Assembly: GCA_958296135.2 (NCBI GenBank)
Contig: CATQHZ020000001.1
Coordinates: 896,001-960,000, forward strand
Length of the DNA stretch: 64,000 bases
Reading direction: 5' to 3'
From: an uncultured Poribacteria bacterium
GTDB taxonomy: Bacteria; Poribacteria; WGA-4E; WGA-3G
Shown: piece after piece, positions 1 to 64,000 of the stretch
Layout: each line of letters begins with the position of its first letter
Position numbering within the stretch: position 1 is the first letter of the stretch
The notes under the pieces: generated by a model
The model's database searches: none
What the model was told of the DNA's origin: nothing
Seen by the model: only the letters and a program-made list of their open reading frames with translations
Made by a program: the position numbers and the translations under genes

Positions 1-1881
1 GAGATGTGGCACCGTTGGGAGCGCGGCGAGGCGTATACGAACACAGGCATCACGCTTATTCGGAAATCGGCGTTGTTGGAACGCATCCATCGGTTGCAAC
101 CCCACAGAAACCGGCGGGATGAACTGCACCACGTAGATGTGGTGCGGCTCTGTTATGAAGATGGGCTCAAAACGAACGCCTTTATCTATCGCGGCGCGGT
201 ATTGTCGGGTATCAACCGTTGGACAAACGTGTTAACGGGTGAAGCGACATTGTTTGAGCAGCACCGGGAGATGCTGGCACAGAGAGGTGTCCGCGTTGAC
301 CCGGGCGCGCGGATTACGTTGGAGAGCGAAGACGTTAACATCGGCGCGGGGTGTTATCTGCTCGGCAGGATTCATATCGGTAAAAACGTTCGGATTGGCA
401 GTTACTGTCGGCTTGAGAACGTCACACTCCTCGGCGCGACGAGTGTCGGCGATGCGGTGGGGTTAGAAGATGTCTTCGCGCAGGAGACGACATTTGCGGG
501 GAATCCCTTACCTGAGCCGTTAAACGACAACTTTGTAGCGCGCCGTTTGCGAGTGCATCGTGCGAACCCCCATGTGACGCTATCGGCACCTCTTCGTGGG
601 CTCGCCACGCAGAGCACCATTAAACATTGCACGTTCGATGCGGTAACGGTGGGGAGCGGCGTGAACCTATCTGCAATTCAAGCGTATGCAACGGTGATTC
701 CGTCCGACATCAATTTGGCAGCTCGGACGTTAGGTGTTCCGCTTCGGCAATCGCCATCGGGTGTACCGGGGGCGGTTTTCAAGCGAATTATTCCATTGGA
801 TTACCGCCCCGGTGTCTTCACTTTGGGCGAGAAGCGACATCTACCGGATTGGGAAGCCCTGCGGCAGCACGTTCAATCACACTGCGATGCGGAACTCATT
901 CCGCGCGCGACGCGCAATCAGCAGCTGCAGGCGGTAAGCAGTGAAGCTGTGAGAACCCTGCTGGAGATGCAACGAACCGATGGCAGTTATCTGATTGACG
1001 AGCTGACACCCGAAGAGTTGTGGGGCAGCATCTTTGAGATGGTGACGCTCCACACCGGCAATCCGAATCCGTATCATGCCGATAAACTGAAGGCGCGACA
1101 GACTGCGATAGCGTTGCTCAACGAAACGCCTCGGACGTACTACGGCATTTGGCCGCACGATTGGTTAGCGCGATTAAAATTAGTCGTCGCCGGAAATATC
1201 ATTGATTACAGCAGCGCGCGGGTTGTTGCCAAGTTGAAAGAGAATAGCAACTACTTCTCCGAGGCACTACAGGCGGCGGTTGAAACGCCCTTTGCGATTG
1301 ATTGCTTCGCGCAATTCAACGAGAAGGTTATTGAAGGCGAACCGATGCAAATCCTCTGGCTCGCGGATAACGATGGCGAGGCTGTCTTTGATATCGCCTT
1401 CATTCAGGACTTGGTGGAGCTGGGGCATCGTGTCTGTGTTGTCGGCAAGGCGGATAACGCTAGCAATGATGCGACGGTGGATGATTTGCGCGAGATAGTT
1501 AATTATACACAGTGGCGGGACCCCCGTGGGGAAGATAGTTATCCACAGTTCCGCAATCTTCAGTTGGCAATCAGAGATGGGGTTGTCACCTTCATCTCTT
1601 CCGGTTCCATAACTATCGGCACGAACCTTTACCAGGCCACGCCGACGTTTGCCAACGCTGTCCTGGCGGCAGACTTGGTTATTTCAAAGGGACAAGGCAA
1701 TTTCTTTACGACTTTCGGCTGGGCGCAGGATACCTTTTACCTCTTGTTGTCCAAAGGCGTGACTGCCGAGCAAAGCACCGGCGTTGTCGCGGATAAAACG
1801 CTGCCGGTTGATGGGCTCATTTTGGCGTATGTGCCGGGTGGCACAAAATCGGACGCAACGCTACGTGACATCTGTGGATAG
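1..1881 (+). CDS. 5'-partial fusion: GlmU-like nucleotidyltransferase/left-handed beta-helix region plus C-terminal DUF89/ARMT1-like damage-control phosphatase
   Basis: Frame is open at the window edge. The N-terminal part has GlmU-like GIN..R and hexapeptide repeats (VNIGAGCYLLGRIHIGKNVRIGSYCRLENV). The C-terminal part has DUF89 motifs NPY..K, AGNIIDY, LADNDGE..FD, NDAT, ISKGQGNF. Confidence 0.7.
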   Translation, partial: EMWHRWERGEAYTNTGITLIRKSALLERIHRLQPHRNRRDELHHVDVVRLCYEDGLKTNAFIYRGAVLSGINRWTNVLTGEATLFEQHREMLAQRGVRVDPGARITLESEDVNIGAGCYLLGRIHIGKNVRIGSYCRLENVTLLGATSVGDAVGLEDVFAQETTFAGNPLPEPLNDNFVARRLRVHRANPHVTLSAPLRGLATQSTIKHCTFDAVTVGSGVNLSAIQAYATVIPSDINLAARTLGVPLRQSPSGVPGAVFKRIIPLDYRPGVFTLGEKRHLPDWEALRQHVQSHCDAELIPRATRNQQLQAVSSEAVRTLLEMQRTDGSYLIDELTPEELWGSIFEMVTLHTGNPNPYHADKLKARQTAIALLNETPRTYYGIWPHDWLARLKLVVAGNIIDYSSARVVAKLKENSNYFSEALQAAVETPFAIDCFAQFNEKVIEGEPMQILWLADNDGEAVFDIAFIQDLVELGHRVCVVGKADNASNDATVDDLREIVNYTQWRDPRGEDSYPQFRNLQLAIRDGVVTFISSGSITIGTNLYQATPTFANAVLAADLVISKGQGNFFTTFGWAQDTFYLLLSKGVTAEQSTGVVADKTLPVDGLILAYVPGGTKSDATLRDICG

Positions 1882-3213
1882 GCGCGAAATCGTAAATTCG
1901 CGTTTGCCGGAGGCGGGGAGGGGGATGTCCGCCACAAATTCGACGTTCACGGTAACTTCTGTCCCGAGTGCCTCCCGAATTCTCTGGACGATGTGCTGGC
2001 GCGTCGCCTCTTGCCACTGCGCGTTAATTACCAATTTCAGGGTGCATCTCTCCAACGTCTCCTGAATCAGTTGGAATTGACTCACGCCCGTGAGGTGGTA
2101 GAATTGCTGTGTGAAGTAGCCGCCGTGTATTAACGCGCCGCTTTTCGTGCGGAAGGTGGCGGTGCTGCGGCCGAGCAGTTCCGCCAAAATCGGCAGTTGA
2201 TTGCCGCATGGACAGACTTCATCGGATAGGCGGCCGATATCGCCGATGCGATAACGGATAAACGGCATCGCGTAGTTGTTCAGTTGCGTAATCAGTATCT
2301 CTCCCGGTTCTGTCCACGGGTTGGGACTATCCACCTCAACGCAGAGCTCTCGGCAGTTGAGGTGCATCTGTCCTTCGGCGCATTCCATTGCGATTAGGCC
2401 GACTTCTCTGCTGCCATATCGGTTGTAAACTTTCGTGTGGAAGAGCGATTCGGCGAGGGCGCGGTAATGCGGATGCAGCATCTCCGCCGAGGCAATGATA
2501 CCCTTTAACCTTGTAGGCGATTCCTGCCGGGCTTGATACTGTTCTGACTCTTCATGCGAGCGCGCTAGAACCTTGGCAAACTGATAAAGCGCCGAGGGAT
2601 AGGCGAGAATCGTGTGTGGTTGCCACCGGTGCATTTTCTCATAAGTTTCGCGCATCGCCGATTCGGTGAGATGGAAGCCGTTGAGCCACTGCTGATTCCG
2701 CCAAAAGGCGTTTAAGCGGTGTTTCCAATTTGAATTTTCAAGGGTGCCCCAAAGAATCAATTGCGGTTCGCCGAAGTCCCAACCTGCCCACCGGTCGAAG
2801 TAGTAGACGCTGAGGTTTCGCTGATTCCAATAGTCTCTATCCTGATAGAACGTCAGCGGCGTTCCGGTTGAGCCGCCGGTGGCATTTTTGATGCGCTCGT
2901 TTGGAGAAAATGCCTCGGAACAGAGGCGTTCGCGCTGCTCTCGAATAGTCTTTTTTTCGAGCGGCGGGATATCGGCCAACGCGCCAGATGCTGCCTTGAG
3001 CAGTTCGCGATAGAACGGCGTTGTTTCGCGTGCGTGCCGAAGCAGTTTTGCCAAACGTTCCGCCTGATAAGCGAGAATGGTTTCGCGCGGCGCGTCCAGC
3101 AGTGCAGTCGTCTGCCGCAGCTGCTGTCGGAAATGAACCCCTTTTCGGTAGGTGTTGTAGGCGCGCCATGCGGCTTTTGAGAATAACGTTTTGGCGGAAC
3201 GGCGAATTGGCAT
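1861..3213 (-). CDS. Phenylacetate-CoA ligase (PaaK/CapK) family protein
   Basis: Motifs TGGSTGTP, YGSREVG, MPFIRYRIGD, SGKR. Start taken at ATG 3213 because the longer ORF overlaps the divergent gene and promoter. Confidence 0.85.
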   Translation of the reverse strand: MPIRRSAKTLFSKAAWRAYNTYRKGVHFRQQLRQTTALLDAPRETILAYQAERLAKLLRHARETTPFYRELLKAASGALADIPPLEKKTIREQRERLCSEAFSPNERIKNATGGSTGTPLTFYQDRDYWNQRNLSVYYFDRWAGWDFGEPQLILWGTLENSNWKHRLNAFWRNQQWLNGFHLTESAMRETYEKMHRWQPHTILAYPSALYQFAKVLARSHEESEQYQARQESPTRLKGIIASAEMLHPHYRALAESLFHTKVYNRYGSREVGLIAMECAEGQMHLNCRELCVEVDSPNPWTEPGEILITQLNNYAMPFIRYRIGDIGRLSDEVCPCGNQLPILAELLGRSTATFRTKSGALIHGGYFTQQFYHLTGVSQFQLIQETLERCTLKLVINAQWQEATRQHIVQRIREALGTEVTVNVEFVADIPLPASGKREFTISRLSTDVT

Positions 3214-3261
3214 GATTCTGTGAGCACCTCGGCACTGCGTTTCGGATGACAAAGATTCGGG

Positions 3262-3290
3262 TTGACATGCAATTGCGGATATGTTATCAT
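3262..3290 (+). promoter_or_regulatory. sigma70-type promoter
   Basis: TTGACA-17 bp-TATCAT upstream of the ORF at 3334. Confidence 0.6.
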
Positions 3291-3333
3291 TTTTATTGTT
3301 GCATAGCAAATTCGCATGATGGAGGAGACTCAA

Positions 3334-3954
3334 ATGGCGTTTACAGATTTCAAATCGATTGCGCAAGTGCAGGAGCCCTTCAACATTACATACGTCGAAG
3401 CGGACTACATTCAATACGACGACATTGAACCCTCCTCGGCGTTTTTGGAGGAGTTTGCGTTTAGTCGACGACATATTGACGTGTTTGCATCAGAAGAGGC
3501 GCGGTGTGAAAATCTTATCTATCCTATTCTCCGAGATGTCTACAAAAATTACGTTGAACATCTCTCGCTCTGGAGCCATCGGGCCATCTCTTGCGATTCG
3601 CTCCTGACTGGCACGCCTGACTACATCGTCTCAACGAAATCGCCGTTGGGAAAGACAGTGTTTGGCACCCCCATTATCATCGTCGTTGAAGCGAAACGGA
3701 ACGACTTCATCGAAGGATGGGGGCAGTGCTTAGTGGAACTCATCGCCGTTCAGAAAATCAACGGAGACGGTGTTCAACCCGTTTATGGGATTGTCACTGA
3801 TGGCGAGTTTTGGCAATTCGGGAAGTTAACGGGAGAGCTGTTTACGCGGAACGAGACAGTGCTCGCGATAAGCGAACTGAACCGCGTTTTCGGCGCGATT
3901 GGATACTTAATGCGGGCTAATGGGGCCCCTGCAAAACATGCAAAAATGGTATGA
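3334..3954 (+). CDS. PD-(D/E)XK nuclease-fold protein (HsdR N-terminal-like family)
   Basis: SEEAR..LIYPIL, GTPDY, VVEAK, GWGQC, YGIVTDG..WQF; GGAG RBS. Confidence 0.7.
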   Translation: MAFTDFKSIAQVQEPFNITYVEADYIQYDDIEPSSAFLEEFAFSRRHIDVFASEEARCENLIYPILRDVYKNYVEHLSLWSHRAISCDSLLTGTPDYIVSTKSPLGKTVFGTPIIIVVEAKRNDFIEGWGQCLVELIAVQKINGDGVQPVYGIVTDGEFWQFGKLTGELFTRNETVLAISELNRVFGAIGYLMRANGAPAKHAKMV

Positions 3955-4153
3955 GAACCGAATCTTTCTAAATACCGCCATCGTCTTGATGGCTGCCGGG
4001 TTTATCGCCTATTTCTTCCTGCGGTGGCCCTGGGGATTGCCGCTCTTTTTGGCACTTGGCACAGCGATTATGATACGCGGCATCGTCAGAATTACGACGC
4101 GGATGCGCGCCAAGAGAGGGCGGCGAGATTCACCAAACAAGGACGAGTCATGA
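3938..4153 (+). CDS. Small two-helix membrane protein
   Basis: Two hydrophobic segments and a basic tail; overlaps both neighbouring genes as in an operon. Confidence 0.55.
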   Translation: MQKWYENRIFLNTAIVLMAAGFIAYFFLRWPWGLPLFLALGTAIMIRGIVRITTRMRAKRGRRDSPNKDES

Positions 4154-5142
4154 AACGAAGAACGTTTATCAAACTCAGCGCGATTGGCGCAGCGGGCATG
4201 GTGCTACCGCTGCAGTTGGAGGCACAAGCCGCGGAAACGTCGCTCCTCCGGCCCAGCACGCTGATAACGCCTAATGCCGATTTCTATATTCTCCAAATTG
4301 GGGAACCTGTCGAGATGCGCGCGGCGCACTGGCGGTTAGCCGTCACCGGGCTGGTGGACAGACCTGGGATGCCCTTGCGGCTTGAGGAAATCACGGCGAT
4401 GGATGCCGTCACGACGATGCGAACGCTGAAGTGCATCGGCGACCCGATTGGCACGGAGCAGATGAGCAACGCGACGTGGAGAGGTGTCCGCTTGCGCGAT
4501 GTCCTTCAGAAATTTGGCGTGACATCCGAGGCGAAGGTGGTTGTCTTCCGATGTGCCGATGGGTATCACACCGCTATTCCTCTTGCTGATGCAATGCGTG
4601 AGGAGACGCTCCTCGCCTATCAAATGAACGGCGAGCCGCTGCCTACAGCGCACGGTTTCCCGATTCGGTTGCTCAACCCCGGTCACTACGGCACGAAAAA
4701 CCCGAAATGGATAGTCAATATCCAGTTGGCGGCGCACCATGAGAGTTATTGGGAGAAACGAGGGTGGGACCCGATTGCTTCTGTCACGTTGGCGACTGCC
4801 ATCGGCACGCCGAGCGAGGGCGCGAAGATTAAAGCGGGAGCTCCGTATACGGTAAGCGGCGCGGCGTTTGATGCCGGCAACCACGGCGGTATCAAATCGG
4901 TAGAAGTCAGCGTGGATTATGGGCAAACGTGGCAAGAAGCCGAGATTTGGGCGAAAGATACGCCCCTTGCCTGGGTGCTCTGGAAATGGGACTGGCAGGT
5001 GCCGGAGAAAGCGGAGCCTGTCGAAATCTATGCGAGAGCCACCGCCAATAACGGCCTGACGCAAGACGAAATCGGGATTGAAGCGGAGCCGGTGGGCGCG
5101 ACAGGTTATCATACGGTTGACGCAGAGATTGTCGCCTCATAA
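4150..5142 (+). CDS. Tat-exported molybdopterin-dependent oxidoreductase (sulfite oxidase family)
   Basis: MKRRTFIK twin-arginine signal; catalytic Cys in TLKCIG; HGFPIRL..PG.YG.K.PKW; C-terminal Mo-co dimer domain (VEVSVD.G.TW). Confidence 0.85.
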   Translation: MKRRTFIKLSAIGAAGMVLPLQLEAQAAETSLLRPSTLITPNADFYILQIGEPVEMRAAHWRLAVTGLVDRPGMPLRLEEITAMDAVTTMRTLKCIGDPIGTEQMSNATWRGVRLRDVLQKFGVTSEAKVVVFRCADGYHTAIPLADAMREETLLAYQMNGEPLPTAHGFPIRLLNPGHYGTKNPKWIVNIQLAAHHESYWEKRGWDPIASVTLATAIGTPSEGAKIKAGAPYTVSGAAFDAGNHGGIKSVEVSVDYGQTWQEAEIWAKDTPLAWVLWKWDWQVPEKAEPVEIYARATANNGLTQDEIGIEAEPVGATGYHTVDAEIVAS

Positions 5143-5190
5143 GCGTTTCTAACGGACAAAACGTCTCCGACGAGACTGACAGAAGAAAGA

Positions 5191-6363
5191 ATGCGCCTAA
5201 AACCGAGCCAGCTGCTCACCGCCTATCTACCAGCCTTACTGATGGATTTTGCGCTTAGCAGCCTCCTGACAAACACCTCCTTTTACACCAGTTATCTGCG
5301 CCTCTCAAACGTATTCCTCGGTGGGCTGATGACGGTAACCACCGCTTTCTTTGCGACACTCGCCATCCCGTTTGGCAGACTCTCCGACCGGGGGGAGCGA
5401 CGCTGGGTGCTTTACGCCGCGTGCCTCCTCATCGGTGCTGTCAGCATCGGGCTACCGTTTTGCCGTAACCGTCTGCATCTCCTGCTCATCTTTCCGGGTG
5501 TCGGGGTAGGGATGGCACTCTTTTGGCCGGCTTATGAAGCTTGGCTCGCTGAGCGGGAAGGCGAAGGCGAACTGATTCACCGGGTGATGCTTTTCAATCT
5601 CTTTTGGAGTATCGGGATAACCCTCGGCCCGGCAGCCGCCGGCTACCTCTATCGTGATGCGAACCCGTTTACGCCGTTTTATCTTGCCGGTATCTTCAGT
5701 GTGCTGACGTTCTGGACAATCTTTTCAAATAAACCCAATCCGGCGCGCCGCGCGGTTGAATCTGAGGCGGAGATGGCAGAGCCAGTATTTCCGCCACCCG
5801 CAGTGCGGACTACCTATCTCTACATTGCGCGGTGTGCGAATTTCGCGTCGTGGTTCGCGCTGGGAGTCCTGCGTCGGATTGCACCGAAACTTATCTTGGA
5901 GATGGGCATCGCCGCCACAGTTTTCGGCAATTTAATGCTCATCCTTGGCGGCGTGCAAACCTTAACATTCCTCGGGCTCGGGGGCGGGTATTCAACCCGG
6001 TGGCACTATCGGTTGGCACCGCTCCTCATTGTCCAAGCGTTGGCGATTATCAGTTTCATCGGAATCTGGCAGGTTCAGCATGCAACTTTATGGGCGTTTG
6101 CCTTTGCGATTATCGGCGTGTCTGTCGCCTTCACCTATTTCAGTAGCCTCTACTACGGGTTGGACCGGCAGGCGGACAAGGGCAACAAGAGCGGCTGGCA
6201 CGAGGCGATTTTAGGCGGTGGCATTCTCCTCGGTCCTTTTTTAGGCGGCATCGCCGCTGATTCGCAATTTGGCGTTCAAAGTCCTTATCTGCTTTGCGCC
6301 ATTGCAATTGCAATCGCTAGTGTCATAGAAATTTTCATTTACAGAAGATGCTCCCGGATGTAA
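5191..6363 (+). CDS. MFS transporter
   Basis: About 12 hydrophobic helices; motif A G.LSDR.ERR. Confidence 0.85.
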   Translation: MRLKPSQLLTAYLPALLMDFALSSLLTNTSFYTSYLRLSNVFLGGLMTVTTAFFATLAIPFGRLSDRGERRWVLYAACLLIGAVSIGLPFCRNRLHLLLIFPGVGVGMALFWPAYEAWLAEREGEGELIHRVMLFNLFWSIGITLGPAAAGYLYRDANPFTPFYLAGIFSVLTFWTIFSNKPNPARRAVESEAEMAEPVFPPPAVRTTYLYIARCANFASWFALGVLRRIAPKLILEMGIAATVFGNLMLILGGVQTLTFLGLGGGYSTRWHYRLAPLLIVQALAIISFIGIWQVQHATLWAFAFAIIGVSVAFTYFSSLYYGLDRQADKGNKSGWHEAILGGGILLGPFLGGIAADSQFGVQSPYLLCAIAIAIASVIEIFIYRRCSRM

Positions 6364-7454
6364 GCCTCATCGGGCGTAACGCCGAGGCCCGGGCCATCCG
6401 GCACTGTCACGACATTGTCCCGAATGTCTACGCCGCTGACTGCCAGTGTGTCTAAAAACGCGGGCGCGTTCAACTCCGCGGGCAAAGCCAGATTCAAGGT
6501 AGCGAACAGATGCACAGACGCGATGAAGCCTACCCCGGCTTCTGTCAACCCACTGCCGAGTATCTCGAGCGCATTCGCCTCGGCGACAGGGACGCTTTTC
6601 AGACATTCGGCCAAACCTCCGGATTTACACACCTTCAAAACAACGGCATCGGCGCATTCAAGTTGCGCAATCTTTGCCAAATCGAACGAGGTAAAACAGC
6701 CTTCGTCAATTGCGATGGGAATGGCGGCGTTATCCCGCACGCGCTTCATGCCGAACCAGTCTTGACTTGCCACCGGTTGCTCCATGCAGTAGATTTCACG
6801 AAGACCGGCGACTCGCTTGAGGAGTTCAATAGCTCTGGAGGGGGCATACGACTGATTCGCGTCAATCCAGAGCGTTGCATTCGGCATTGCCTCGTGCACG
6901 GCGCGCAACCGTTCTTCATCCGCGCCCGGTTCTCCCGCGACTTTCACTTTGAAGCAGCTGCAGGGAGATAACGCTTTCGCCTTCGCTCCCATTATTTCCG
7001 GCGTGTCAATGCTCAGTGCATAAGAGAGCGGCAGCGTATCGTGGCGTTTCCCGCCGAAAAGGGTGTGCAGCGGCACGCCTAGGATGCGTGCACCCAGGTC
7101 ATGCAATGCGATGTCAACGGCGGCTTTGGCGAACGGGTGTCCGTTGCTCACCGCCGGTTTCAATGCGTGATACATCGCATCGTGGATTTTGTTGAGGTGC
7201 AAGGGATTTTGTCCGAGGAGAAGCGGTGCGATGTGGAACTGAATCGTTGAGGTAATTGATTCCACCGTTTCATAGCTCCACGAGGGGAGCGCGCGCTGTT
7301 CACCCCAGCCGATGTAACCGTCGTCTGTCGTCAGTTTGACGAAGATATGGTGCCCTGCAGATGCCGCGTCCCCGACAAAGCCGGTGCCGATGGTGAAAAC
7401 ATCTCTCATGCCGATGGCGGTAGGAAAAACGTCTACGTGTGCGATTTTGCTCAT
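6339..7454 (-). CDS. Muconate cycloisomerase / mandelate racemase family enolase
   Basis: KVK motif, DAN, EQP, DE metal ligands, GPGLG. Confidence 0.85.
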   Translation of the reverse strand: MSKIAHVDVFPTAIGMRDVFTIGTGFVGDAASAGHHIFVKLTTDDGYIGWGEQRALPSWSYETVESITSTIQFHIAPLLLGQNPLHLNKIHDAMYHALKPAVSNGHPFAKAAVDIALHDLGARILGVPLHTLFGGKRHDTLPLSYALSIDTPEIMGAKAKALSPCSCFKVKVAGEPGADEERLRAVHEAMPNATLWIDANQSYAPSRAIELLKRVAGLREIYCMEQPVASQDWFGMKRVRDNAAIPIAIDEGCFTSFDLAKIAQLECADAVVLKVCKSGGLAECLKSVPVAEANALEILGSGLTEAGVGFIASVHLFATLNLALPAELNAPAFLDTLAVSGVDIRDNVVTVPDGPGLGVTPDEAYIREHLL

Positions 7455-7586
7455 AATGCTATTCCTGAGAAATTGTGAATCTGTGAGAAAGCATACTACA
7501 ACTCACGGAAATGATCAAACGATTTTTACCCTATCCTTTCGCGCTTGTGCTATAATGCAACAAATCACTCTTCACGGAGGCACCTC

Positions 7587-8768
7587 ATGCTGACTATCAA
7601 ACACCTTGAAGCCATCTCATTGAATGTGCCGTTCTATTGCGAGCGCGTCAGTCGGCACATGCACCGCGCGTTGACGCACGGCGAGCGCGTCTACGTCTAT
7701 CGCGTTGAATTCAGCAACGGCATCGTCGGGTATGGCGAAAACTTAGCGGATGAATCGGATAACATTGAACGCCTCATCGGGCAGAACCCGTTTGCCGTTA
7801 TGAACGACGATAGCATCGGGTTCGGCATTCAGATGTCGCTTTTTGACGCAATCGGGAAAACGGTGGACGTGCCGGTATATCAACTCGTCGGGACGAAGGT
7901 TCGCGAGCAATGCCCCATCTCGTGGTGGGATATCGACATGCCGCCCGAAGATTGGGTAGCGGAGGTAGAAGAATCGGTGAGACGCGGTTACACGTCCGCG
8001 AAACTTAAAGCGCGCCCGTGGCGCGACATCTTCGCGCAGGTAGCGGCAGTCGGCGACGCTGTGCCGGCGGACTATCGGTTAGACATCGATTTTAACGGCT
8101 TCCTCCGCACGGCGGATAACGCCGTCCCCGTTTTACAGCGGCTTGATGAACACCCGAACGTCGCCATTTACGAGAGTCCGTTCTACCTCGGTACGGATGT
8201 CGCTGGTGCGGGGAGGTTACAGGAGAGCATCCAAAAACGGATCGTTGAGCATTTTAACGAAGCCTGCTTGCATGCGCGCTGTTGCGGCGGGTTTGTTGTC
8301 GGCGGCGGTGTCGCTGCGCTGCGCCGGACTAACGCGCTCTGTGCTTCGTTTGAGCAACCGTTCTGGCTTCAGATGGTAGGCACCGGCATTACGACAGCGT
8401 ATGCGGTGCATCTCGGAGCTGTGTTATCGCAAGCAGAATTACCGGCGATTACCTGCCACGAGTTGTGGGAGTCCGATCTTCTCAAAACACGCCTCGCCGT
8501 AGTTGACGGAACAATTCAGGTTTCGGAAGCACCGGGGCTCGGCATTGAGGTAGATGAGGCGGCCTTGGCCGCATATCGCGTAGAGAAAACCGAACCTACC
8601 GCGCAACAGCTCTTCCGCGAAAGCGAGTCTACGTGCAGGGTGCATATCCCGAATGCCGATGGCGGCGAAACGGTTCACGATTTTACAAGCGAGGCTGTCT
8701 ATTATCCGGCGTTTAGTGAGGGTGAGTATCCGGGGTTCGTGCCGGGTGTGTGGATGGAAGTGGTTTGA
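7587..8768 (+). CDS. Mandelate racemase/enolase superfamily protein
   Basis: G.GE, KLK, DFN, ESP, PGLGIEVD; GGAGG RBS. Confidence 0.8.
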   Translation: MLTIKHLEAISLNVPFYCERVSRHMHRALTHGERVYVYRVEFSNGIVGYGENLADESDNIERLIGQNPFAVMNDDSIGFGIQMSLFDAIGKTVDVPVYQLVGTKVREQCPISWWDIDMPPEDWVAEVEESVRRGYTSAKLKARPWRDIFAQVAAVGDAVPADYRLDIDFNGFLRTADNAVPVLQRLDEHPNVAIYESPFYLGTDVAGAGRLQESIQKRIVEHFNEACLHARCCGGFVVGGGVAALRRTNALCASFEQPFWLQMVGTGITTAYAVHLGAVLSQAELPAITCHELWESDLLKTRLAVVDGTIQVSEAPGLGIEVDEAALAAYRVEKTEPTAQQLFRESESTCRVHIPNADGGETVHDFTSEAVYYPAFSEGEYPGFVPGVWMEVV

Positions 8769-9352
8769 ATATCTTTTGCGACAACCGCGCTTGCATACGC
8801 GAGGCAGGCGCGGATGTCCTCAGGCACCAGACTCGGATAATTCTCAAGGAGCTCTGCCTCACTCCAACCGTGCGCCAGCAAGTCGATGATGAATTCAACG
8901 CCTAACCGCGTGCCTCTGATAGAAGGTTTCCCCATCAGGATATTCGGATCGATAACGATTCTTTTTGACAATCGACGTGGGGTTTTCGCGATGTTTTCTG
9001 CCTTTGGTGCGGCAGGTTCATCTCGCACCCGTTGGTGTTCTTCACGAGTTAGTTCTCGGCTTGAACGACATTCGTGTAACTCTTGAAGGCCACGTTCTGT
9101 TATCCGCAAATATCCCCGTTTTGGAAACTCTACAAGCCCTGCCGCTTTCAAATCCAGTCTTGCCCAATTGCAGCGATGATAAAAACGCGACTGTCCACTG
9201 GGCAATCTTTCCGCTAAGTCCACCTCAGTCAGCGAATACTGAGCGGCGAGCGCATCAACTATATCAACAATTCCCCATGCTCTCTTATCGGCGAGAAGTT
9301 GAAGTAAAGGGAATTCCAGGTTTTTGCTTGTCGGCAATGAACTCACAGCCAT
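8702..9352 (-). CDS. Mrr N-terminal winged-helix domain fused to DUF433
   Basis: N-term LPSGQSRFYHRCNWA..DLK.AGLVE.PKRG..RIT.RG (Mrr_N); C-term IVIDPNILMGKPSIRGTRL..ELLENYPSL..EDIRACLAYA (DUF433). Confidence 0.8.
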   Translation of the reverse strand: MAVSSLPTSKNLEFPLLQLLADKRAWGIVDIVDALAAQYSLTEVDLAERLPSGQSRFYHRCNWARLDLKAAGLVEFPKRGYLRITERGLQELHECRSSRELTREEHQRVRDEPAAPKAENIAKTPRRLSKRIVIDPNILMGKPSIRGTRLGVEFIIDLLAHGWSEAELLENYPSLVPEDIRACLAYASAVVAKDIQTTSIHTPGTNPGYSPSLNAG

Positions 9353-9359
9353 TTTCAAG

Positions 9360-9655
9360 TTCTCCTATATTCCGCCGCTGCTTTTCGGTACAGCGACTGT
9401 TTCCAAAGTATGCCCTATATGATACCACACGATTCCGTTTTCGCTGGTAGGAGAGACCTCCTGGTCTCGATACCCCCTGAGCCGTCGAGACGCGGGAAGT
9501 CTCTCCTCCTGGGAAACACCCATCGAGACCGGGCGGTCTCTCCTCCTGACATCGCGCGATATGATGCGGGAATCAGGATTCCCGCACCACACCGGAATTC
9601 GGCGGGCGCGTAACGTCGCGCTGCCCGCATTTCTCGGTTTTGATGTCAAACCGAA
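9360..9655. repeat. Segmental duplication copy A (intergenic, contains GTAG-REP-like units); copy B at about 10876-11269
   Basis: Near-identical blocks, e.g. ttctcctatattccgccgctgcttttcgg and gcgatatgatgcgggaatcaggattcccgcacc...gtaacgtcgcgctgcccgcatttct, at both loci. Confidence 0.9.
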
Positions 9656-10741
9656 TTATCCGTGGAAAACGTTGTACTCAAGCAGAAGCCGGGCGAGTTC
9701 TTTGCCATCAACGAGGACGATTCTAGGGGAATCCTCCCTTTCCCCATACTTTATCGCGGGGCTCGTGAAAACGGAGGTTGTGACAAAAATGCCCATTGTT
9801 GCATCTTGCTCAAGCAAGGCACCTGCAAACTGATGAATGGCAGGCTTCCCAACCTTATTTTTCCACCGTTTGGCTTGAACATAAATTCGGTAAAGTTCAA
9901 GCCTATCATCATCGGTAATGATACCATCAATACCGTCGTCGCGACTGCCGCCTAGGACTTCTCCCGCTCCGTATCCCATTTTTTCGAGGAGGTTGATAAC
10001 GAGGTTCTCAAAAAAAGTAGGGTGGATGCCTTTAACCTTCCGGAGCAAGCTTGCTTCCAATTCCTCTTGGATTCCCAGGGTTGTTTCTTCAAAGGAAACA
10101 GGAGGATCAGGCTCGGGAATTGGCGAATCCGGATCGGGAATTAGTAATCTGGAATTAGGGGCAGGCACGTACGGTTTTCTTGGCCCTCCTGGTTGCTTCA
10201 ACTTCCCCTTTTCTAAAAGATACCGGAAGGCAGGCGCGACTATAGCATAGCGAAAAACGTTGAGGCCGTGCCTATCTTCCGCATTTCGCTGATCGTTTGA
10301 CAGTTGGAACTTATCTGCCAATATAACGACTGCATCCTTAACTCTAATTCCTTCGGGTGGAAATTCAAGTTCAAGAATGGCGTTTCTGACTTCATCAGGC
10401 GGAGGAAAAACAAGGTTTGTTGGGGTTAGTGGAATCTCAAACCCACTCCTTGTTATTCTCCAATATCCCGCCTTCGTTGATTCTACTAAACCCTTCTTCT
10501 TCAAATGAGATAGGGCAGTACCGCTACGGTTCTTAAACTTATGCAGGCCACTTGGTAATCTTTCTGCTAATTTATCAGCAGTAAGATTAAGGGACCTAGA
10601 ACCTGCAATCGCATTGAAGATATCCTGCCGGTGATGCTCTGGCATATGCGCATCGAAGATATCCTGCTGGTCAGGCACTCGCCCCTCAGCTAGAAATCGA
10701 AGAATCGCATCTTCGATTTCTCGAATTGTGGGCATAGACAT
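9656..10741 (-). CDS. mrr: Mrr family type IV restriction endonuclease
   Basis: Mrr_N domain(s) and Mrr catalytic domain: FFE.LV..LL.KMGY, D.GIDG, YVQAKRW, FVTTS.FT, IVLVDG.ELA.L. Confidence 0.9.
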   Translation of the reverse strand: MSMPTIREIEDAILRFLAEGRVPDQQDIFDAHMPEHHRQDIFNAIAGSRSLNLTADKLAERLPSGLHKFKNRSGTALSHLKKKGLVESTKAGYWRITRSGFEIPLTPTNLVFPPPDEVRNAILELEFPPEGIRVKDAVVILADKFQLSNDQRNAEDRHGLNVFRYAIVAPAFRYLLEKGKLKQPGGPRKPYVPAPNSRLLIPDPDSPIPEPDPPVSFEETTLGIQEELEASLLRKVKGIHPTFFENLVINLLEKMGYGAGEVLGGSRDDGIDGIITDDDRLELYRIYVQAKRWKNKVGKPAIHQFAGALLEQDATMGIFVTTSVFTSPAIKYGEREDSPRIVLVDGKELARLLLEYNVFHG

Positions 10742-10875
10742 TAACTGAGATCCTCCAAATTAGTTCAGAATATGATAATAGTATACCATGTTTCCGATTT
10801 TTTGTCAAGTGAAAACAAAGACTTGCTATCCTCACTCCAACCGTGCGCCAGCAAGTCGATGATGAATTCAACGGC

Positions 10876-11269
10876 TTCTCCTATATTCCGCCGCTGCTTT
10901 TCGGCGCAGCGACTGTTTCCAAAGTATGTCCTATATGATACCACATTTTGACGCGTTTGTCAAATGCATCCGGACGATTCCGTTTTCGCTGGTAGGAGAG
11001 ACCTCCTGGTCTCGATACCCCCCTGAACCGTCGAGGCGCGGGATGTCTCTCCTACCGGGAAACACCCATCGAAACGCGGGAGGGCTCTCTTCTCTGAACC
11101 GTCGAGACGCGGGATGTCTCTCCTACTGAGGGATGTCGAGACGCGGGATGTCTCTCCTACTGAAGTCACGCGATATGATGCGGGAATCAGGATTCCCGCA
11201 CCATACCGGAATTCGGCGGGCGTGTAACGTCGCGCTGCCCGCATTTCTTGGTTTTGATGTTAAACCGGA
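10876..11269. repeat. Segmental duplication copy B with extra REP-like units
   Basis: Matches 9360-9655; contains repeated gtcgagacgcgggatgtctctcctac. Confidence 0.9.
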
Positions 11270-11605
11270 TTAGCCGCGCTTAGGCGGTTTCCAATTGTGC
11301 CAATAGGGGGGCGGCGGCACAATGCCCGCCAATATGTCAAGTCCCCGCTTCGTTATTCTCCAATATCCGCGTTTTGGAGACTCTACAAGCCCTGCCTCTT
11401 TCATGTCTTGTTTTGCCCAATTACAGCGATGATAAAACCGCGGCTGTCCGCTGGGCAATTTTTCTTGTAATTGCTGATGTGTCAGTGAGTAACGATCGGC
11501 GAGCTCGTCCACAAAGTCCTTAGTCCGCCATTCTTTCTGCTTACCGAACAATCCAAGAAGATCGGGCTCAATTTCTTTACTCGTAGGTAATGAACTCACA
11601 GGCAT
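11270..11605 (-). CDS. Stand-alone Mrr N-terminal domain protein
   Basis: Paralogous to the N-terminus of 8702-9352 (VSSLPTSK...LPSGQ.RFYHRCNWA...AGLVE.PKRGY.RIT.RGL); no nuclease domain. Confidence 0.8.
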   Translation of the reverse strand: MPVSSLPTSKEIEPDLLGLFGKQKEWRTKDFVDELADRYSLTHQQLQEKLPSGQPRFYHRCNWAKQDMKEAGLVESPKRGYWRITKRGLDILAGIVPPPPYWHNWKPPKRG

Positions 11606-11726
11606 TTTCTCAGTCCTCCAAATCAATTCAAATTATATTCATAGTATACCATGTTTCCGCTTTTTTTGTCAAGTGAAAACAAAAGACTTGATTTCCTCAA
11701 GACCTTATGGTATCCTTAAAAACGAT

Positions 11727-11825
11727 GTCGAGACGCGGGAGATCTCTCCTACTAGGGGATGTCGAGACGCGGGAGATCTCTCCTACTGGGAAACACCCAT
11801 CGAGACGCGGGAGGTCTCTCCTACT
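11727..11825. repeat. Three tandem GTAG-REP-like palindromes (tcgagacgcgggag(a/g)tctctcctac)
   Basis: Direct repeats, each with a GAGAC/GTCTC-type stem and ending CTAC (GTAG on the minus strand). Confidence 0.8.
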
Positions 11826-11875
11826 GAAGTTGTGATAACCCTTTCACGAAATTTTTGCACAGGAGGACATCTCGC

Positions 11876-12127
11876 ATGAGATACGATGAACGGGTAGGCA
11901 GTCTCATCACCTGCGATGCGGAGATTATGAGCGGTACACCGGTGTTCAAGAATACGCGTGTCCCAATAAAAAACCTGATCGATTATTTAGAGGCAGGGGA
12001 TAACCTTGACGAATTTTTGGAGGATTTTCCTGCTGTCACTCGCGAACAAGCGGTCCAAGCACTTGAACTTGCGAGGGACGCGCTGTTAACACACGCCTAT
12101 GCGCATGCTCTAGGAGGTGCAAATTAC
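11876..12127 (+). CDS. DUF433 family antitoxin-like protein; lacks its own stop and reads in frame into the lactonase
   Basis: EIMSGTPVFKNTRVP..L.DYL..G..LDEFLEDFP.V; AGGAGG RBS. Confidence 0.75.
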
Positions 12128-12964
12128 ATGAACGAAGAACTTTTTGTGAGCCAAGAATGGACACTTGCCAACGGATGGACATCCGGTATTGAAGGACCGG
12201 CGTGCGATGCAGAAGGGAATCTATACGCCGTGAATTACGCTCGACAACACACCATCGGCAAGGTGACACCGCAAGGCGTGGAGAGCGTTTTTATTGAACT
12301 GCCCAACGGGAGCATCGGCAACGGCATCCGCTTTAATAGCGAAGGCTTCATGTTCATCGCTGACTATACTAACCATAACGTGCTGAAGGTGGACATGCAG
12401 ACGCGCGAAATTACTGTCCACGCGCACGAACCGAAGATGAATCAGCCGAATGACCTGGGCATCGGCGCGAACGACCTTCTCTACGCCAGCGATCCGAATT
12501 GGAGCGAGTCCACCGGACAACTCTGGCGCGTGGATACAGATGGCAGCGTGACATTGCTTGAAGCGGACATGGGCACGACAAACGGCATTGAAGTCAGCCC
12601 GGACGAACGGACGCTCTACGTCAACGAATCGGTGCAGCGCAATGTCTGGGCGTATGATTTGTCTGCGAACGGGGAGCTCAGCAATAAGCGGTTGCTTATC
12701 CGGTTCCCGGATTTCAACATGGATGGAATGCGGTGCGACATCGCGGGCAATCTCTACATTACGCGACACGGGAAAGGCACGGTGGCCAAACTCTCGCCTG
12801 ATGGAGAAGTGCTGTTGGAAGTGGCGTTGACAGGCAAGCTCTGCTCGAATATCGCCTTCGGCGGCCCTGATGGATGCACGTGCTACGTCACGATGGCAGA
12901 CCGGGGGAATATCGAGTCCTTCCGCGCCGATTTGCCGGGCAGAAGTTGGCAGTTGTTCCAATAA
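12128..12964 (+). CDS. SMP-30/gluconolactonase family protein
   Basis: EGP, PNDL, NGI..SPD..TLYV, DGM..D..GNLY, N.AFGG; own AGGAGG RBS. Confidence 0.9.
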   Translation: MNEELFVSQEWTLANGWTSGIEGPACDAEGNLYAVNYARQHTIGKVTPQGVESVFIELPNGSIGNGIRFNSEGFMFIADYTNHNVLKVDMQTREITVHAHEPKMNQPNDLGIGANDLLYASDPNWSESTGQLWRVDTDGSVTLLEADMGTTNGIEVSPDERTLYVNESVQRNVWAYDLSANGELSNKRLLIRFPDFNMDGMRCDIAGNLYITRHGKGTVAKLSPDGEVLLEVALTGKLCSNIAFGGPDGCTCYVTMADRGNIESFRADLPGRSWQLFQ

Positions 12965-13089
12965 TGCTGTAAGTTCGCGGGGGACAACTGACCTACCGTA
13001 AACACGTTTTCTGTAGACGTGACCGTGGCGGCCCCCGCGCTACGGTAAAAAGGGAGGACATCGCCATACCTCCGCGCTATAAAAATGAC

Positions 13090-13119
13090 TTGACAAATGC
13101 ACGCGATTTCTGCTATTAT
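13090..13119 (+). promoter_or_regulatory. sigma70-type promoter
   Basis: TTGACA-18 bp-TATTAT with extended -10 TG, upstream of the LamG gene. Confidence 0.55.
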
Positions 13120-13149
13120 ATTCCCATACAATTCTAATGGAGGAAAAAC

Positions 13150-13932
13150 ATGAAACATTTATCTCTGATTTTAATTCTCGCCGTGGCCTGCTGCACTTAC
13201 GCGTCCGCAGATTTATTGGAAGGCCTCGTGCTTTACATGCCGCTTGACGAAGGCAACGGCAAGAGCACCGAAGACTTCTCAGAAAACGGGTTTACCGGCG
13301 AACTCAACGGCGGCGCGAAATGGGTAGACGGCAAATTCGGGAAGGCCCTTGAATTCAGCGCGTCTACCGATTTCGTCGCGGTTGAAGATGACGGGGCGTT
13401 TCACATTGAAGATGAAATCACGCAAGCCGCTTGGATTAACCTCGACCGGCTGCCGAGCGCGCACGCCATTGTCTTCGGCACCCGCATGGGTGGCGGCGGC
13501 AGACACATCGGCTTCGGCTACGGCATGAACCCCGCAAACGGGATTAAGGTCTGGACGAACGGTGCCGGTGGCGGGTTCTTGGACATCAACGATAACAAAA
13601 CCGCGCTGGATACCGGCAAGTGGTATTATCTCGCCTATACGCACACCTCGGATAACAAGGGGTTAGTGGAGATTTACGTTGATGGCGAAGTGACGCACTC
13701 GCAGGATTCCAACAATCCGGTCGCGCCCGCGGGGGCGACGAGCCAAATCCAGATCGGCACCTGGTCTGGCGAAGCGTGGCCGGGTATCGTCGATGAAGTT
13801 CGGCTCTGGAACCGTGCGCTCTCCGCTGATGAAGTGAAAGAGAGCATGGAGTTGGGAATGGCAGAGTTCTTGGCGGTGGATCCGAAGGATAAGCTTGCCA
13901 CTTCGTGGGGCAAAATTAAGCGGTTGCGTTAA
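13150..13932 (+). CDS. Secreted LamG/concanavalin-like domain protein
   Basis: Signal peptide; DEG.G...D.S, GKFGKALEF, YVDG, G.VDEVRLWNRALS; C-terminal AVDPKDKLATSWGKIK. Confidence 0.85.
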   Translation: MKHLSLILILAVACCTYASADLLEGLVLYMPLDEGNGKSTEDFSENGFTGELNGGAKWVDGKFGKALEFSASTDFVAVEDDGAFHIEDEITQAAWINLDRLPSAHAIVFGTRMGGGGRHIGFGYGMNPANGIKVWTNGAGGGFLDINDNKTALDTGKWYYLAYTHTSDNKGLVEIYVDGEVTHSQDSNNPVAPAGATSQIQIGTWSGEAWPGIVDEVRLWNRALSADEVKESMELGMAEFLAVDPKDKLATSWGKIKRLR

Positions 13933-13945
13933 GTCGATTTCCGCA

Positions 13946-14360
13946 GTAGGAGAGCCCTCCTTGTCTCGATGGGTGTTGCCCGGTAGGAGAGCCCTCCTTG
14001 TCTCGATGGGTGTCATGTCGGGACAGGGATGTCCCTCCTACGGGGAAAGTCGGGCCAGGGATGTCCCTCCTACCGGGGAAAATATCGGGCCAGGGATGTC
14101 CCTCCTACCGGGGAAAATATCGGGCCAAGGATGTCCCGCCTACCGGGGAAAGTCGGGCCAGGGATGTCCCTCCTACCGGGGAAAGTCGGGCCAAGGATGT
14201 CCCGCCTACCGGGGAAAATATCGAGACCAGGAGGTCTCTCCTACCGGAAGAGAAGAGTTATATCGGGACAGGGATGGCCCTCCTACCGGAAGAGAAGAGT
14301 CATATCGGGACAGGGATGGCCCTCTTCGGGACAGGGATGGCCCGCCTACCGGAAGAGAAG
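13946..14360. repeat. Tandem array of about 12 GTAG-REP-like palindromic units (about 21-42 bp)
   Basis: Two gtaggagagccctccttgtctcgat units, then about 10 inverted units of type cgggccagggatgtccctcctaccggggaaa. Confidence 0.9.
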
Positions 14361-14366
14361 AAATGA

Positions 14367-14912
14367 ATGAAACGCTATGAATCTGTCTTAAAACGGCTGG
14401 AAAAAACGGCAAAACAGTATACCAACATCGCACCGGAGAACGGGCAGTTTCTTGCCATTCTCCTCCGCACAATTCAGGCGCAGCGTGTGCTGGAAGTCGG
14501 GACGAGCAACGGCTATTCCACGATGTGGCTCGCCGCCGCGTTGAAAGAAATGGGCGGCACATTGGTGACGCTGGAGTTTGACCCGGGCCGCGCGGCGATG
14601 GCACGCGCACACCTCACTGAAACGGGACTTGACGATGTTGTGGAGGTTCGCGTCGGCAACGCGCTGGACGAAATCCCGAAATGCGCGGGGCCCTTCGACC
14701 TGGTGTTCCTCGATGCCGAGAAAGGTGAGTATCGGCAGTATCTGGAGTTGGCACTGCCGAACATTCGTCCCGGCGGCCTCATCGTCGCTGATGATACCGT
14801 CACGATGCGCGCCGAAATGCCGGATTACGTGGATTTCGTTTTCAATACGCCGCTGCTGCATTCCGTTGATATTCCCTTGGACGATGGTGTAATTCTAAGC
14901 TATAAAGTGTAA
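14367..14912 (+). CDS. O-methyltransferase (caffeoyl-CoA/Methyltransf_3 family)
   Basis: VLEVGTSNGYST, FDLVFLDA.K, GGLIVAD. Confidence 0.9.
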   Translation: MKRYESVLKRLEKTAKQYTNIAPENGQFLAILLRTIQAQRVLEVGTSNGYSTMWLAAALKEMGGTLVTLEFDPGRAAMARAHLTETGLDDVVEVRVGNALDEIPKCAGPFDLVFLDAEKGEYRQYLELALPNIRPGGLIVADDTVTMRAEMPDYVDFVFNTPLLHSVDIPLDDGVILSYKV

Positions 14913-14974
14913 GCGCGGCTTTTTATGTCCGTCCTTCGCGCGCTTGGAAAGCGCGTCTACCGGAACAAATTCTC

Positions 14975-16162
14975 ATGAGCTCCAAAATTTCAGACAAATC
15001 TGCCCGCTTTACAGAATCCGTTATCCGCGAGATGACGCGGCTCTGCCTGCAACACGACGCGATTAACCTGTCGCAAGGCACCCCGGTGTATCAACCACCG
15101 GACGCGGTGAAAGCGGCGGCGGTCGCGGCGATTTATGAAGGGTATAACCAGTATAGTATCACGTGGGGCGAACCTGAGTTTCGTGAGGCAATCGCTCGCA
15201 AAATGACGACGTTCAACCGTATCCCCACCGATGCCGCCGCCAATGTCACGGTCACGTGTGGTTCAACCGAGGGGATGCTCTCCGCGCTCCTCGCGATTAT
15301 CAACCCCGGCGACGAAGTTATCATCTTTGAACCGTTTTATGAGAATTACGGGCCCGATACCATCATCTCTGGCGCGGCACCTGTCTATGTGCCGTTGCGC
15401 GAGACGCGCGCTTCCGACGGAAGTTACGATTTCACTTACGATGCTGCTGAACTCCGGGATGCCTTCTCTGCCAACACGAAGGCGATTATCCTGAACACGC
15501 CGCACAATCCCTTCGGCAAGGTGTTTACGCTGGACGAACTGCAACAGATTGCAGATTTGTGTTGTGAATACGATTGCCTCGCCATCACCGATGAAATTTA
15601 CGAGCAGATGATTTACGATGGCAAATCGCACATCAGCATCGGTTCTTTGCCGATGATGCAGGAGCGCACGATTACCGTCTCCGGATTAAGCAAGATCTAC
15701 TCGATGACAGGTTGGCGATTAGGCTACGTCATCGCGTCTGAACCGCTGTCAGCCGCCATCCGGAAGATGCACGATTTTTTGACAGTCGGCGCGCCGCATC
15801 CGCTGCAGCGTGCCGGCATCGCCGCTCTCAATTTGCCACAGAGCTATTATGAAGAGCTCGTCGCAAAGTATGATAAAAACCGTCGGCAATTGGCGAGTGT
15901 CCTGATAGAGGCGGGGTTTCGTTGTCAGCCGCCGTCGGGTGCGTATTACATCATGACAGACATCGCCGATTTCGGGTTCCCTGATGACACGGCGTTTGCA
16001 CACTGGCTGGTGGAGGAGATAGGCGTAGGCGGCGTGCCGGGCTCGAGTTTCTATAGCCGCCCGGAACTCGGCAGGACGAAACTGCGTTTTATGTTCAGCA
16101 TGGCGGAAGAACGGCTGGCCGAAGCCGGCGAGCGGCTGATACAGGTTAAGGCGAGGATTTAA
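14975..16162 (+). CDS. PLP-dependent aminotransferase class I/II
   Basis: INLSQG.P, NTPHNP.GKVF, DEIYE, SKIYSMTGWRLGY. Confidence 0.92.
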   Translation: MSSKISDKSARFTESVIREMTRLCLQHDAINLSQGTPVYQPPDAVKAAAVAAIYEGYNQYSITWGEPEFREAIARKMTTFNRIPTDAAANVTVTCGSTEGMLSALLAIINPGDEVIIFEPFYENYGPDTIISGAAPVYVPLRETRASDGSYDFTYDAAELRDAFSANTKAIILNTPHNPFGKVFTLDELQQIADLCCEYDCLAITDEIYEQMIYDGKSHISIGSLPMMQERTITVSGLSKIYSMTGWRLGYVIASEPLSAAIRKMHDFLTVGAPHPLQRAGIAALNLPQSYYEELVAKYDKNRRQLASVLIEAGFRCQPPSGAYYIMTDIADFGFPDDTAFAHWLVEEIGVGGVPGSSFYSRPELGRTKLRFMFSMAEERLAEAGERLIQVKARI

Positions 16163-16207
16163 CGATGACACTTTTGTCAGGGCGGATAAACCGATAGAGA
16201 ACCGATT

Positions 16208-17719
16208 ATGATAACTATTCCTGAATTCAACAGCCTCCACTACGGCGATAACCTTCACATTATGCGCCAGTGGCCGGACAATCTCGTGGACATTGTCTAC
16301 GCCGATCCGCCATTTAATTCCAAGCAGAAATATCATCAGCTTTACCGGTTGGATGAGGATAACAAAGGCACGCGGTCCGCATCCCTCAAAGCGTTTGATG
16401 ATTCGTGGTTTTGGACACCCGCCGCCCACCAACGCGTTGAGGAGCTCATCTCTATGTCCGCGCTCCCTATCCATAAAACGATTGAGGGGCTCTATACGAT
16501 GCTCGGCGATTGCGGACAGATGGCATACCTGAGTTACATGGCTCTCCGCATCCTTGAGATGCATCGGCTTCTCAAGGACACCGGCAGTCTCTATCTCCAC
16601 TGCGATATAACGACGAGCCACTACATCAAACCCGTTTTGGACAGCATCTTCGGGCCAAAGATGTTTCGGAACGAGATTATCTGGAACTACCATCGGTTTT
16701 CGCGAAACTCCAGTAAGCAGTTTGCGCGGATGAACGACACCATCTTCTTCTATTCAAAATCGGAAGATGGGAACACCTTTAATTTTCAGTATGCCGAACC
16801 TCGTGATGCTACCCGGTATCAGAAAGGATATACTACCGTGGTAGACAAAGGGGTAAAAAAGTTGTTGGTGTATGACATGGAGAAGGTGAAGCGGGCACGC
16901 ATTAATCTTGCGAAATACGATAAGGTTGTGCCGACGCAGGCGCAACGCCCGCTGATGGGGCAAGTCTGGAGTGATATTCCGATTCTGAATTCGCAATCGA
17001 AAGAGCGGCTCGGTTATGATACACAGAAGCCGCTCGCCTTGCTGGAGCGGATTATTCGTGCCTCCAGCAACGAAGGGGACATCGTGTTGGATCCGTTTTG
17101 TGGTTGCGGTACCACAATTGAGGCTGCGCGCAATCTCGGGCGGCAGTGGCTCGGCATCGATCTGAATCCGAGTGTGCTTGATGTCATCGTGAGTCAACGC
17201 CTCAAGGGGCATGAGGTGCCGATTATAGGTATCCCTGCGGATTTCGCTAGTGCGAGCCGCCTTGCAACCGATAACCGTCGCCATTTTGAGATATGGGCCC
17301 TCAATCTGATAGAAGGGCTCGCGCCGAATGAGACAGGGGGCGCAGATGGCGGTATTGATGGCAAGGGCAACCCGGTTGAAAGCCCGGGGGGTGATTACAA
17401 AAAACTCATCCTTGGGCAAGTGAAAAGCGGGAAGTATTCGCTGAGTCAGTTACGTGATTTCCTTGGCGTTGTGCAAAGTGAAACGGCGGTGATGGGCATC
17501 TATATCACGTTGGAGGCATTGACGCCGGTTGCGAAAAGAAACGCGGAGACGCTGCTGAGCAAGTTCGGCGAAGTCCAGATAGGCACGGATGTTTTTCCGC
17601 GCATCCAACTCTTTTCCGTAGAGGCGTATTTTCGGGAGGGGAAGCTTCCCCGGATGCCGCACATGAAGAATCCTTATACGGGGAGGCCTTATGAGCGAGT
17701 GCTTCCGTTGCTACTGTAA
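16208..17719 (+). CDS. Beta-class N6/N4 DNA methyltransferase with C-terminal Mrr-like nuclease domain
   Basis: DPPF motif IV, TQKP.ALLERII, DPFCGCGT motif I; C-term GADGGIDG...QVKSG. Confidence 0.88.
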   Translation: MITIPEFNSLHYGDNLHIMRQWPDNLVDIVYADPPFNSKQKYHQLYRLDEDNKGTRSASLKAFDDSWFWTPAAHQRVEELISMSALPIHKTIEGLYTMLGDCGQMAYLSYMALRILEMHRLLKDTGSLYLHCDITTSHYIKPVLDSIFGPKMFRNEIIWNYHRFSRNSSKQFARMNDTIFFYSKSEDGNTFNFQYAEPRDATRYQKGYTTVVDKGVKKLLVYDMEKVKRARINLAKYDKVVPTQAQRPLMGQVWSDIPILNSQSKERLGYDTQKPLALLERIIRASSNEGDIVLDPFCGCGTTIEAARNLGRQWLGIDLNPSVLDVIVSQRLKGHEVPIIGIPADFASASRLATDNRRHFEIWALNLIEGLAPNETGGADGGIDGKGNPVESPGGDYKKLILGQVKSGKYSLSQLRDFLGVVQSETAVMGIYITLEALTPVAKRNAETLLSKFGEVQIGTDVFPRIQLFSVEAYFREGKLPRMPHMKNPYTGRPYERVLPLLL

Positions 17720-17869
17720 GGGCGGGGATGTCTCTATCCGCCTTTATGCAAAAAAATACCCGTTTGTTTCCTATTAACTTTTTAACCTTGTCCATCTTGA
17801 TTCGGGCAGTTAGGGGCTTGACAAACGCGCGGGTAAATGTTATTTTAACAAAAAACGAGGGATAACGAC

Positions 17870-18457
17870 ATGGAAGAAATGGGACGCAATTCGCCGGCAC
17901 CCATCTTGCCATCATCACTGCCAACGCTGCTGACAGCGGAGGCTTTGTGGAAGCAGCCGGATGATGGGTATCGGTATGAACTCGTGAAAGGGGTCCTACG
18001 GAAAATGCCACCTGCAGGTTTTGAGCACGGTATCCGCGCCGCGGAAATTGGCGGCTTACTTCACGCGCACGTTAAAAAACATCAACTCGGCTATGTGTGT
18101 GGTGCCGAGACAGGTTTTAGGATTGCCCGGCATCCGGATACAGTGCGTGCTCCCGATGCCGCTTTCGTGCGTCGGGAATCAATTGCGCGGCAAGGAGTCG
18201 TCAAAGGCTATTGGGAGGGCGCACCAGCTCTCGCCGTAGAAGTCATTTCCCCTGGCGATACGTATGCCGAAGTTGCTGATAAGGTAGAAGAGTGGCTCGC
18301 CGGTTGCGCCATGGTGTGGATTATCAATCCACGCCGTGAGACAGTCGAGGTTTATCGCGCCGATGCGGCGTTCACCCTTTTGCGTGAGGCTGACATCCTT
18401 GAAGGTGGCGATGTTGTTGAGGGGTTTCGGTGTAGCGTCGGCGAGTTGTTTGCATGA
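17870..18457 (+). CDS. Uma2 family endonuclease
   Basis: YELVKG, HG, ETGF, VRAPDAAF, P.LAVEVISP.D, VWIINP. Confidence 0.9.
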   Translation: MEEMGRNSPAPILPSSLPTLLTAEALWKQPDDGYRYELVKGVLRKMPPAGFEHGIRAAEIGGLLHAHVKKHQLGYVCGAETGFRIARHPDTVRAPDAAFVRRESIARQGVVKGYWEGAPALAVEVISPGDTYAEVADKVEEWLAGCAMVWIINPRRETVEVYRADAAFTLLREADILEGGDVVEGFRCSVGELFA

Positions 18458-18559
18458 ATATCGTTCGGGCTCAGATGAAGAGTGAGAATTTAATCGTGTT
18501 ATTTCCGGCTCGGACAATCCCAAACGGCAGCGGGAACAATCCAAATATCAAAGGATACC

Positions 18560-18766
18560 ATGGACACACCTCTTGAAAACGAAACGTTGCGTATCTACAA
18601 AACCGAAGTTGCGGCGTTGCTTCAGCAAAACGAGAGATATCAGACGCTGGGTTCTGCGGAGTTTGATGCCGTAGTCCGCGCGTTTGAATTGACATTGACG
18701 AACGGCCGCGAGAAGGTGCGGGCGCAAATGCTTTACGACATGCTCCACGAACATCGGGATAACTAA
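18560..18766 (+). CDS. Small hypothetical protein, coupled to the SMC gene
   Basis: AAAGGA RBS; stop 1 nt before the next ATG. Confidence 0.6.
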   Translation: MDTPLENETLRIYKTEVAALLQQNERYQTLGSAEFDAVVRAFELTLTNGREKVRAQMLYDMLHEHRDN

Positions 18767-18767
18767 C

Positions 18768-20624
18768 ATGCAGCTAGAGAAAATCATCCTCCGCGACTTC
18801 GGATGTTTTCAGGGCAACCGTGATTTTGAACTCACCGAGGGCATTAATCTCATTTTCGGGCCCAACTTTAGCGGGAAAAGCACGCTTGTCAATACCATCT
18901 TTTTTACGCTGACCGGCAGGCCGATTGTCCCGCGCGTGGAGACATCGGCGATTAGCCATCCGAATGCGCGAACTGGCACCGGCACCGCCGGGTTGCAATT
19001 CTCGGAGCACGGGAGTCAGTATCAACTTTTCCGCGGAACAGGAAAACGCATTCTGCTCCGCTCTCCGAGCGATGGCGGTTGGCAGATTCACTTTGACGAC
19101 AGCCGCGCCAGATTCGCCGCGTCCCAGTTGCAAGAACGGTTCGGCTTGTCACCTGAGCATCTCGCGCTCACGGCGTTTCTGCGCGAAGGCGAGATTTTTG
19201 AGTTCCTCGCGCGCCAGCCGGCAACCCGCCGCGATATTCTCTACGCGCTCCTCGGTATTGATAGGCTGATAGAGGTGCGCGAAAGGTTCATCGACGCGCG
19301 TCGCCTCGCTAAGCGGGAAGGGAACCGCATCCGTGGCCATCAAAATAGCCTCCGGCTCAAGGCGCAGAACCGCAACGAATCCGAAATCCAGAGGATTGAG
19401 GCGAAATTGAAGGAATGGGAGGCGGCATACGGCGCGGAGACAGGCAATGCGGAGTTAATCGCCGAGTGGATCCAGCACCGCGACCGGTTGCAAGCGCAAT
19501 TGGAGGAACTCACGCGCGAACAGGCGGAGATGCTGAGCGGTTTTGATGACATTAAGCAGATGCGCGAGATGAGCGCAAAGATCGAGACGGCCATTGCGGA
19601 ATCAACTGGGATAGAGGAAACGCGCGAAACTCTTATCCAGCAAATCGGCAGTCTGGAATCTCATATTGCGACGTTGACGACTGTCTGCAACACTCTCTGC
19701 GTACTCATTGACAGTGACGAAGGGCACTGCCCCACCTGTTATCAGAAGGTGGAGGCGGTAGTGGTGCAGCGCATCATTGCCGAGAAGGAGGCTGAAAAAT
19801 CGGAGTTGGGTGCCGAGTTGGCGGCGCAACAACAGCAGTTGGCAAAACAGACGGCTGAGCTGAAGAGCCGCCAGGCGTTGGAGCAGCGGCTCCAAACGAT
19901 GCAGGCGCGCGCGAATCGGTTTGAACAACTCGCGCGGGCACTCAGCGAAACGCAGGCGGAAATAGGCACACTGGCGGCTCGGTTAAAGGCGAGAGGTGTG
20001 GAGAATCGCGTGCAGGAGGACGCGCCTACCCGGCGGATAGATAAACGTCAATTGAAGACGCAAATTGACAACGAACGGCGGCGGCTTGACAGACTCAAGC
20101 AGGAAGAGGCGGTGCGCGTGGATAGGATGAACGAACTCCAGCGCGTCAACCGACAAGCCGACAACGCGGCACAGACGGTGCTCAGTCTCGAACTGGCTTG
20201 CGAGGGGATTGAGAAAACGATTGCAACCCTTCAGCGTCAAATTCTTCAGCCGGTTGAGGCAGAGCTGCAGGCGTGGCTGGAGCAGATGCAGCTGTTCGGC
20301 CGCACGCGTATTGACTTACAGAAACAACACCTGCTTCCCTCCCTCACGATAGACGGCGTGGATAGGAGTCTCATGTTGCTCAGCGGTAGCGAGAAGATGT
20401 TCCTCTATCTCTGCTTCAAGGTTGCGCTTTCCAAGGTGTTGGGCAACCCTGGATTCTTTGTGTTCGATGATCCGACGCTCCATTTAGACGGTGAGCGGAA
20501 GGCGTTGATGGTAGATTTCGTTCGGCAGCTTGCCGAAGAGCATCAGGTTATCGTGACGAGTTATGACGAAGCGGTGCGCGCCGGTTTGGAGGGCGCGAAC
20601 CTCATTGAAATGCACGCTTTGTAG
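18768..20624 (+). CDS. Rad50/SbcC-like SMC ATPase
   Basis: Walker A GPNFSGKST, coiled coils with central CPTC zinc hook, signature LSGSE, Walker B FVFDDP. Confidence 0.85.
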   Translation: MQLEKIILRDFGCFQGNRDFELTEGINLIFGPNFSGKSTLVNTIFFTLTGRPIVPRVETSAISHPNARTGTGTAGLQFSEHGSQYQLFRGTGKRILLRSPSDGGWQIHFDDSRARFAASQLQERFGLSPEHLALTAFLREGEIFEFLARQPATRRDILYALLGIDRLIEVRERFIDARRLAKREGNRIRGHQNSLRLKAQNRNESEIQRIEAKLKEWEAAYGAETGNAELIAEWIQHRDRLQAQLEELTREQAEMLSGFDDIKQMREMSAKIETAIAESTGIEETRETLIQQIGSLESHIATLTTVCNTLCVLIDSDEGHCPTCYQKVEAVVVQRIIAEKEAEKSELGAELAAQQQQLAKQTAELKSRQALEQRLQTMQARANRFEQLARALSETQAEIGTLAARLKARGVENRVQEDAPTRRIDKRQLKTQIDNERRRLDRLKQEEAVRVDRMNELQRVNRQADNAAQTVLSLELACEGIEKTIATLQRQILQPVEAELQAWLEQMQLFGRTRIDLQKQHLLPSLTIDGVDRSLMLLSGSEKMFLYLCFKVALSKVLGNPGFFVFDDPTLHLDGERKALMVDFVRQLAEEHQVIVTSYDEAVRAGLEGANLIEMHAL

Positions 20625-20647
20625 CACACAGGTGTAAGGGCGGGCCG

Positions 20648-20674
20648 GTAGGCGCGGTTTCAAACCGCGCCTAC
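20648..20674. repeat. REP-like palindrome gtaggcgcggtttcaaaccgcgcctac (variants at about 47108, 60939, 61781)
   Basis: Inverted repeat between convergent genes, beginning GTAG and ending CTAC. Confidence 0.75.
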
Positions 20675-20709
20675 CGAGGAAGGCACCGAGCCTCCAATAC
20701 GCCGCTTCT

Positions 20710-21645
20710 CTAATCACCGTGGAAGATGGAGAGCAGCATCCGTTCGACATGCCTTGGGAAGGACGTGTCATAATTTTGCCAGCTCGCGTACTGATCCAGT
20801 TTCAGCGTGTCTGGCAGTGTATCCACCAACCCGAATACCGCGAAGAAACCCTGCTGTGCTATTGCCTCGTTCATGGCGGCAAACGTCGCGTCATACAAAT
20901 CGTTGTAATACTGCGCGTTGTCGTAAAGCACCTGCGGGTCTGTTGAGACAGAGTGCGCGTTCACGGCATGCACCAGATCCCACTCGCTGATAGTGTTCAG
21001 AATATAGCGAACGCCGGTGAAATTCTTATCGTCAACCCAATTCTCGTGCGTCAGTTGCTTATCCTCGTACATATCGGCAGTTACCGCGATTTTTTCGTTG
21101 GGTAGATAGATAATGGTAGTCGCTTCGCCGTCACCGGGGCCTAAGTGGTGCAGTTCCACGGTTTTATCGCCGACAGGAATGCTCATGAGGTCGGTGAAGG
21201 TTTCGTCCAGTTCCGGCACATCGATCAAATCCGACAGCGCGAAAATAGGCAGGCAGTTGACATGTCCGTAGACTGTCGCTTCTGGGAATATGCCTGTGCC
21301 GCCGACGTGGTCATAGTGCTCATGCGTCAGCACAATGTCGGTAACCGGATTCTCGGTGAGCGTTGCGATATAGGCGGCTAGTTTTTGCGCCCGGCCGTCA
21401 TTTTGCGGATCGGTGATGAGCACATCCTGGCCGGAAATCACCACCAAGCTGCTGCCAAAATCACCGAACCACTGATACACACCGTCGGCGAGTTCTTTGG
21501 TAATTGCGTCAGAGCCTGCCGGTGCCTCTTCCGCGGTAGCCTGCGCCATCATTGTTTCCGGGGCCCGACTGCAACCGCTGAAAGCGATAACAGTTAGCAG
21601 GATACTAAAAAGGGCTAAACTCAGCCCTACGTTAAACTTTTTCAT
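20710..21645 (-). CDS. MBL-fold metallo-hydrolase, probable lipoprotein
   Basis: Lipobox-like FSGC; THEHYDHVGG metal motif. Confidence 0.8.
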   Translation of the reverse strand: MKKFNVGLSLALFSILLTVIAFSGCSRAPETMMAQATAEEAPAGSDAITKELADGVYQWFGDFGSSLVVISGQDVLITDPQNDGRAQKLAAYIATLTENPVTDIVLTHEHYDHVGGTGIFPEATVYGHVNCLPIFALSDLIDVPELDETFTDLMSIPVGDKTVELHHLGPGDGEATTIIYLPNEKIAVTADMYEDKQLTHENWVDDKNFTGVRYILNTISEWDLVHAVNAHSVSTDPQVLYDNAQYYNDLYDATFAAMNEAIAQQGFFAVFGLVDTLPDTLKLDQYASWQNYDTSFPRHVERMLLSIFHGD

Positions 21646-21826
21646 TTGTCAATTTCCTTTCTTTAGACAGTGGAGGGACGCAGCACGTTTGGCGTTTGCG
21701 TCCGTCCTAGACATATAGATAGGGCTCCAACCCTGAAGAGATTGCGAGGAGAAGCCGGGATAACCTATGAACGGCTAGTCTCGCCTCTTCTGGAATTTCA
21801 AGCCCTGTTTGTTACTCCATCTTATT

Positions 21827-21856
21827 ATTATACACAAAATGTGAATTTAATGTCAA
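21827..21856 (-). promoter_or_regulatory. sigma70-type promoter for the MBL gene, followed by a structured leader
   Basis: TTGACA-18 bp-TATAAT on the minus strand. Confidence 0.6.
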
Positions 21857-22039
21857 GTTTTTTAAATTGTGAAATTGATTTGGTTAGTTCAGCCCGCTGT
21901 TTCTTACGGTGCCATGTTCGCGGGGGACGGTAGACATCTCTGCAGCGAGGCGGCAGAGATGACAAAGTTTCGGCGTAACGGCCCCCGCGCTACGGTGATA
22001 AGCGAGTTCTTGAAATTTTAGATGAGGATTAGAAATTTG

Positions 22040-23629
22040 ATGAACGTTACGCCGCAAGTCAACACCTTCTACTACGGCGACTGCTTGGAAGTCATGCGTG
22101 GCTGGGGTGACAGTGGGGTAGACGTGGTCTGTCTGGATCCGCCGTTTAACTCCAACGCTGACTATAACATCATCTACGGCACGCACGGCGCGGGCACTCG
22201 CACGGCGCAGGTGCAGGCGTTTACGGATACGTGGGCATGGGATGAAGCCGCCATCTCGCGTGTGAACGACATTGAACTTGATGTGGCCCATCCGGCGCAC
22301 AGGGCCGTTATGGTTTTAAAAGCGGCACTGGGCGAATCGGGGATGCTCGCCTATACTAGTTATATGGCGGAACGCCTCGCCGAGATGCACCGGCTCCTGA
22401 AACCGACGGGTACTCTCTGGTTACACTGCGATGCGACAGCGAGCCACTATCTGAAAATCGCGCTCGATCTCCTGTTTGGCGCGCAGAATTTCTGCAACGA
22501 GATTATGTGGCAGAAGACGAACTCGCCGAAACCGCAGGCATCTGTCTTCGGCGTGCAAAAGGATACGATTTTTCTTTATGCCAAAGATGCGGCGCAGATG
22601 AAGTTTAACAACGTCTATCGCGCGCACGATGAGAAAGCGTTGAAATCCTATCGTTACGATGATAATGATGGCAGGGGACTTTACTGCACGGTTTCGATTG
22701 AGGCGTATGGCCTGCAAAGGGCTGCCGGGCGGAATCAGTTTGAGTTTAAGGGGCGCGTCGCGCCTTATCTCTACAGTCTGGAACGCTTGCAAGCATGGGA
22801 TGCAGATGGGCGCATCCACACCTCGCGGAATGGGTTGCATCGTAGGAAGCAATACTTAAGTGAAAGTCCGGGCATCGTCGTGTCCGATATTTGGACTGAC
22901 AGCGATGTCAACCCTATTCAGGGGAAAGAGAGGTTGTATCCGACGCAGAAACCGTTAGCGTTACTGGAGCGCATCATTAGGGCATCGACGGATGAGGGAG
23001 ATATTGTGCTGGATCCGTTTTGTGGTTGCGGCACGACAATCGTCGCCGCGCACAAACTTAACCGGAAGTGGCTCGGGATAGATATTTCGCCGTTTGTGGT
23101 TGACATTATTGAGACGCATCGGTTCGGCGGCATGAAGTTGAACACCGCTGGCCTTCCTACTGACATGGAGAGCGCGAAGAAGTTCGCGCGCGAGCAACCG
23201 TTCCATTTTGAGGCATGGGCAGTGACACGCGTGCCGGGGCTCGCCGCCAACCAAACCCGGGGCGGCGACGGCGGCATTGATGGGCGTGGGATGCTTGTCA
23301 CGAAACCGGACGGTGCTGCGTCCGATGTTGTCTTGGCTCAGGTGAAAGGGGGCCGATTCCACTTGAGTCATCTTCGAGAATTCTTGTGGTTGATGGAACG
23401 CGAGCAGGCCCTCCTCGGCGTTTTTATCACGTTAGAGCCGGTCACGTCATCTCAAGCGAAATCGGAGGTAGCGCGGCTTGGGGAGTTAACTATTGACGCG
23501 TCGGTGTATCCGCGCGTGCAATCCTGGTCTGTCTGCGATTATTTTGATGGCCGTTTCCCGCGGCTGCCGCCGATGAACGATGCGTATACGGGTAAGCCGC
23601 TGCAGACAGTGCTGCCGCTGGGGTTGTAA
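22040..23629 (+). CDS. Second beta-class DNA methyltransferase with C-terminal Mrr-like domain (paralog of 16208-17719)
   Basis: DPPFNS, YPTQKP, DPFCGCGTT, GGDGGIDG, QVKGG. Confidence 0.88.
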   Translation: MNVTPQVNTFYYGDCLEVMRGWGDSGVDVVCLDPPFNSNADYNIIYGTHGAGTRTAQVQAFTDTWAWDEAAISRVNDIELDVAHPAHRAVMVLKAALGESGMLAYTSYMAERLAEMHRLLKPTGTLWLHCDATASHYLKIALDLLFGAQNFCNEIMWQKTNSPKPQASVFGVQKDTIFLYAKDAAQMKFNNVYRAHDEKALKSYRYDDNDGRGLYCTVSIEAYGLQRAAGRNQFEFKGRVAPYLYSLERLQAWDADGRIHTSRNGLHRRKQYLSESPGIVVSDIWTDSDVNPIQGKERLYPTQKPLALLERIIRASTDEGDIVLDPFCGCGTTIVAAHKLNRKWLGIDISPFVVDIIETHRFGGMKLNTAGLPTDMESAKKFAREQPFHFEAWAVTRVPGLAANQTRGGDGGIDGRGMLVTKPDGAASDVVLAQVKGGRFHLSHLREFLWLMEREQALLGVFITLEPVTSSQAKSEVARLGELTIDASVYPRVQSWSVCDYFDGRFPRLPPMNDAYTGKPLQTVLPLGL

Positions 23630-23657
23630 AGACTCTATTGGAAAGGAAGTGATTCGT

Positions 23658-23828
23658 ATGAGTAAGAATGACATAAGTCGGGACAAGCAGAGCAAATCAA
23701 GTGCCGAGAAACGGGCGGCTTACTATCGCCGGCGCGAGGCCGAAGCCAAGGCAAATGAAGAGAAAATCGCTCGGATAATTGCTGAAATAGAAGCCCGCAG
23801 ACGCGCATTGAAGGCTCAGCAAGAATAA
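23658..23828 (+). CDS. Small basic coiled-coil hypothetical protein
   Basis: AAAGGAAG RBS; 56 aa, helical composition. Confidence 0.45.
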   Translation: MSKNDISRDKQSKSSAEKRAAYYRRREAEAKANEEKIARIIAEIEARRRALKAQQE

Positions 23829-23836
23829 ACCGCCCG

Positions 23837-25255
23837 CTAAAACCGTTTCAGGTAAATATCCCCATTATCCCGCTGGGTGTTACTCCAGACGACAGCCCAA
23901 TGGCTGTCCCCGACGGAGACGACAAACGGCGGGTAATGCTTGCCCTCGCGGGTGGAGATAGGCTGCCCGTTCTCTTCCCACAGCGTGTTGCCATCTATGT
24001 CGATTTGCTGTCCGTAGATGGCATCGCTGCTCTCTTCGCCGAAGTCCTCGCGGTAATCGAGCCACGCGATGAAGAACCGATTCTCTGCCGTGCGCACGAT
24101 GAACGGCTTGTCCTGATGCCCACCGGCGGTGCAGAGAGGCGTGCCATTTTTCTCCCAAACAGCTGTTCCATCTGCACGGATGCGCTGCATATAAAGGTCT
24201 GCATAGACATCGCGTTCGTCGCGCCAAACGGCGAGGAAGCCGCCACTTCCATCACTGACGACAGAGGCATGCTTCTGAATTCCCGGTGCGGTGCATAAAG
24301 CGATGCCGTTTTCGCCCCATAACTTGCTACCGTCGGGTGCAATGCGCTGCGCGTAGAGTTCGTCGTTAATGAAATTTTCATACACTTGCCAGAGGACGAT
24401 AATCCCGCCGTCGCCATCGGTAATCACGCGCGGTTCACCTTGTATCCCTTCTTGTGGAGAGACAAGGTGCGGTGTATCCCACAGCGGTTTTCCGTCAAAA
24501 CTGAGTCGATACGCCATGATGTGCCAGGCATCGTATCCGATAACGTCCCACCACACGACATAAAAGCCGTCCATCCCATCAGCGATGAGAATCGGATCGC
24601 TTTGAAGTGATTCTGAGGGAAAGACAGGGATACCGTCAGTCTCCCACATCGGTTGCCCTGTTGGGCTAATCCGTTGAATGTAGAGCTCTTGGAATTCGGA
24701 GCTCTGTCGTTCATCTTCCCAAACGCAGATTGCTCCGCCTTGTCCATCGCTCAGTATTGCCTGCGTGGACTGGTCTGCAGCGTTCGTGCAGACAGGGATG
24801 CCATCGGTTTGCCACAGTCTTTCTCCTGCGAGGTTGACTGCTTGCGCGTAGATGTCCCAGCTCGTCCGGTTGCGTCTGTCATTCCAGACGACAATTGCGT
24901 GTGTGTCATGCCGAATGGTTCGCAAGCGTCGTTGGTTTCTATCTGCGCGACAGAGGGGTGTGCCATCGGCTTTCCAGATTGCGGTGCCGGTGTTATCGAT
25001 GCGCTGTGCGTAAACGTCCCAGTCCTTGCCGGTGCGGTAGTCTTCCCATATCACGATAACGCCGCCGTCGCCATCGTCGACTACCCACGGCAAGAACTGC
25101 CCATCCACCGCGGTTGAAACGGCGATGTTGGCATCCTCGGCTGGTGCAGAAATGCATAGGCAAAGCATGGCTATGGATAAAATGGGCGCGGCGCGGCGCA
25201 GCCAGGGCCGCCAGGGCCGCCAGGGCCGCCAGAGGTGCGCGAGTTTTCCACTCAT
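23837..25255 (-). CDS. Secreted repeat protein, probable beta-propeller
   Basis: Signal peptide; about 7 repeats of DG.GG..V.W.D.R....DIY.QRI...G...W...G.P; ATGA overlap with the SixA stop. Confidence 0.7.
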   Translation of the reverse strand: MSGKLAHLWRPWRPWRPWLRRAAPILSIAMLCLCISAPAEDANIAVSTAVDGQFLPWVVDDGDGGVIVIWEDYRTGKDWDVYAQRIDNTGTAIWKADGTPLCRADRNQRRLRTIRHDTHAIVVWNDRRNRTSWDIYAQAVNLAGERLWQTDGIPVCTNAADQSTQAILSDGQGGAICVWEDERQSSEFQELYIQRISPTGQPMWETDGIPVFPSESLQSDPILIADGMDGFYVVWWDVIGYDAWHIMAYRLSFDGKPLWDTPHLVSPQEGIQGEPRVITDGDGGIIVLWQVYENFINDELYAQRIAPDGSKLWGENGIALCTAPGIQKHASVVSDGSGGFLAVWRDERDVYADLYMQRIRADGTAVWEKNGTPLCTAGGHQDKPFIVRTAENRFFIAWLDYREDFGEESSDAIYGQQIDIDGNTLWEENGQPISTREGKHYPPFVVSVGDSHWAVVWSNTQRDNGDIYLKRF

Positions 25256-25749
25256 TCGGGGAACAGCGTTTTGGGTGTCCATAAGTTTACCAATGTTCCC
25301 ACCCTATCGTGGAGTTGTTCCCACTTTTCGATAGGGAACTCAAGGTGGGCGATTGCCGCGGTAGACAGTTTTCTATATTTCTCTACCGCTAACAGCAGGA
25401 ACACTTCCAGGTGCGGGGCATGCCCGATGACAAGGACGCGTTGATACTTGTTCGGCAGTGCCTCCAAGATTTTATCGTAAACCCTTGGATGTTCGTCATA
25501 AAACATATACACCAGTTCGGGTTCTCCGTCATAGTGACATGCTTTCGCGACTTCATAGGCGGTGTCTCTGGCGCGCTTCGCCGATGAACTGAGGATGAGA
25601 TCGGGCGTTAACCCTTGTTGGTGCAGGTGTTCGCCCATCCGCGGCGCATCACGCCACCCACGTTTGTTGAGCGGCCGCTCATAGTCTGAAAGTTCTGGAT
25701 TATCCCAGCTGGACTTAGCGTGCCGCATTATCAGAAGCGTTTTCATCAT
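25252..25749 (-). CDS. sixA: SixA-type phosphohistidine phosphatase
   Basis: LLIMRHAKS, RPL..RG, SS.A.RA..T, VIGH.P. Confidence 0.85.
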   Translation of the reverse strand: MMKTLLIMRHAKSSWDNPELSDYERPLNKRGWRDAPRMGEHLHQQGLTPDLILSSSAKRARDTAYEVAKACHYDGEPELVYMFYDEHPRVYDKILEALPNKYQRVLVIGHAPHLEVFLLLAVEKYRKLSTAAIAHLEFPIEKWEQLHDRVGTLVNLWTPKTLFPE

Positions 25750-26008
25750 GCATTCCTTTCTAAATTTGTTAGGCCTGACGCAGAAACGGGCCCCGTCGGC
25801 GCGCTGTGATAGCGCGCGGGTACAAATCGCTACGTAAGTCCTACTGACTGTATGTCACAAATTATAGCAGAATTCGGCGTGGAAGTCAACTTAAAAATTT
25901 TCTTGCATTCCGCGCGTTTTTGTGGTATTATTTTAATGTGAAGGCTTGTCAACGTTTTCAGCGGCAGATTCGTTAACGCGTTCGTAAATACACTTCAGAG
26001 GAGATAAA

Positions 26009-26821
26009 ATGATGTTTGCCAAAATCAACGAATTCATGAGAATCTTGAGAGCGGCGTGCTACCTGCTGCCAGCGATGCTCATCCTCGGGCTTTACGGGTG
26101 TTACATCGATGCCAACGACACGAACGATGACGAACCGCCCGCTGTGCCGCGCGGCGTTTTCACCACGACAGGCGACGAACAGGTCAGCGTGGAGTGGTAT
26201 CCGAACAACGAAGCTGACCTGGTGGGTTACCGGGTCTGGCGCGGAAACGATGGCACGAATTTTGACAATTTGTTAGCAGAAACGGCCGTGGCCCGCTACA
26301 TTGATACCGACGTGCGCAACGGCGAAACCTATTTCTACGCCGTTTCCGCCTATGATATTGATGGCAATGAGAGTGGGCTCAGCCCTGAAGACGCGCGGGA
26401 TACGCCGCGGCCCGAGGGACGCAACATCGTCCTTAACGACTACCAGGTCTTTCCCGGCCGAAGCGGCTTTGATTTCTCGCGGCCCGACAAAGGGAGCATC
26501 CCGTGGGATACGTCCCAAACCGATTTCTACTTCGGCTTGGAGCCCGAAGTCAACGTCACGTATTTCTATTCCGATAACGAGACGCTGATGCAAGACCTGG
26601 GTTATCACGAGAGTTTTGACGATGTCGATGTCGTCCCCGAAGTTGGGTATACGACGTTATTCGTTGAGGCGATTGAAGGACATATCTACGCGCTTTACAC
26701 CCCCGATGGGAACTTCGCGAAGATCCGAGTTCGCGAAATGTCGGGCGACGAAGTCGTTTTTGACTGGGCATACCAGCCAGATCTGGATAATGTGCAACTT
26801 GCGCCGCCTTTGAACCGATGA
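26009..26821 (+). CDS. Lipoprotein with fibronectin type III-like domain
   Basis: LYGC lipobox; PPAVP, W....E.DL.GY.VWR, Y.D..V.NG.TY.YAVSAYD..GNES. Confidence 0.7.
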   Translation: MMFAKINEFMRILRAACYLLPAMLILGLYGCYIDANDTNDDEPPAVPRGVFTTTGDEQVSVEWYPNNEADLVGYRVWRGNDGTNFDNLLAETAVARYIDTDVRNGETYFYAVSAYDIDGNESGLSPEDARDTPRPEGRNIVLNDYQVFPGRSGFDFSRPDKGSIPWDTSQTDFYFGLEPEVNVTYFYSDNETLMQDLGYHESFDDVDVVPEVGYTTLFVEAIEGHIYALYTPDGNFAKIRVREMSGDEVVFDWAYQPDLDNVQLAPPLNR

Positions 26822-26929
26822 CTGTCGTGCGAGGGCGAGTTGTCCTTCGCGAATCCGCTGTGGGCCCTTCACCGTAGCGCGATGGAAAACCTGTCCCTCG
26901 CAAGGCTGTCCTTATAAAAGGAATTTCAG

Positions 26930-27586
26930 ATGAAAGCAAAACTAGTGCAATCTTTACCATTATGTTTCATACTCATTCTCATCGCGGTGATGACGCAAGG
27001 GGTGACACTCGCTGAGCCTACCGAAACCGCTATCGGCGACGAGGTTCTCCCCGGTGAGAAAGTTAAAACGCAACGTCAGAATTATCAGTTGTTCGCCTCA
27101 AGGCTGCCGGACGCGCCGCGGGCAGAACGCGTTTATCCGCTTTTCCGGGCGCACGCGCATCGGTATTACCCTGAACGCGATGCGCAAAAAGCGACTCGGT
27201 TATCGATGCTGATGCCCGGACTCGGCCAAGCTTACGCGGGGAATTACGGCAAAGCGAGTTTCTTCCTCGTTGCAGAGCTGGGGACATTCGCGCTTGCTGG
27301 CTATAACCTTGCGCGCGCCCTACACTACAACGACAGTGGCGGTTTTGAGACCGGATTCCACGACCCGAGGCTTGGCGAATTCTTAACCGCCGATCAGGCA
27401 CGTGTCCGCATGCGCAACCATACCGTCTTCAGCGGGCTGTTTCTCGTTACCGGCATCGGCTTGCATCTCTGGAACGTCTTTGATGCCGCGAAAACAACCG
27501 AGGCGTATAATAATCGAAGATTTTCCGTGCAAATGCAACAAAGAGATAGTGGGATGCATTCCGTTGTTTTCACGCATCAATTTTAA
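26930..27586 (+). CDS. Hypothetical exported/membrane protein (DUF5683-like)
   Basis: SML.PGLGQAY.G.Y.K motif; WNVFDA; C-terminal Phe. Confidence 0.55.
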   Translation: MKAKLVQSLPLCFILILIAVMTQGVTLAEPTETAIGDEVLPGEKVKTQRQNYQLFASRLPDAPRAERVYPLFRAHAHRYYPERDAQKATRLSMLMPGLGQAYAGNYGKASFFLVAELGTFALAGYNLARALHYNDSGGFETGFHDPRLGEFLTADQARVRMRNHTVFSGLFLVTGIGLHLWNVFDAAKTTEAYNNRRFSVQMQQRDSGMHSVVFTHQF

Positions 27587-27611
27587 AGGATGGGTTCCGG
27601 AGGTTACAAAT

Positions 27612-28604
27612 ATGCCTCATGCAACATTGGGTAGGCGCGATGTAGCGCGCTGCTTGCGAGCGCGTCGTACAACGCCAATAGCGAAGCGTTTACTGATTTT
27701 TCTCGTAGTCGTTGGCATCTTTGCGGTATCGCTAGGTGCAGTGGCACGTCGCGGACAAATCGTCTCTCCGTCGTCCTCGCGAGCATCGGAAGCCGTTCCT
27801 CTTCGTGAAAGTGTTGCGGAGAGTCTGGTTGCGGTTGAGAACACAGATTCATCCCCTTTTCAGGTGGGTGAGAAGTTAACTTATAAAGTCAAGTTGCGCA
27901 GGTTACCCGCTGGTAAGCGGGTAGATAACGTCGTCCAAAAGACGACGGTGAACGGGCAGCGTGTCTATCATATCCGCTCCGAGGCGCGAACGAAATCTAT
28001 TTTTCGGCTCTATCACTTCCGGAACGAGCAAGAAACGTATATTTTGCGGCGTGGGCAAGTCTCCGAATCGTTATTGCGAGTTGGGGCATCAGACGTGGGT
28101 TTTTCGCCTGTGCGTTTTCGGAATCAGTTGGAGGATAGGAAGTACCGCGCCACCGTTATCGCGAATTTCCTTCAAACGCCGGGTGCGCAGCTGTCTGGCC
28201 CTGCGGGCGAGATAGCGTACGAGAAGATTTCTCGCAAGGACCCGGAATCGCCGCAGCGGCGCGAGAAAAAAACTTTAGCGATGCCCACCGGTACGCAGGA
28301 CGAGTTATCGATGCTCTATTTCCTGCGCGGTAAATGCCTCACGCTTGGAAAAACCTATTTTTTTCCGCTGCTGGCCAAAGGGAAAGTGCAGAAGGTGACG
28401 CTCACTGTTGAACGCCGGGACATCGTGAAGAATAAGGCGTTAGGCCCGGTGAGAACCCTCGTGTTGCGTACTTCAAACGGTTCGCGGCTGTGGTTGACTG
28501 ACGATTCGCGCCGTATCCCCGTCCAAATTGAGGCAACCAGCAAAATCGGCACAATGAAAGCCACCTTAGAGAAGGTAGAATTTTCCGTATCAAGACAGGA
28601 TTGA
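27612..28604 (+). CDS. DUF3108 family protein
   Basis: PFQVGEKLTY, QD.LS.LY.LR, LWLTDD.RRIPVQI; GGAGG RBS. Confidence 0.75.
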   Translation: MPHATLGRRDVARCLRARRTTPIAKRLLIFLVVVGIFAVSLGAVARRGQIVSPSSSRASEAVPLRESVAESLVAVENTDSSPFQVGEKLTYKVKLRRLPAGKRVDNVVQKTTVNGQRVYHIRSEARTKSIFRLYHFRNEQETYILRRGQVSESLLRVGASDVGFSPVRFRNQLEDRKYRATVIANFLQTPGAQLSGPAGEIAYEKISRKDPESPQRREKKTLAMPTGTQDELSMLYFLRGKCLTLGKTYFFPLLAKGKVQKVTLTVERRDIVKNKALGPVRTLVLRTSNGSRLWLTDDSRRIPVQIEATSKIGTMKATLEKVEFSVSRQD

Positions 28605-28605
28605 C

Positions 28606-31600
28606 GTGATAGCACATTTACGCGAAACCCAAAATTATCAAAAGCTGATTGCCGCCCTTGAGAACGGTGGGCTTAAAAATGATGGCCCTAAAAACAGTGG
28701 ACGACTGCCGTGGCTGCGCGGGGTGCCGAATGCTGCCACCGCGTACCTCTTGGCGATGCTCATTAACGAATTGCCGGAAAAATCGTTCCTCATTGTGCTT
28801 CCCTCGCAAAAAGAAGCAGAATTGATGAGAGAGGATATCCGTGCCTTCCTTGCACATAGCGATAACGGCTCGGGCTGCCGAACGCGAGCGGTTGCTGAAG
28901 AAGGGCTGTCCTTGTTTCCGGCGTGGACATCCACGCTTTTGCGTGGCATCACTCCCTCTAAAAACACGATAGCGGCGCGGATGCAGTGTTTCCATCGTCT
29001 GCTACAGGTGCCGGAACGTAGCATCGTTATCACGACGAGCAGTGCGCTGCAGGACAGACTGCCACGGTGCGCCGATTTTGCTATGGCGTTTCGTGTCCTG
29101 CAGACGGGCGATGAAGTCGAGCCAGACGATGTGGAGGCCCTGCTACTCCGCGGCGGTTACCAGCGCGTTGCGCTCGTTGAAGTGAAGGGGGAATTCGCGC
29201 GCCGTGGCGACATTCTCGATGTCTATCCACTCACCGCCGATACACCTATGCGTCTGGAGTTTTTCGGCGACGAACTGGACTCTATCCGCGCGTTTGATGC
29301 TACGTCGCAACGTTCAACGGAACCGCTGGATTCCGTCGCGCTCTCACCGATGCAAGAGCTTCTCACAGACGACTGGGCGGCACAGACATCACATCTCATT
29401 GATTACCTCCGCGAGGAGACGTGTGTTGTCCGCATAGAGCCGCAGTGGCAGAAACGCGATGCGGCGCAGCTATTTGAAGAGATGCAGGAGTTGTCCAAAC
29501 AGGAGTTAGAGTCTTCACAACTCATGCTGCCGCCGGATAAGGCGTTCGTGCCGTTTGAGGAGGTGGAGGCGCGGTTAGCGGCGTATCCGGTTATCTGTGC
29601 GTCGTTAGCATCGCCGCGCGGTATCGTGCCTGAGCCCGATTTTCTCCGGTTTGATATGAAACCGCTGGTGCTCCCGCGCGGCAACTATCAGACGGTGTTC
29701 AACCACATTCAAACGTGGATAAGGCAAGGGGTTCAGGTTCATGTTTTCTGTGAGAGTCCGCAGCAGGCGAAGCGCGTCTCTGAGATTTTGGCGGAACGCG
29801 CGCTCATTCCGAGGCGTATCAACGTCGGCGCAATCAGCGGCGGTTTTCTTGATGAGTCGCTGAACCTCGCTGTCATCTCCGAGCATGAACTTTTTGGGAA
29901 CCGCTACCACCGTCCGCACCGCCCGAGGCCCTCTCAGGATGGAACCCCGATTCTCAGCCTGATGGACTTGAAGGTGGGGGACTATGTGGTGCATGTCTCG
30001 CACGGCATTGCCATTTATGATGGCATTCGCCGATTGACGCTTGACAGCGGTTCGCAAGAAGGCCCTGAAAGCCGCCCGCTGCAGCAAGACTTTCTTGTCC
30101 TTAAGTACAGTTCGGACGATATCCTCTATGTGCCGACAGACCAGGTAGCTCTGGTTCAGAAGTATATCGGCAGTCAAGAGGAATCCCACAAGCCGCGCGT
30201 GGATAAGCTCGGGGGCACTGCATGGCATCGGCGAAAAGCGCGCGCCCAAGCCGCCATTGAACAGATGGCGGATGAGCTCCTCAAGTTATACGCCGTTCGG
30301 CAGGCACGCAAGGGATTTAATTTTCCTGCTGAGGTGCCGTGGCAGGCGGAATTTGAGGCACTCTTTCCTTACCAAGAAACAGCAGACCAGGTTCGTGCCA
30401 TTGAGGACGTGGAGGCTGACATGGAAGCGGGACGCCCCATGGATAGGCTTGTGTGTGGCGATGTCGGTTATGGGAAAACGGAAGTAGCTTTGCGCGCCGC
30501 CTTCAAAGCGGTGATGGCTGAGAAACAGGTGGCCGTGCTTGTGCCGACGACGATTCTCGCGCTTCAGCACTACGACACTTTTGAAAAACGCTTCAGCCCT
30601 TTTCCGGTTCAAGTTGAGATTTTAAGCCGTTTTCGGACGCGGGACGAAATAAAAAAGGTGAAGGCGGGGCTTGCCGATGGCACGGTTGATATTGTCATCG
30701 GGACGCACAGTCTTCTCGCCCAGAGCGTTGAATTTGGCAATCTTGGGCTTCTCATTGTTGACGAGGAGCACCGCTTCGGCGTGAGGCACAAGGAGAAAAT
30801 CAAGCAGTTTAAGGATACGGTTGACGTTCTCACATTGACGGCTACCCCGATTCCGCGCACGCTGCACATGTCGCTTATGGGCATCCGCGATTTCAGCGTT
30901 ATCAACACACCGCCTGCGAATCGGCTGCCCATCCAGACGTATGTCATGCCGTTCAACCCGGATGTTATCCGCGAGGCAGTTAACGCGGAGTTGGAGCGCG
31001 GCGGGCAGGTGTTTTTTGTTCACAACCGTGTCCAGAGTATCCAGACTGTGGCGGAGACGCTTCGGGGGCTGGTACCGGAAGCGCGGATTGCTGTCGCGCA
31101 TGGGCAAATGCCGGAGCGCGAATTGGAGAACGTCATGCTGGAATTTGTCCGCCATAAGCACGATGTCCTGGTCTGCACGATGATTATTGAATCGGGGCTG
31201 GATATCCCGAACGTTAACACTATCCTGATTGATAGGGCTGATGCGCTCGGTTTGGCGCAGCTTTATCAGTTGCGGGGGCGAGTCGGGCGCGCCGATGCGC
31301 AGGCGTACGGTTACTTGTTCTATCCACAAACCCAGGTTATCACCGAGGGCGCGCAGAAAAGACTCCGCGTGATTGAGGAATTTACAGACCTCGGTTCCGG
31401 ATTCAAAATCGCGCTTCGGGATTTAGAAATCCGCGGCACCGGCAATATTCTCGGTGCTGAACAGCACGGGCACATCGTCACTATCGGCTATGAACTTTAC
31501 TGCAAAATGCTGGAAGAGGCGGTGCTGGCGTTGCAAGGGGAAGCGGTTGAAGAACACGTTGAGACGCGTATCAGCCTGCCGATTGAGGCATATTTGCCCG

Positions 31601-32028
31601 ATGACTACGTGCCGGATAGCCGCCAGAAGGTGTCTATCTACAAGAAAATCGCCGCTGTTCAAAGCGACGGGGCCCTCAAGGAACTGCGCGAAGAATTGAA
31701 CGATAGATACGGCGCGGTGCCGAAACCGGCTGAGATGCTGCTTGCCATTGCAAGCCTGAAGCGGCTCTGTCAACGGCTCAGCATCACCGCGATTGTCGGC
31801 GGCAACTCACGGGTGAAAGTCACCTTTGACGAACGAAATCCGAAAATCAATGTCCAACGGCTGATGGAGGTAGTCCAGGGGGATGCGAACCTCCGGTTAA
31901 TTCCGCCATCACAATTAGCTATTCGCATTCGGGGAGTCGGGGGCGGTTCGCACGCCGGTCCCAAAACCCGCGGCGAGAAGATACTGAGTGTTTTGGCACA
32001 AAAATTGAAAATGCTGTTGCCAGAATAA
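28606..32028 (+). CDS. mfd: Transcription-repair coupling factor
   Basis: UvrB-like module (GEFARRG.ILD), CarD/RID (GDYVVH..HG), GDVGYGKT, DEEHRFG, QLRGRVGR, TRCF C-terminus. Confidence 0.97.
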   Translation: MIAHLRETQNYQKLIAALENGGLKNDGPKNSGRLPWLRGVPNAATAYLLAMLINELPEKSFLIVLPSQKEAELMREDIRAFLAHSDNGSGCRTRAVAEEGLSLFPAWTSTLLRGITPSKNTIAARMQCFHRLLQVPERSIVITTSSALQDRLPRCADFAMAFRVLQTGDEVEPDDVEALLLRGGYQRVALVEVKGEFARRGDILDVYPLTADTPMRLEFFGDELDSIRAFDATSQRSTEPLDSVALSPMQELLTDDWAAQTSHLIDYLREETCVVRIEPQWQKRDAAQLFEEMQELSKQELESSQLMLPPDKAFVPFEEVEARLAAYPVICASLASPRGIVPEPDFLRFDMKPLVLPRGNYQTVFNHIQTWIRQGVQVHVFCESPQQAKRVSEILAERALIPRRINVGAISGGFLDESLNLAVISEHELFGNRYHRPHRPRPSQDGTPILSLMDLKVGDYVVHVSHGIAIYDGIRRLTLDSGSQEGPESRPLQQDFLVLKYSSDDILYVPTDQVALVQKYIGSQEESHKPRVDKLGGTAWHRRKARAQAAIEQMADELLKLYAVRQARKGFNFPAEVPWQAEFEALFPYQETADQVRAIEDVEADMEAGRPMDRLVCGDVGYGKTEVALRAAFKAVMAEKQVAVLVPTTILALQHYDTFEKRFSPFPVQVEILSRFRTRDEIKKVKAGLADGTVDIVIGTHSLLAQSVEFGNLGLLIVDEEHRFGVRHKEKIKQFKDTVDVLTLTATPIPRTLHMSLMGIRDFSVINTPPANRLPIQTYVMPFNPDVIREAVNAELERGGQVFFVHNRVQSIQTVAETLRGLVPEARIAVAHGQMPERELENVMLEFVRHKHDVLVCTMIIESGLDIPNVNTILIDRADALGLAQLYQLRGRVGRADAQAYGYLFYPQTQVITEGAQKRLRVIEEFTDLGSGFKIALRDLEIRGTGNILGAEQHGHIVTIGYELYCKMLEEAVLALQGEAVEEHVETRISLPIEAYLPDDYVPDSRQKVSIYKKIAAVQSDGALKELREELNDRYGAVPKPAEMLLAIASLKRLCQRLSITAIVGGNSRVKVTFDERNPKINVQRLMEVVQGDANLRLIPPSQLAIRIRGVGGGSHAGPKTRGEKILSVLAQKLKMLLPE

Positions 32029-32159
32029 TAATGTAACACTGACGAGACTCACCACAGAAGCCTATTATTTGGCGATACCGTAGGGCGCGGGCCCGGCGAG
32101 GGTTAATCGCCGAGGGTTCCCCCTCGCTCTGACGGTAATATTTAGAGGAGATGCATCAC

Positions 32160-33134
32160 ATGAAAAAAACGATTATTGTGTTTGCAATTGTCGCTGCAAT
32201 CTGTTTACTGACATGGCAGTTTGTTCAGTCTGAGCACCATGAGCAGCCTGCAGCCGACGTTGCGGAGATGGAAACCCAGGTCATCTTGGCAGAATTCCGG
32301 TGGAACGGCGAGCATCATCAGATTTCGCTGGCAGCACTGAACGCCGCCATCGCGGAATTGCCCGTTTATCGCCAGCAAAATTATGAGAGTCGGGCCGATA
32401 AAGCCGAGTATCTGGAGGAAATGATTGAGGAGCAGCTCAAAATCCTCCGCGCCGCCGACGAGGGATTTGACACCCTCCCGGAGCACCTCAAAAAACTGGA
32501 GGACTACACCCATCAACTCATGGTTGAGAAGTTGACTGAGGCGGAAGTTGATGCGAAAATCGCCTATACCGATGAGGAACTCATGGCGCATTATAAGGCG
32601 AATCTGAGCGACTACGTTGAACAGGCGAAGGTTCGCGCAACCTGCATCACGCTTGACGACGAAGACCTGGCGAATGAGACGCTTGACACAATCATCGCCG
32701 GCAAAGACATCGTTGAGAGCGCGAAGGCGCTCGCCGAAGCCGGCAAACTCGCCAATGGCCCCGGCACCAATCGCGATGAACCGGGCAATACATTCCTCTT
32801 CTCGAAGGCCGCCTCGGCGCAATGGGAGGAATTCATTAACGCCGCCTTCGCGCAAGAAATCGGCGAGATAACCGATACCGTCTTTGAGACAGAAGTCGGC
32901 GATGAGACTTTCTACCTCATTTTCCGCAAGGAGGAACATCATCCGGAGCGACAAAAGGATTTCGCCGAGGTGAAAGACGACATCCAGCGCGAAGTTGAAC
33001 GGCAGAAGAAGCGCGTCCGCATCAACGAGTGGGTGGAAGAAATCTCGGCGCGCGGCAAACTGCAAACCTTCCCGGAAAACATTCCTGAACCTCCCGAACC
33101 GGAGGAAGCCGAATCTGAAGCATCCGAACAGTAA
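32160..33134 (+). CDS. PrsA/SurA-like parvulin peptidyl-prolyl isomerase (divergent)
   Basis: Signal/anchor, helical SurA_N-like region, VRATCI, F..AAF...IGEI. Confidence 0.7.
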   Translation: MKKTIIVFAIVAAICLLTWQFVQSEHHEQPAADVAEMETQVILAEFRWNGEHHQISLAALNAAIAELPVYRQQNYESRADKAEYLEEMIEEQLKILRAADEGFDTLPEHLKKLEDYTHQLMVEKLTEAEVDAKIAYTDEELMAHYKANLSDYVEQAKVRATCITLDDEDLANETLDTIIAGKDIVESAKALAEAGKLANGPGTNRDEPGNTFLFSKAASAQWEEFINAAFAQEIGEITDTVFETEVGDETFYLIFRKEEHHPERQKDFAEVKDDIQREVERQKKRVRINEWVEEISARGKLQTFPENIPEPPEPEEAESEASEQ

Positions 33135-33296
33135 ATCGCGATGTGCCTTTAAAACCTTCGCTCCGCGTACCGTAGTGCGAGGGAAAACCTGTCCCTCGCT
33201 ATGCTTCTCGGGGTTAAACCTTCGCTCCGCGTACCGTAGTGCGAGGGGCTGTCCCTCGCTATGCTGCGCGGGGTATCATGTTGATAGGAGATACAA

Positions 33297-34337
33297 TTGA
33301 AAATCGTAAACACAGTTATTCACATAGCCATCGTCCATGGCGGCGGCGCGCTGTTACTCGCCATGTTTGCGGTGCTGCCCCTCTTCACGGGCTGCGGTGA
33401 CAAGGCCATCGGGGCCGATGGAACCGTCATCGCCACGTATGAGTGGGAGGGCAAGCCGCATCACATCACGCTGGAGGAGATGCAGCAGGAGATCAGCGAG
33501 CTCCCGGAGTACAAGCAGCGTCAGTATCAGGACAAAGAGGGGCTTGAAACCTACATGCTCCTCATGGCGGAGAGCCGTCTTATCCTCAGCCTCGCTCGCG
33601 ACCAGAAATTGAACGAAGACCCGGAAATCCTCAAGAAGGTTCAGGACTATCTTCATGAGCTCATGGTAAAGCGAGTTACCGTCCAGGAGGTTGACGACAA
33701 ATTGGCGTTAACAGAGGACGACTATCTGCGCTATTATGAAGCGCACAAGGAAGACTATGTCCGTCCTGCGCAGGTGCGGTTGTTGTGTATCACGCTTACC
33801 GACGGGGCGCGCGCCGATGAAGTCTTTGCCGAAATCAAGGCTGGCAGAGACATCGCCGAGGTTGCCCAGGAGCTCTCGGATAGAGGCGAGCTGGTCGGTC
33901 CCGGTGCGAATCCCGCCTCGCCCGGCGATACGGATTACATCGGCCGCGGTGCCTTCCCTGAAGGCACCGAGCTGTTTATTGATGCAGCCTTCGCCGCCGA
34001 CATTGGCGAGCTGCATGACGGAGTTATTGGCGTGGCGGTGGGAAGCCAAAAATACTTCATGATGTTCCGTAAAGACGAGGCACGGGATGCTTACCAGAAG
34101 CCGTTTGAGGAAGAGGATGTCCGAAAGAATGTTGTGCGGAAGGTGGAGCGCGAAAAACGGAACGCGCTGCTGAAAGAGTGGGTTGCCCAACTCCGCGCCC
34201 GCGCGGAAGTCAAAACCTACACAGACCGCATTCCGGAAGCGGAACCTGAAGCCGAGGCGGAGCCCTCCGAACCCGAAGCGGAAGAGACTGAACCGGTGTC
34301 TCCTGAGGAGGCACCCGCGGAAAGTCAACCCGAGTAA
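33297..34337 (+). CDS. PrsA/SurA-like parvulin PPIase, lipoprotein (paralog of the upstream gene)
   Basis: FTGC lipobox; ITLEE.Q.EISELP.Y, VRLLCI, FIDAAF...IGE. Confidence 0.7.
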   Translation: MKIVNTVIHIAIVHGGGALLLAMFAVLPLFTGCGDKAIGADGTVIATYEWEGKPHHITLEEMQQEISELPEYKQRQYQDKEGLETYMLLMAESRLILSLARDQKLNEDPEILKKVQDYLHELMVKRVTVQEVDDKLALTEDDYLRYYEAHKEDYVRPAQVRLLCITLTDGARADEVFAEIKAGRDIAEVAQELSDRGELVGPGANPASPGDTDYIGRGAFPEGTELFIDAAFAADIGELHDGVIGVAVGSQKYFMMFRKDEARDAYQKPFEEEDVRKNVVRKVEREKRNALLKEWVAQLRARAEVKTYTDRIPEAEPEAEAEPSEPEAEETEPVSPEEAPAESQPE

Positions 34338-34445
34338 TTCCGCGTATCCTGTAGGGCGGGGGCCTGTCCCTCGCCCCAGCGGAAAATAGCCCAAGGAACG
34401 CAGCATGCAACAACGGCGCATGCGGCTCCAGCAAGGAGATTCTAA

Positions 34446-35789
34446 ATGACCAGGGACTATAATCGAACGCTTTGCGCCAAGACGAAGGAATACAAAATCG
34501 CCGCGACGCTCGTGTTCGGTCTGTTCTGCATCACCATCGCAGTGCAGAACGGCACAGCACGCACCATTGATAGAATCATCGCCCACGTTAACGACGATGT
34601 TGTCACGCAGTGGGAATTGGACACTTTAGTGAAACAGCGTGCGATGGAGCTCCAGCATGTCTACCGCTTCAGCGCGCGTGAAGCACAGCAGGAGGCAGAA
34701 CAGCAACGCGTAGAACTCTTGGACCGGCTTATCCGGCAAATGCTCTTACTTGAGGCCGCGCTTACCTTGAAAATCATTGCTACTGACGTAGAGGTAGAGC
34801 AGTATATCACAGAGTTTAAGAACCGGTATCAGATTGAGACTGATGAAGAATTTCAGAAGCAGCTGAACCGGGAGGGCCTCACCCTCGTCGCGTTTCGGGA
34901 GCAATCGGAACGGAACCTGAAGTCTGAGAAACTGGTGATGGGCAGAATTGTCCCGCGTCTCCAGATTCGGGACAGTGATGTTCAGCAATTTTTTGAAGAG
35001 AATCGGGACCAGCTTCCAACAAAATCGGATAAGGTGCGGCTGCGGCATCTGTTTATCGCCTTCAAACCGATGAAGGCAGACCGGCAGGCCGCGCTGGAGC
35101 AGGTGAACGCTGCACGGGCGGCGATTGCGGCAGCGCCAGCCCAGTTTGAAACTATTGCCCAACGTTATACGCCGCCGCAGAACGCCGACTCGCAGGTAGG
35201 GAAGTTGATAGAAGCTAGTCATGAGGAGCTCAGCAGTTTTCCGGAGACTTTCCAGGCGGTGCTCGCGAACCTCAAGGCCGGCGAGATGAGCGAACCGATT
35301 GAGGCAAACGAGGGACTCTATGTTTTCCGAGTGGAGACGAAGACCGGGGAGCTGACAGGATTTCGGTATTTCATCGTTCCGCTTTCGCTGAGCGAGGCGG
35401 CTATCGAGGCTGCGCGCGAACGCATCGCTGAGCTCTTCCAGAAATTGGAGGCGGGTGAAGATTTCAACGCCCTTACCGCTGAACATTCCGATGATGTAGA
35501 CACGAAGGAGAACGGGGGAGACCTCGGGGTGCGGGCCCTCACGGAGCTGAATCCCAAGACACGGAACATCGTTGCGGCACTTGATACGGGAGCCTACAGT
35601 CAACCCGTTGAGACTTCTTCCGGCCTGCACATTTTCAAAGTTGACGAGCGGAATACGCCCGAACTGAGCGAGGCAGAGAGACTGCAGATTATCTCTATCC
35701 TGCGCCAACAGCGTTTTCAAGAAGAGTGGGATGCATATACCGACCGGCTCATGGAAAACGCTTACGTGAAAATTAAGTTGCATGAATAG
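34446..35789 (+). CDS. surA: SurA-like periplasmic chaperone with two parvulin domains
   Basis: IDRIIAHVNDDVVT SurA_N start; VRLRHLFI; SDD..TKENGGDLG; GLHIFKV. Confidence 0.8.
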   Translation: MTRDYNRTLCAKTKEYKIAATLVFGLFCITIAVQNGTARTIDRIIAHVNDDVVTQWELDTLVKQRAMELQHVYRFSAREAQQEAEQQRVELLDRLIRQMLLLEAALTLKIIATDVEVEQYITEFKNRYQIETDEEFQKQLNREGLTLVAFREQSERNLKSEKLVMGRIVPRLQIRDSDVQQFFEENRDQLPTKSDKVRLRHLFIAFKPMKADRQAALEQVNAARAAIAAAPAQFETIAQRYTPPQNADSQVGKLIEASHEELSSFPETFQAVLANLKAGEMSEPIEANEGLYVFRVETKTGELTGFRYFIVPLSLSEAAIEAARERIAELFQKLEAGEDFNALTAEHSDDVDTKENGGDLGVRALTELNPKTRNIVAALDTGAYSQPVETSSGLHIFKVDERNTPELSEAERLQIISILRQQRFQEEWDAYTDRLMENAYVKIKLHE

Positions 35790-38700
35790 GAAATCCGTGC
35801 CAAAGCTGTCAAAAGAACGCCATTTTTTTCTTTGCTGCGCGCTGTTATCCATTGCAGGGCTCCTCGTATTCCCCGCGGTGCTTCTCGCGCAAACCGCTGC
35901 TGAAGAAGCACCGCCTGCAGCCCCGGAGATCGAGGAAAAAGTGCTCCCGGACGACGGTGAAAAAACGCCGGAGGCGGAAACTCCGCCGGAGGAGACAGAG
36001 AGTCCTGATGCGGGTGCAGAGGGGACAGAAGCGCAGCAGGAGAAATCCCCTGACGGACTGGACCCGGAGCAGATGGACCCGGAGCCGGGTATTGTCATCG
36101 GCGATGGGGACGAGATGGTGATGCAGGATAATCTCGTCCAAATCCACGGCAATGCCCTCATCAAATACGGCGATATGATTTTGCGGGCAGACCACGTCTG
36201 GGCCGACTTCAACGAGAATCTGCTGCGCGCTTCTGGCAATGTCCACCTCATCACTGGGGCCGAGGAGACCTTCTCCGATGAGCTTATCTTTAACCTTGAG
36301 ACGAAGAAGGGGATTGCGCGCAACGGGTTCACCTACAATGATCCGTGGTATTTCGGCGGTAGTGACATCTTTAAAATCGGCGACAAGAAGTCTTATATCC
36401 GCAGTGCGACGTTGACGACGTGCTCGCTGAAATATCCGCACTACTATTTCAGTGTTTCGCGTGTGATTGTCCGCGTCAATGAGGAGATGATTGCCAAAAA
36501 CATCGTTTTGCGCATCGGTGGGTTTCCGCTGTTCTATTTTCCGGCTATCCGCCGCGATCTTCGCAAAGGCAAGGTTGCCAAGATCATTGTGAAAGTCGGC
36601 ACGGATAGTTACCAGGGCCCCTATGTCAGTATCATTTTACCGATTGCCCGCAAGCGGCGTTACGATGGCGCGCTTCTCTACGACGAAAGTGCGCGGCGCG
36701 GGCGGGGGTTCGGATTTGAAGGAAAATATCGCTTCAACGATACGCAATTCCGTGAGATTTATATCCCTATTCCGCCGGATGCGACGCCCGCGCAACGCAC
36801 GAAGTTAGAGGAGAAGGCGAAGGAAATCCATGAGCGACTTGAGGGAGAGCACGATAGGTATTGGCTCAAGCAGCTGTTTCTGCCTTATGAAATTACGGCG
36901 GATGATGTCAACCGTGCTGAAGAGACAGCGGCGGAGCTCCTCATGCAACTAACAGAAGAGGGTGCGGACTTTGCGACACTTGCGCAACGTAATTCGGACC
37001 ACGAGACTCGGTATGAGGGCGGCGATTTAGGGTTTATTGTTCGCGGTGAGCGCATCGAGGAAAAAACACCTGCAACGTCCAAAACGCAAAACGCGCCAAA
37101 AGAGAAGACAGCTCCCGATGCCTCGCCGCCTCTTGATGAGGCGGCTACCCCTGAAGGCACGCCGATAGATGCGGCACCTGAGACAGGCGCGGCACCCGAA
37201 GCAGCCGAATCGCAAGACGCTGAAGCGGAAACAACCCAGGCACCGCCTGCAGAAAAACCCAAACTGGATCCGATTTTAGAGGAGGCCGCTTTTGAATTGG
37301 AAGAAGGCGAAATCAGTTCTGTCTTAAAGACGGAGTCTGCCTTTCATATCCTCAAAGTGGAGCGTGTGCTTGATGTCTACGGCGAACGCGAGATTCAACT
37401 CCGCCGGATTGATATCGCTATCGCGGCGAGCGATGAGACACAGCAGAAACTCCGCGAGACAACGGATATCATTCAGGCACGCGCCCTGGAAGGCGAAAGT
37501 TTTGAGCGGCTCGCCGCGGCATTCGCTGAGGTGACGTTATCCGAAGTGAACGATGGCGATGGCTTACCTCTCAGCGAGATGGATGCCAGTTGGCGGTATT
37601 CTGTCAGACGCTTAGAAGAACCGGGCGACATCACGCAACGCCGCCCCGTTTCCACACCGGAGGGGCTCTACCTTTTCCAACTGATTGAGAAAGAGGAGAC
37701 ACCGACTTTCGAGGTGCTCGCTGAGGAGCTCGATGCGGAGTGGGAGCTCTTCCTCGCGGAGGTAATGTCTTCAACGGAAGAGCCAAAGGCAGGTGAACAA
37801 ACATCTGCAGCCGGCGCATCTGTCCCGGCCGAAGGCGCATCGCCGGAGAGCCCGGAAACAGCGGAAGTGAGCTCGGATACGCCTGAGCCTAAGTCTCCTG
37901 AAGCGGAGGTGCCGGCAGAATCGCGGCCAAAGGACGCACCGGCTAGTTCCGATGAGGCAGTAGGAGAGGACGCTAGTTCCGATGAAGCAGAAGACGTGGA
38001 CGCGGAAGAACCGTTTACCGTCTACCGAAAACACGGGTACCGCGGCCGCTGGGAAGACCCGAGGGCTGTTGCATCAGAGGCGCAAAGTCTCTACGGCGGT
38101 GAATTTAGCAAAGTCATTCCGACTAAAAAAGCGTTTCGCCTCATTAAAGTTGATAAAAAGCGCGCCTATCGCGGGGATATCTATTTATATCGCGCGGACC
38201 ACTATTCTTTCGACAGGCAGAGTCCCTCTCGTATCGGCAGACGTTGGAACATGCGGTGGGGGCATAGGCAATCCCTCTATACTCCCTGGGACAGCCGCCG
38301 AGAAGGACGCCGGCCTATCAGTTTTACTGGGCGGACAGAATTGCGTGCGCTCACTTACAAAGAGGAACTGAAACTGCCGGGCGAATCGACGCTCAATACG
38401 TTTGGCATTCTCACTTACGGGGCTGCCTTCTCCGCCTTGGACGAGGGTGACCGGGATGATAACGGTAACCTCCGGTTTTCCCGGCAACCGACAGGGGATT
38501 TCACGGGACGGCTTGAGGTGCGGCATATTCACGATTTCACGGGCGAAGGCACCACCTCGCTTCAAAAGCTGCCGCAACTCACGCTGAACTTTTCACGGAT
38601 GCGGTTTAACGGATTGCCGGTTTTTAGAACCATCAATTCGCGGCTTGTGACGCTCTCGGAAAAATCTGCAACCGAAAAGCCGATTCTCTCGCTGTTTACC

Positions 38701-39849
38701 GTGCCAACCTTGGAAAACACCAGTTTTGATTTGGACATTGAGCTCGGCAACTTCTACCGGCAGGTTTACAAGAGCACACTCGTCGGTGATGAGAGGGACG
38801 TGTTCCTTCAAACGATGGATCTCGGGTTCGACTTGCGTAAGCAATCAACGCTGCTGATTACGCCGCTGCGCGAACTGCTCCTAAACATGAATTTCAATAC
38901 GAATATGATATGGCACGACCAGGACCAGGAGAAAAACCGCAACATTGTGCGCGGTGTCTATAGTTTCCGAGGTTCTGCAACCAATACGCTCTTCCGCGTC
39001 TACAATATCAACTTTATCCCGCGCATGCGCAAACTGCGGCACGAGATGCAGTCGACGGTAACGTTTGATTATCAGCCGCCTGTGGATGAAAACAAGAACC
39101 TCTATCCGTTCGGTCCTAGCACTTATTTCTATGAACGAAAATCGCTCTCCTACAATTTCGACACGAATATTGAGATTAAGACGCAGCGGAGCCAATCGCC
39201 GCATCGCGTACTCCAGTTGCGGACGCAGTTGCGTGCGGATTTTACGGAGTTCGACCCGCTCTATAAGCGCAGGTATGAGCCGATTGAGAGCAATTTGACG
39301 TTCATTCCGTTGCCGAGTCGGAGTTTGAATGTGACGGTGCGCCTCACGCACGATCCGAACCCAGACCCGGATGATGATAAGACTTTCAAGATGGTAGGGC
39401 TTCGTTCCAACATCCGTTATACGCGTCAGAGTTGGAACGTGAGTATTGGGAGTTCGTTCAGCAAGCGGCTGACTTCTCGGCAAGCTTCGCGTTCAATTAC
39501 GGCGAGTGGGCGGTACCGTTTTAGCGAGAATCTTGATTTCGATATCAATCTCATCTATTATCCGATCGATGGGCAATTCTATTCGCAGCGGCTTAGCATC
39601 AACCGGAATTTGCACGATTGGAACTTGCGGATTTCGTGGAGTCGTGTGGGTATCAAGCGCGGCGAGCCGCCTTACAACAACGTCCGTCAAGACTTTACGT
39701 TCCAGATTAGTCTCATTCCGGAGCCGGCTGTCTCGATGGGTGTGGGCTACGATGCGACGACAGATACGTGGGGGCTTCGCACGTTGTCAGCGGGTTCGCC
39801 TTACAATGCCTTTGGCGTTGGGAATTCGTTAGGCCGTTCTTATTTCTAA
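35782..39849 (+). CDS. lptD: LPS-assembly protein LptD with inserted parvulin domains
   Basis: OstA-like jelly roll (GNA.IKYGD..L.AD, L.FNL.TKKG, TTC....PHY, P.FYFP); C-terminal beta-barrel (RNLHDW); internal GGDLGF/AFHILKV parvulin motifs. Confidence 0.8.
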   Translation: MNRKSVPKLSKERHFFLCCALLSIAGLLVFPAVLLAQTAAEEAPPAAPEIEEKVLPDDGEKTPEAETPPEETESPDAGAEGTEAQQEKSPDGLDPEQMDPEPGIVIGDGDEMVMQDNLVQIHGNALIKYGDMILRADHVWADFNENLLRASGNVHLITGAEETFSDELIFNLETKKGIARNGFTYNDPWYFGGSDIFKIGDKKSYIRSATLTTCSLKYPHYYFSVSRVIVRVNEEMIAKNIVLRIGGFPLFYFPAIRRDLRKGKVAKIIVKVGTDSYQGPYVSIILPIARKRRYDGALLYDESARRGRGFGFEGKYRFNDTQFREIYIPIPPDATPAQRTKLEEKAKEIHERLEGEHDRYWLKQLFLPYEITADDVNRAEETAAELLMQLTEEGADFATLAQRNSDHETRYEGGDLGFIVRGERIEEKTPATSKTQNAPKEKTAPDASPPLDEAATPEGTPIDAAPETGAAPEAAESQDAEAETTQAPPAEKPKLDPILEEAAFELEEGEISSVLKTESAFHILKVERVLDVYGEREIQLRRIDIAIAASDETQQKLRETTDIIQARALEGESFERLAAAFAEVTLSEVNDGDGLPLSEMDASWRYSVRRLEEPGDITQRRPVSTPEGLYLFQLIEKEETPTFEVLAEELDAEWELFLAEVMSSTEEPKAGEQTSAAGASVPAEGASPESPETAEVSSDTPEPKSPEAEVPAESRPKDAPASSDEAVGEDASSDEAEDVDAEEPFTVYRKHGYRGRWEDPRAVASEAQSLYGGEFSKVIPTKKAFRLIKVDKKRAYRGDIYLYRADHYSFDRQSPSRIGRRWNMRWGHRQSLYTPWDSRREGRRPISFTGRTELRALTYKEELKLPGESTLNTFGILTYGAAFSALDEGDRDDNGNLRFSRQPTGDFTGRLEVRHIHDFTGEGTTSLQKLPQLTLNFSRMRFNGLPVFRTINSRLVTLSEKSATEKPILSLFTVPTLENTSFDLDIELGNFYRQVYKSTLVGDERDVFLQTMDLGFDLRKQSTLLITPLRELLLNMNFNTNMIWHDQDQEKNRNIVRGVYSFRGSATNTLFRVYNINFIPRMRKLRHEMQSTVTFDYQPPVDENKNLYPFGPSTYFYERKSLSYNFDTNIEIKTQRSQSPHRVLQLRTQLRADFTEFDPLYKRRYEPIESNLTFIPLPSRSLNVTVRLTHDPNPDPDDDKTFKMVGLRSNIRYTRQSWNVSIGSSFSKRLTSRQASRSITASGRYRFSENLDFDINLIYYPIDGQFYSQRLSINRNLHDWNLRISWSRVGIKRGEPPYNNVRQDFTFQISLIPEPAVSMGVGYDATTDTWGLRTLSAGSPYNAFGVGNSLGRSYF

Positions 39850-40150
39850 TAGGGAGATATTCGTGAGCACGGACTTAACTGCCATTGAAAGCCGCCGGTT
39901 AGAAGAATGCATTGCGGCGAATGTTGCAAAGATTTTAGAAAACGTCGTATCATAGACGAACCGAGTCATTCCGCAATGCCGTAGGGTGAGGGTCTGTCCC
40001 TCGCTATCGGGACTGCGGGGGACAGGCCCCCGCGCTACGGTAGGGGGAAATTGTCCTTTCTCGTAGGGCGAGGGCCTGGGGGTGGGTAACCGCCATGCCC
40101 CAATTGCTCCGTGTACCGTAACGAAGATACCGATAGCAAGGAGTAACAGC

Positions 40151-40948
40151 ATGCAGACAAATCCATGGGGCATGACGCGCTTTGAGGATAAAGTTGCCTT
40201 GATAACCGGCGGTGCCTCCGGCATCGGACGCGCTACTGCAGACCGCTTGGCGGCCGAAGGCGCGCATGTCATCATCGCCGATAATAACGCAGCGATGGCA
40301 CATCGGGCAGTCGCCGACATTGAGAACGCTGGCGGCAAAGCCGTTTATATGGCAGTTGAACTCGCTGATGACACAGCCGTCACTGCTGTCGGGCAAGCCG
40401 TAGCCGAACAATTTCCTGCGCTCCATATCCTTGTGAACAACGCCGCGATTTTGCGAACCGGCAAAATCGAAGATGGCGCGTGGCTGCCAAATTGGGAACC
40501 CGAAACCGCCATCGGCCTCAGAGGATGGGTGCTGATGACGCAGGTGCTACTGCCCATGCTCAAGCGAGAGGGGGGTGCTATCGTCAATCTCTCATCGGAG
40601 GGCGGCTTCCTCGGTAGGCCCGGGCAGTGGGTATACGATACGATTAAAGCGGGGTTGGTCTCACTCACGAAGACGATGGCGTATGAATTCGTTGCATACG
40701 GTATCCGCGTTAACGCTGTCGCGCCGGGTTGGATAGTTACAGAGATGCACTTCGGCAACGCGCCAGACCCGGCCGCTCGGAAGAAGGAATTGGAGGAGTC
40801 CCCGATTAACTCCTGCATTATGAAACGCCGCGCCGGACCGGAGGAGGTGGCATCCGCCATTGCGTTCCTCCTCAGCGACGATGCCTCTTACATCACCGGG
40901 CAAACCATTCACGTTGATGGTGGGCGGATGGGGATGTCTGTGGGGTAA
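40151..40948 (+). CDS. SDR family oxidoreductase
   Basis: TGGASGIG, NNAA, Y...K, NAVAPG, ITGQ.I.VDGG. Confidence 0.93.
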   Translation: MQTNPWGMTRFEDKVALITGGASGIGRATADRLAAEGAHVIIADNNAAMAHRAVADIENAGGKAVYMAVELADDTAVTAVGQAVAEQFPALHILVNNAAILRTGKIEDGAWLPNWEPETAIGLRGWVLMTQVLLPMLKREGGAIVNLSSEGGFLGRPGQWVYDTIKAGLVSLTKTMAYEFVAYGIRVNAVAPGWIVTEMHFGNAPDPAARKKELEESPINSCIMKRRAGPEEVASAIAFLLSDDASYITGQTIHVDGGRMGMSVG

Positions 40949-41083
40949 ACCGGGGAATTCGCTGACTTTTCATAACGTCGTTGGCGTTTAAAAGCGGTGA
41001 GATTCTTTTTGGGATAAAAATCGGATGTATGCTAAAATAGTAGTGTCTTAAGACTTAACGCGGATAATCCGAGGTAAACCTCC

Positions 41084-42283
41084 ATGTTTGATGGCAAAAC
41101 ATTTTTAGAGAAGGTTCACATCAGAAACTATCTAAGTTTGCGTGATGTTGAGCTTCCGCTAAAGCCGTTGACGGTGCTCGTCGGTCCCAATGCGAGTGGG
41201 AAGTCAAACGTTTTGAATGCTTTACGTCTTCTCAATTGGATGATGATTGCTGAACAACTGCTTCCAGCTGAATTCATCCAAGGTTCCCTTTGGGCTGGTG
41301 GGGGAAGCCGCATCACTTTCGGGGTACAGGCGGGAGTGGGAACGGCTACAACTGCCTACGAGTTGGAGCTTGAAGCGTCAGTTGACAATCCTTTTGTTAC
41401 AGAGGAATTATGGGTTAATGATGTAAAGGTCATAGCACTCCGGCGCGGAAAAGGCGAAGTCCGGGATGAAAACGGCAAAAATTGGACAACCTATAGTTCT
41501 AATAAACTCGCTTTGAGGTCTGCGGGTGATTACGGAAACAAGCCTATCACGAATGCCTTGACGGAGTTTATGCGGGCTTGGCATTTCTATGATTTCCAGC
41601 CGGGGCGTATAAGAGAGCTGCTCGCAGGATTAGAGCAGCAAGTCGTATTCGGTAACCCGAAAGAGTTGCACGAATCACCACAGCTTGATGTTGAGGGTTC
41701 AACCTTATCGGCGTTACTCTCGTACTGGCATAAGAATGCGCCGGAGCGTTTTGCCTGCGTTAGTGACTCTCTCGCGGCCTCTACGAATATCAGCTTAGAC
41801 TACCTCCCAATTGGCGGTTCCAAACACCTCTGCCTTTTAGAAGGTTACGAGATAGAAGGCAACAAGAAGCCGATTCCTTTGGTGCGAGCTTCTGATGGCA
41901 CCTTGCGTCTCGTTGCGTATTACATTTTGCTCAACGAGCCGGAATTACCGCCGCTCATTGCTATTGAGGAACCGGAGCGGAATCTGCACCCCGGTGCGCT
42001 GTTAGACATAGCGCGGGTGCTTGAGCAAATTGCCGAACGCACCCAGGTGATTATCACAACGCATAGTTCTCAGCTGCTTGATGAATTTAAGGCGAAGCAC
42101 TTATCGGATTCGCTAGGTGTTTTACTTCTGCGCAACCTTCCCGGACGCGGCACAGAAGTCATGAACGTTGAGGAGATCCGTCGCGACAGAGCCTCATTGG
42201 ACGGTTGGATTGCGGATTTCGGCATTGGCAGTGCCATTTTCCACAGTTCGCTGCTACAAGATTTAATGGAGGACTCAGCATGA
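41084..42283 (+). CDS. AAA_21/AAA_15 ABC-type ATPase (AbiEii/OLD-like)
   Basis: GPNASGKSN, SDGT, IEEPE..LHP, TTHS. Confidence 0.9.
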   Translation: MFDGKTFLEKVHIRNYLSLRDVELPLKPLTVLVGPNASGKSNVLNALRLLNWMMIAEQLLPAEFIQGSLWAGGGSRITFGVQAGVGTATTAYELELEASVDNPFVTEELWVNDVKVIALRRGKGEVRDENGKNWTTYSSNKLALRSAGDYGNKPITNALTEFMRAWHFYDFQPGRIRELLAGLEQQVVFGNPKELHESPQLDVEGSTLSALLSYWHKNAPERFACVSDSLAASTNISLDYLPIGGSKHLCLLEGYEIEGNKKPIPLVRASDGTLRLVAYYILLNEPELPPLIAIEEPERNLHPGALLDIARVLEQIAERTQVIITTHSSQLLDEFKAKHLSDSLGVLLLRNLPGRGTEVMNVEEIRRDRASLDGWIADFGIGSAIFHSSLLQDLMEDSA

Positions 42284-42795
42284 CTGCTGTCCGAATCTGG
42301 GCTTTGGGCCCATTCTATGATACGAAGACGGTCAAATCTTTGCCGCATAAGTTGGCACAACATTTACAACTTAAGGAGCTCTCTATCCGTGCCTCTTGCA
42401 GACGGGCCCTCCCGAGTCGCAATGGAAAAGGGGTACCGTTGAGCGAAGCGGTTCAGCATTACCTTGAACAAGAATCTTGTGTCATTTTTCTTATTGACAA
42501 CTGCAGTTCGATCGATACGGAACGGCGTTGGCACGCCCCGGACTCGCTTATCAACCAGGTCGAACGAGTTGTCAGCGATAGTCGTTTTGCGGGGAAAGTC
42601 TTTCGCGTCCACGATTTTCATGAGCTTGACGTGGCAGCGGTGCGTAACGCCCTTGGCCCGGGTTTAACGACGTGGGGAGAAGAGTGGGAGCGTGTCCTCG
42701 CGCGCTTTCATGAGGGGTTTGCTGATACCCCCGAGGAGGAAGTGCTACGAGATTTTGAGGCAGCCCTTGCGGAGGTGCGGCGTGAACAGACATGA
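42280..42795 (+). CDS. Hypothetical protein; degenerate DUF4276/TOPRIM-like N-terminus with antitoxin-like C-terminus
   Basis: ATGA overlap with the ATPase; VIFLID motif; acidic C-terminal helix overlapping the PIN gene. Confidence 0.55.
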   Translation: MTAVRIWALGPFYDTKTVKSLPHKLAQHLQLKELSIRASCRRALPSRNGKGVPLSEAVQHYLEQESCVIFLIDNCSSIDTERRWHAPDSLINQVERVVSDSRFAGKVFRVHDFHELDVAAVRNALGPGLTTWGEEWERVLARFHEGFADTPEEEVLRDFEAALAEVRREQT

Positions 42796-43267
42796 GATTC
42801 GGTGGCGCGTTTACCGAGCAACATTTGACACCAATGTCTTTCTGCGGACATTGTTGCAACAAGATAACCTGGCGAATTGTCTCCTCTCGCTTTGGCGTGA
42901 GGGCCGGTTTGTCCTCGTCTTATCGCGGACGATAGTTGAGGAAGTGCAGGCTGTTGCCTCACGCCCACAGCTCATGCGAAAATATCGGTACACACTGCAG
43001 GAGGTTGCCACGTTAATTAACCTCCTGACACAGCAAGCAATCATCGCTGATGTGCCGTTCTCATTTGCGTTCTGTCGAGATGAAACAGATAATAAGTTCG
43101 TCGATTGCGCCATCTTAGAGCGGGCGCAATTCTTGGTGTCGTATGATAACGACTTCTTGGATGACTCTAGACTGAAACGAGCTCTTTTTGAATTCGGGGT
43201 TGAGGTTATTAAACCACCGCTTTTCCTAGAGAAAATCCGGGGCGCGAAAAGGAGTCTATTACAATGA
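42782..43267 (+). CDS. PIN-domain (VapC-like, PIN_3) toxin
   Basis: FDTNV, E, CRD..DNKF..CA, LVS.D.D; GGAGG RBS before GTG. Confidence 0.85.
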   Translation: MNRHEIRWRVYRATFDTNVFLRTLLQQDNLANCLLSLWREGRFVLVLSRTIVEEVQAVASRPQLMRKYRYTLQEVATLINLLTQQAIIADVPFSFAFCRDETDNKFVDCAILERAQFLVSYDNDFLDDSRLKRALFEFGVEVIKPPLFLEKIRGAKRSLLQ

Positions 43268-43740
43268 TTCACATTTCAGAGCCGGTGACACTTGACAAAC
43301 TGTTGCCGCTGATTCAAAAACTGTCTGCAGGGGAACGTGAGCGGTTGCGTGAATCGCTGCTAGTCCCTGCAGCATCCGAGTGTGCCGTCGTGCGTTCCGA
43401 TGACACCGTTCCGGAGCCGCTAACGGCTGAGGTTAGAAAGGCTTTTGAATCAGTGCTTGCGGCGGTGAAGGATGAACCGGAAATGGCGCACGCGTTGCTG
43501 CGTGAGTCTCTTGACAATGCGTCGCGGCTTGATGCGGCTATCCTATTCTATCAAGAAGGTGCGGTGACGTTCGGCAAGGCTGCTAATCTTGCGGGTATCC
43601 ACCGTTTTGAGTTAGACGAGGTTTTCGCGGAAAGAGGCCTCTGGAAAATTGTTGAAGTAGGGCCACCGGAAGCATCGAAAGAGCGCATTTCGCACATCAA
43701 ACGCCTTCACAAATTGAACCGTAGGGCAGAGGAGCGGTAG
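43264..43740 (+). CDS. UPF0175 family protein
   Basis: AI..YQEG.VT.GKAA.LAG..R.E HTH-like motif. Confidence 0.7.
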   Translation: MIHISEPVTLDKLLPLIQKLSAGERERLRESLLVPAASECAVVRSDDTVPEPLTAEVRKAFESVLAAVKDEPEMAHALLRESLDNASRLDAAILFYQEGAVTFGKAANLAGIHRFELDEVFAERGLWKIVEVGPPEASKERISHIKRLHKLNRRAEER

Positions 43741-43851
43741 CGTTGGTTTTTGTGGATACCGATGCGTACGGCATTACAACGGCTCAACGCTCATGCCCCA
43801 CACCTCGTCCTCAGTCCGTTAAAATGGGCAAAAGTAGTTGAGGAAAAATTG

Positions 43852-45033
43852 ATGAAAATAACCGAAATCCAAACCGCACTCACCGAATTAAAACTTGGAG
43901 CCTGGCTCTTATACGATTTTCGAGGGATGAACCCGATTGCGCAAAATGTCGCCGGGCTCACCGATGCACATATTACTCGCCGATGGTTCTGTCTCATTCC
44001 TGCGCGAGGCGAACCGAAGTGGCTTATTCATGCTATTGAGACATCGAATTTCGTTGATGTCCCAGGGTGCATCGCGTGCTACACCGGATGGCAAGAGCTG
44101 AATGAGCAGATGGCGGCACTGCTCGCCGATGTCCGCAGCGTTGCGATGGAGTATTCGCCTCACGCGGCGATTCCTTACATTTCGCGCGTGGATGCCGGCA
44201 CGTTGGAGTGGATTCGCTCGTTCGGCGTTGAGGTCCACACGTCTGCAGATTTGGCGCAGCGCGTTGAGGCACGTCTGACTGAAGCACAAGCCGAGGGACA
44301 CCAAGCGGCGGCGCGGTTAGTATTGACCGCGAAGGACGAGGCGTTTGCGTGGATTGGCGAGCGGCTCCGCGCTGGTAAGCCAATAACGGAATATGACGTG
44401 CAGCAGTTCATTCTCCAGCGGTTTGAAGCGATGGAATTAACGACAGACCATCCGCCGATTGTCGCCGTGAATGCGAAAAGCAGCGATGCGCATTATGCAC
44501 CCACCGCAACGCAAACGCAACCTATCAAAAAAGGCGATTTCATCTTGATCGATCTGTGGGCGAAGCAGAAGGTATCGGCCTCGGTCTTCGCGGACACAAC
44601 GTGGGTAGCCTATGCAGGCACGACGGTTCCCGAGCGGTTCGTTAAAATCTTTGAGATTGTCAAGGGAGCAAGGGACAGAGCGGTGGCGTTCATCCGTGAA
44701 AAATGGGAGGCAGACGAACCGATTTACGGCTACGCCGTTGATGACTGCACGCGTGCGTATATCGCAGAAAAAGGCTACGGAGAGTTCTTTATCCACCGCA
44801 CCGGGCATAACATCGGCACGGCTATCCACGGTAACGGCGTGAATTTGGATAATCTGGAGACGCGAGACGAACGCGTACTTATTTCGGGCATCTGTTTCTC
44901 CGTTGAGCCCGGTATCTACCTTACCGAGTTTGGCGTGCGGACAGAGATTGACGTTTTTTTAGCCGGTCCAGGGAGAGACGGCGTAAAAGTGACAACCGCT
45001 CCCGTTCAAAATCAGGTATTGCCGTTGCTGTGA
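43852..45033 (+). CDS. Xaa-Pro aminopeptidase (M24) family
   Basis: HY.P, IDLW, ADTT, HRTGH.IG, SVEPGIY, R.EID. Confidence 0.9.
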   Translation: MKITEIQTALTELKLGAWLLYDFRGMNPIAQNVAGLTDAHITRRWFCLIPARGEPKWLIHAIETSNFVDVPGCIACYTGWQELNEQMAALLADVRSVAMEYSPHAAIPYISRVDAGTLEWIRSFGVEVHTSADLAQRVEARLTEAQAEGHQAAARLVLTAKDEAFAWIGERLRAGKPITEYDVQQFILQRFEAMELTTDHPPIVAVNAKSSDAHYAPTATQTQPIKKGDFILIDLWAKQKVSASVFADTTWVAYAGTTVPERFVKIFEIVKGARDRAVAFIREKWEADEPIYGYAVDDCTRAYIAEKGYGEFFIHRTGHNIGTAIHGNGVNLDNLETRDERVLISGICFSVEPGIYLTEFGVRTEIDVFLAGPGRDGVKVTTAPVQNQVLPLL

Positions 45034-45769
45034 TCTGGTAGTTTCGCTTCTTCAAGTCATTGAGGATGTGGGCGAGGTAAATCCGGGCGTTAAGCAGCCA
45101 CTGTTCTGCATAAGCGGCGGCGAGGATAGGGAGCGCGGTTGCCAAGCGCGGTGCGTCAAGCAGCCACTGTTCCGCGTAAGCGGCGAAGTCTGTCTCCACC
45201 AGTCCGACGCTGCCGAGGGTGTAGACGACGTAGCGTTTGTCGGCTCGCGCTTCCTGCCGGGGCGCGAGCGGTGTTTCAAGGGTGAGACGTTTCGTGCCAT
45301 CAATTTCAAAGACCCAGAAGAAGTAGTCTTCGTTATGTGCGAGGTATCCGATTTCCACGTCAAGCCGATGTTCTGTTTCGGTGGTGAGCGGGATTACCTC
45401 CATATCGCGTTTCACCAAAATGGGGTAGATGGCGGCCAAAAATACCTGCTCGAATCCGAGGGGCCGGTGCGCGTTGTTGAGGATGTCCAGCAGAATCTGT
45501 TGTTCTTCAAGTTGGTGAAGTTCTAAGCAGCTTTTCGCAAAGACTTCATCTCGGAGTGCGCGTATTTCGGCGGGCGCGCTTGCATCCAGCGGCTGGAGTT
45601 GCTGCATCAATTTGTGGATGCGCCGGCGTTTCGGTGAGATGCGCCAGAGCGTCCAATGCCACAACGCCTGCCACGTCTCCTTTTGTAGCAATTGCCCCAG
45701 GAAGGCTCGCGTTGGAATAAAAATGCGTTCAAATAGGTTATCAGATGCAGGTTTGCGTTGTTGATTCAT
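44921..45769 (-). CDS. Hypothetical protein
   Basis: 282-aa ORF divergent from the tRNA; internal AAYAEQWLL duplication; 3' overlap with the peptidase. Confidence 0.55.
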   Translation of the reverse strand: MNQQRKPASDNLFERIFIPTRAFLGQLLQKETWQALWHWTLWRISPKRRRIHKLMQQLQPLDASAPAEIRALRDEVFAKSCLELHQLEEQQILLDILNNAHRPLGFEQVFLAAIYPILVKRDMEVIPLTTETEHRLDVEIGYLAHNEDYFFWVFEIDGTKRLTLETPLAPRQEARADKRYVVYTLGSVGLVETDFAAYAEQWLLDAPRLATALPILAAAYAEQWLLNARIYLAHILNDLKKRNYQITATAIPDFERERLSLLRRLSLDRLKKRQSLSARQTR

Positions 45770-45793
45770 GATTTTCGCGGGTAGTGAAAAATT

Positions 45794-45822
45794 TTGACTT
45801 TTGCCCGAGAATGTGGTATAAT
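45794..45822 (+). promoter_or_regulatory. tRNA promoter
   Basis: TTGACT-17 bp-TATAAT with extended -10. Confidence 0.7.
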
Positions 45823-45844
45823 ATACGTGCTAGCCTGCGAAAAC

Positions 45845-45929
45845 GCCGGAGTGGTGAAATCGGTAGACGCACTGGACTCAAAATCCAGCGGGCCCTAGGT
45901 CCATGTCGGTTCGAGTCCGACCTCCGGCA
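45845..45929 (+). tRNA. tRNA-Leu(CAA)
   Basis: Acceptor gccggag/ctccggc, D-loop GG, anticodon stem ctgga/tccag with loop ctCAAaa, long variable arm, GGTTCGAGTCC T-arm. Confidence 0.95.
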
Positions 45930-46018
45930 TCCAACTGTGCGAGCGCGTAGGGCGATTTTCTGGGCACTCCCGGCATGGCGAGGGCCTGTTCCTCGTCCTA
46001 CGGCGCGCGGTTTTTTTG

Positions 46019-46810
46019 CTACATCGCTACGATTTTGCGCATCCGTTTCGCCAAATCGATTTGTGCATCCCGGTCTCCACCGACTTCATGGATGACGTAG
46101 CCGTCGTATCCGATGGTGCGAAACGCCTGCATGACAGCGGGCCAATCCGTGTCCCCTTCTAACAAATTAACGAACTGATGTGCGCCGCGCGAGAAATCCT
46201 TGAAGTGCACCCGTTTGATGCGCGAGCCGAGTTCGCGAATCCAATGTTCTGGGTAACCGTATGCCATCATGTTGGCCGTGTCCAGATAAGTTCCCACCCA
46301 ATCGCTGCCGATTTCGTCCACAATCTCCCGCATCTCCTTTGGGCTGAGCAGGAATTTGTTCCAGACGTTTTCAAGTCCGATGGCGACGCGATGGGCTTCG
46401 GCAGCAGGTGCGAGTTCGCGTAAAATCCCGATGAGGTTGTCCCAGACCTGTTGATAAATCCCTTCGGCGGTGAGTTGTCCGGGGTGCAATAAAATGCCGC
46501 CGGCTCCGAGCGCGGCTGCCACTTCGATGCCGCGGGCGAGGGAGCGTGTGCCTTTCTCACGCTCGGTTGCATCGAGGCTGAGCAGATTTCCTCTGTCGGC
46601 GTAGCCCGCCGTAATACTGCCGATATCCACACCGGCGGCTTTGCACGTCTCTGCGATATCGCGGAGTTCCGCATCGCTCATGTTAATGTCCGTGTCCTTC
46701 CCCTCGTTGAAAGTGAGTTCGACGGCATCGTAGCCGGCATCCTGACAAAGGGCTAAGGTATCGGGCAACGACATGTTTCCGAGGATGATCTGGGTAACGC
46801 CTATCTTCAT
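46019..46810 (-). CDS. Sugar phosphate isomerase/epimerase (xylose isomerase-like TIM barrel)
   Basis: GYDAVEL, LENVWN.FL.SP, D.AN, VHFKDF, G..DW, E. Confidence 0.88.
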   Translation of the reverse strand: MKIGVTQIILGNMSLPDTLALCQDAGYDAVELTFNEGKDTDINMSDAELRDIAETCKAAGVDIGSITAGYADRGNLLSLDATEREKGTRSLARGIEVAAALGAGGILLHPGQLTAEGIYQQVWDNLIGILRELAPAAEAHRVAIGLENVWNKFLLSPKEMREIVDEIGSDWVGTYLDTANMMAYGYPEHWIRELGSRIKRVHFKDFSRGAHQFVNLLEGDTDWPAVMQAFRTIGYDGYVIHEVGGDRDAQIDLAKRMRKIVAM

Positions 46811-47046
46811 GTTCTCTCCTTTTCGGTGTAGAATTGCGCGGTTGTCAACGACTGAATGCAGAGGTGCCGGGTCTCGAGGCATTGTGGGCATCGCAAGGCG
46901 ACGTAGTATGCGTCGTTGAACACTGCATCGATGCATGTGGCATCTTGCGTGCCGCCTAAAAACTGGGCTTGCACCTCGTATTCGCGATGGCAATCGGGGC
47001 AGATTTGCAAGTCGTGCCCGATGTCAATTTTGTCTATCCAACTCAT
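46807..47046 (-). CDS. Small zinc-ribbon hypothetical protein
   Basis: CPDC and CPQC pairs; ATGA overlap with the epimerase. Confidence 0.6.
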   Translation of the reverse strand: MSWIDKIDIGHDLQICPDCHREYEVQAQFLGGTQDATCIDAVFNDAYYVALRCPQCLETRHLCIQSLTTAQFYTEKERT

Positions 47047-47129
47047 AAGTTCGACCCCCAAAGTTCATAAGTGCCGTAGTCGCGCGTTGGGAGTGTCCGT
47101 GTTTCGCGAGGTGCGGTTTCAAACCGCAC

Positions 47130-48455
47130 CTACGGGGTTGATGCTGCGGGAGTCTCCGGTTCGTCTGCGGGGACTAGAAATGGCTTAACCGATTTCAGGT
47201 AGCGACTCGGCACGCGCGCGTTGACGCGGACAGCCTCCGCGGCGTAGACAGTATCAAGCACGGTGCCGTGCTTATAGAGCAGATCCAAGGTTTTACCCTC
47301 CGTATAAGGGATACTGAGCTCTAGTGTAGCCCCGCGATTAACAAAACGCTGTGCCAACGCCTCCCTTAATGCCTCAATGCCGTCACCGCGTTGTGCGGAG
47401 ACAGCCAGTGCCTCTGGGTAGCGGCTCCGCAGGAGATGGAGTTCTTCTTCCGTTTCAAGCCGGTCGGTCTTGTTGAAAGCCATCAGCATTGGGATGTCGG
47501 TGGCATCCAATTCGGCGAGGACTTCATTGACAGCGTCGATCTGTGCCTCCGCCTCTGGATGGCTGACATCAACGACATGGAGCAGTAGTTCTGCTTCAAC
47601 AACTTCCTCTAGCGTTGCCTTGAATGCGGCGACGAGTTGGTGTGGCAGCTTTTTGATGAATCCGACGGTATCACTCAGCAGTATCTGCTGATTTTGCGGC
47701 AAGTTCACCTTCCGCGTGGTGGAGTCCAACGTTGCGAACAATTGGTTTTCAACGAGGACGTTTTCGCCGGTGAGCGTATTAAATAGCGTTGATTTTCCGG
47801 CGTTCGTGTAGCCGACGAGCGAGACGTTAATCTTTTCTTCTCGGCTGCGCCGCCGGACGTGCCGCCGCTTTTCTACCGTGTCTAGAGCCTTTTTGACTTG
47901 GGCGATATGTCGGCGGATCCAACGTCTGTCCATCTCAAGTTGCGTTTCGCCGGGGCCGCGGAGGTAACCTCCTCCTCCACCGCCGCCCGTTGCGAGTCGC
48001 GAGAGGTGTGTCCACATCCGCGTTAAGCGTGGTAGGGCGTATTCCAGTTGCGCTAAGGCTACCTGGAGACGTGCCTCCTTGGTCAAAGCGCGTTGTGCGA
48101 AGACTTGTAGGATGAGCCCGGTCCTATCCACGGTGGCGATATCGAGGACTTTCTCGATATTTCGCGTTTGCGCCGGTGACAGTTCTTCGTCAAAGATAAT
48201 TGCGTCTGCTTCAAGTTCTTCGGCGAGCGTTTTCAGTTCTTCAACCTTTCCTTCGCCAATAAAGTAGGTTGGGTTTGGCACATTGCGGGGCTGAATCGTC
48301 TCGCAGACAGGTTCAATGCCTGCTGTTTCAGTGAGTTGGCGCAGTTCCTGGAGCGATTCTTCTGTTTCGTGCATCAAGGCCTCTCGGAGTTTTACGCCGA
48401 CGAGGATGGCCCGTGAGGGCGGGTTGGGTGCTTGGGTATCATAAAGTTGTTGCAT
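47130..48455 (-). CDS. hflX: GTPase HflX
   Basis: GPGETQLE.DRR, GYTNAGKST, LFATLD, DTVGF, NKTD. Confidence 0.97.
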   Translation of the reverse strand: MQQLYDTQAPNPPSRAILVGVKLREALMHETEESLQELRQLTETAGIEPVCETIQPRNVPNPTYFIGEGKVEELKTLAEELEADAIIFDEELSPAQTRNIEKVLDIATVDRTGLILQVFAQRALTKEARLQVALAQLEYALPRLTRMWTHLSRLATGGGGGGGYLRGPGETQLEMDRRWIRRHIAQVKKALDTVEKRRHVRRRSREEKINVSLVGYTNAGKSTLFNTLTGENVLVENQLFATLDSTTRKVNLPQNQQILLSDTVGFIKKLPHQLVAAFKATLEEVVEAELLLHVVDVSHPEAEAQIDAVNEVLAELDATDIPMLMAFNKTDRLETEEELHLLRSRYPEALAVSAQRGDGIEALREALAQRFVNRGATLELSIPYTEGKTLDLLYKHGTVLDTVYAAEAVRVNARVPSRYLKSVKPFLVPADEPETPAASTP

Positions 48456-48557
48456 GGATTCTCCTTGTAAATGTTACAGAGATAGTATATCATAAAAGTG
48501 TGATATTTTCAATTAAAATCCGGTTTGGGAGAAAAACTTCATCAATTTTGATTTTTC

Positions 48558-48586
48558 TTGACATGCGTTCCATTTTTTGCTATAAT
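48558..48586 (+). promoter_or_regulatory. Consensus sigma70 promoter
   Basis: Exact TTGACA-17 bp-TATAAT with extended -10 TG and AT-rich upstream element. Confidence 0.85.
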
Positions 48587-48592
48587 TAATTT

Positions 48593-49470
48593 AGCAATGG
48601 TGAGCAGAGAATGGGCTATTTTTGCGGAAGTCCTGCGAATGGAGGGAATGCTCTGGCGCGGCTCCGATGCTGGCGCGAAAAAGATAGACTATGGCAATCC
48701 AAAAACCGAAGAACCCTGAATTACCTGCTGGGCGATATGATATTGTATCAAAGGAGGAGAGTGCTAGAGCCCGAAAATCCGAGTAAATCGATTGAATTCT
48801 CGGTAAGTCTCGTTCATTCGTAACATATCTGATTTAAGTAGTTTTATCTCTCAGGTGAGAGGATGGCGAACGGAGCGTGAAGAACGTTTCCTGCTGCACG
48901 ATACCAAGAGGCAGGCGTAATGTCCTAACCCCCCGTGTGAAGCGTATTAAGAGTCGGTGGTGCGACTGCATCGCTGACGGTGGAGGGGGCCGTAAGTCCG
49001 ACGCGATTCCCTGCCGATTTTTGCGTAGGTTGTTTGTAATAACAAACAACCGAAGATGTGTCATTTGGCTTTCGCAAATGACACTGCGCGCGGTCGACGG
49101 CGCAGCGTATTCGCAAAGCCGAATGCGCATCTTCGGCGTTCGGTAGTCCCGAACGCCTACGCCGTCGACCGACAAAAATCGGAGAAAGGATTGTTTCGCT
49201 GCAGTATCTAGAACTACAAAGAAAACGTCGCGGCTGGTTTGACCGAGACGCAAAACGCCTGTGGAGCTCGCGTAAGACCTCGTAGTATTCGCATTTCTCC
49301 GATTTTGACGCAGTCTTATTCTGTTTACAGAATAAGACATCTTCGGAAACCTGCTTGGAAACCTTCGCAAGCATGCCTACGTCAAAATCGGCAGGTGCGT
49401 TTCGGAGGCGGTAAGTGATGAAGCAGGAACTTAGAAGTCTCGACTTATCTCGATATGTTGAGACTTCGGG
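48593..49470 (+). ncRNA. Candidate large structured non-coding RNA (unclassified)
   Basis: No credible long ORF; more than 10 stems of 8-20 bp in a nested arrangement; strong promoter upstream; three covarying modules. Confidence 0.55.
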
Positions 49471-49506
49471 GAACAGACTATTCACAAATTTATATCGGAG
49501 GCGACG

Positions 49507-49824
49507 ATGTACGAATCTTCTGTTGTTCAACACTTCTTTCAACAAGGCATTGAGCAGGGGCTCGAGCAAGGACTTGAGCAGGGACTTGAGCGGGGTGCGC
49601 GAGAGAGCCTCATTGAAGGCATTCTTGAGGCCCTAGACGTTCGATTCAATTCCGGCGTGTCGCGGACCTTGCATCCGGTGCTTGAATCGATTTCAGACTT
49701 GGAGCATCTGAAAGTTTTGCGTCGTGAAGCGTTTCAGGTCCAAAGTCTTGAAGCGTTCGCGCAGACGTTGGCGGCAAATGGCAATGGCACCGAGCCTGCG
49801 AAGAAAGCGGATACCGCAGCATAA
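49507..49824 (+). CDS. Stand-alone Rpn (YhgA-like) C-terminal domain, RpnS-like
   Basis: GGAGG RBS; MYESS..Q, (G.EQ)n repeats, L..RF, L..I.D...L..L. Confidence 0.7.
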   Translation: MYESSVVQHFFQQGIEQGLEQGLEQGLERGARESLIEGILEALDVRFNSGVSRTLHPVLESISDLEHLKVLRREAFQVQSLEAFAQTLAANGNGTEPAKKADTAA

Positions 49825-49987
49825 TTCCGGAAGCATCTGTCGGCAAATCTTCTTGCGGGTAGAAAGTTTTTGTATGCGTTGGCGCGGAGGCATCTGCGCC
49901 GGTTTCCATCGGATGCCGACGGCCGCAAAGGCGAGCGTCGCTTTCGCGGAGACAGCAACGTTTGCCCTAGGAGTTTGAGAAGACGTT

Positions 49988-51049
49988 ATGAATTTCACAG
50001 CAAATAACGTTCACGCAGGGATAACCATTTCCTCTACAGCTGCAGCTCGCGGTTGTGTGAGACAGATAAATGTCAACGGCAAGGACTTGCATTTGACGAT
50101 TCCGGCTGGCATTAAATCTGGACAAACCTTGTGCCTGAAGGGCCGGGGTTACTCCATCGACGGCGGAGAGCCGGGGGATTTATACGTTAAAATATCCATT
50201 CAGCCCCCTTTGACATCTCCGGAACAGAAGCGTGTGGAGTCTCAAGGTGAAGTGGAAAATGCAGTCAAGAGTTATCTATCTGGTTTGTTTCCATCTCCGT
50301 TTTCTGTTAAGCGGCAATATCCGCTTCGCATCGGTGCTAACCCTTCCAACGCCGACGTTGTGCTTTGTGACGGTGAAGGAAACCTTGCTGCTGTCGCAGT
50401 ATGCAAACGAAATGGGTTCATAGGTAACGGAATTACGCAGTTGCATGCCTACCTCGGCACAACTCATGCGCGATTCGGCATTTTTGCCAATAGCACGAGA
50501 CCCGAGTTGTGGACTTTTCACGAAAATCTGGGGCGGAATCAGTTCAAAGAGGTTCCTCGTGCTCGCTTTGAAAGTGCTGTTTTTGCGGAGCAAGAACGCC
50601 AATCGGCTCTTGAACAGCTTCAACAAAGGATTAACCTGCTAAACAAGCAAAAATCCGAGTTGGAACACGAGTCTGAGTGGCAGCAACAGCCCTCCGTGCT
50701 AGAACGGCTTAAACAGCAGACTGAGCAGTTAGAAGCCGCGAAATCCGAACTTGAAAAAGTTTTTGGCGTGAAGGCGTCGGAAGCCCTGAAATGGCTCAAG
50801 AATCTTCTTGAGGACGACGTTATCCCCGCAAGGGAAACGAGCGATGGCGATATCTACAGAACGCTGACGATTAGTTCTGCCTGCGCGAAACGGGGAGGGC
50901 GCGCAGTGATGTACGTTGGCGGAAAACAGTTGACCGTTAAAGTTCCTGCCGGCACGAAAGATGGGCAAACCTTGCGAATCCGAGGACAAGGTTACCCGAC
51001 AGTTGGCGGTGGACAGGGAGATTTGTATCTGAAAATCTCTGTCTCGTAA
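49988..51049 (+). CDS. DnaJ C-terminal domain - HsdR_N-like domain - coiled coil - DnaJ C-terminal domain protein
   Basis: IPAGIKSGQTLCLKGRG...GDLYV and VPAGTKDGQTLRIRGQG...GDLYL flank V..Y, QY....G...ADVVL, G..QL..YL, FGIFAN. Confidence 0.75.
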   Translation: MNFTANNVHAGITISSTAAARGCVRQINVNGKDLHLTIPAGIKSGQTLCLKGRGYSIDGGEPGDLYVKISIQPPLTSPEQKRVESQGEVENAVKSYLSGLFPSPFSVKRQYPLRIGANPSNADVVLCDGEGNLAAVAVCKRNGFIGNGITQLHAYLGTTHARFGIFANSTRPELWTFHENLGRNQFKEVPRARFESAVFAEQERQSALEQLQQRINLLNKQKSELEHESEWQQQPSVLERLKQQTEQLEAAKSELEKVFGVKASEALKWLKNLLEDDVIPARETSDGDIYRTLTISSACAKRGGRAVMYVGGKQLTVKVPAGTKDGQTLRIRGQGYPTVGGGQGDLYLKISVS

Positions 51050-51072
51050 ACCGGTGAGCATAGGGCAAAATT

Positions 51073-51240
51073 ATGTGGAAACACTTTCTCGTAGCATCAA
51101 TAACGGCCTTGATACTCACAGGCGTGGGTGTTATAAAGACGGATGTGTTCGTTGATGCTGCGGATGCCCTGAGCACGATGGTGTTGGTATTCATCGTAGT
51201 GTTTTTCGTAGAGAAAATTGTCAATTTCTTGTGGAAGTGA
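51073..51240 (+). CDS. Small two-helix membrane protein (55 aa)
   Basis: MWKHFLVASITALILTGVGVIK...MVLVFIVVFFVEKIVNFLWK; below the ORF-track cutoff. Confidence 0.5.
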   Translation: MWKHFLVASITALILTGVGVIKTDVFVDAADALSTMVLVFIVVFFVEKIVNFLWK

Positions 51241-51286
51241 AGAGTTGCATCAGCCAACTCAAAAATCTATTTTCAAAGGAGAATTC

Positions 51287-52474
51287 ATGCTCGCATTATC
51301 ACAACGCAGCCAAGACGTGACACCCTCGTCCACGTTGGCGATTACCGCGAAAATTAACGCCATGATAGCTGATGGCATTGATGTCGTCAAATTCGGTGCA
51401 GGTGAGCCGGATTTTGACACACCGGACTATATCAAAGCCGCTGCTATCGCCGCGCTTGACGCGGGACTCACCAAATACACGCCGGTTCCCGGCACGCCCG
51501 AACTCCGAGAGGCTGTCGCCGCGAAATACAAACGGGACAACGGCTTGGATTATGCCCCCTCGCAGGTAATCGTCTCTTGTGGCGCGAAGCATACTATCTA
51601 TAACATCCTGCAAGCTATCTGCGACCCGGGCGACGAAGTCATCCTCGCCGCGCCGTATTGGGTGAGTTATCCGGAGCAGATTAAACTTGCCGGGGCTATC
51701 CCGCGCGTGATTGATACCACGTCGGCGCAGAACTTCTGCATGCCGCCGGAACAGATTGAAGCGGCCATCAGTCCCAAGACAAAAGCGGTGCTGATTAACA
51801 GCCCGAGCAATCCTACTGGCACCACCTATGACGTGGAGACGCTCAAGCAGATTGCGGACATCGTCGTCAAACACCAAGTCTATCTCATCTCCGATGAGAT
51901 TTACGAGGCGTTGCTTTACGATGGCGCGACGCATGTGAGCCCCGCATCGTTCAACGAGGAGACAAAGGCGATAACGTTCGTCGTCAATGGGGTGTCTAAG
52001 GCGTATTCGATGACGGGCTGGCGCATTGGGTATACCGCCGGGCCTGAGGATGCGATTCAGGCGATGTCGCGTATCCAATCGCACAGCACGTCAAATCCGA
52101 CTTCTATCGCGCAGAGGGCCGCTGTCGCCGCGTTAACACAGCCGCAGGATGCCGTGGAAGAGATGCGGCAGGCGTTTGAGGAACGCCGCGATGTCATCTG
52201 TCAACGCTTTGATGAGATTGATGGCGTGAGTTACGTCAAACCACAGGGTGCGTTCTATATCTTCCCCGATTTTTCGGCGCACTACGGACGCACGCTTGAT
52301 GGGAAAAAGAGCAAGGGTTCAATGGACATCACCGATTATCTGCTCAATTCGGCAGGCGTTGGGGTTGTACCGGGCGACGGATTCGGCGCGGATAATCACC
52401 TCCGTCTCTCTTTTGCTACGTCGTTGACAGAGATTCATCGCGGGTTGGACCGGATTAAAGCGGCGTTGCAGTAA
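51287..52474 (+). CDS. Aspartate aminotransferase (class I/II)
   Basis: GEPDFDTP, TKYT, GAKH, NSPSNPTG, DEIY, SKAYSMTGWRIGY. Confidence 0.93.
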   Translation: MLALSQRSQDVTPSSTLAITAKINAMIADGIDVVKFGAGEPDFDTPDYIKAAAIAALDAGLTKYTPVPGTPELREAVAAKYKRDNGLDYAPSQVIVSCGAKHTIYNILQAICDPGDEVILAAPYWVSYPEQIKLAGAIPRVIDTTSAQNFCMPPEQIEAAISPKTKAVLINSPSNPTGTTYDVETLKQIADIVVKHQVYLISDEIYEALLYDGATHVSPASFNEETKAITFVVNGVSKAYSMTGWRIGYTAGPEDAIQAMSRIQSHSTSNPTSIAQRAAVAALTQPQDAVEEMRQAFEERRDVICQRFDEIDGVSYVKPQGAFYIFPDFSAHYGRTLDGKKSKGSMDITDYLLNSAGVGVVPGDGFGADNHLRLSFATSLTEIHRGLDRIKAALQ

Positions 52475-52544
52475 GTAGCCTGGCGAGGGACAGGTTCTCC
52501 CTCGCCCTACGGGGACTCGCGGCACCTCAATAGGAGGCATTATC

Positions 52545-54263
52545 GTGGCACAACAAACGGCACCAAACCTTGTCTTCGTTATTACCGATGACCAGGGTTA
52601 CGGCGACTTGGGATGCACTGGAAACCCTGTTATTCAGACACCGAATCTGGACGCGCTCGCTGAAAATAGCGTGCGGCTGCAGAATCTACACGTCGGCCCT
52701 ACCTGTTCCCCAACGCGCGCCGGCATCATGACTGGGCATTACTGCAACTCCACTGGCGTGTGGCATACCATCGGGGGCCGCTCGCTTCTGCGCAGCGATG
52801 AAGTTACGATGGCGGATATTTTCCGGCGCAACGGCTATAAAACTGGGATGTTCGGCAAATGGCACCTCGGCGATAACTACCCGTTCCGGCCGCACGATAG
52901 AGGGTTTGAAGAGGCACTCTACCACGGCGGCGGGGGTATCAGTCAAACGCCGGATTACTGGGGCAACGACTATTTTGACGATACCTATTTCAGAAACGGT
53001 TCGGAACAGCCTTATGAAGGCTATTGCACGGATGTCTGGTTTCGGGAGGCGATGGCGTTTATTGAACGCAACCGGGAGCGGCCGTTTTTCTGTTATGTGC
53101 CGACGAACGCGCCTCATGGGCCGTTTCGCGTTCCCGATGCCTACAGCGAGGTGTATCGGAGGAGAGGGGTGCCTGCGGAGCGCGCCAATTTCTATGGGAT
53201 GATATCCAACATTGACGATAACATGGCGCGGCTGCGGCACCATCTCCGAGTCTTGGGGCTTGAGGAGGACACGATTCTCATCTTCATGACAGATAACGGT
53301 TCCGCCGCAGGGTGCGATGTGGATAGGCAGCAGTTTGTGCAAGCAGGCTATAACGCGGGCATGCGCGGTAAGAAGGGTTCGCCTTATGAAGGCGGACATC
53401 GCGTGCCGCTTTTCTTGCAGTGGCCCGCGGGCGGGTTCACTGAAGGACGAGACGTGGACGAACTCACCGCCAACATTGACATTCTGCCGACGCTGATAGA
53501 GCTCTGTGGATTGGAAGTGTCCACACCGGCGCGATTCCATGGCACCAGCATCGCGCCGCTTTTGCGGAACGAGAAAGCCGACTGGCAGGAACGGGTGATT
53601 GTCACCGATTCACAGCGCGTTGAGAACCCGATTAAGTGGAAAGACAGCGCGACGATGTCACAGCGGTGGCGGCTCGTCAACGGCACTGAACTTTACGATA
53701 TCCAAGCCGACCCGGGGCAACGGCACGACATCGCTGATGCGCATCCGCAGGTAGTCGCCGAGTTGCGCGAGCATTATGAAGCGTGGTGGGCGTTGGTGTC
53801 GGAGCGGTTTGATGAGGAGTGCGCAATTGTCGTCGGCACGCAGCACGAGCAGGTTGCGTGTTTAACAACGCACGATTGGCACGGCGATGCACAGGCGTGG
53901 AATCAGGGCATGATTCGCCGCGGCATGGAATGCAACGGCTATTTGGCAGTAGATATCCCGGCAGATGGCGAGTATCGGTTTGAGCTCTGCCGCTGGCCGC
54001 ACGAGGAAGGGCGAGCGATTACGGAGGGCATCCCTGGGGAGCGTCTTGATTTGTATCACGGCGGCCGCGCCTTAGATTTGAAGACAGCGCAGATTCGCAT
54101 CGGTAACCAGACCGCGACGCAGAAAATCGCGCCGGATGCGACGGGTGTCGCGTTTACGTTTGACTTGCAAGCCGGGCAGACGCGCCTCCACACGTTGTTT
54201 TCCGACGAGACCGGGGAGTTAGCAATGGGGGCGTATTATGTGTATGTAACGCGTGTGGTTTGA
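52545..54263 (+). CDS. Arylsulfatase
   Basis: DDQGYGD, CSPTR formylglycine motif, GKWHLG, TDNG. Confidence 0.93.
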   Translation: MAQQTAPNLVFVITDDQGYGDLGCTGNPVIQTPNLDALAENSVRLQNLHVGPTCSPTRAGIMTGHYCNSTGVWHTIGGRSLLRSDEVTMADIFRRNGYKTGMFGKWHLGDNYPFRPHDRGFEEALYHGGGGISQTPDYWGNDYFDDTYFRNGSEQPYEGYCTDVWFREAMAFIERNRERPFFCYVPTNAPHGPFRVPDAYSEVYRRRGVPAERANFYGMISNIDDNMARLRHHLRVLGLEEDTILIFMTDNGSAAGCDVDRQQFVQAGYNAGMRGKKGSPYEGGHRVPLFLQWPAGGFTEGRDVDELTANIDILPTLIELCGLEVSTPARFHGTSIAPLLRNEKADWQERVIVTDSQRVENPIKWKDSATMSQRWRLVNGTELYDIQADPGQRHDIADAHPQVVAELREHYEAWWALVSERFDEECAIVVGTQHEQVACLTTHDWHGDAQAWNQGMIRRGMECNGYLAVDIPADGEYRFELCRWPHEEGRAITEGIPGERLDLYHGGRALDLKTAQIRIGNQTATQKIAPDATGVAFTFDLQAGQTRLHTLFSDETGELAMGAYYVYVTRVV

Positions 54264-54371
54264 GAGTCGGGACGGTTAGAAGGGGCTCTCTCGGTGCGAG
54301 GGTTTCGTGAGGGACAGTGGACATCTCTGCAGCGAGGCTGCAGAGATGATAGCGTTAAAGGTAGCATGTTT

Positions 54372-54503
54372 ACGCGGGGCGACACACGCACATTTTCTGT
54401 AGACGTGTCCGTATTGACGCGGGGCGACACACGCACGTTTGCTGTAGACGTGTCCGTGTTGACGCGGGGCGACACACGCACGTTTGCTGTAGACGTGTCC
54501 GTG
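54372..54503. repeat. 45-bp tandem repeat x3 ending in a REP-like element
   Basis: acgcggggcgacacacgcac(a/g)ttt(t/g)ctgtagacgtgtccgt at 54372, 54417 and 54462. Confidence 0.9.
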
Positions 54504-54515
54504 ACGGCCCTCGCG

Positions 54516-55454
54516 CTACGGCACTGAAAGGAAAGTGATGAACGCGTCCAGATCGGCGAAAAGCGCGTCGGCTAAATCGCCTACGCGCTTGGCGTTCTTC
54601 TCCGTTTCTTCATAATTGAGTTTCACGGAGTAGATATGCGCGAAGACGTGGCGAAAGCCTAAAAGGTTCTCTAATAGCCCAAGGGTTTCTTGAGAGACGA
54701 GCGGCGGACGTTCCTCGCGTGCTTCTGCCATTCGCTTCAGCAACGCCTTATGCCATTCTGCGCCTTCAGGCATATTCGCATCAAAATAGCGCGCGATTTC
54801 CCGGAAAATGTTCTCCATCCTCATATAGATTTCATAGAGGTATCTGGCAATCTCGATCTCTGCGCCGTGCCTGTATCGCGCAGGTGCTTCTTCGATGTGT
54901 TCTAACGCTTCTCCAATCTGTGCCGCGACGCGTTCTATTTCCGCGTGTTCCGCGGCGATGCGCCGTATCAGTTTTCGGCTATTCACTTCGTAAACGTCTC
55001 CTGCTTCACGTTGAGCGTCTGTCCTATAAATAGGCGCGCCGAACTCTGCGCCTTTTTCAATAGGAACGGCTTGACTTTGAACGCTCTCGCGAAACAGCCC
55101 TTCGCAGCTCTCAAAATCAACCAGATCTACTTTGAACCAACGGCTAATATGCTTGGCTTCTACGACTGCCTTGAGGTATTTGTCCTCCGGTATTCCCCAG
55201 ACAGCGATGTCAATATCCGACCATTTTGAGAACCAGTCCTGTTCCGCTAGCGAACCGAAGATGGCGACGCGCGTGGCCCCGAATTCCTCATAAAGCATTG
55301 CCGCCACGCGGTGTGCTGTCTGCCATGCGCGCTGCAATAACGCCTCATCTACTTTCCTATTGCGGAAGTGTTGGTTGAGACGTTCGCGATATGCAGCGAG
55401 TTCTGCTGGTGGTAAGTCTTTTGCCATGTGATGTGGGGCTGTTGGTTGATGCAT
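54516..55454 (-). CDS. Fused MNT nucleotidyltransferase - HEPN (HepT-like) RNase
   Basis: FGSLA...SDIDIAV and VDLV in the N-half; WHK.LL..M and FRHVFAHIY (Rx4H) in the C-half; AAGGAGG RBS. Confidence 0.85.
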   Translation of the reverse strand: MHQPTAPHHMAKDLPPAELAAYRERLNQHFRNRKVDEALLQRAWQTAHRVAAMLYEEFGATRVAIFGSLAEQDWFSKWSDIDIAVWGIPEDKYLKAVVEAKHISRWFKVDLVDFESCEGLFRESVQSQAVPIEKGAEFGAPIYRTDAQREAGDVYEVNSRKLIRRIAAEHAEIERVAAQIGEALEHIEEAPARYRHGAEIEIARYLYEIYMRMENIFREIARYFDANMPEGAEWHKALLKRMAEAREERPPLVSQETLGLLENLLGFRHVFAHIYSVKLNYEETEKNAKRVGDLADALFADLDAFITFLSVP

Positions 55455-55487
55455 GTTAGAAACCTCCTTTGCCTCGTTTCGCGAGTG

Positions 55488-56522
55488 TCACTGGGAGATG
55501 TTCGCCATTTCTAATATTCGATCGATTAACGGGCGGTAAGTTGAGTTATGCAAATGTTCTTTATACCATTCCGCATAAGTTTCTTCTGCTAGGTGTTCTT
55601 GAATCAACCGGTTTTCCTCCAGCAACGTCCATAGGTTGTGGGTAGCGCGGTTGCAAAACCCATGCATACGGTTAGCTTTCAATCCGTCTGTTCCATACTT
55701 TTGACAAGCGGGACAGGGACATTTCCTTAATTTCTCCCATTCTTGTGGAGATGGTTCGCGCACCCTCCAATTACCGAACTGCGCCACAGTCCGATCTCCA
55801 ATTCCCGGTAATTGCACGAGTCCCCGAGCCGCCCGAACGCGCCATCCGGCTGAATCGACTGAGTCTACTCCTAACAACGCGGCTAAGTGCAATGTCGCTG
55901 TTCCGCCGATGCCAAAGACGTGCAATTGCCGATTTTCCAATTTGACACGAACCTGACGCACTTTGTCAAGGACATCTCCGTATGACATAGCCTTCGGTGC
56001 ACGCAGAAGGTTGGGGACAATCCCACCAATGGCACAGACAGTTTTTTTTCGGAGCTGTTCATTTGCTTCAAACTGGCGAAGATATTCGTCCAAGCAACGA
56101 CTGATATGTAAAATCGGGACGTACCCATCGTGACAATAGGCCTGGTTGACACGCATCGTCCGTTGGAGACAATCAAGTTGTTCATCGTCACTCATACGCG
56201 GTGTCGGGATATAGTCTTGAGGAATTGCGTACCAGTCAGGACGGGCCTGCTCCACGAATTCTTCATAATCTTGACGTGGCACTTCCTCTCCAGACCGTGA
56301 AAATCTGAATGCCCCGTTATCCAAGTAAATTTTGACATCCGCCGGAACATTAAGACAGGTGTGCAGCCCTTCCTCCATGGCTTGATAGCGGCGAGCAGGA
56401 CTTCGATGGAAATCCGCGTAGGAGACCATTACTGCTCGCAAATGAGGTAAATGATAATCGGAATCAGCCTCCCACACCTCCGGTTTGATATTGACGAGGT
56501 TCAGGCCCGCGACGATTTTCAT
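55488..56522 (-). CDS. tRNA-guanine transglycosylase-like (TGT/DpdA-like) protein
   Basis: YLDNGAF, QDYIP, PILH, IGGIVP, LHVFGIG, GVDSVDS..W, zinc site CPCPAC...HN. Confidence 0.8.
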   Translation of the reverse strand: MKIVAGLNLVNIKPEVWEADSDYHLPHLRAVMVSYADFHRSPARRYQAMEEGLHTCLNVPADVKIYLDNGAFRFSRSGEEVPRQDYEEFVEQARPDWYAIPQDYIPTPRMSDDEQLDCLQRTMRVNQAYCHDGYVPILHISRCLDEYLRQFEANEQLRKKTVCAIGGIVPNLLRAPKAMSYGDVLDKVRQVRVKLENRQLHVFGIGGTATLHLAALLGVDSVDSAGWRVRAARGLVQLPGIGDRTVAQFGNWRVREPSPQEWEKLRKCPCPACQKYGTDGLKANRMHGFCNRATHNLWTLLEENRLIQEHLAEETYAEWYKEHLHNSTYRPLIDRILEMANISQ

Positions 56523-56524
56523 CT

Positions 56525-58033
56525 TTAATTCCACCGTGCCTTTCGTCGAAAACGTGCTGTAATCTTCTGTCCAATCTCAGTGGCAATCTGTTTTCCTGCT
56601 TGTTTGGAGAGGTCGTGTGCCAGTTGCGTCACGGTAGGTATCAGGTACCTTACAGGTTCAACTGCCATGAAGGAGTGATCCCTATCAATCATCAGACCGC
56701 AGGTCTGCAAAGAGGATAGAATCTTCTGCACGATTTCTTGCGGCTTGCCAAGAGAATCAGTGTAGAAAAACTCATAGCGCGGAAGTTGCTGTTGAGGGTT
56801 TTTGGAATGCCCGATGAAGAACATGTAGACGTGAGCAATTTCACACAACTTTTGGTACCGGGCAATATCTACTTCTGGATACTGATCTTGATAGGTGCTG
56901 AAGTAAGTGTCAAGGTTATCAAGATCTGCTCTAACGTTCAAATTCGCTCTTGTCGTGAATGAACGACGGATAAGGCAGGTAGTCACAGTTTGTTCCAAGT
57001 TGCCGCCTACGAACGACGGTAACGCCAACAGCATACTCATGGCTTGCCCGTCGCTGAGGGCGTAATTACCAAAATGCCAATTCGGATCAACATGTTTCGC
57101 GATGTACCAATCAACGACTGCACTGTAGACGTTCAGTTCGACTTTCTTGGAAACACCGCAGTAAATCACATTAATGGCCCCTGAAAGAATCAGGCAATTG
57201 AGCAGTTCAAGGATTGCTTCACGGGTGAAATCGCCCCGCGGGTTATCAGTTTCAGCGAAGTTGTGTAGGTAGGCATCCTGGGGGAACAGACTTCCATCTC
57301 TGAAGATGATGTCGGGTTTCTGTCTGTTTGCCTTCAGCAAGTAGTTAAGGTCAAATTTATACTGCCCAACATCCATTGCTGAAGTTAAACACCTTTCATA
57401 ATCTTCACGTTCAAGTTCATCTTGATAGGATGGATCAATCAACATCCACCGCAGTAATTCCTCATCGGGTCTTGGGTTAAATATCTTGTCAAATTTTACA
57501 CGACCGTCCTGCTCCATGCGTAGTACCCCCGCCGCGTTGTTGAGGACGAACGGAGCATGACGCTTGAAGAAACGCCCCGGAAAAGGAACGGCACTATGAT
57601 GCTGACTTACATCAGAAGCCCCGATGATAGGAACACGTCTGTCCCAAATAGTCTCGTCAACCGTGATTGGGTTGAGGAAGTACTCACCAACGATGTGAGC
57701 ATCAAGGTGTTGTTTCACAGCTTCCTCATCAAGATTGACCCGCCATCGCGCTTCGCTTTCGGTTGGCGGCTTAATCGTGACGTGTTTCTTGCTCATCCCA
57801 AATCCGCGAATTGCAACCCTTCTTAGTAAGCTGGCTAGCACTTCTGACCTGGATGAGTTTTGCTCAATCTGATGTTTGAGGTCGATAATAAAGTCACGGT
57901 AAAGTTCACGTGGATTGATTTGTTGCAAGGCTTCATGGGCTTTCTGAAGCGTCGTATCCCAATCCTTCTCAATTTCCACGGATCGCTCCATGTAAAGGGC
58001 TGTTGTTGCGACTGGATCGTGGCTACGCATCAT
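56525..58033 (-). CDS. NurA-family nuclease (RNase H fold)
   Basis: GASDVS (first Asp), IIFRDGSL, GVSK, RYE, C-terminal P....LAH; coupled to HerA. Confidence 0.7.
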   Translation of the reverse strand: MMRSHDPVATTALYMERSVEIEKDWDTTLQKAHEALQQINPRELYRDFIIDLKHQIEQNSSRSEVLASLLRRVAIRGFGMSKKHVTIKPPTESEARWRVNLDEEAVKQHLDAHIVGEYFLNPITVDETIWDRRVPIIGASDVSQHHSAVPFPGRFFKRHAPFVLNNAAGVLRMEQDGRVKFDKIFNPRPDEELLRWMLIDPSYQDELEREDYERCLTSAMDVGQYKFDLNYLLKANRQKPDIIFRDGSLFPQDAYLHNFAETDNPRGDFTREAILELLNCLILSGAINVIYCGVSKKVELNVYSAVVDWYIAKHVDPNWHFGNYALSDGQAMSMLLALPSFVGGNLEQTVTTCLIRRSFTTRANLNVRADLDNLDTYFSTYQDQYPEVDIARYQKLCEIAHVYMFFIGHSKNPQQQLPRYEFFYTDSLGKPQEIVQKILSSLQTCGLMIDRDHSFMAVEPVRYLIPTVTQLAHDLSKQAGKQIATEIGQKITARFRRKARWN

Positions 58034-59558
58034 CGGTTGGTCCTCCTTGTTTCGATTTGTTGATTTCGTCAAGCCATTTCTCTTCCATTTCCTCGAAAAT
58101 TTTCGGTGTTTGGCCACCCTCGGAATCTTTCGTTTCCCGTTCTCGGATTTTTACGGGAATGGCGTGTCTCACACTCTCATAAGTTCCAGAAAGCAGACAC
58201 GTTCCTTGAGGCATCTTCGGCAAAGCATTCAACATCTCCGCTGATGCGTCCGATCGCACACCACGAATGGCATCCAACTGATCCGGTTCCAACGCAAAAA
58301 CTAACCTTGTGTTACATTGGCGAATTGTTCGCTTGTCAATGTCAACCGGACTTTGTGTCATGAGAACCATAGCGATTCCATGATGCCGCCCGATACGAAC
58401 CCCTTCTCGGATAATCTGTTTGCAGGCACTGCCTTCTCCCTCGGGAACAAATAAATGTGCTTCGTCTATCACGGCTACGTAAGGAGGAATATGGCTGTGA
58501 AGCCGCAGCGTCTGAAGTTCACGCAAAACTGCTATCGCAATGATTTGCAGTTGTGTCGTCGTCAAACGTTTACAGTTGATCGCCATGCAGGGATACATGT
58601 TCTGCCGCCAGGCTGCATTGTCGATGCCATCGCCGAAGATTTTGTTTTCCTTAAGAGCACCTGTTCGAGCAACAGCCATTTTGAGACTGCGCTTGTCTGT
58701 TTGCAATTGTTCTTTAGCATCTTCCATTTGATTTAACAAATCATCAATTGAAAATTTAGCAAAATCTTCGGATGCAGATTTGCTCTGCAATCCGCGAAAT
58801 GCCAAACTTACAATATCTTTCTGCAAATCAGTCATTCCGGATGGAAGGAGATCTAATAATTCAGACTCCGCCAAAGTGGAGATTCGGATGCTGAAATCAA
58901 CGCCCGGTTCGACAACTTTCCCGCCTAGTTTTTTAACTAACGCAGAATATTCATCCTGTGTGTCAATAAAGACAACGGGCAAGTGATGTTTCACAAGTTC
59001 TTCGGCAATGACACCCATTGCATAACTCTTCCCACTCCCCGTTGTCCCGCAGAGAAAGAGATGCCGCTGAATGGCCTCACGCTTGAGAATAATTTCGGTT
59101 GTGGCCCCTGCAACCGTTTCGCCAATTCTCAGGCCTTGTGTTGTGGTTTTAACCAGACCGAGTGTTTGCACAATTTCGTCATCGTTAGCAATAAACACCT
59201 CTGCCCCGGATTGGGGCAGCGTTTGCGGTGGTTGCATAGTCTGCCCGATGATCTCGTCAATCAATTCGGCTTCAGCGAGACGGTAGATAGTTGTGCTATC
59301 TTCTTCGGCCGGATAGGTTCTCTGCATCTCCATCTTATCCCGAACATTGATGTCTTCAGCACCTTCGTTGGGATTATGCTCATAGGCACTATGGATTCGA
59401 CCTATGAGCGCACTTTTGGTGTTGTTCCGGAATGCAGGAACCCGGACAAGGGTTCCCGGTTTGACATCTTGCCCGGTCTTCAATTTAATCCGGACCTTTT
59501 CAAACGTTGGAGTTTCCTCATCCGAAATAACTGTGCCAATTGAATCTGTATTGGACAT
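58023..59558 (-). CDS. HerA/FtsK-family ATPase (HAS barrel plus DUF87)
   Basis: N-terminal beta-barrel, RHLFLCGTTGSGKS, IDTQDEY, VIDEAHLFVP, REG.R.GR..G, TQSP.DID, QCNT. Confidence 0.88.
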   Translation of the reverse strand: MSNTDSIGTVISDEETPTFEKVRIKLKTGQDVKPGTLVRVPAFRNNTKSALIGRIHSAYEHNPNEGAEDINVRDKMEMQRTYPAEEDSTTIYRLAEAELIDEIIGQTMQPPQTLPQSGAEVFIANDDEIVQTLGLVKTTTQGLRIGETVAGATTEIILKREAIQRHLFLCGTTGSGKSYAMGVIAEELVKHHLPVVFIDTQDEYSALVKKLGGKVVEPGVDFSIRISTLAESELLDLLPSGMTDLQKDIVSLAFRGLQSKSASEDFAKFSIDDLLNQMEDAKEQLQTDKRSLKMAVARTGALKENKIFGDGIDNAAWRQNMYPCMAINCKRLTTTQLQIIAIAVLRELQTLRLHSHIPPYVAVIDEAHLFVPEGEGSACKQIIREGVRIGRHHGIAMVLMTQSPVDIDKRTIRQCNTRLVFALEPDQLDAIRGVRSDASAEMLNALPKMPQGTCLLSGTYESVRHAIPVKIRERETKDSEGGQTPKIFEEMEEKWLDEINKSKQGGPTDDA

Positions 59559-59889
59559 TATGACCTTCCTATCATGCAGCACATTGACCTAATGAACGAA
59601 CTCTTAGGAATTGCTGTGCTGCATCGCTAATTTCCGCCCTGCAAGTTGACTGCCTCCGTATCTGAGTTGCAGGTATTGACGCGCGTCAAAACTACGCGTA
59701 ATGCTTGACTAAACCCGATGCGATGTGCGCGGCTACGCGCCTAAGCGGGGCCGGGGGCCGAAACGTCGCCGACCGAAGTCCACGAACCCGCGTCTTTTGC
59801 ATGCACAACGCACTTAACCTAATGACATCACAACGCTACCAAACAGACGCTGTTGGCAGTCGGCGTTGAATGCCGTTGCTGATACGAAA

Positions 59890-59918
59890 AGTTTAACACA
59901 AAATCGTTCTGATGTCAA
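59890..59918 (-). promoter_or_regulatory. sigma70-type promoter for the herA operon
   Basis: TTGACA-17 bp-TAAACT with extended -10 TG, on the minus strand. Confidence 0.6.
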
Positions 59919-60004
59919 ACTTTTTTTGTGCGAAATAGGATGTGTGAACCCTCCTTCATTAATTCTAACACCTTTCGTTCGTTTTTGCAAATTAAAATTC
60001 GCAA

Positions 60005-60919
60005 CTACGAAAAATTGGCGGCATACTCAGTGGCGAACGCATCCGCAAACGCATGGTTCAGCCGGATCGCCTCGCCTAAATCTACTAACGCCTTCTCATA
60101 GTCGCCTTTTTTGTAGTGGACGATGCCGCGTTCGTAGTAGACATGCGCATAGTCATACTCCAATTGAATCGCACGATCGAAGTCGGCAAGTGCCTTGTCA
60201 TATTCCCCAAGGTGCCGATAGGCAATGCCTCTTTGGCAGTAGATAACCGAATCTTCGGGACCAAGGCGGACGGCTTCATTAAAGTCTGTAATCGCTTTGT
60301 CATACTCGCGTTTTTCGGTGTAGACATGCCCGCGGTTGAGGTAAGCGAGGAAATACCCGGGTTTAATCCGAATGGCTTCGTTGTAGTCTGCGATGGCCTT
60401 GTCATGCTCGCCCATGTGTCGGTGGGCGGAGCCGCGGTTGCGGTAGGCGAGCGCGTATTCCGGATTGAGTTCAATGGCTTTCGTGTAATCGGCGATGGCT
60501 TGCTCGAGTTCTTCTTTGCGTCTGTAAGCGTAGCCGCGGTTGCAGTAAGCCATAGCATATTGCGCATCGATGCGGATTGCTTCGTTGTAGTCTGCGATAG
60601 CCCGGTCATAGTCGCCTTTTTCGTCGTAGGCGAACCCCCTGTCGCAGTAGGCGGTGGCGTATTGCGCGTCGATGCGTATTGCTTCGTTGTAGTCTGCGAT
60701 AGCCCGGTCATACTTTTCTTTGTTGCTGTAAGCGTAGCCGCGGTTGCGGTAGGTTTTGGCATCCCCCGGGTCAATTTTGATGGCTTTGCTGTAGTCTACG
60801 ATAGCTTTGTCAAATTCTTGTAGGTATCGGTAGACATCCCCCCGGTCGCGATACGCCTCGGCGTTTCGTGGGTTTAGTCGGATTTTTCGGTTCAATTCAT
60901 CGATATATCGATTGTTCAT
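60005..60919 (-). CDS. Tetratricopeptide repeat protein (about 8 TPRs)
   Basis: Repeated AY.NRG.AY......AIADY..AI. Confidence 0.92.
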   Translation of the reverse strand: MNNRYIDELNRKIRLNPRNAEAYRDRGDVYRYLQEFDKAIVDYSKAIKIDPGDAKTYRNRGYAYSNKEKYDRAIADYNEAIRIDAQYATAYCDRGFAYDEKGDYDRAIADYNEAIRIDAQYAMAYCNRGYAYRRKEELEQAIADYTKAIELNPEYALAYRNRGSAHRHMGEHDKAIADYNEAIRIKPGYFLAYLNRGHVYTEKREYDKAITDFNEAVRLGPEDSVIYCQRGIAYRHLGEYDKALADFDRAIQLEYDYAHVYYERGIVHYKKGDYEKALVDLGEAIRLNHAFADAFATEYAANFS

Positions 60920-60991
60920 ACGCTGCTCCGTTATTGGGGTAGGCGCGGTTTGTTGCCGCGCCTACCGCGAGTGTCTCTACGTCAATGCAGA

Positions 60992-61741
60992 TTAATCGAA
61001 CTGCTTCAATTTTCCCCACAGCACTGGCAATTTATCCGACGGTTCCACGGCGAATGCGGTATGCCAGATGCCGTTGTTCATAATCCCCTGGATTTCGTCT
61101 TCAGAGAGGGCATCGTTAAACAGCCCTACTTCGTCCATGATACAGGCGGAGATGAAGCCGGTGCCTTTGTCTGTGGCGAGCCATGCCGTCTGGTCTTGTT
61201 CTTGGAGTTGGAACTTGGGCACGTCTTGTGCGACTTTTTCCTCGCCGTTGACGTAGATACTCGCGGTTTTTCCATCGTATGTGTTCGCGACGTGGTACCA
61301 TGTGCCAGCCTTGACGGTTACGCCGCTGCTGATATCCCAGCTGTTTGTCCAGCTGCGGAGCAGGTTTCCGCCGTTTTTGTAAGGCACGTAGCGGTTGTTG
61401 CTCTGGTCCCAGATGGAGAAGTAGTTTTGCTGTCCGGCGATGTCGGTAAACTGAATCCACAAGATGAAGCTCATCTTATCCGTTACTGCGCTGTCGCCGA
61501 TGGGGATGGTGACGGTGCCGCCCTTCTTAATCTCGGCTGCGCCGTCCACTTCGCCGTCCACCCATTCGCCTTTGGTGATCTGGCCGTCGTGTCCGTTTTC
61601 AGATGCGTCTTCGGCGGTGTCGCCCTTGCCTTCGTCTAATAGCCATATCCCGATAATTTTATCGGGCTCGATTTCGGTATGGCTATAAGGGGTGCCGATA
61701 CCGAGCGCAATCATCGCGCAGAGAATTAGTTTGAACGTCAT
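60992..61741 (-). CDS. Secreted LamG domain protein
   Basis: Signal peptide; DEG.G..A.D.S.NG, WYHVA.TYDG, YVNG, DEV.LFN.ALS; tail AVEPSDKLPVLWGKLK. Confidence 0.85.
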   Translation of the reverse strand: MTFKLILCAMIALGIGTPYSHTEIEPDKIIGIWLLDEGKGDTAEDASENGHDGQITKGEWVDGEVDGAAEIKKGGTVTIPIGDSAVTDKMSFILWIQFTDIAGQQNYFSIWDQSNNRYVPYKNGGNLLRSWTNSWDISSGVTVKAGTWYHVANTYDGKTASIYVNGEEKVAQDVPKFQLQEQDQTAWLATDKGTGFISACIMDEVGLFNDALSEDEIQGIMNNGIWHTAFAVEPSDKLPVLWGKLKQFD

Positions 61742-61900
61742 ATTTTCTCTCCCTCTGTTACGTAAATTCTGTCGTTTCCTGTAGGTGCGGTTTGCAACTG
61801 CGCTTACCGCGGGGTGTTGCTGCATGAGTCCTAGTGTTAAAATTATATGCGATCTGCGGCGAAATTGCAAGTTTAATTTCATTTTTTTTGCGATTTTAAT

Positions 61901-61929
61901 TTGACAAATTGCGAAATGTTGGGTATACT
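61901..61929 (+). promoter_or_regulatory. tRNA promoter
   Basis: TTGACA-17 bp-TATACT. Confidence 0.7.
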
Positions 61930-61956
61930 ATATACAACATAGCAGATGTCAGGTTT

Positions 61957-62042
61957 GCCGGGATGCTGGAATTTGGTAGACAGGCTAGATTCAGGTTCTA
62001 GTGTGCATTATGCGCGTAAGGGTTCGAGTCCCTTTCCCGGCA
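61957..62042 (+). tRNA. tRNA-Leu(CAG)
   Basis: Acceptor gccggga/tcccggc; anticodon stem ctaga/tctag with loop ttCAGgt; long variable arm; GGTTCGAGTCC. Confidence 0.95.
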
Positions 62043-62214
62043 TTTTGAAATCGTCACCTAGTCCGTATCGCGATGGTTTCGGGAGCGATCGCGAGGGACA
62101 GGCCCTCGCGCTACGGTTTGTGGGCGTTCTTCGGTTCGGTGAGGGGCATGTCCGTCGTGCTATGGTTTGCGGGCGTTCTTCGGTTCGGTGAAGACTAGGG
62201 CTTTGCGCAACTAA

Positions 62215-63402
62215 TTATTCTGCAGGTTTCTCTAACGTTTCCGGTACGAGTTTCAAGAAGATACCTACGGCAAGATAGCCGACTCCTCCTAAGACATATC
62301 CGGCGTAATTCAACCCGAGCAAATCTGCGACGTTGCCGACAACGATGGGTCCCGCCGCGCCGCCAAAATCACCAGTGAGCCGCCACAGGCCGAGGAATTC
62401 TCCCTTCGTGCTTTGCGTGTTTCCGCTAGCAAGCCATCTGCCTTTCGGTTCCTGAGGTGCCAAATCTGCTCCCAGTGTCATCATTGTGCCGGATGCGATG
62501 CCGTTACCGATGCGCATGAAAATGGCTACCCCCAATAACGCCGTGAGCGTGTGCGTTAACGGCATGAGCAACATTCCTGTAGCAAAAATGCATATCCCCG
62601 GTACTGTGGCGTATCGTCGTCCAAACCTGTCCATCATAAACCCGGCGAGTGGGAACATAGACATATCTACTGCTGAGGAAATCATCACCGTCCAGCGTAC
62701 CTTTTGCGTTGTTAGGCCGATGATTTCGTCGCCGTAGAGCGGAATGATGAGGTGCGCGCCGCGGCGAATTGTCTGGACGAAAACCTGTCCGAGTCCCGCC
62801 GTGGCCAGGATGCGCCGATGCTGATAGAAAACGTGTCGTAACCTGCGGAGATAAGGCACTTTTTCGCCGGTTGCCTGCGAGATTGCCGGTGGCATGTGCG
62901 GCAGGAAGAAAAAACAGAGGACGAGGTTCAAAAGCACGATGCCTGCGTAAACGAAGAACGGGATGCGGAGATTCGTGCCGAGGAAGATAGCACCGAACTG
63001 CCCGGCGAAGGTGCCCATCCGGTTCACGCCGCCGAACAGCGCGATGGCTCTGCCTCGCTGCGCGATGGGGATGACATCTGTCATATAGGCGTGTCGGGAG
63101 AGCATCCAAAACGCGTTTCCGATGCCGCCAATCAGTTGTGCGGCGATGAGTTGGACAAAATTCCCCGCTATGCCCATTCCAATTGTTGAGATGCCTATCA
63201 TGCTGAGTCCGAGCAACATGGCTGCTTTTCGTCCGAGCCGTTCCACGAAAAAGCCGGCTGGGATATTTCCGAGAACTCCTACTGCGAGCACGAGCATTGT
63301 CAGCGTGTATGACAGCTCAAACGATTTGACGTAAATCGAGAGTGTCGGTGAAACGATGCCGCCGCCTGTTGCGAGGAGAAACGCGGGAATATAGATGGGC
63401 AA
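62215..63402 (-). CDS. MFS transporter
   Basis: About 12 TM helices; G...ERLGRK and G..MDRFGRR motifs; true start uncertain. Confidence 0.85.
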   Translation of the reverse strand: MPIYIPAFLLATGGGIVSPTLSIYVKSFELSYTLTMLVLAVGVLGNIPAGFFVERLGRKAAMLLGLSMIGISTIGMGIAGNFVQLIAAQLIGGIGNAFWMLSRHAYMTDVIPIAQRGRAIALFGGVNRMGTFAGQFGAIFLGTNLRIPFFVYAGIVLLNLVLCFFFLPHMPPAISQATGEKVPYLRRLRHVFYQHRRILATAGLGQVFVQTIRRGAHLIIPLYGDEIIGLTTQKVRWTVMISSAVDMSMFPLAGFMMDRFGRRYATVPGICIFATGMLLMPLTHTLTALLGVAIFMRIGNGIASGTMMTLGADLAPQEPKGRWLASGNTQSTKGEFLGLWRLTGDFGGAAGPIVVGNVADLLGLNYAGYVLGGVGYLAVGIFLKLVPETLEKPAE

Positions 63403-63521
63403 GATGAGTGAAACTCGGCTAAATTTGTTGCCTTGGATTTTGGGGGTTCCTCTGACATGGCGATGGCCAGTCTCGCCCTACGGGTTGGGTGGCGATTTCT
63501 CTTCCGTTTCCCGAGATGGTA

Positions 63522-64000
63522 TTAAAGCGCCGTTAGCGCATCAGCGTAGCACTGATAGGTGGCTTCGTCAAAAAGAATAAATTGGATGCATGTGGGGACT
63601 GAGCCGCTGCTGGCGACAAATTCCTTCACGGTGCGGAGCGCGATGGCCGCCGCTTTCTCTGTCGGGTATCCGTAAATACCGGTGCTAATTGATGGGAAGG
63701 CGAGCGTGTGCGCGCCATTTTCTACGGCAAGTTGGAGGCTTTCTCGGTAGCAGCTGGCGAGCAATTCGGGTTCACCGGCGGTGCCGCCCTCCCAGATGGG
63801 CCCGGCGGTATGAATGACATGCTTCGCGAGAAGGTTGCCGCCGGTAGTGATAACGGCTTTGCCTGTCTCTATGCCGCCTTGGCGTTCGCGAATTTGGGCG
63901 CATTCTTGTTCGATTGCTTCGCCGCCGGCGCGCCGAATTGCCCCGTCTACGCCGCCACCGCCGATAAGTGCCGTGTTCGCGGCGTTGACGATGGCATCTA
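63522..64000 (-). CDS. Macro-domain O-acetyl-ADP-ribose deacetylase (5'-partial)
   Basis: [40 protein letters not shown]. Confidence 0.92.

Follow-up and report, generated by a model that had tools for sequence, protein, structure and literature searches.

The locus examined here raises the question of what kind of sequence keeps its fold and its joining bases constant while its stems differ from copy to copy. The window (the whole stretch of 64,000 nucleotides that was analysed, part of the 5.0-Mb contig C1 of the genome) was described in an earlier note as carrying three copies of a module in which a closing stem, CGTAGG, a hairpin, CCGAAGATG, a second hairpin, CTGCG and the other arm of the closing stem follow one another in that order.

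Three modules, their limits and their fold

The three copies were found to be laid out as described. The descriptor CGTAGG-N12-40-CCGAAGATG-N12-40-CTGCG gave exactly three matches in the window, while none of 100 dinucleotide-preserving shuffles (0/100) contained a match. The cores and the parts of the modules, in window coordinates, are as follows (scores are those of the covariance model).

49024-49088, + strand: core of copy 0
49101-49161, - strand: core of copy 1
49309-49381, - strand: core of copy 2
49012-49088, + strand: 5' part of copy 0, made up of TG, the 5' arm of the closing stem (P1) CCGATTTTTG, CGTAGG, hairpin 1, CCGAAGATG, hairpin 2 and CTGCG (72.4 bits)
49089-49172 (1 nt ambiguous), - strand: copy 1, a complete module with P1 of type CGGTCGACGG (77.3 bits)
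49173-49183, + strand: 3' P1 arm of copy 0, CAAAAATCGG (caaaaatcgg, 49173-49182), and its terminal A (contig joint 49011->49184)
49298-49393, - strand: copy 2, a complete module with P1 of type CCGATTTTGA, in site 2 of the host unit (78.2 bits; three-way junction fold, z = -7.8)

The true limits are therefore 49012-49183 for copy 0 including the nested copy 1, 49089-49172 for copy 1 and 49298-49393 for copy 2. Within copy 0, copy 1 separates CTGCG from the 3' P1 arm, and its proposed insertion there was confirmed by the paralogues at C1:1558k, 2279k and 825k, in which the equivalent of copy 0 is uninterrupted and CTGCG is followed directly by CAAAAATCGG. The joined forms 49011->49184 and 49088->49173 were also present in contigs from four runs of one sample, with a DNA-like even depth; these joints most likely come from paralogues (in the case of 49088->49173, paralogues without the nested module) and so add no independent evidence.

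Folded as single-stranded DNA, each intact copy formed a closing stem and two hairpins with GAAGAT unpaired (z = -6.7 to -9.7), in agreement with the three-way junction that had been read from the letters. Both the minimum-energy and the centroid folds of the modules were three-way junctions, none of 200 shuffles folded as well (0/200), and the two strands folded equally well. Pairing of copy 0 with copy 1 or copy 2, as further suggested, follows trivially from their being inverted related repeats.

The observation that the arms differ and still pair was borne out across the family. In a model alignment of 31 distinct sequences, which was fitted to the covariance model and so gives the structure some advantage (the hairpins are also readily seen in the raw sequences), pairing was kept in 96.3% of 890 cells, and 26 of the 29 pairs showed changes on both sides. 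The observed pairing was reached by none of 500 shuffles (0/500), and it fell to 30-47% when the partner was slid by one to three columns. In P1 alone, 10 of 12 pairs had changed on both sides, and at least four types of this stem were recognised (CCGATTTTKR, CGGTCGACGG, GGCGAKCG and CGAGAGCTG), all of which share the ends 5' TGC...GA 3'.

The invariance of the linkers, put at 20 of 20 bases from the window copies, had to be narrowed to about 16 of the 20, which are invariant or nearly so across the family, while the outer linker bases pair. When two linker mismatches were allowed, variants were recovered which included TGTAGG...CTGCA and ...GATT-hairpin-ATGCG. The outer linker pair had changed from C-G to U-A in 7 of the 31 distinct copies and the closing pair of hairpin 2 from G-C to U-A in one. 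As these outer bases change together they are part of the helices, and the junction is P1-UA-P2-GAAGAU-P3-UG-P1.

Filled, empty and nested insertion sites

Both outer modules of the window lie within a larger repeat.

48749-49478, + strand: host of the modules, a multi-copy non-coding unit of ~460 nt without inserts (7 copies on C1)

The other copies of this host unit are at C1:825k, 1558k, 2122k, 2279k, 3032k and 3579k. Site 1 was filled in 5 of the 7 copies and site 2 in 6 of 7; the copy at C1:2122193-2122651 was empty at both sites, and the copy at 3032k was without the first insert. The junctions were exact (...gattccc^gaaagg... and ...catttc^ggtgcg...), with the inserted piece being TG-P1-core-P1'-A, and both targets read CC^GAAA on the strand of the element, within what we read as small hairpin loops. 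The two module orientations were both found within one host unit.

Similar sites were present in other repeats. One TnpB insertion sequence has, in three copies, a module between ...ctaatctatc and gatgtgc... of its left end; of the 18 left ends listed, 5 read straight through the junction ...ctaatctatc|gatgtgc..., and most of the others have a different sequence at this point. Among six aligned copies of the left end of a second TnpB element, two were filled and two empty, and in both filled copies the outer module itself holds an inner one. Nested modules sit within the P1 strand and within hairpin-1 loops with equally precise joints; the hairpin-1 loops of the host modules at 825k, 2279k and 3579k, for example, hold other modules, and in one nested copy the core is inverted relative to the usual TG...A ends. 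The target was C^GA in 3/3 type-i events with an empty comparator, and T^G, G^C or others elsewhere. No target-site duplication was seen at any resolved insertion.

Paralogous host repeats are thus filled or empty at exact nucleotides without duplication, and the modules are therefore mobile DNA, although the empty sites could instead be precise excisions. In two of the site-1 modules (C1:825349-825439 and the region of C1:3579450-3579500), a different small palindrome, TAGGTCAGTCTGTGACCTG, takes the place of some of the GAAGATG spacer and hairpin 2 5' arm and may be one more very short insert.

The relationships of the modules did not follow those of their hosts. The host backbones at 945k and 1558k are 98.5% alike and their modules 89% alike, while the host copy at 3032k, which is the most diverged (backbone 81-83%), has a site-2 module that shares 88-98% identity with the other site-2 modules (97-98% with four of the five). 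As judged from these identities, the uncoupling would fit repeated independent insertion at one nucleotide; the independent insertion of different variants is favoured because the junctions are exact, and gene conversion between copies could account for part of the pattern.

On sequence grounds the host unit seems to derive from a TnpB insertion sequence that has lost TnpB, with a left end joined to an omega-RNA-like right end. Its 5' end resembles the left end of one insertion sequence family (score 52.5 versus a shuffle maximum of 47), and its 3' part is similar to the stretch that directly follows the TnpB zinc ribbon of the same family. The 3' part also gave a weak match (E = 0.13) to RAGATH-18, the guide RNA of IS607-TnpB, and the unit would appear to carry a guide-RNA scaffold. 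An ATG follows 10-36 nt downstream in 7/7 copies, with the sequence beyond it differing between copies. In the window, a 105-aa open reading frame (49507-49824) with a GLEQ-type repeat lies right after the host unit; its sole match was a weak one to Yae1_N, below the cut-off.

Contig C1 contains 34 TnpB (Cas12f1-like_TNB) matches from several element families, without a neighbouring TnpA. Three examples are given here.

C1:203239-204483: TnpB match
C1:4547723-4548802: TnpB match
C1:960237-961385: TnpB match, just past the end of the window

The ends of the modules resembled those of none of the TnpB element families examined.

Family size, distribution and REP background

The search of the genome that had been proposed in the earlier note did return further copies. 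The strict descriptor found 21 on C1, and a covariance model built from 22 copies (R1) placed at least 40 full-length copies in the genome, together with at least 7 interrupted (split or partial) copies; these counts are lower bounds, as 150 of the 2,152 first-look candidates were scored. By our tally, about 30 of about 47 copies sit in TnpB-related repeats, and the number of independent insertions is perhaps about 25. Outside other repeats, 10 of 15 copies overlap no open reading frame of at least 120 aa. The orientation bias that had been envisaged did not emerge, since the GTAG strand was on the G-rich strand in 10/14 independent copies, which is not significant, and the GC skew curve is irregular. 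The small contigs of the assembly (C2-C4) have a G+C content of 36.8%, 67.0% and 60.3%, compared with 54.4% for the main contig, a difference that may point to contamination or extrachromosomal DNA.

Among 61 genomes of the order (73 candidates scored per genome, with stricter filters than in the source genome), the model matched only the source genome and one congener. The congener has a single copy, with a U-A variant of the inner P1 pair. In an orthologous intergenic region of a congener the module is absent, and the sequence has diverged too far for an exact junction to be placed. Scans with exact patterns, which covered 185,579 species genomes and the JGI metagenome contigs and from which the records of the source genome were possibly excluded, returned chance matches only: the specific pattern gave one match in the genomes and two in the metagenome contigs, none of which fits the model, and one of these, when its sequence was inspected, looked like coding sequence. 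With a loose descriptor in species-representative genomes, the matches listed were chance ones, and the best of 80 rescored loci reached 29.6 bits compared with at least 58 bits for real copies.

Each element is 84-96 nt long and is enclosed by an inverted repeat (P1) of 10-12 bp, with an invariant spacer, CC-GAAGAT-G, between its hairpins. GTAG precedes hairpin 1 in 28 of 35 aligned matches and is mutated in the other 7 (two of them GGAG), while on the other strand hairpin 2 has the GYAG variant GCAG in front of it in most copies. The 7-mers of the hairpin 1 loop recurred in hairpin 2 on the bottom strand in 22/27 parsed distinct copies and on the top strand in 6/27 (4 of the 31 copies were unparsed, having degenerate linkers). 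Loop words shared on opposite strands indicate two units of one kind, placed head to head. The two hairpins within one module always differ, so that no single long hairpin can form and the strand is held in a 'clover', the three-way junction described above. The module hairpins were not found as free-standing repeats in the genome.

The genome is otherwise rich in repeats of the REP type. A perfect 7-bp hairpin within 0-2 nt follows GTAG at 1,340 of 26,496 sites (5.1%), compared with 0.17-0.49% for nine control tetramers, and ordinary GTAG hairpin singlets and head-to-head dimers are common. A search with Pfam Y1_Tnp found only two genes, both RAYT-like and with HUH motifs.

C1:3734400-3734870: RAYT-1
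C1:4791068-4791604: RAYT-2

Each of the two is embedded in a dense array of its own CCGTAG-tagged REPs. Cognate REPs or REPINs normally flank their RAYT; the model placed no module near C1:3734k or C1:4791k, where other REP families flank both genes. Relatives of RAYT-1 were present in 12 of 20 related genomes. For RAYT-2, the same 20 genomes contained no close relative (0/12 of those of the same family), and distant relatives were seen in 4 genomes of other families. The presence of RAYT-2 together with the modules in the source genome is a single coincidence, and the congener with one module (86% complete) showed no RAYT-2.

Explanations of the modules

We consider it probable that each module is a REPIN-like REP doublet, locked in the clover form and mobilised, as a single DNA strand, by a Y1/HUH enzyme acting in trans. 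By the same token the modules are best regarded, with somewhat more confidence than doubt, as small mobile DNA elements, lineage-specific and non-autonomous, of the REP/REPIN kind in a sponge-symbiont-like genome. This reading fits the exact filled and empty sites without duplication, the nesting, the inverted doublet, the REP-rich genome and its two RAYT genes. Against it stand the absence of modules flanking a RAYT, the canonical GTAG being present in one half only, an invariant GAAGAT without a counterpart known to us, the one nested copy with an inverted core, and a target that is not uniform. The earlier proposal of a GTAG-bearing single-stranded element that serves a HUH enzyme and inserts into itself is upheld by the first set of observations, with the differences that the enzyme is one that we infer and that the kind of element, being close to REP/REPIN, is not new. 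Whether the motif belongs to an already described REP or Rfam family, which the note had named as a point against its reading, received a divided answer: the modules have hallmarks of the REP superfamily, and no described family with this junction was found, nor any match in Rfam.

We infer the enzyme, the single-stranded intermediate, the cut positions and cleavage chemistry, and the reason for the invariance of GAAGAT, as follows. Each element would act as an inverted doublet, with hairpin 1 on the top strand behind GTAG and hairpin 2 on the bottom strand behind GCAG. During replication or repair the folded single strand would be recognised in trans by a tyrosine HUH enzyme, for which one of the two RAYTs of the genome is the obvious candidate. 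Recognition would be through the invariant junction bases and not through the stem sequences; the stems would then be free to vary provided that pairing is kept, which accounts for the covariation. The enzyme would cut at the ends (5' TG... and ...GA 3') and the strand would be rejoined into another single-stranded site without duplication, exposed hairpin loops probably being targeted often (C^GAAA was hit twice). Many copies would have been multiplied passively, because they are inside TnpB insertion sequences and their TnpB-less derivatives.

REPs are described as palindromes preceded by GTAG which are cut on single strands by TnpA-REP (PMC8266576), and variants of the tag (GYAG), stem changes that are complementary, and head-to-head dimers whose spacers are conserved are all on record (PMC3733652). 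For REPINs, the account of Bertels & Rainey (2011, PMC3116915) gives compensatory changes, a 'clover' proposed as the recognised form and, as evidence of mobility, a few excision reads. The modules are like the REPINs of that account in having two inverted REP-type hairpins with a short spacer, in that the doublet is the mobile unit, in their common compensatory stem changes, in being non-coding and intergenic, and in the presence of RAYT genes in the genome (PMC3116915). Unlike REPINs, they have heterologous hairpins, so that the long-hairpin form is ruled out and the clover is the only good fold, as well as an extra covarying outer stem, one GCAG tag and an invariant GAAGAT spacer. They also differ in flanking no RAYT, in a copy number (at least 40) that is low for a REP family, and in nesting in each other and in TnpB elements. 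We know of no counterpart of the invariant GAAGAT in described REPs. With the GTAG REP families and BIMEs, as treated by Di Nocera et al. (2013, PMC3733652), the modules share a GTAG/GYAG tag beside a stem-loop of 6-13 bp, sub-families that differ by complementary stem changes, and head-to-head heterodimers with conserved spacers; they are unlike them in that the outermost G bases of the tag take part in helices and in that the closing stem occurs in at least four covarying types.

The next reading is that of an IS200/IS605-style miniature element, which would have been moved by a classical Y1 TnpA that is now absent or unrecognised. PATEs are palindrome-associated miniature derivatives of this family; they share their ends with a resident full-length insertion sequence and insert, without duplication, 3' of a fixed tetra- or pentanucleotide. 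In such an element the two hairpins of the module would be on the same strand, with GTAG as the left guide and AGAT/GATG as the right guide, and it would be mobilised in the manner of TnpB-only insertion sequences. The exact ends, the lack of duplication, the invariant unpaired stretch 5' of each hairpin (the position of a 'guide' sequence) and the 34 TnpB matches without a neighbouring TnpA, together with the many modules inside TnpB elements, all accord with it. Insertion without duplication and folded single-strand ends are indeed described for IS200/IS605 (PMC8266576), and a strand-specific logic is possible. The loop words point in the other direction, as the hairpins correspond on opposite strands (22/27, versus 6/27 on the same strand). 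In addition, no end is shared with a resident insertion sequence, the ends of the TnpB elements having nothing in common with those of the modules; the target is not one fixed tetranucleotide; and the only Y1 genes found are RAYT-like with REP arrays of their own. A search for a long autonomous element bounded by module halves, although noisy, gave no candidate, coding TPR-like repeats dominating at two mismatches. We regard this reading as unlikely.

A bolder reading, to which we give a slim chance, is that the invariant UA/GAAGAU/UG junction is more than a REP tag with a spacer and defines a new class of mobile nucleic acid, in which it serves by itself as the core for recognition or catalysis. 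If this were true, the folded strand alone would set the sites of cutting and pasting (loops such as C^GAAA), with the stems fully exchangeable, and the core could work either through a HUH enzyme of its own that reads substrates by new rules or, conceivably, with some help from the nucleic acid.

The ribozyme or aptamer of the earlier note would be a functional RNA, that is, a self-cleaving ribozyme, an aptamer or a protein-binding three-way junction whose DNA copies spread secondarily. Invariant junction bases with strongly covarying stems accord with such an RNA, and many of the copies lie in a unit which resembles omega-RNA and is probably transcribed. The same kind of covariation is, however, described for palindromic DNA repeats, namely REPINs and GTAG REP families (PMC3116915, PMC3733652), and the module family is confined to one genome and one copy in a congener. 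No Rfam family matched the modules, even at E values of up to 10. With Rfam 15, only chance-level miRNA and snoRNA matches (E of at least 1) were obtained for 48500-49900, the whole window at the gathering score contained two tRNAs and nothing else, and scanning a host copy free of inserts identified no family for the module. Mismatches in the stems were 11 G-T and 10 A-C, so there is no wobble bias that would mark an RNA strand, and this, with the lack of an Rfam match, makes a ribozyme or aptamer very unlikely. Neither this idea nor that of a conformational switch gained support, both strands folding equally well and both orientations occurring in one host unit.

An equally poor prospect is that of attC-like sites, folded single strands that serve a site-specific recombinase. 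Conserved structure with variable sequence, invariant unpaired bases and repeated use of the same host nucleotide are compatible with such sites, against which there is no cassette-array organisation, no integrase was detected by Pfam among the six open reading frames beside the window copies, and it is the element itself that is inserted and not a gene between two sites. An ordinary MITE, for which a DDE transposase would bind the terminal inverted repeats, is already largely refuted and the least credible of all: although the elements are small, non-coding and nested with terminal inverted repeats of 10-12 bp, duplication is lacking at every resolved insertion and the 'terminal repeats' vary and covary around an invariant interior junction, which is the reverse of a MITE.

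Direct evidence for the movement of REP-type repeats is scarce. In this one genome, several sites can be compared filled and empty to the base pair, modules lie nested within one another, and diverged hosts have been hit repeatedly at the same nucleotide. If the modules are REPIN-like, the doublet held in the clover form would be a convenient natural substrate for testing the choice of substrate and target by RAYT-type enzymes, and modules in omega-RNA-like scaffolds would show where those RNAs tolerate an insertion of ~90-170 nt. Strong covariation among the repeats of one genome is, on its own, no sign of an RNA gene.

One REP head-to-head dimer of the genome (C1:2122105-2122167) scored in Rfam as the plant miRNA MIR7486 (E = 0.0003, below the gathering score). 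The match was rejected, as the sequence is a GTAG-tagged REP dimer and not a miRNA; it represents a false-positive trap for annotation.
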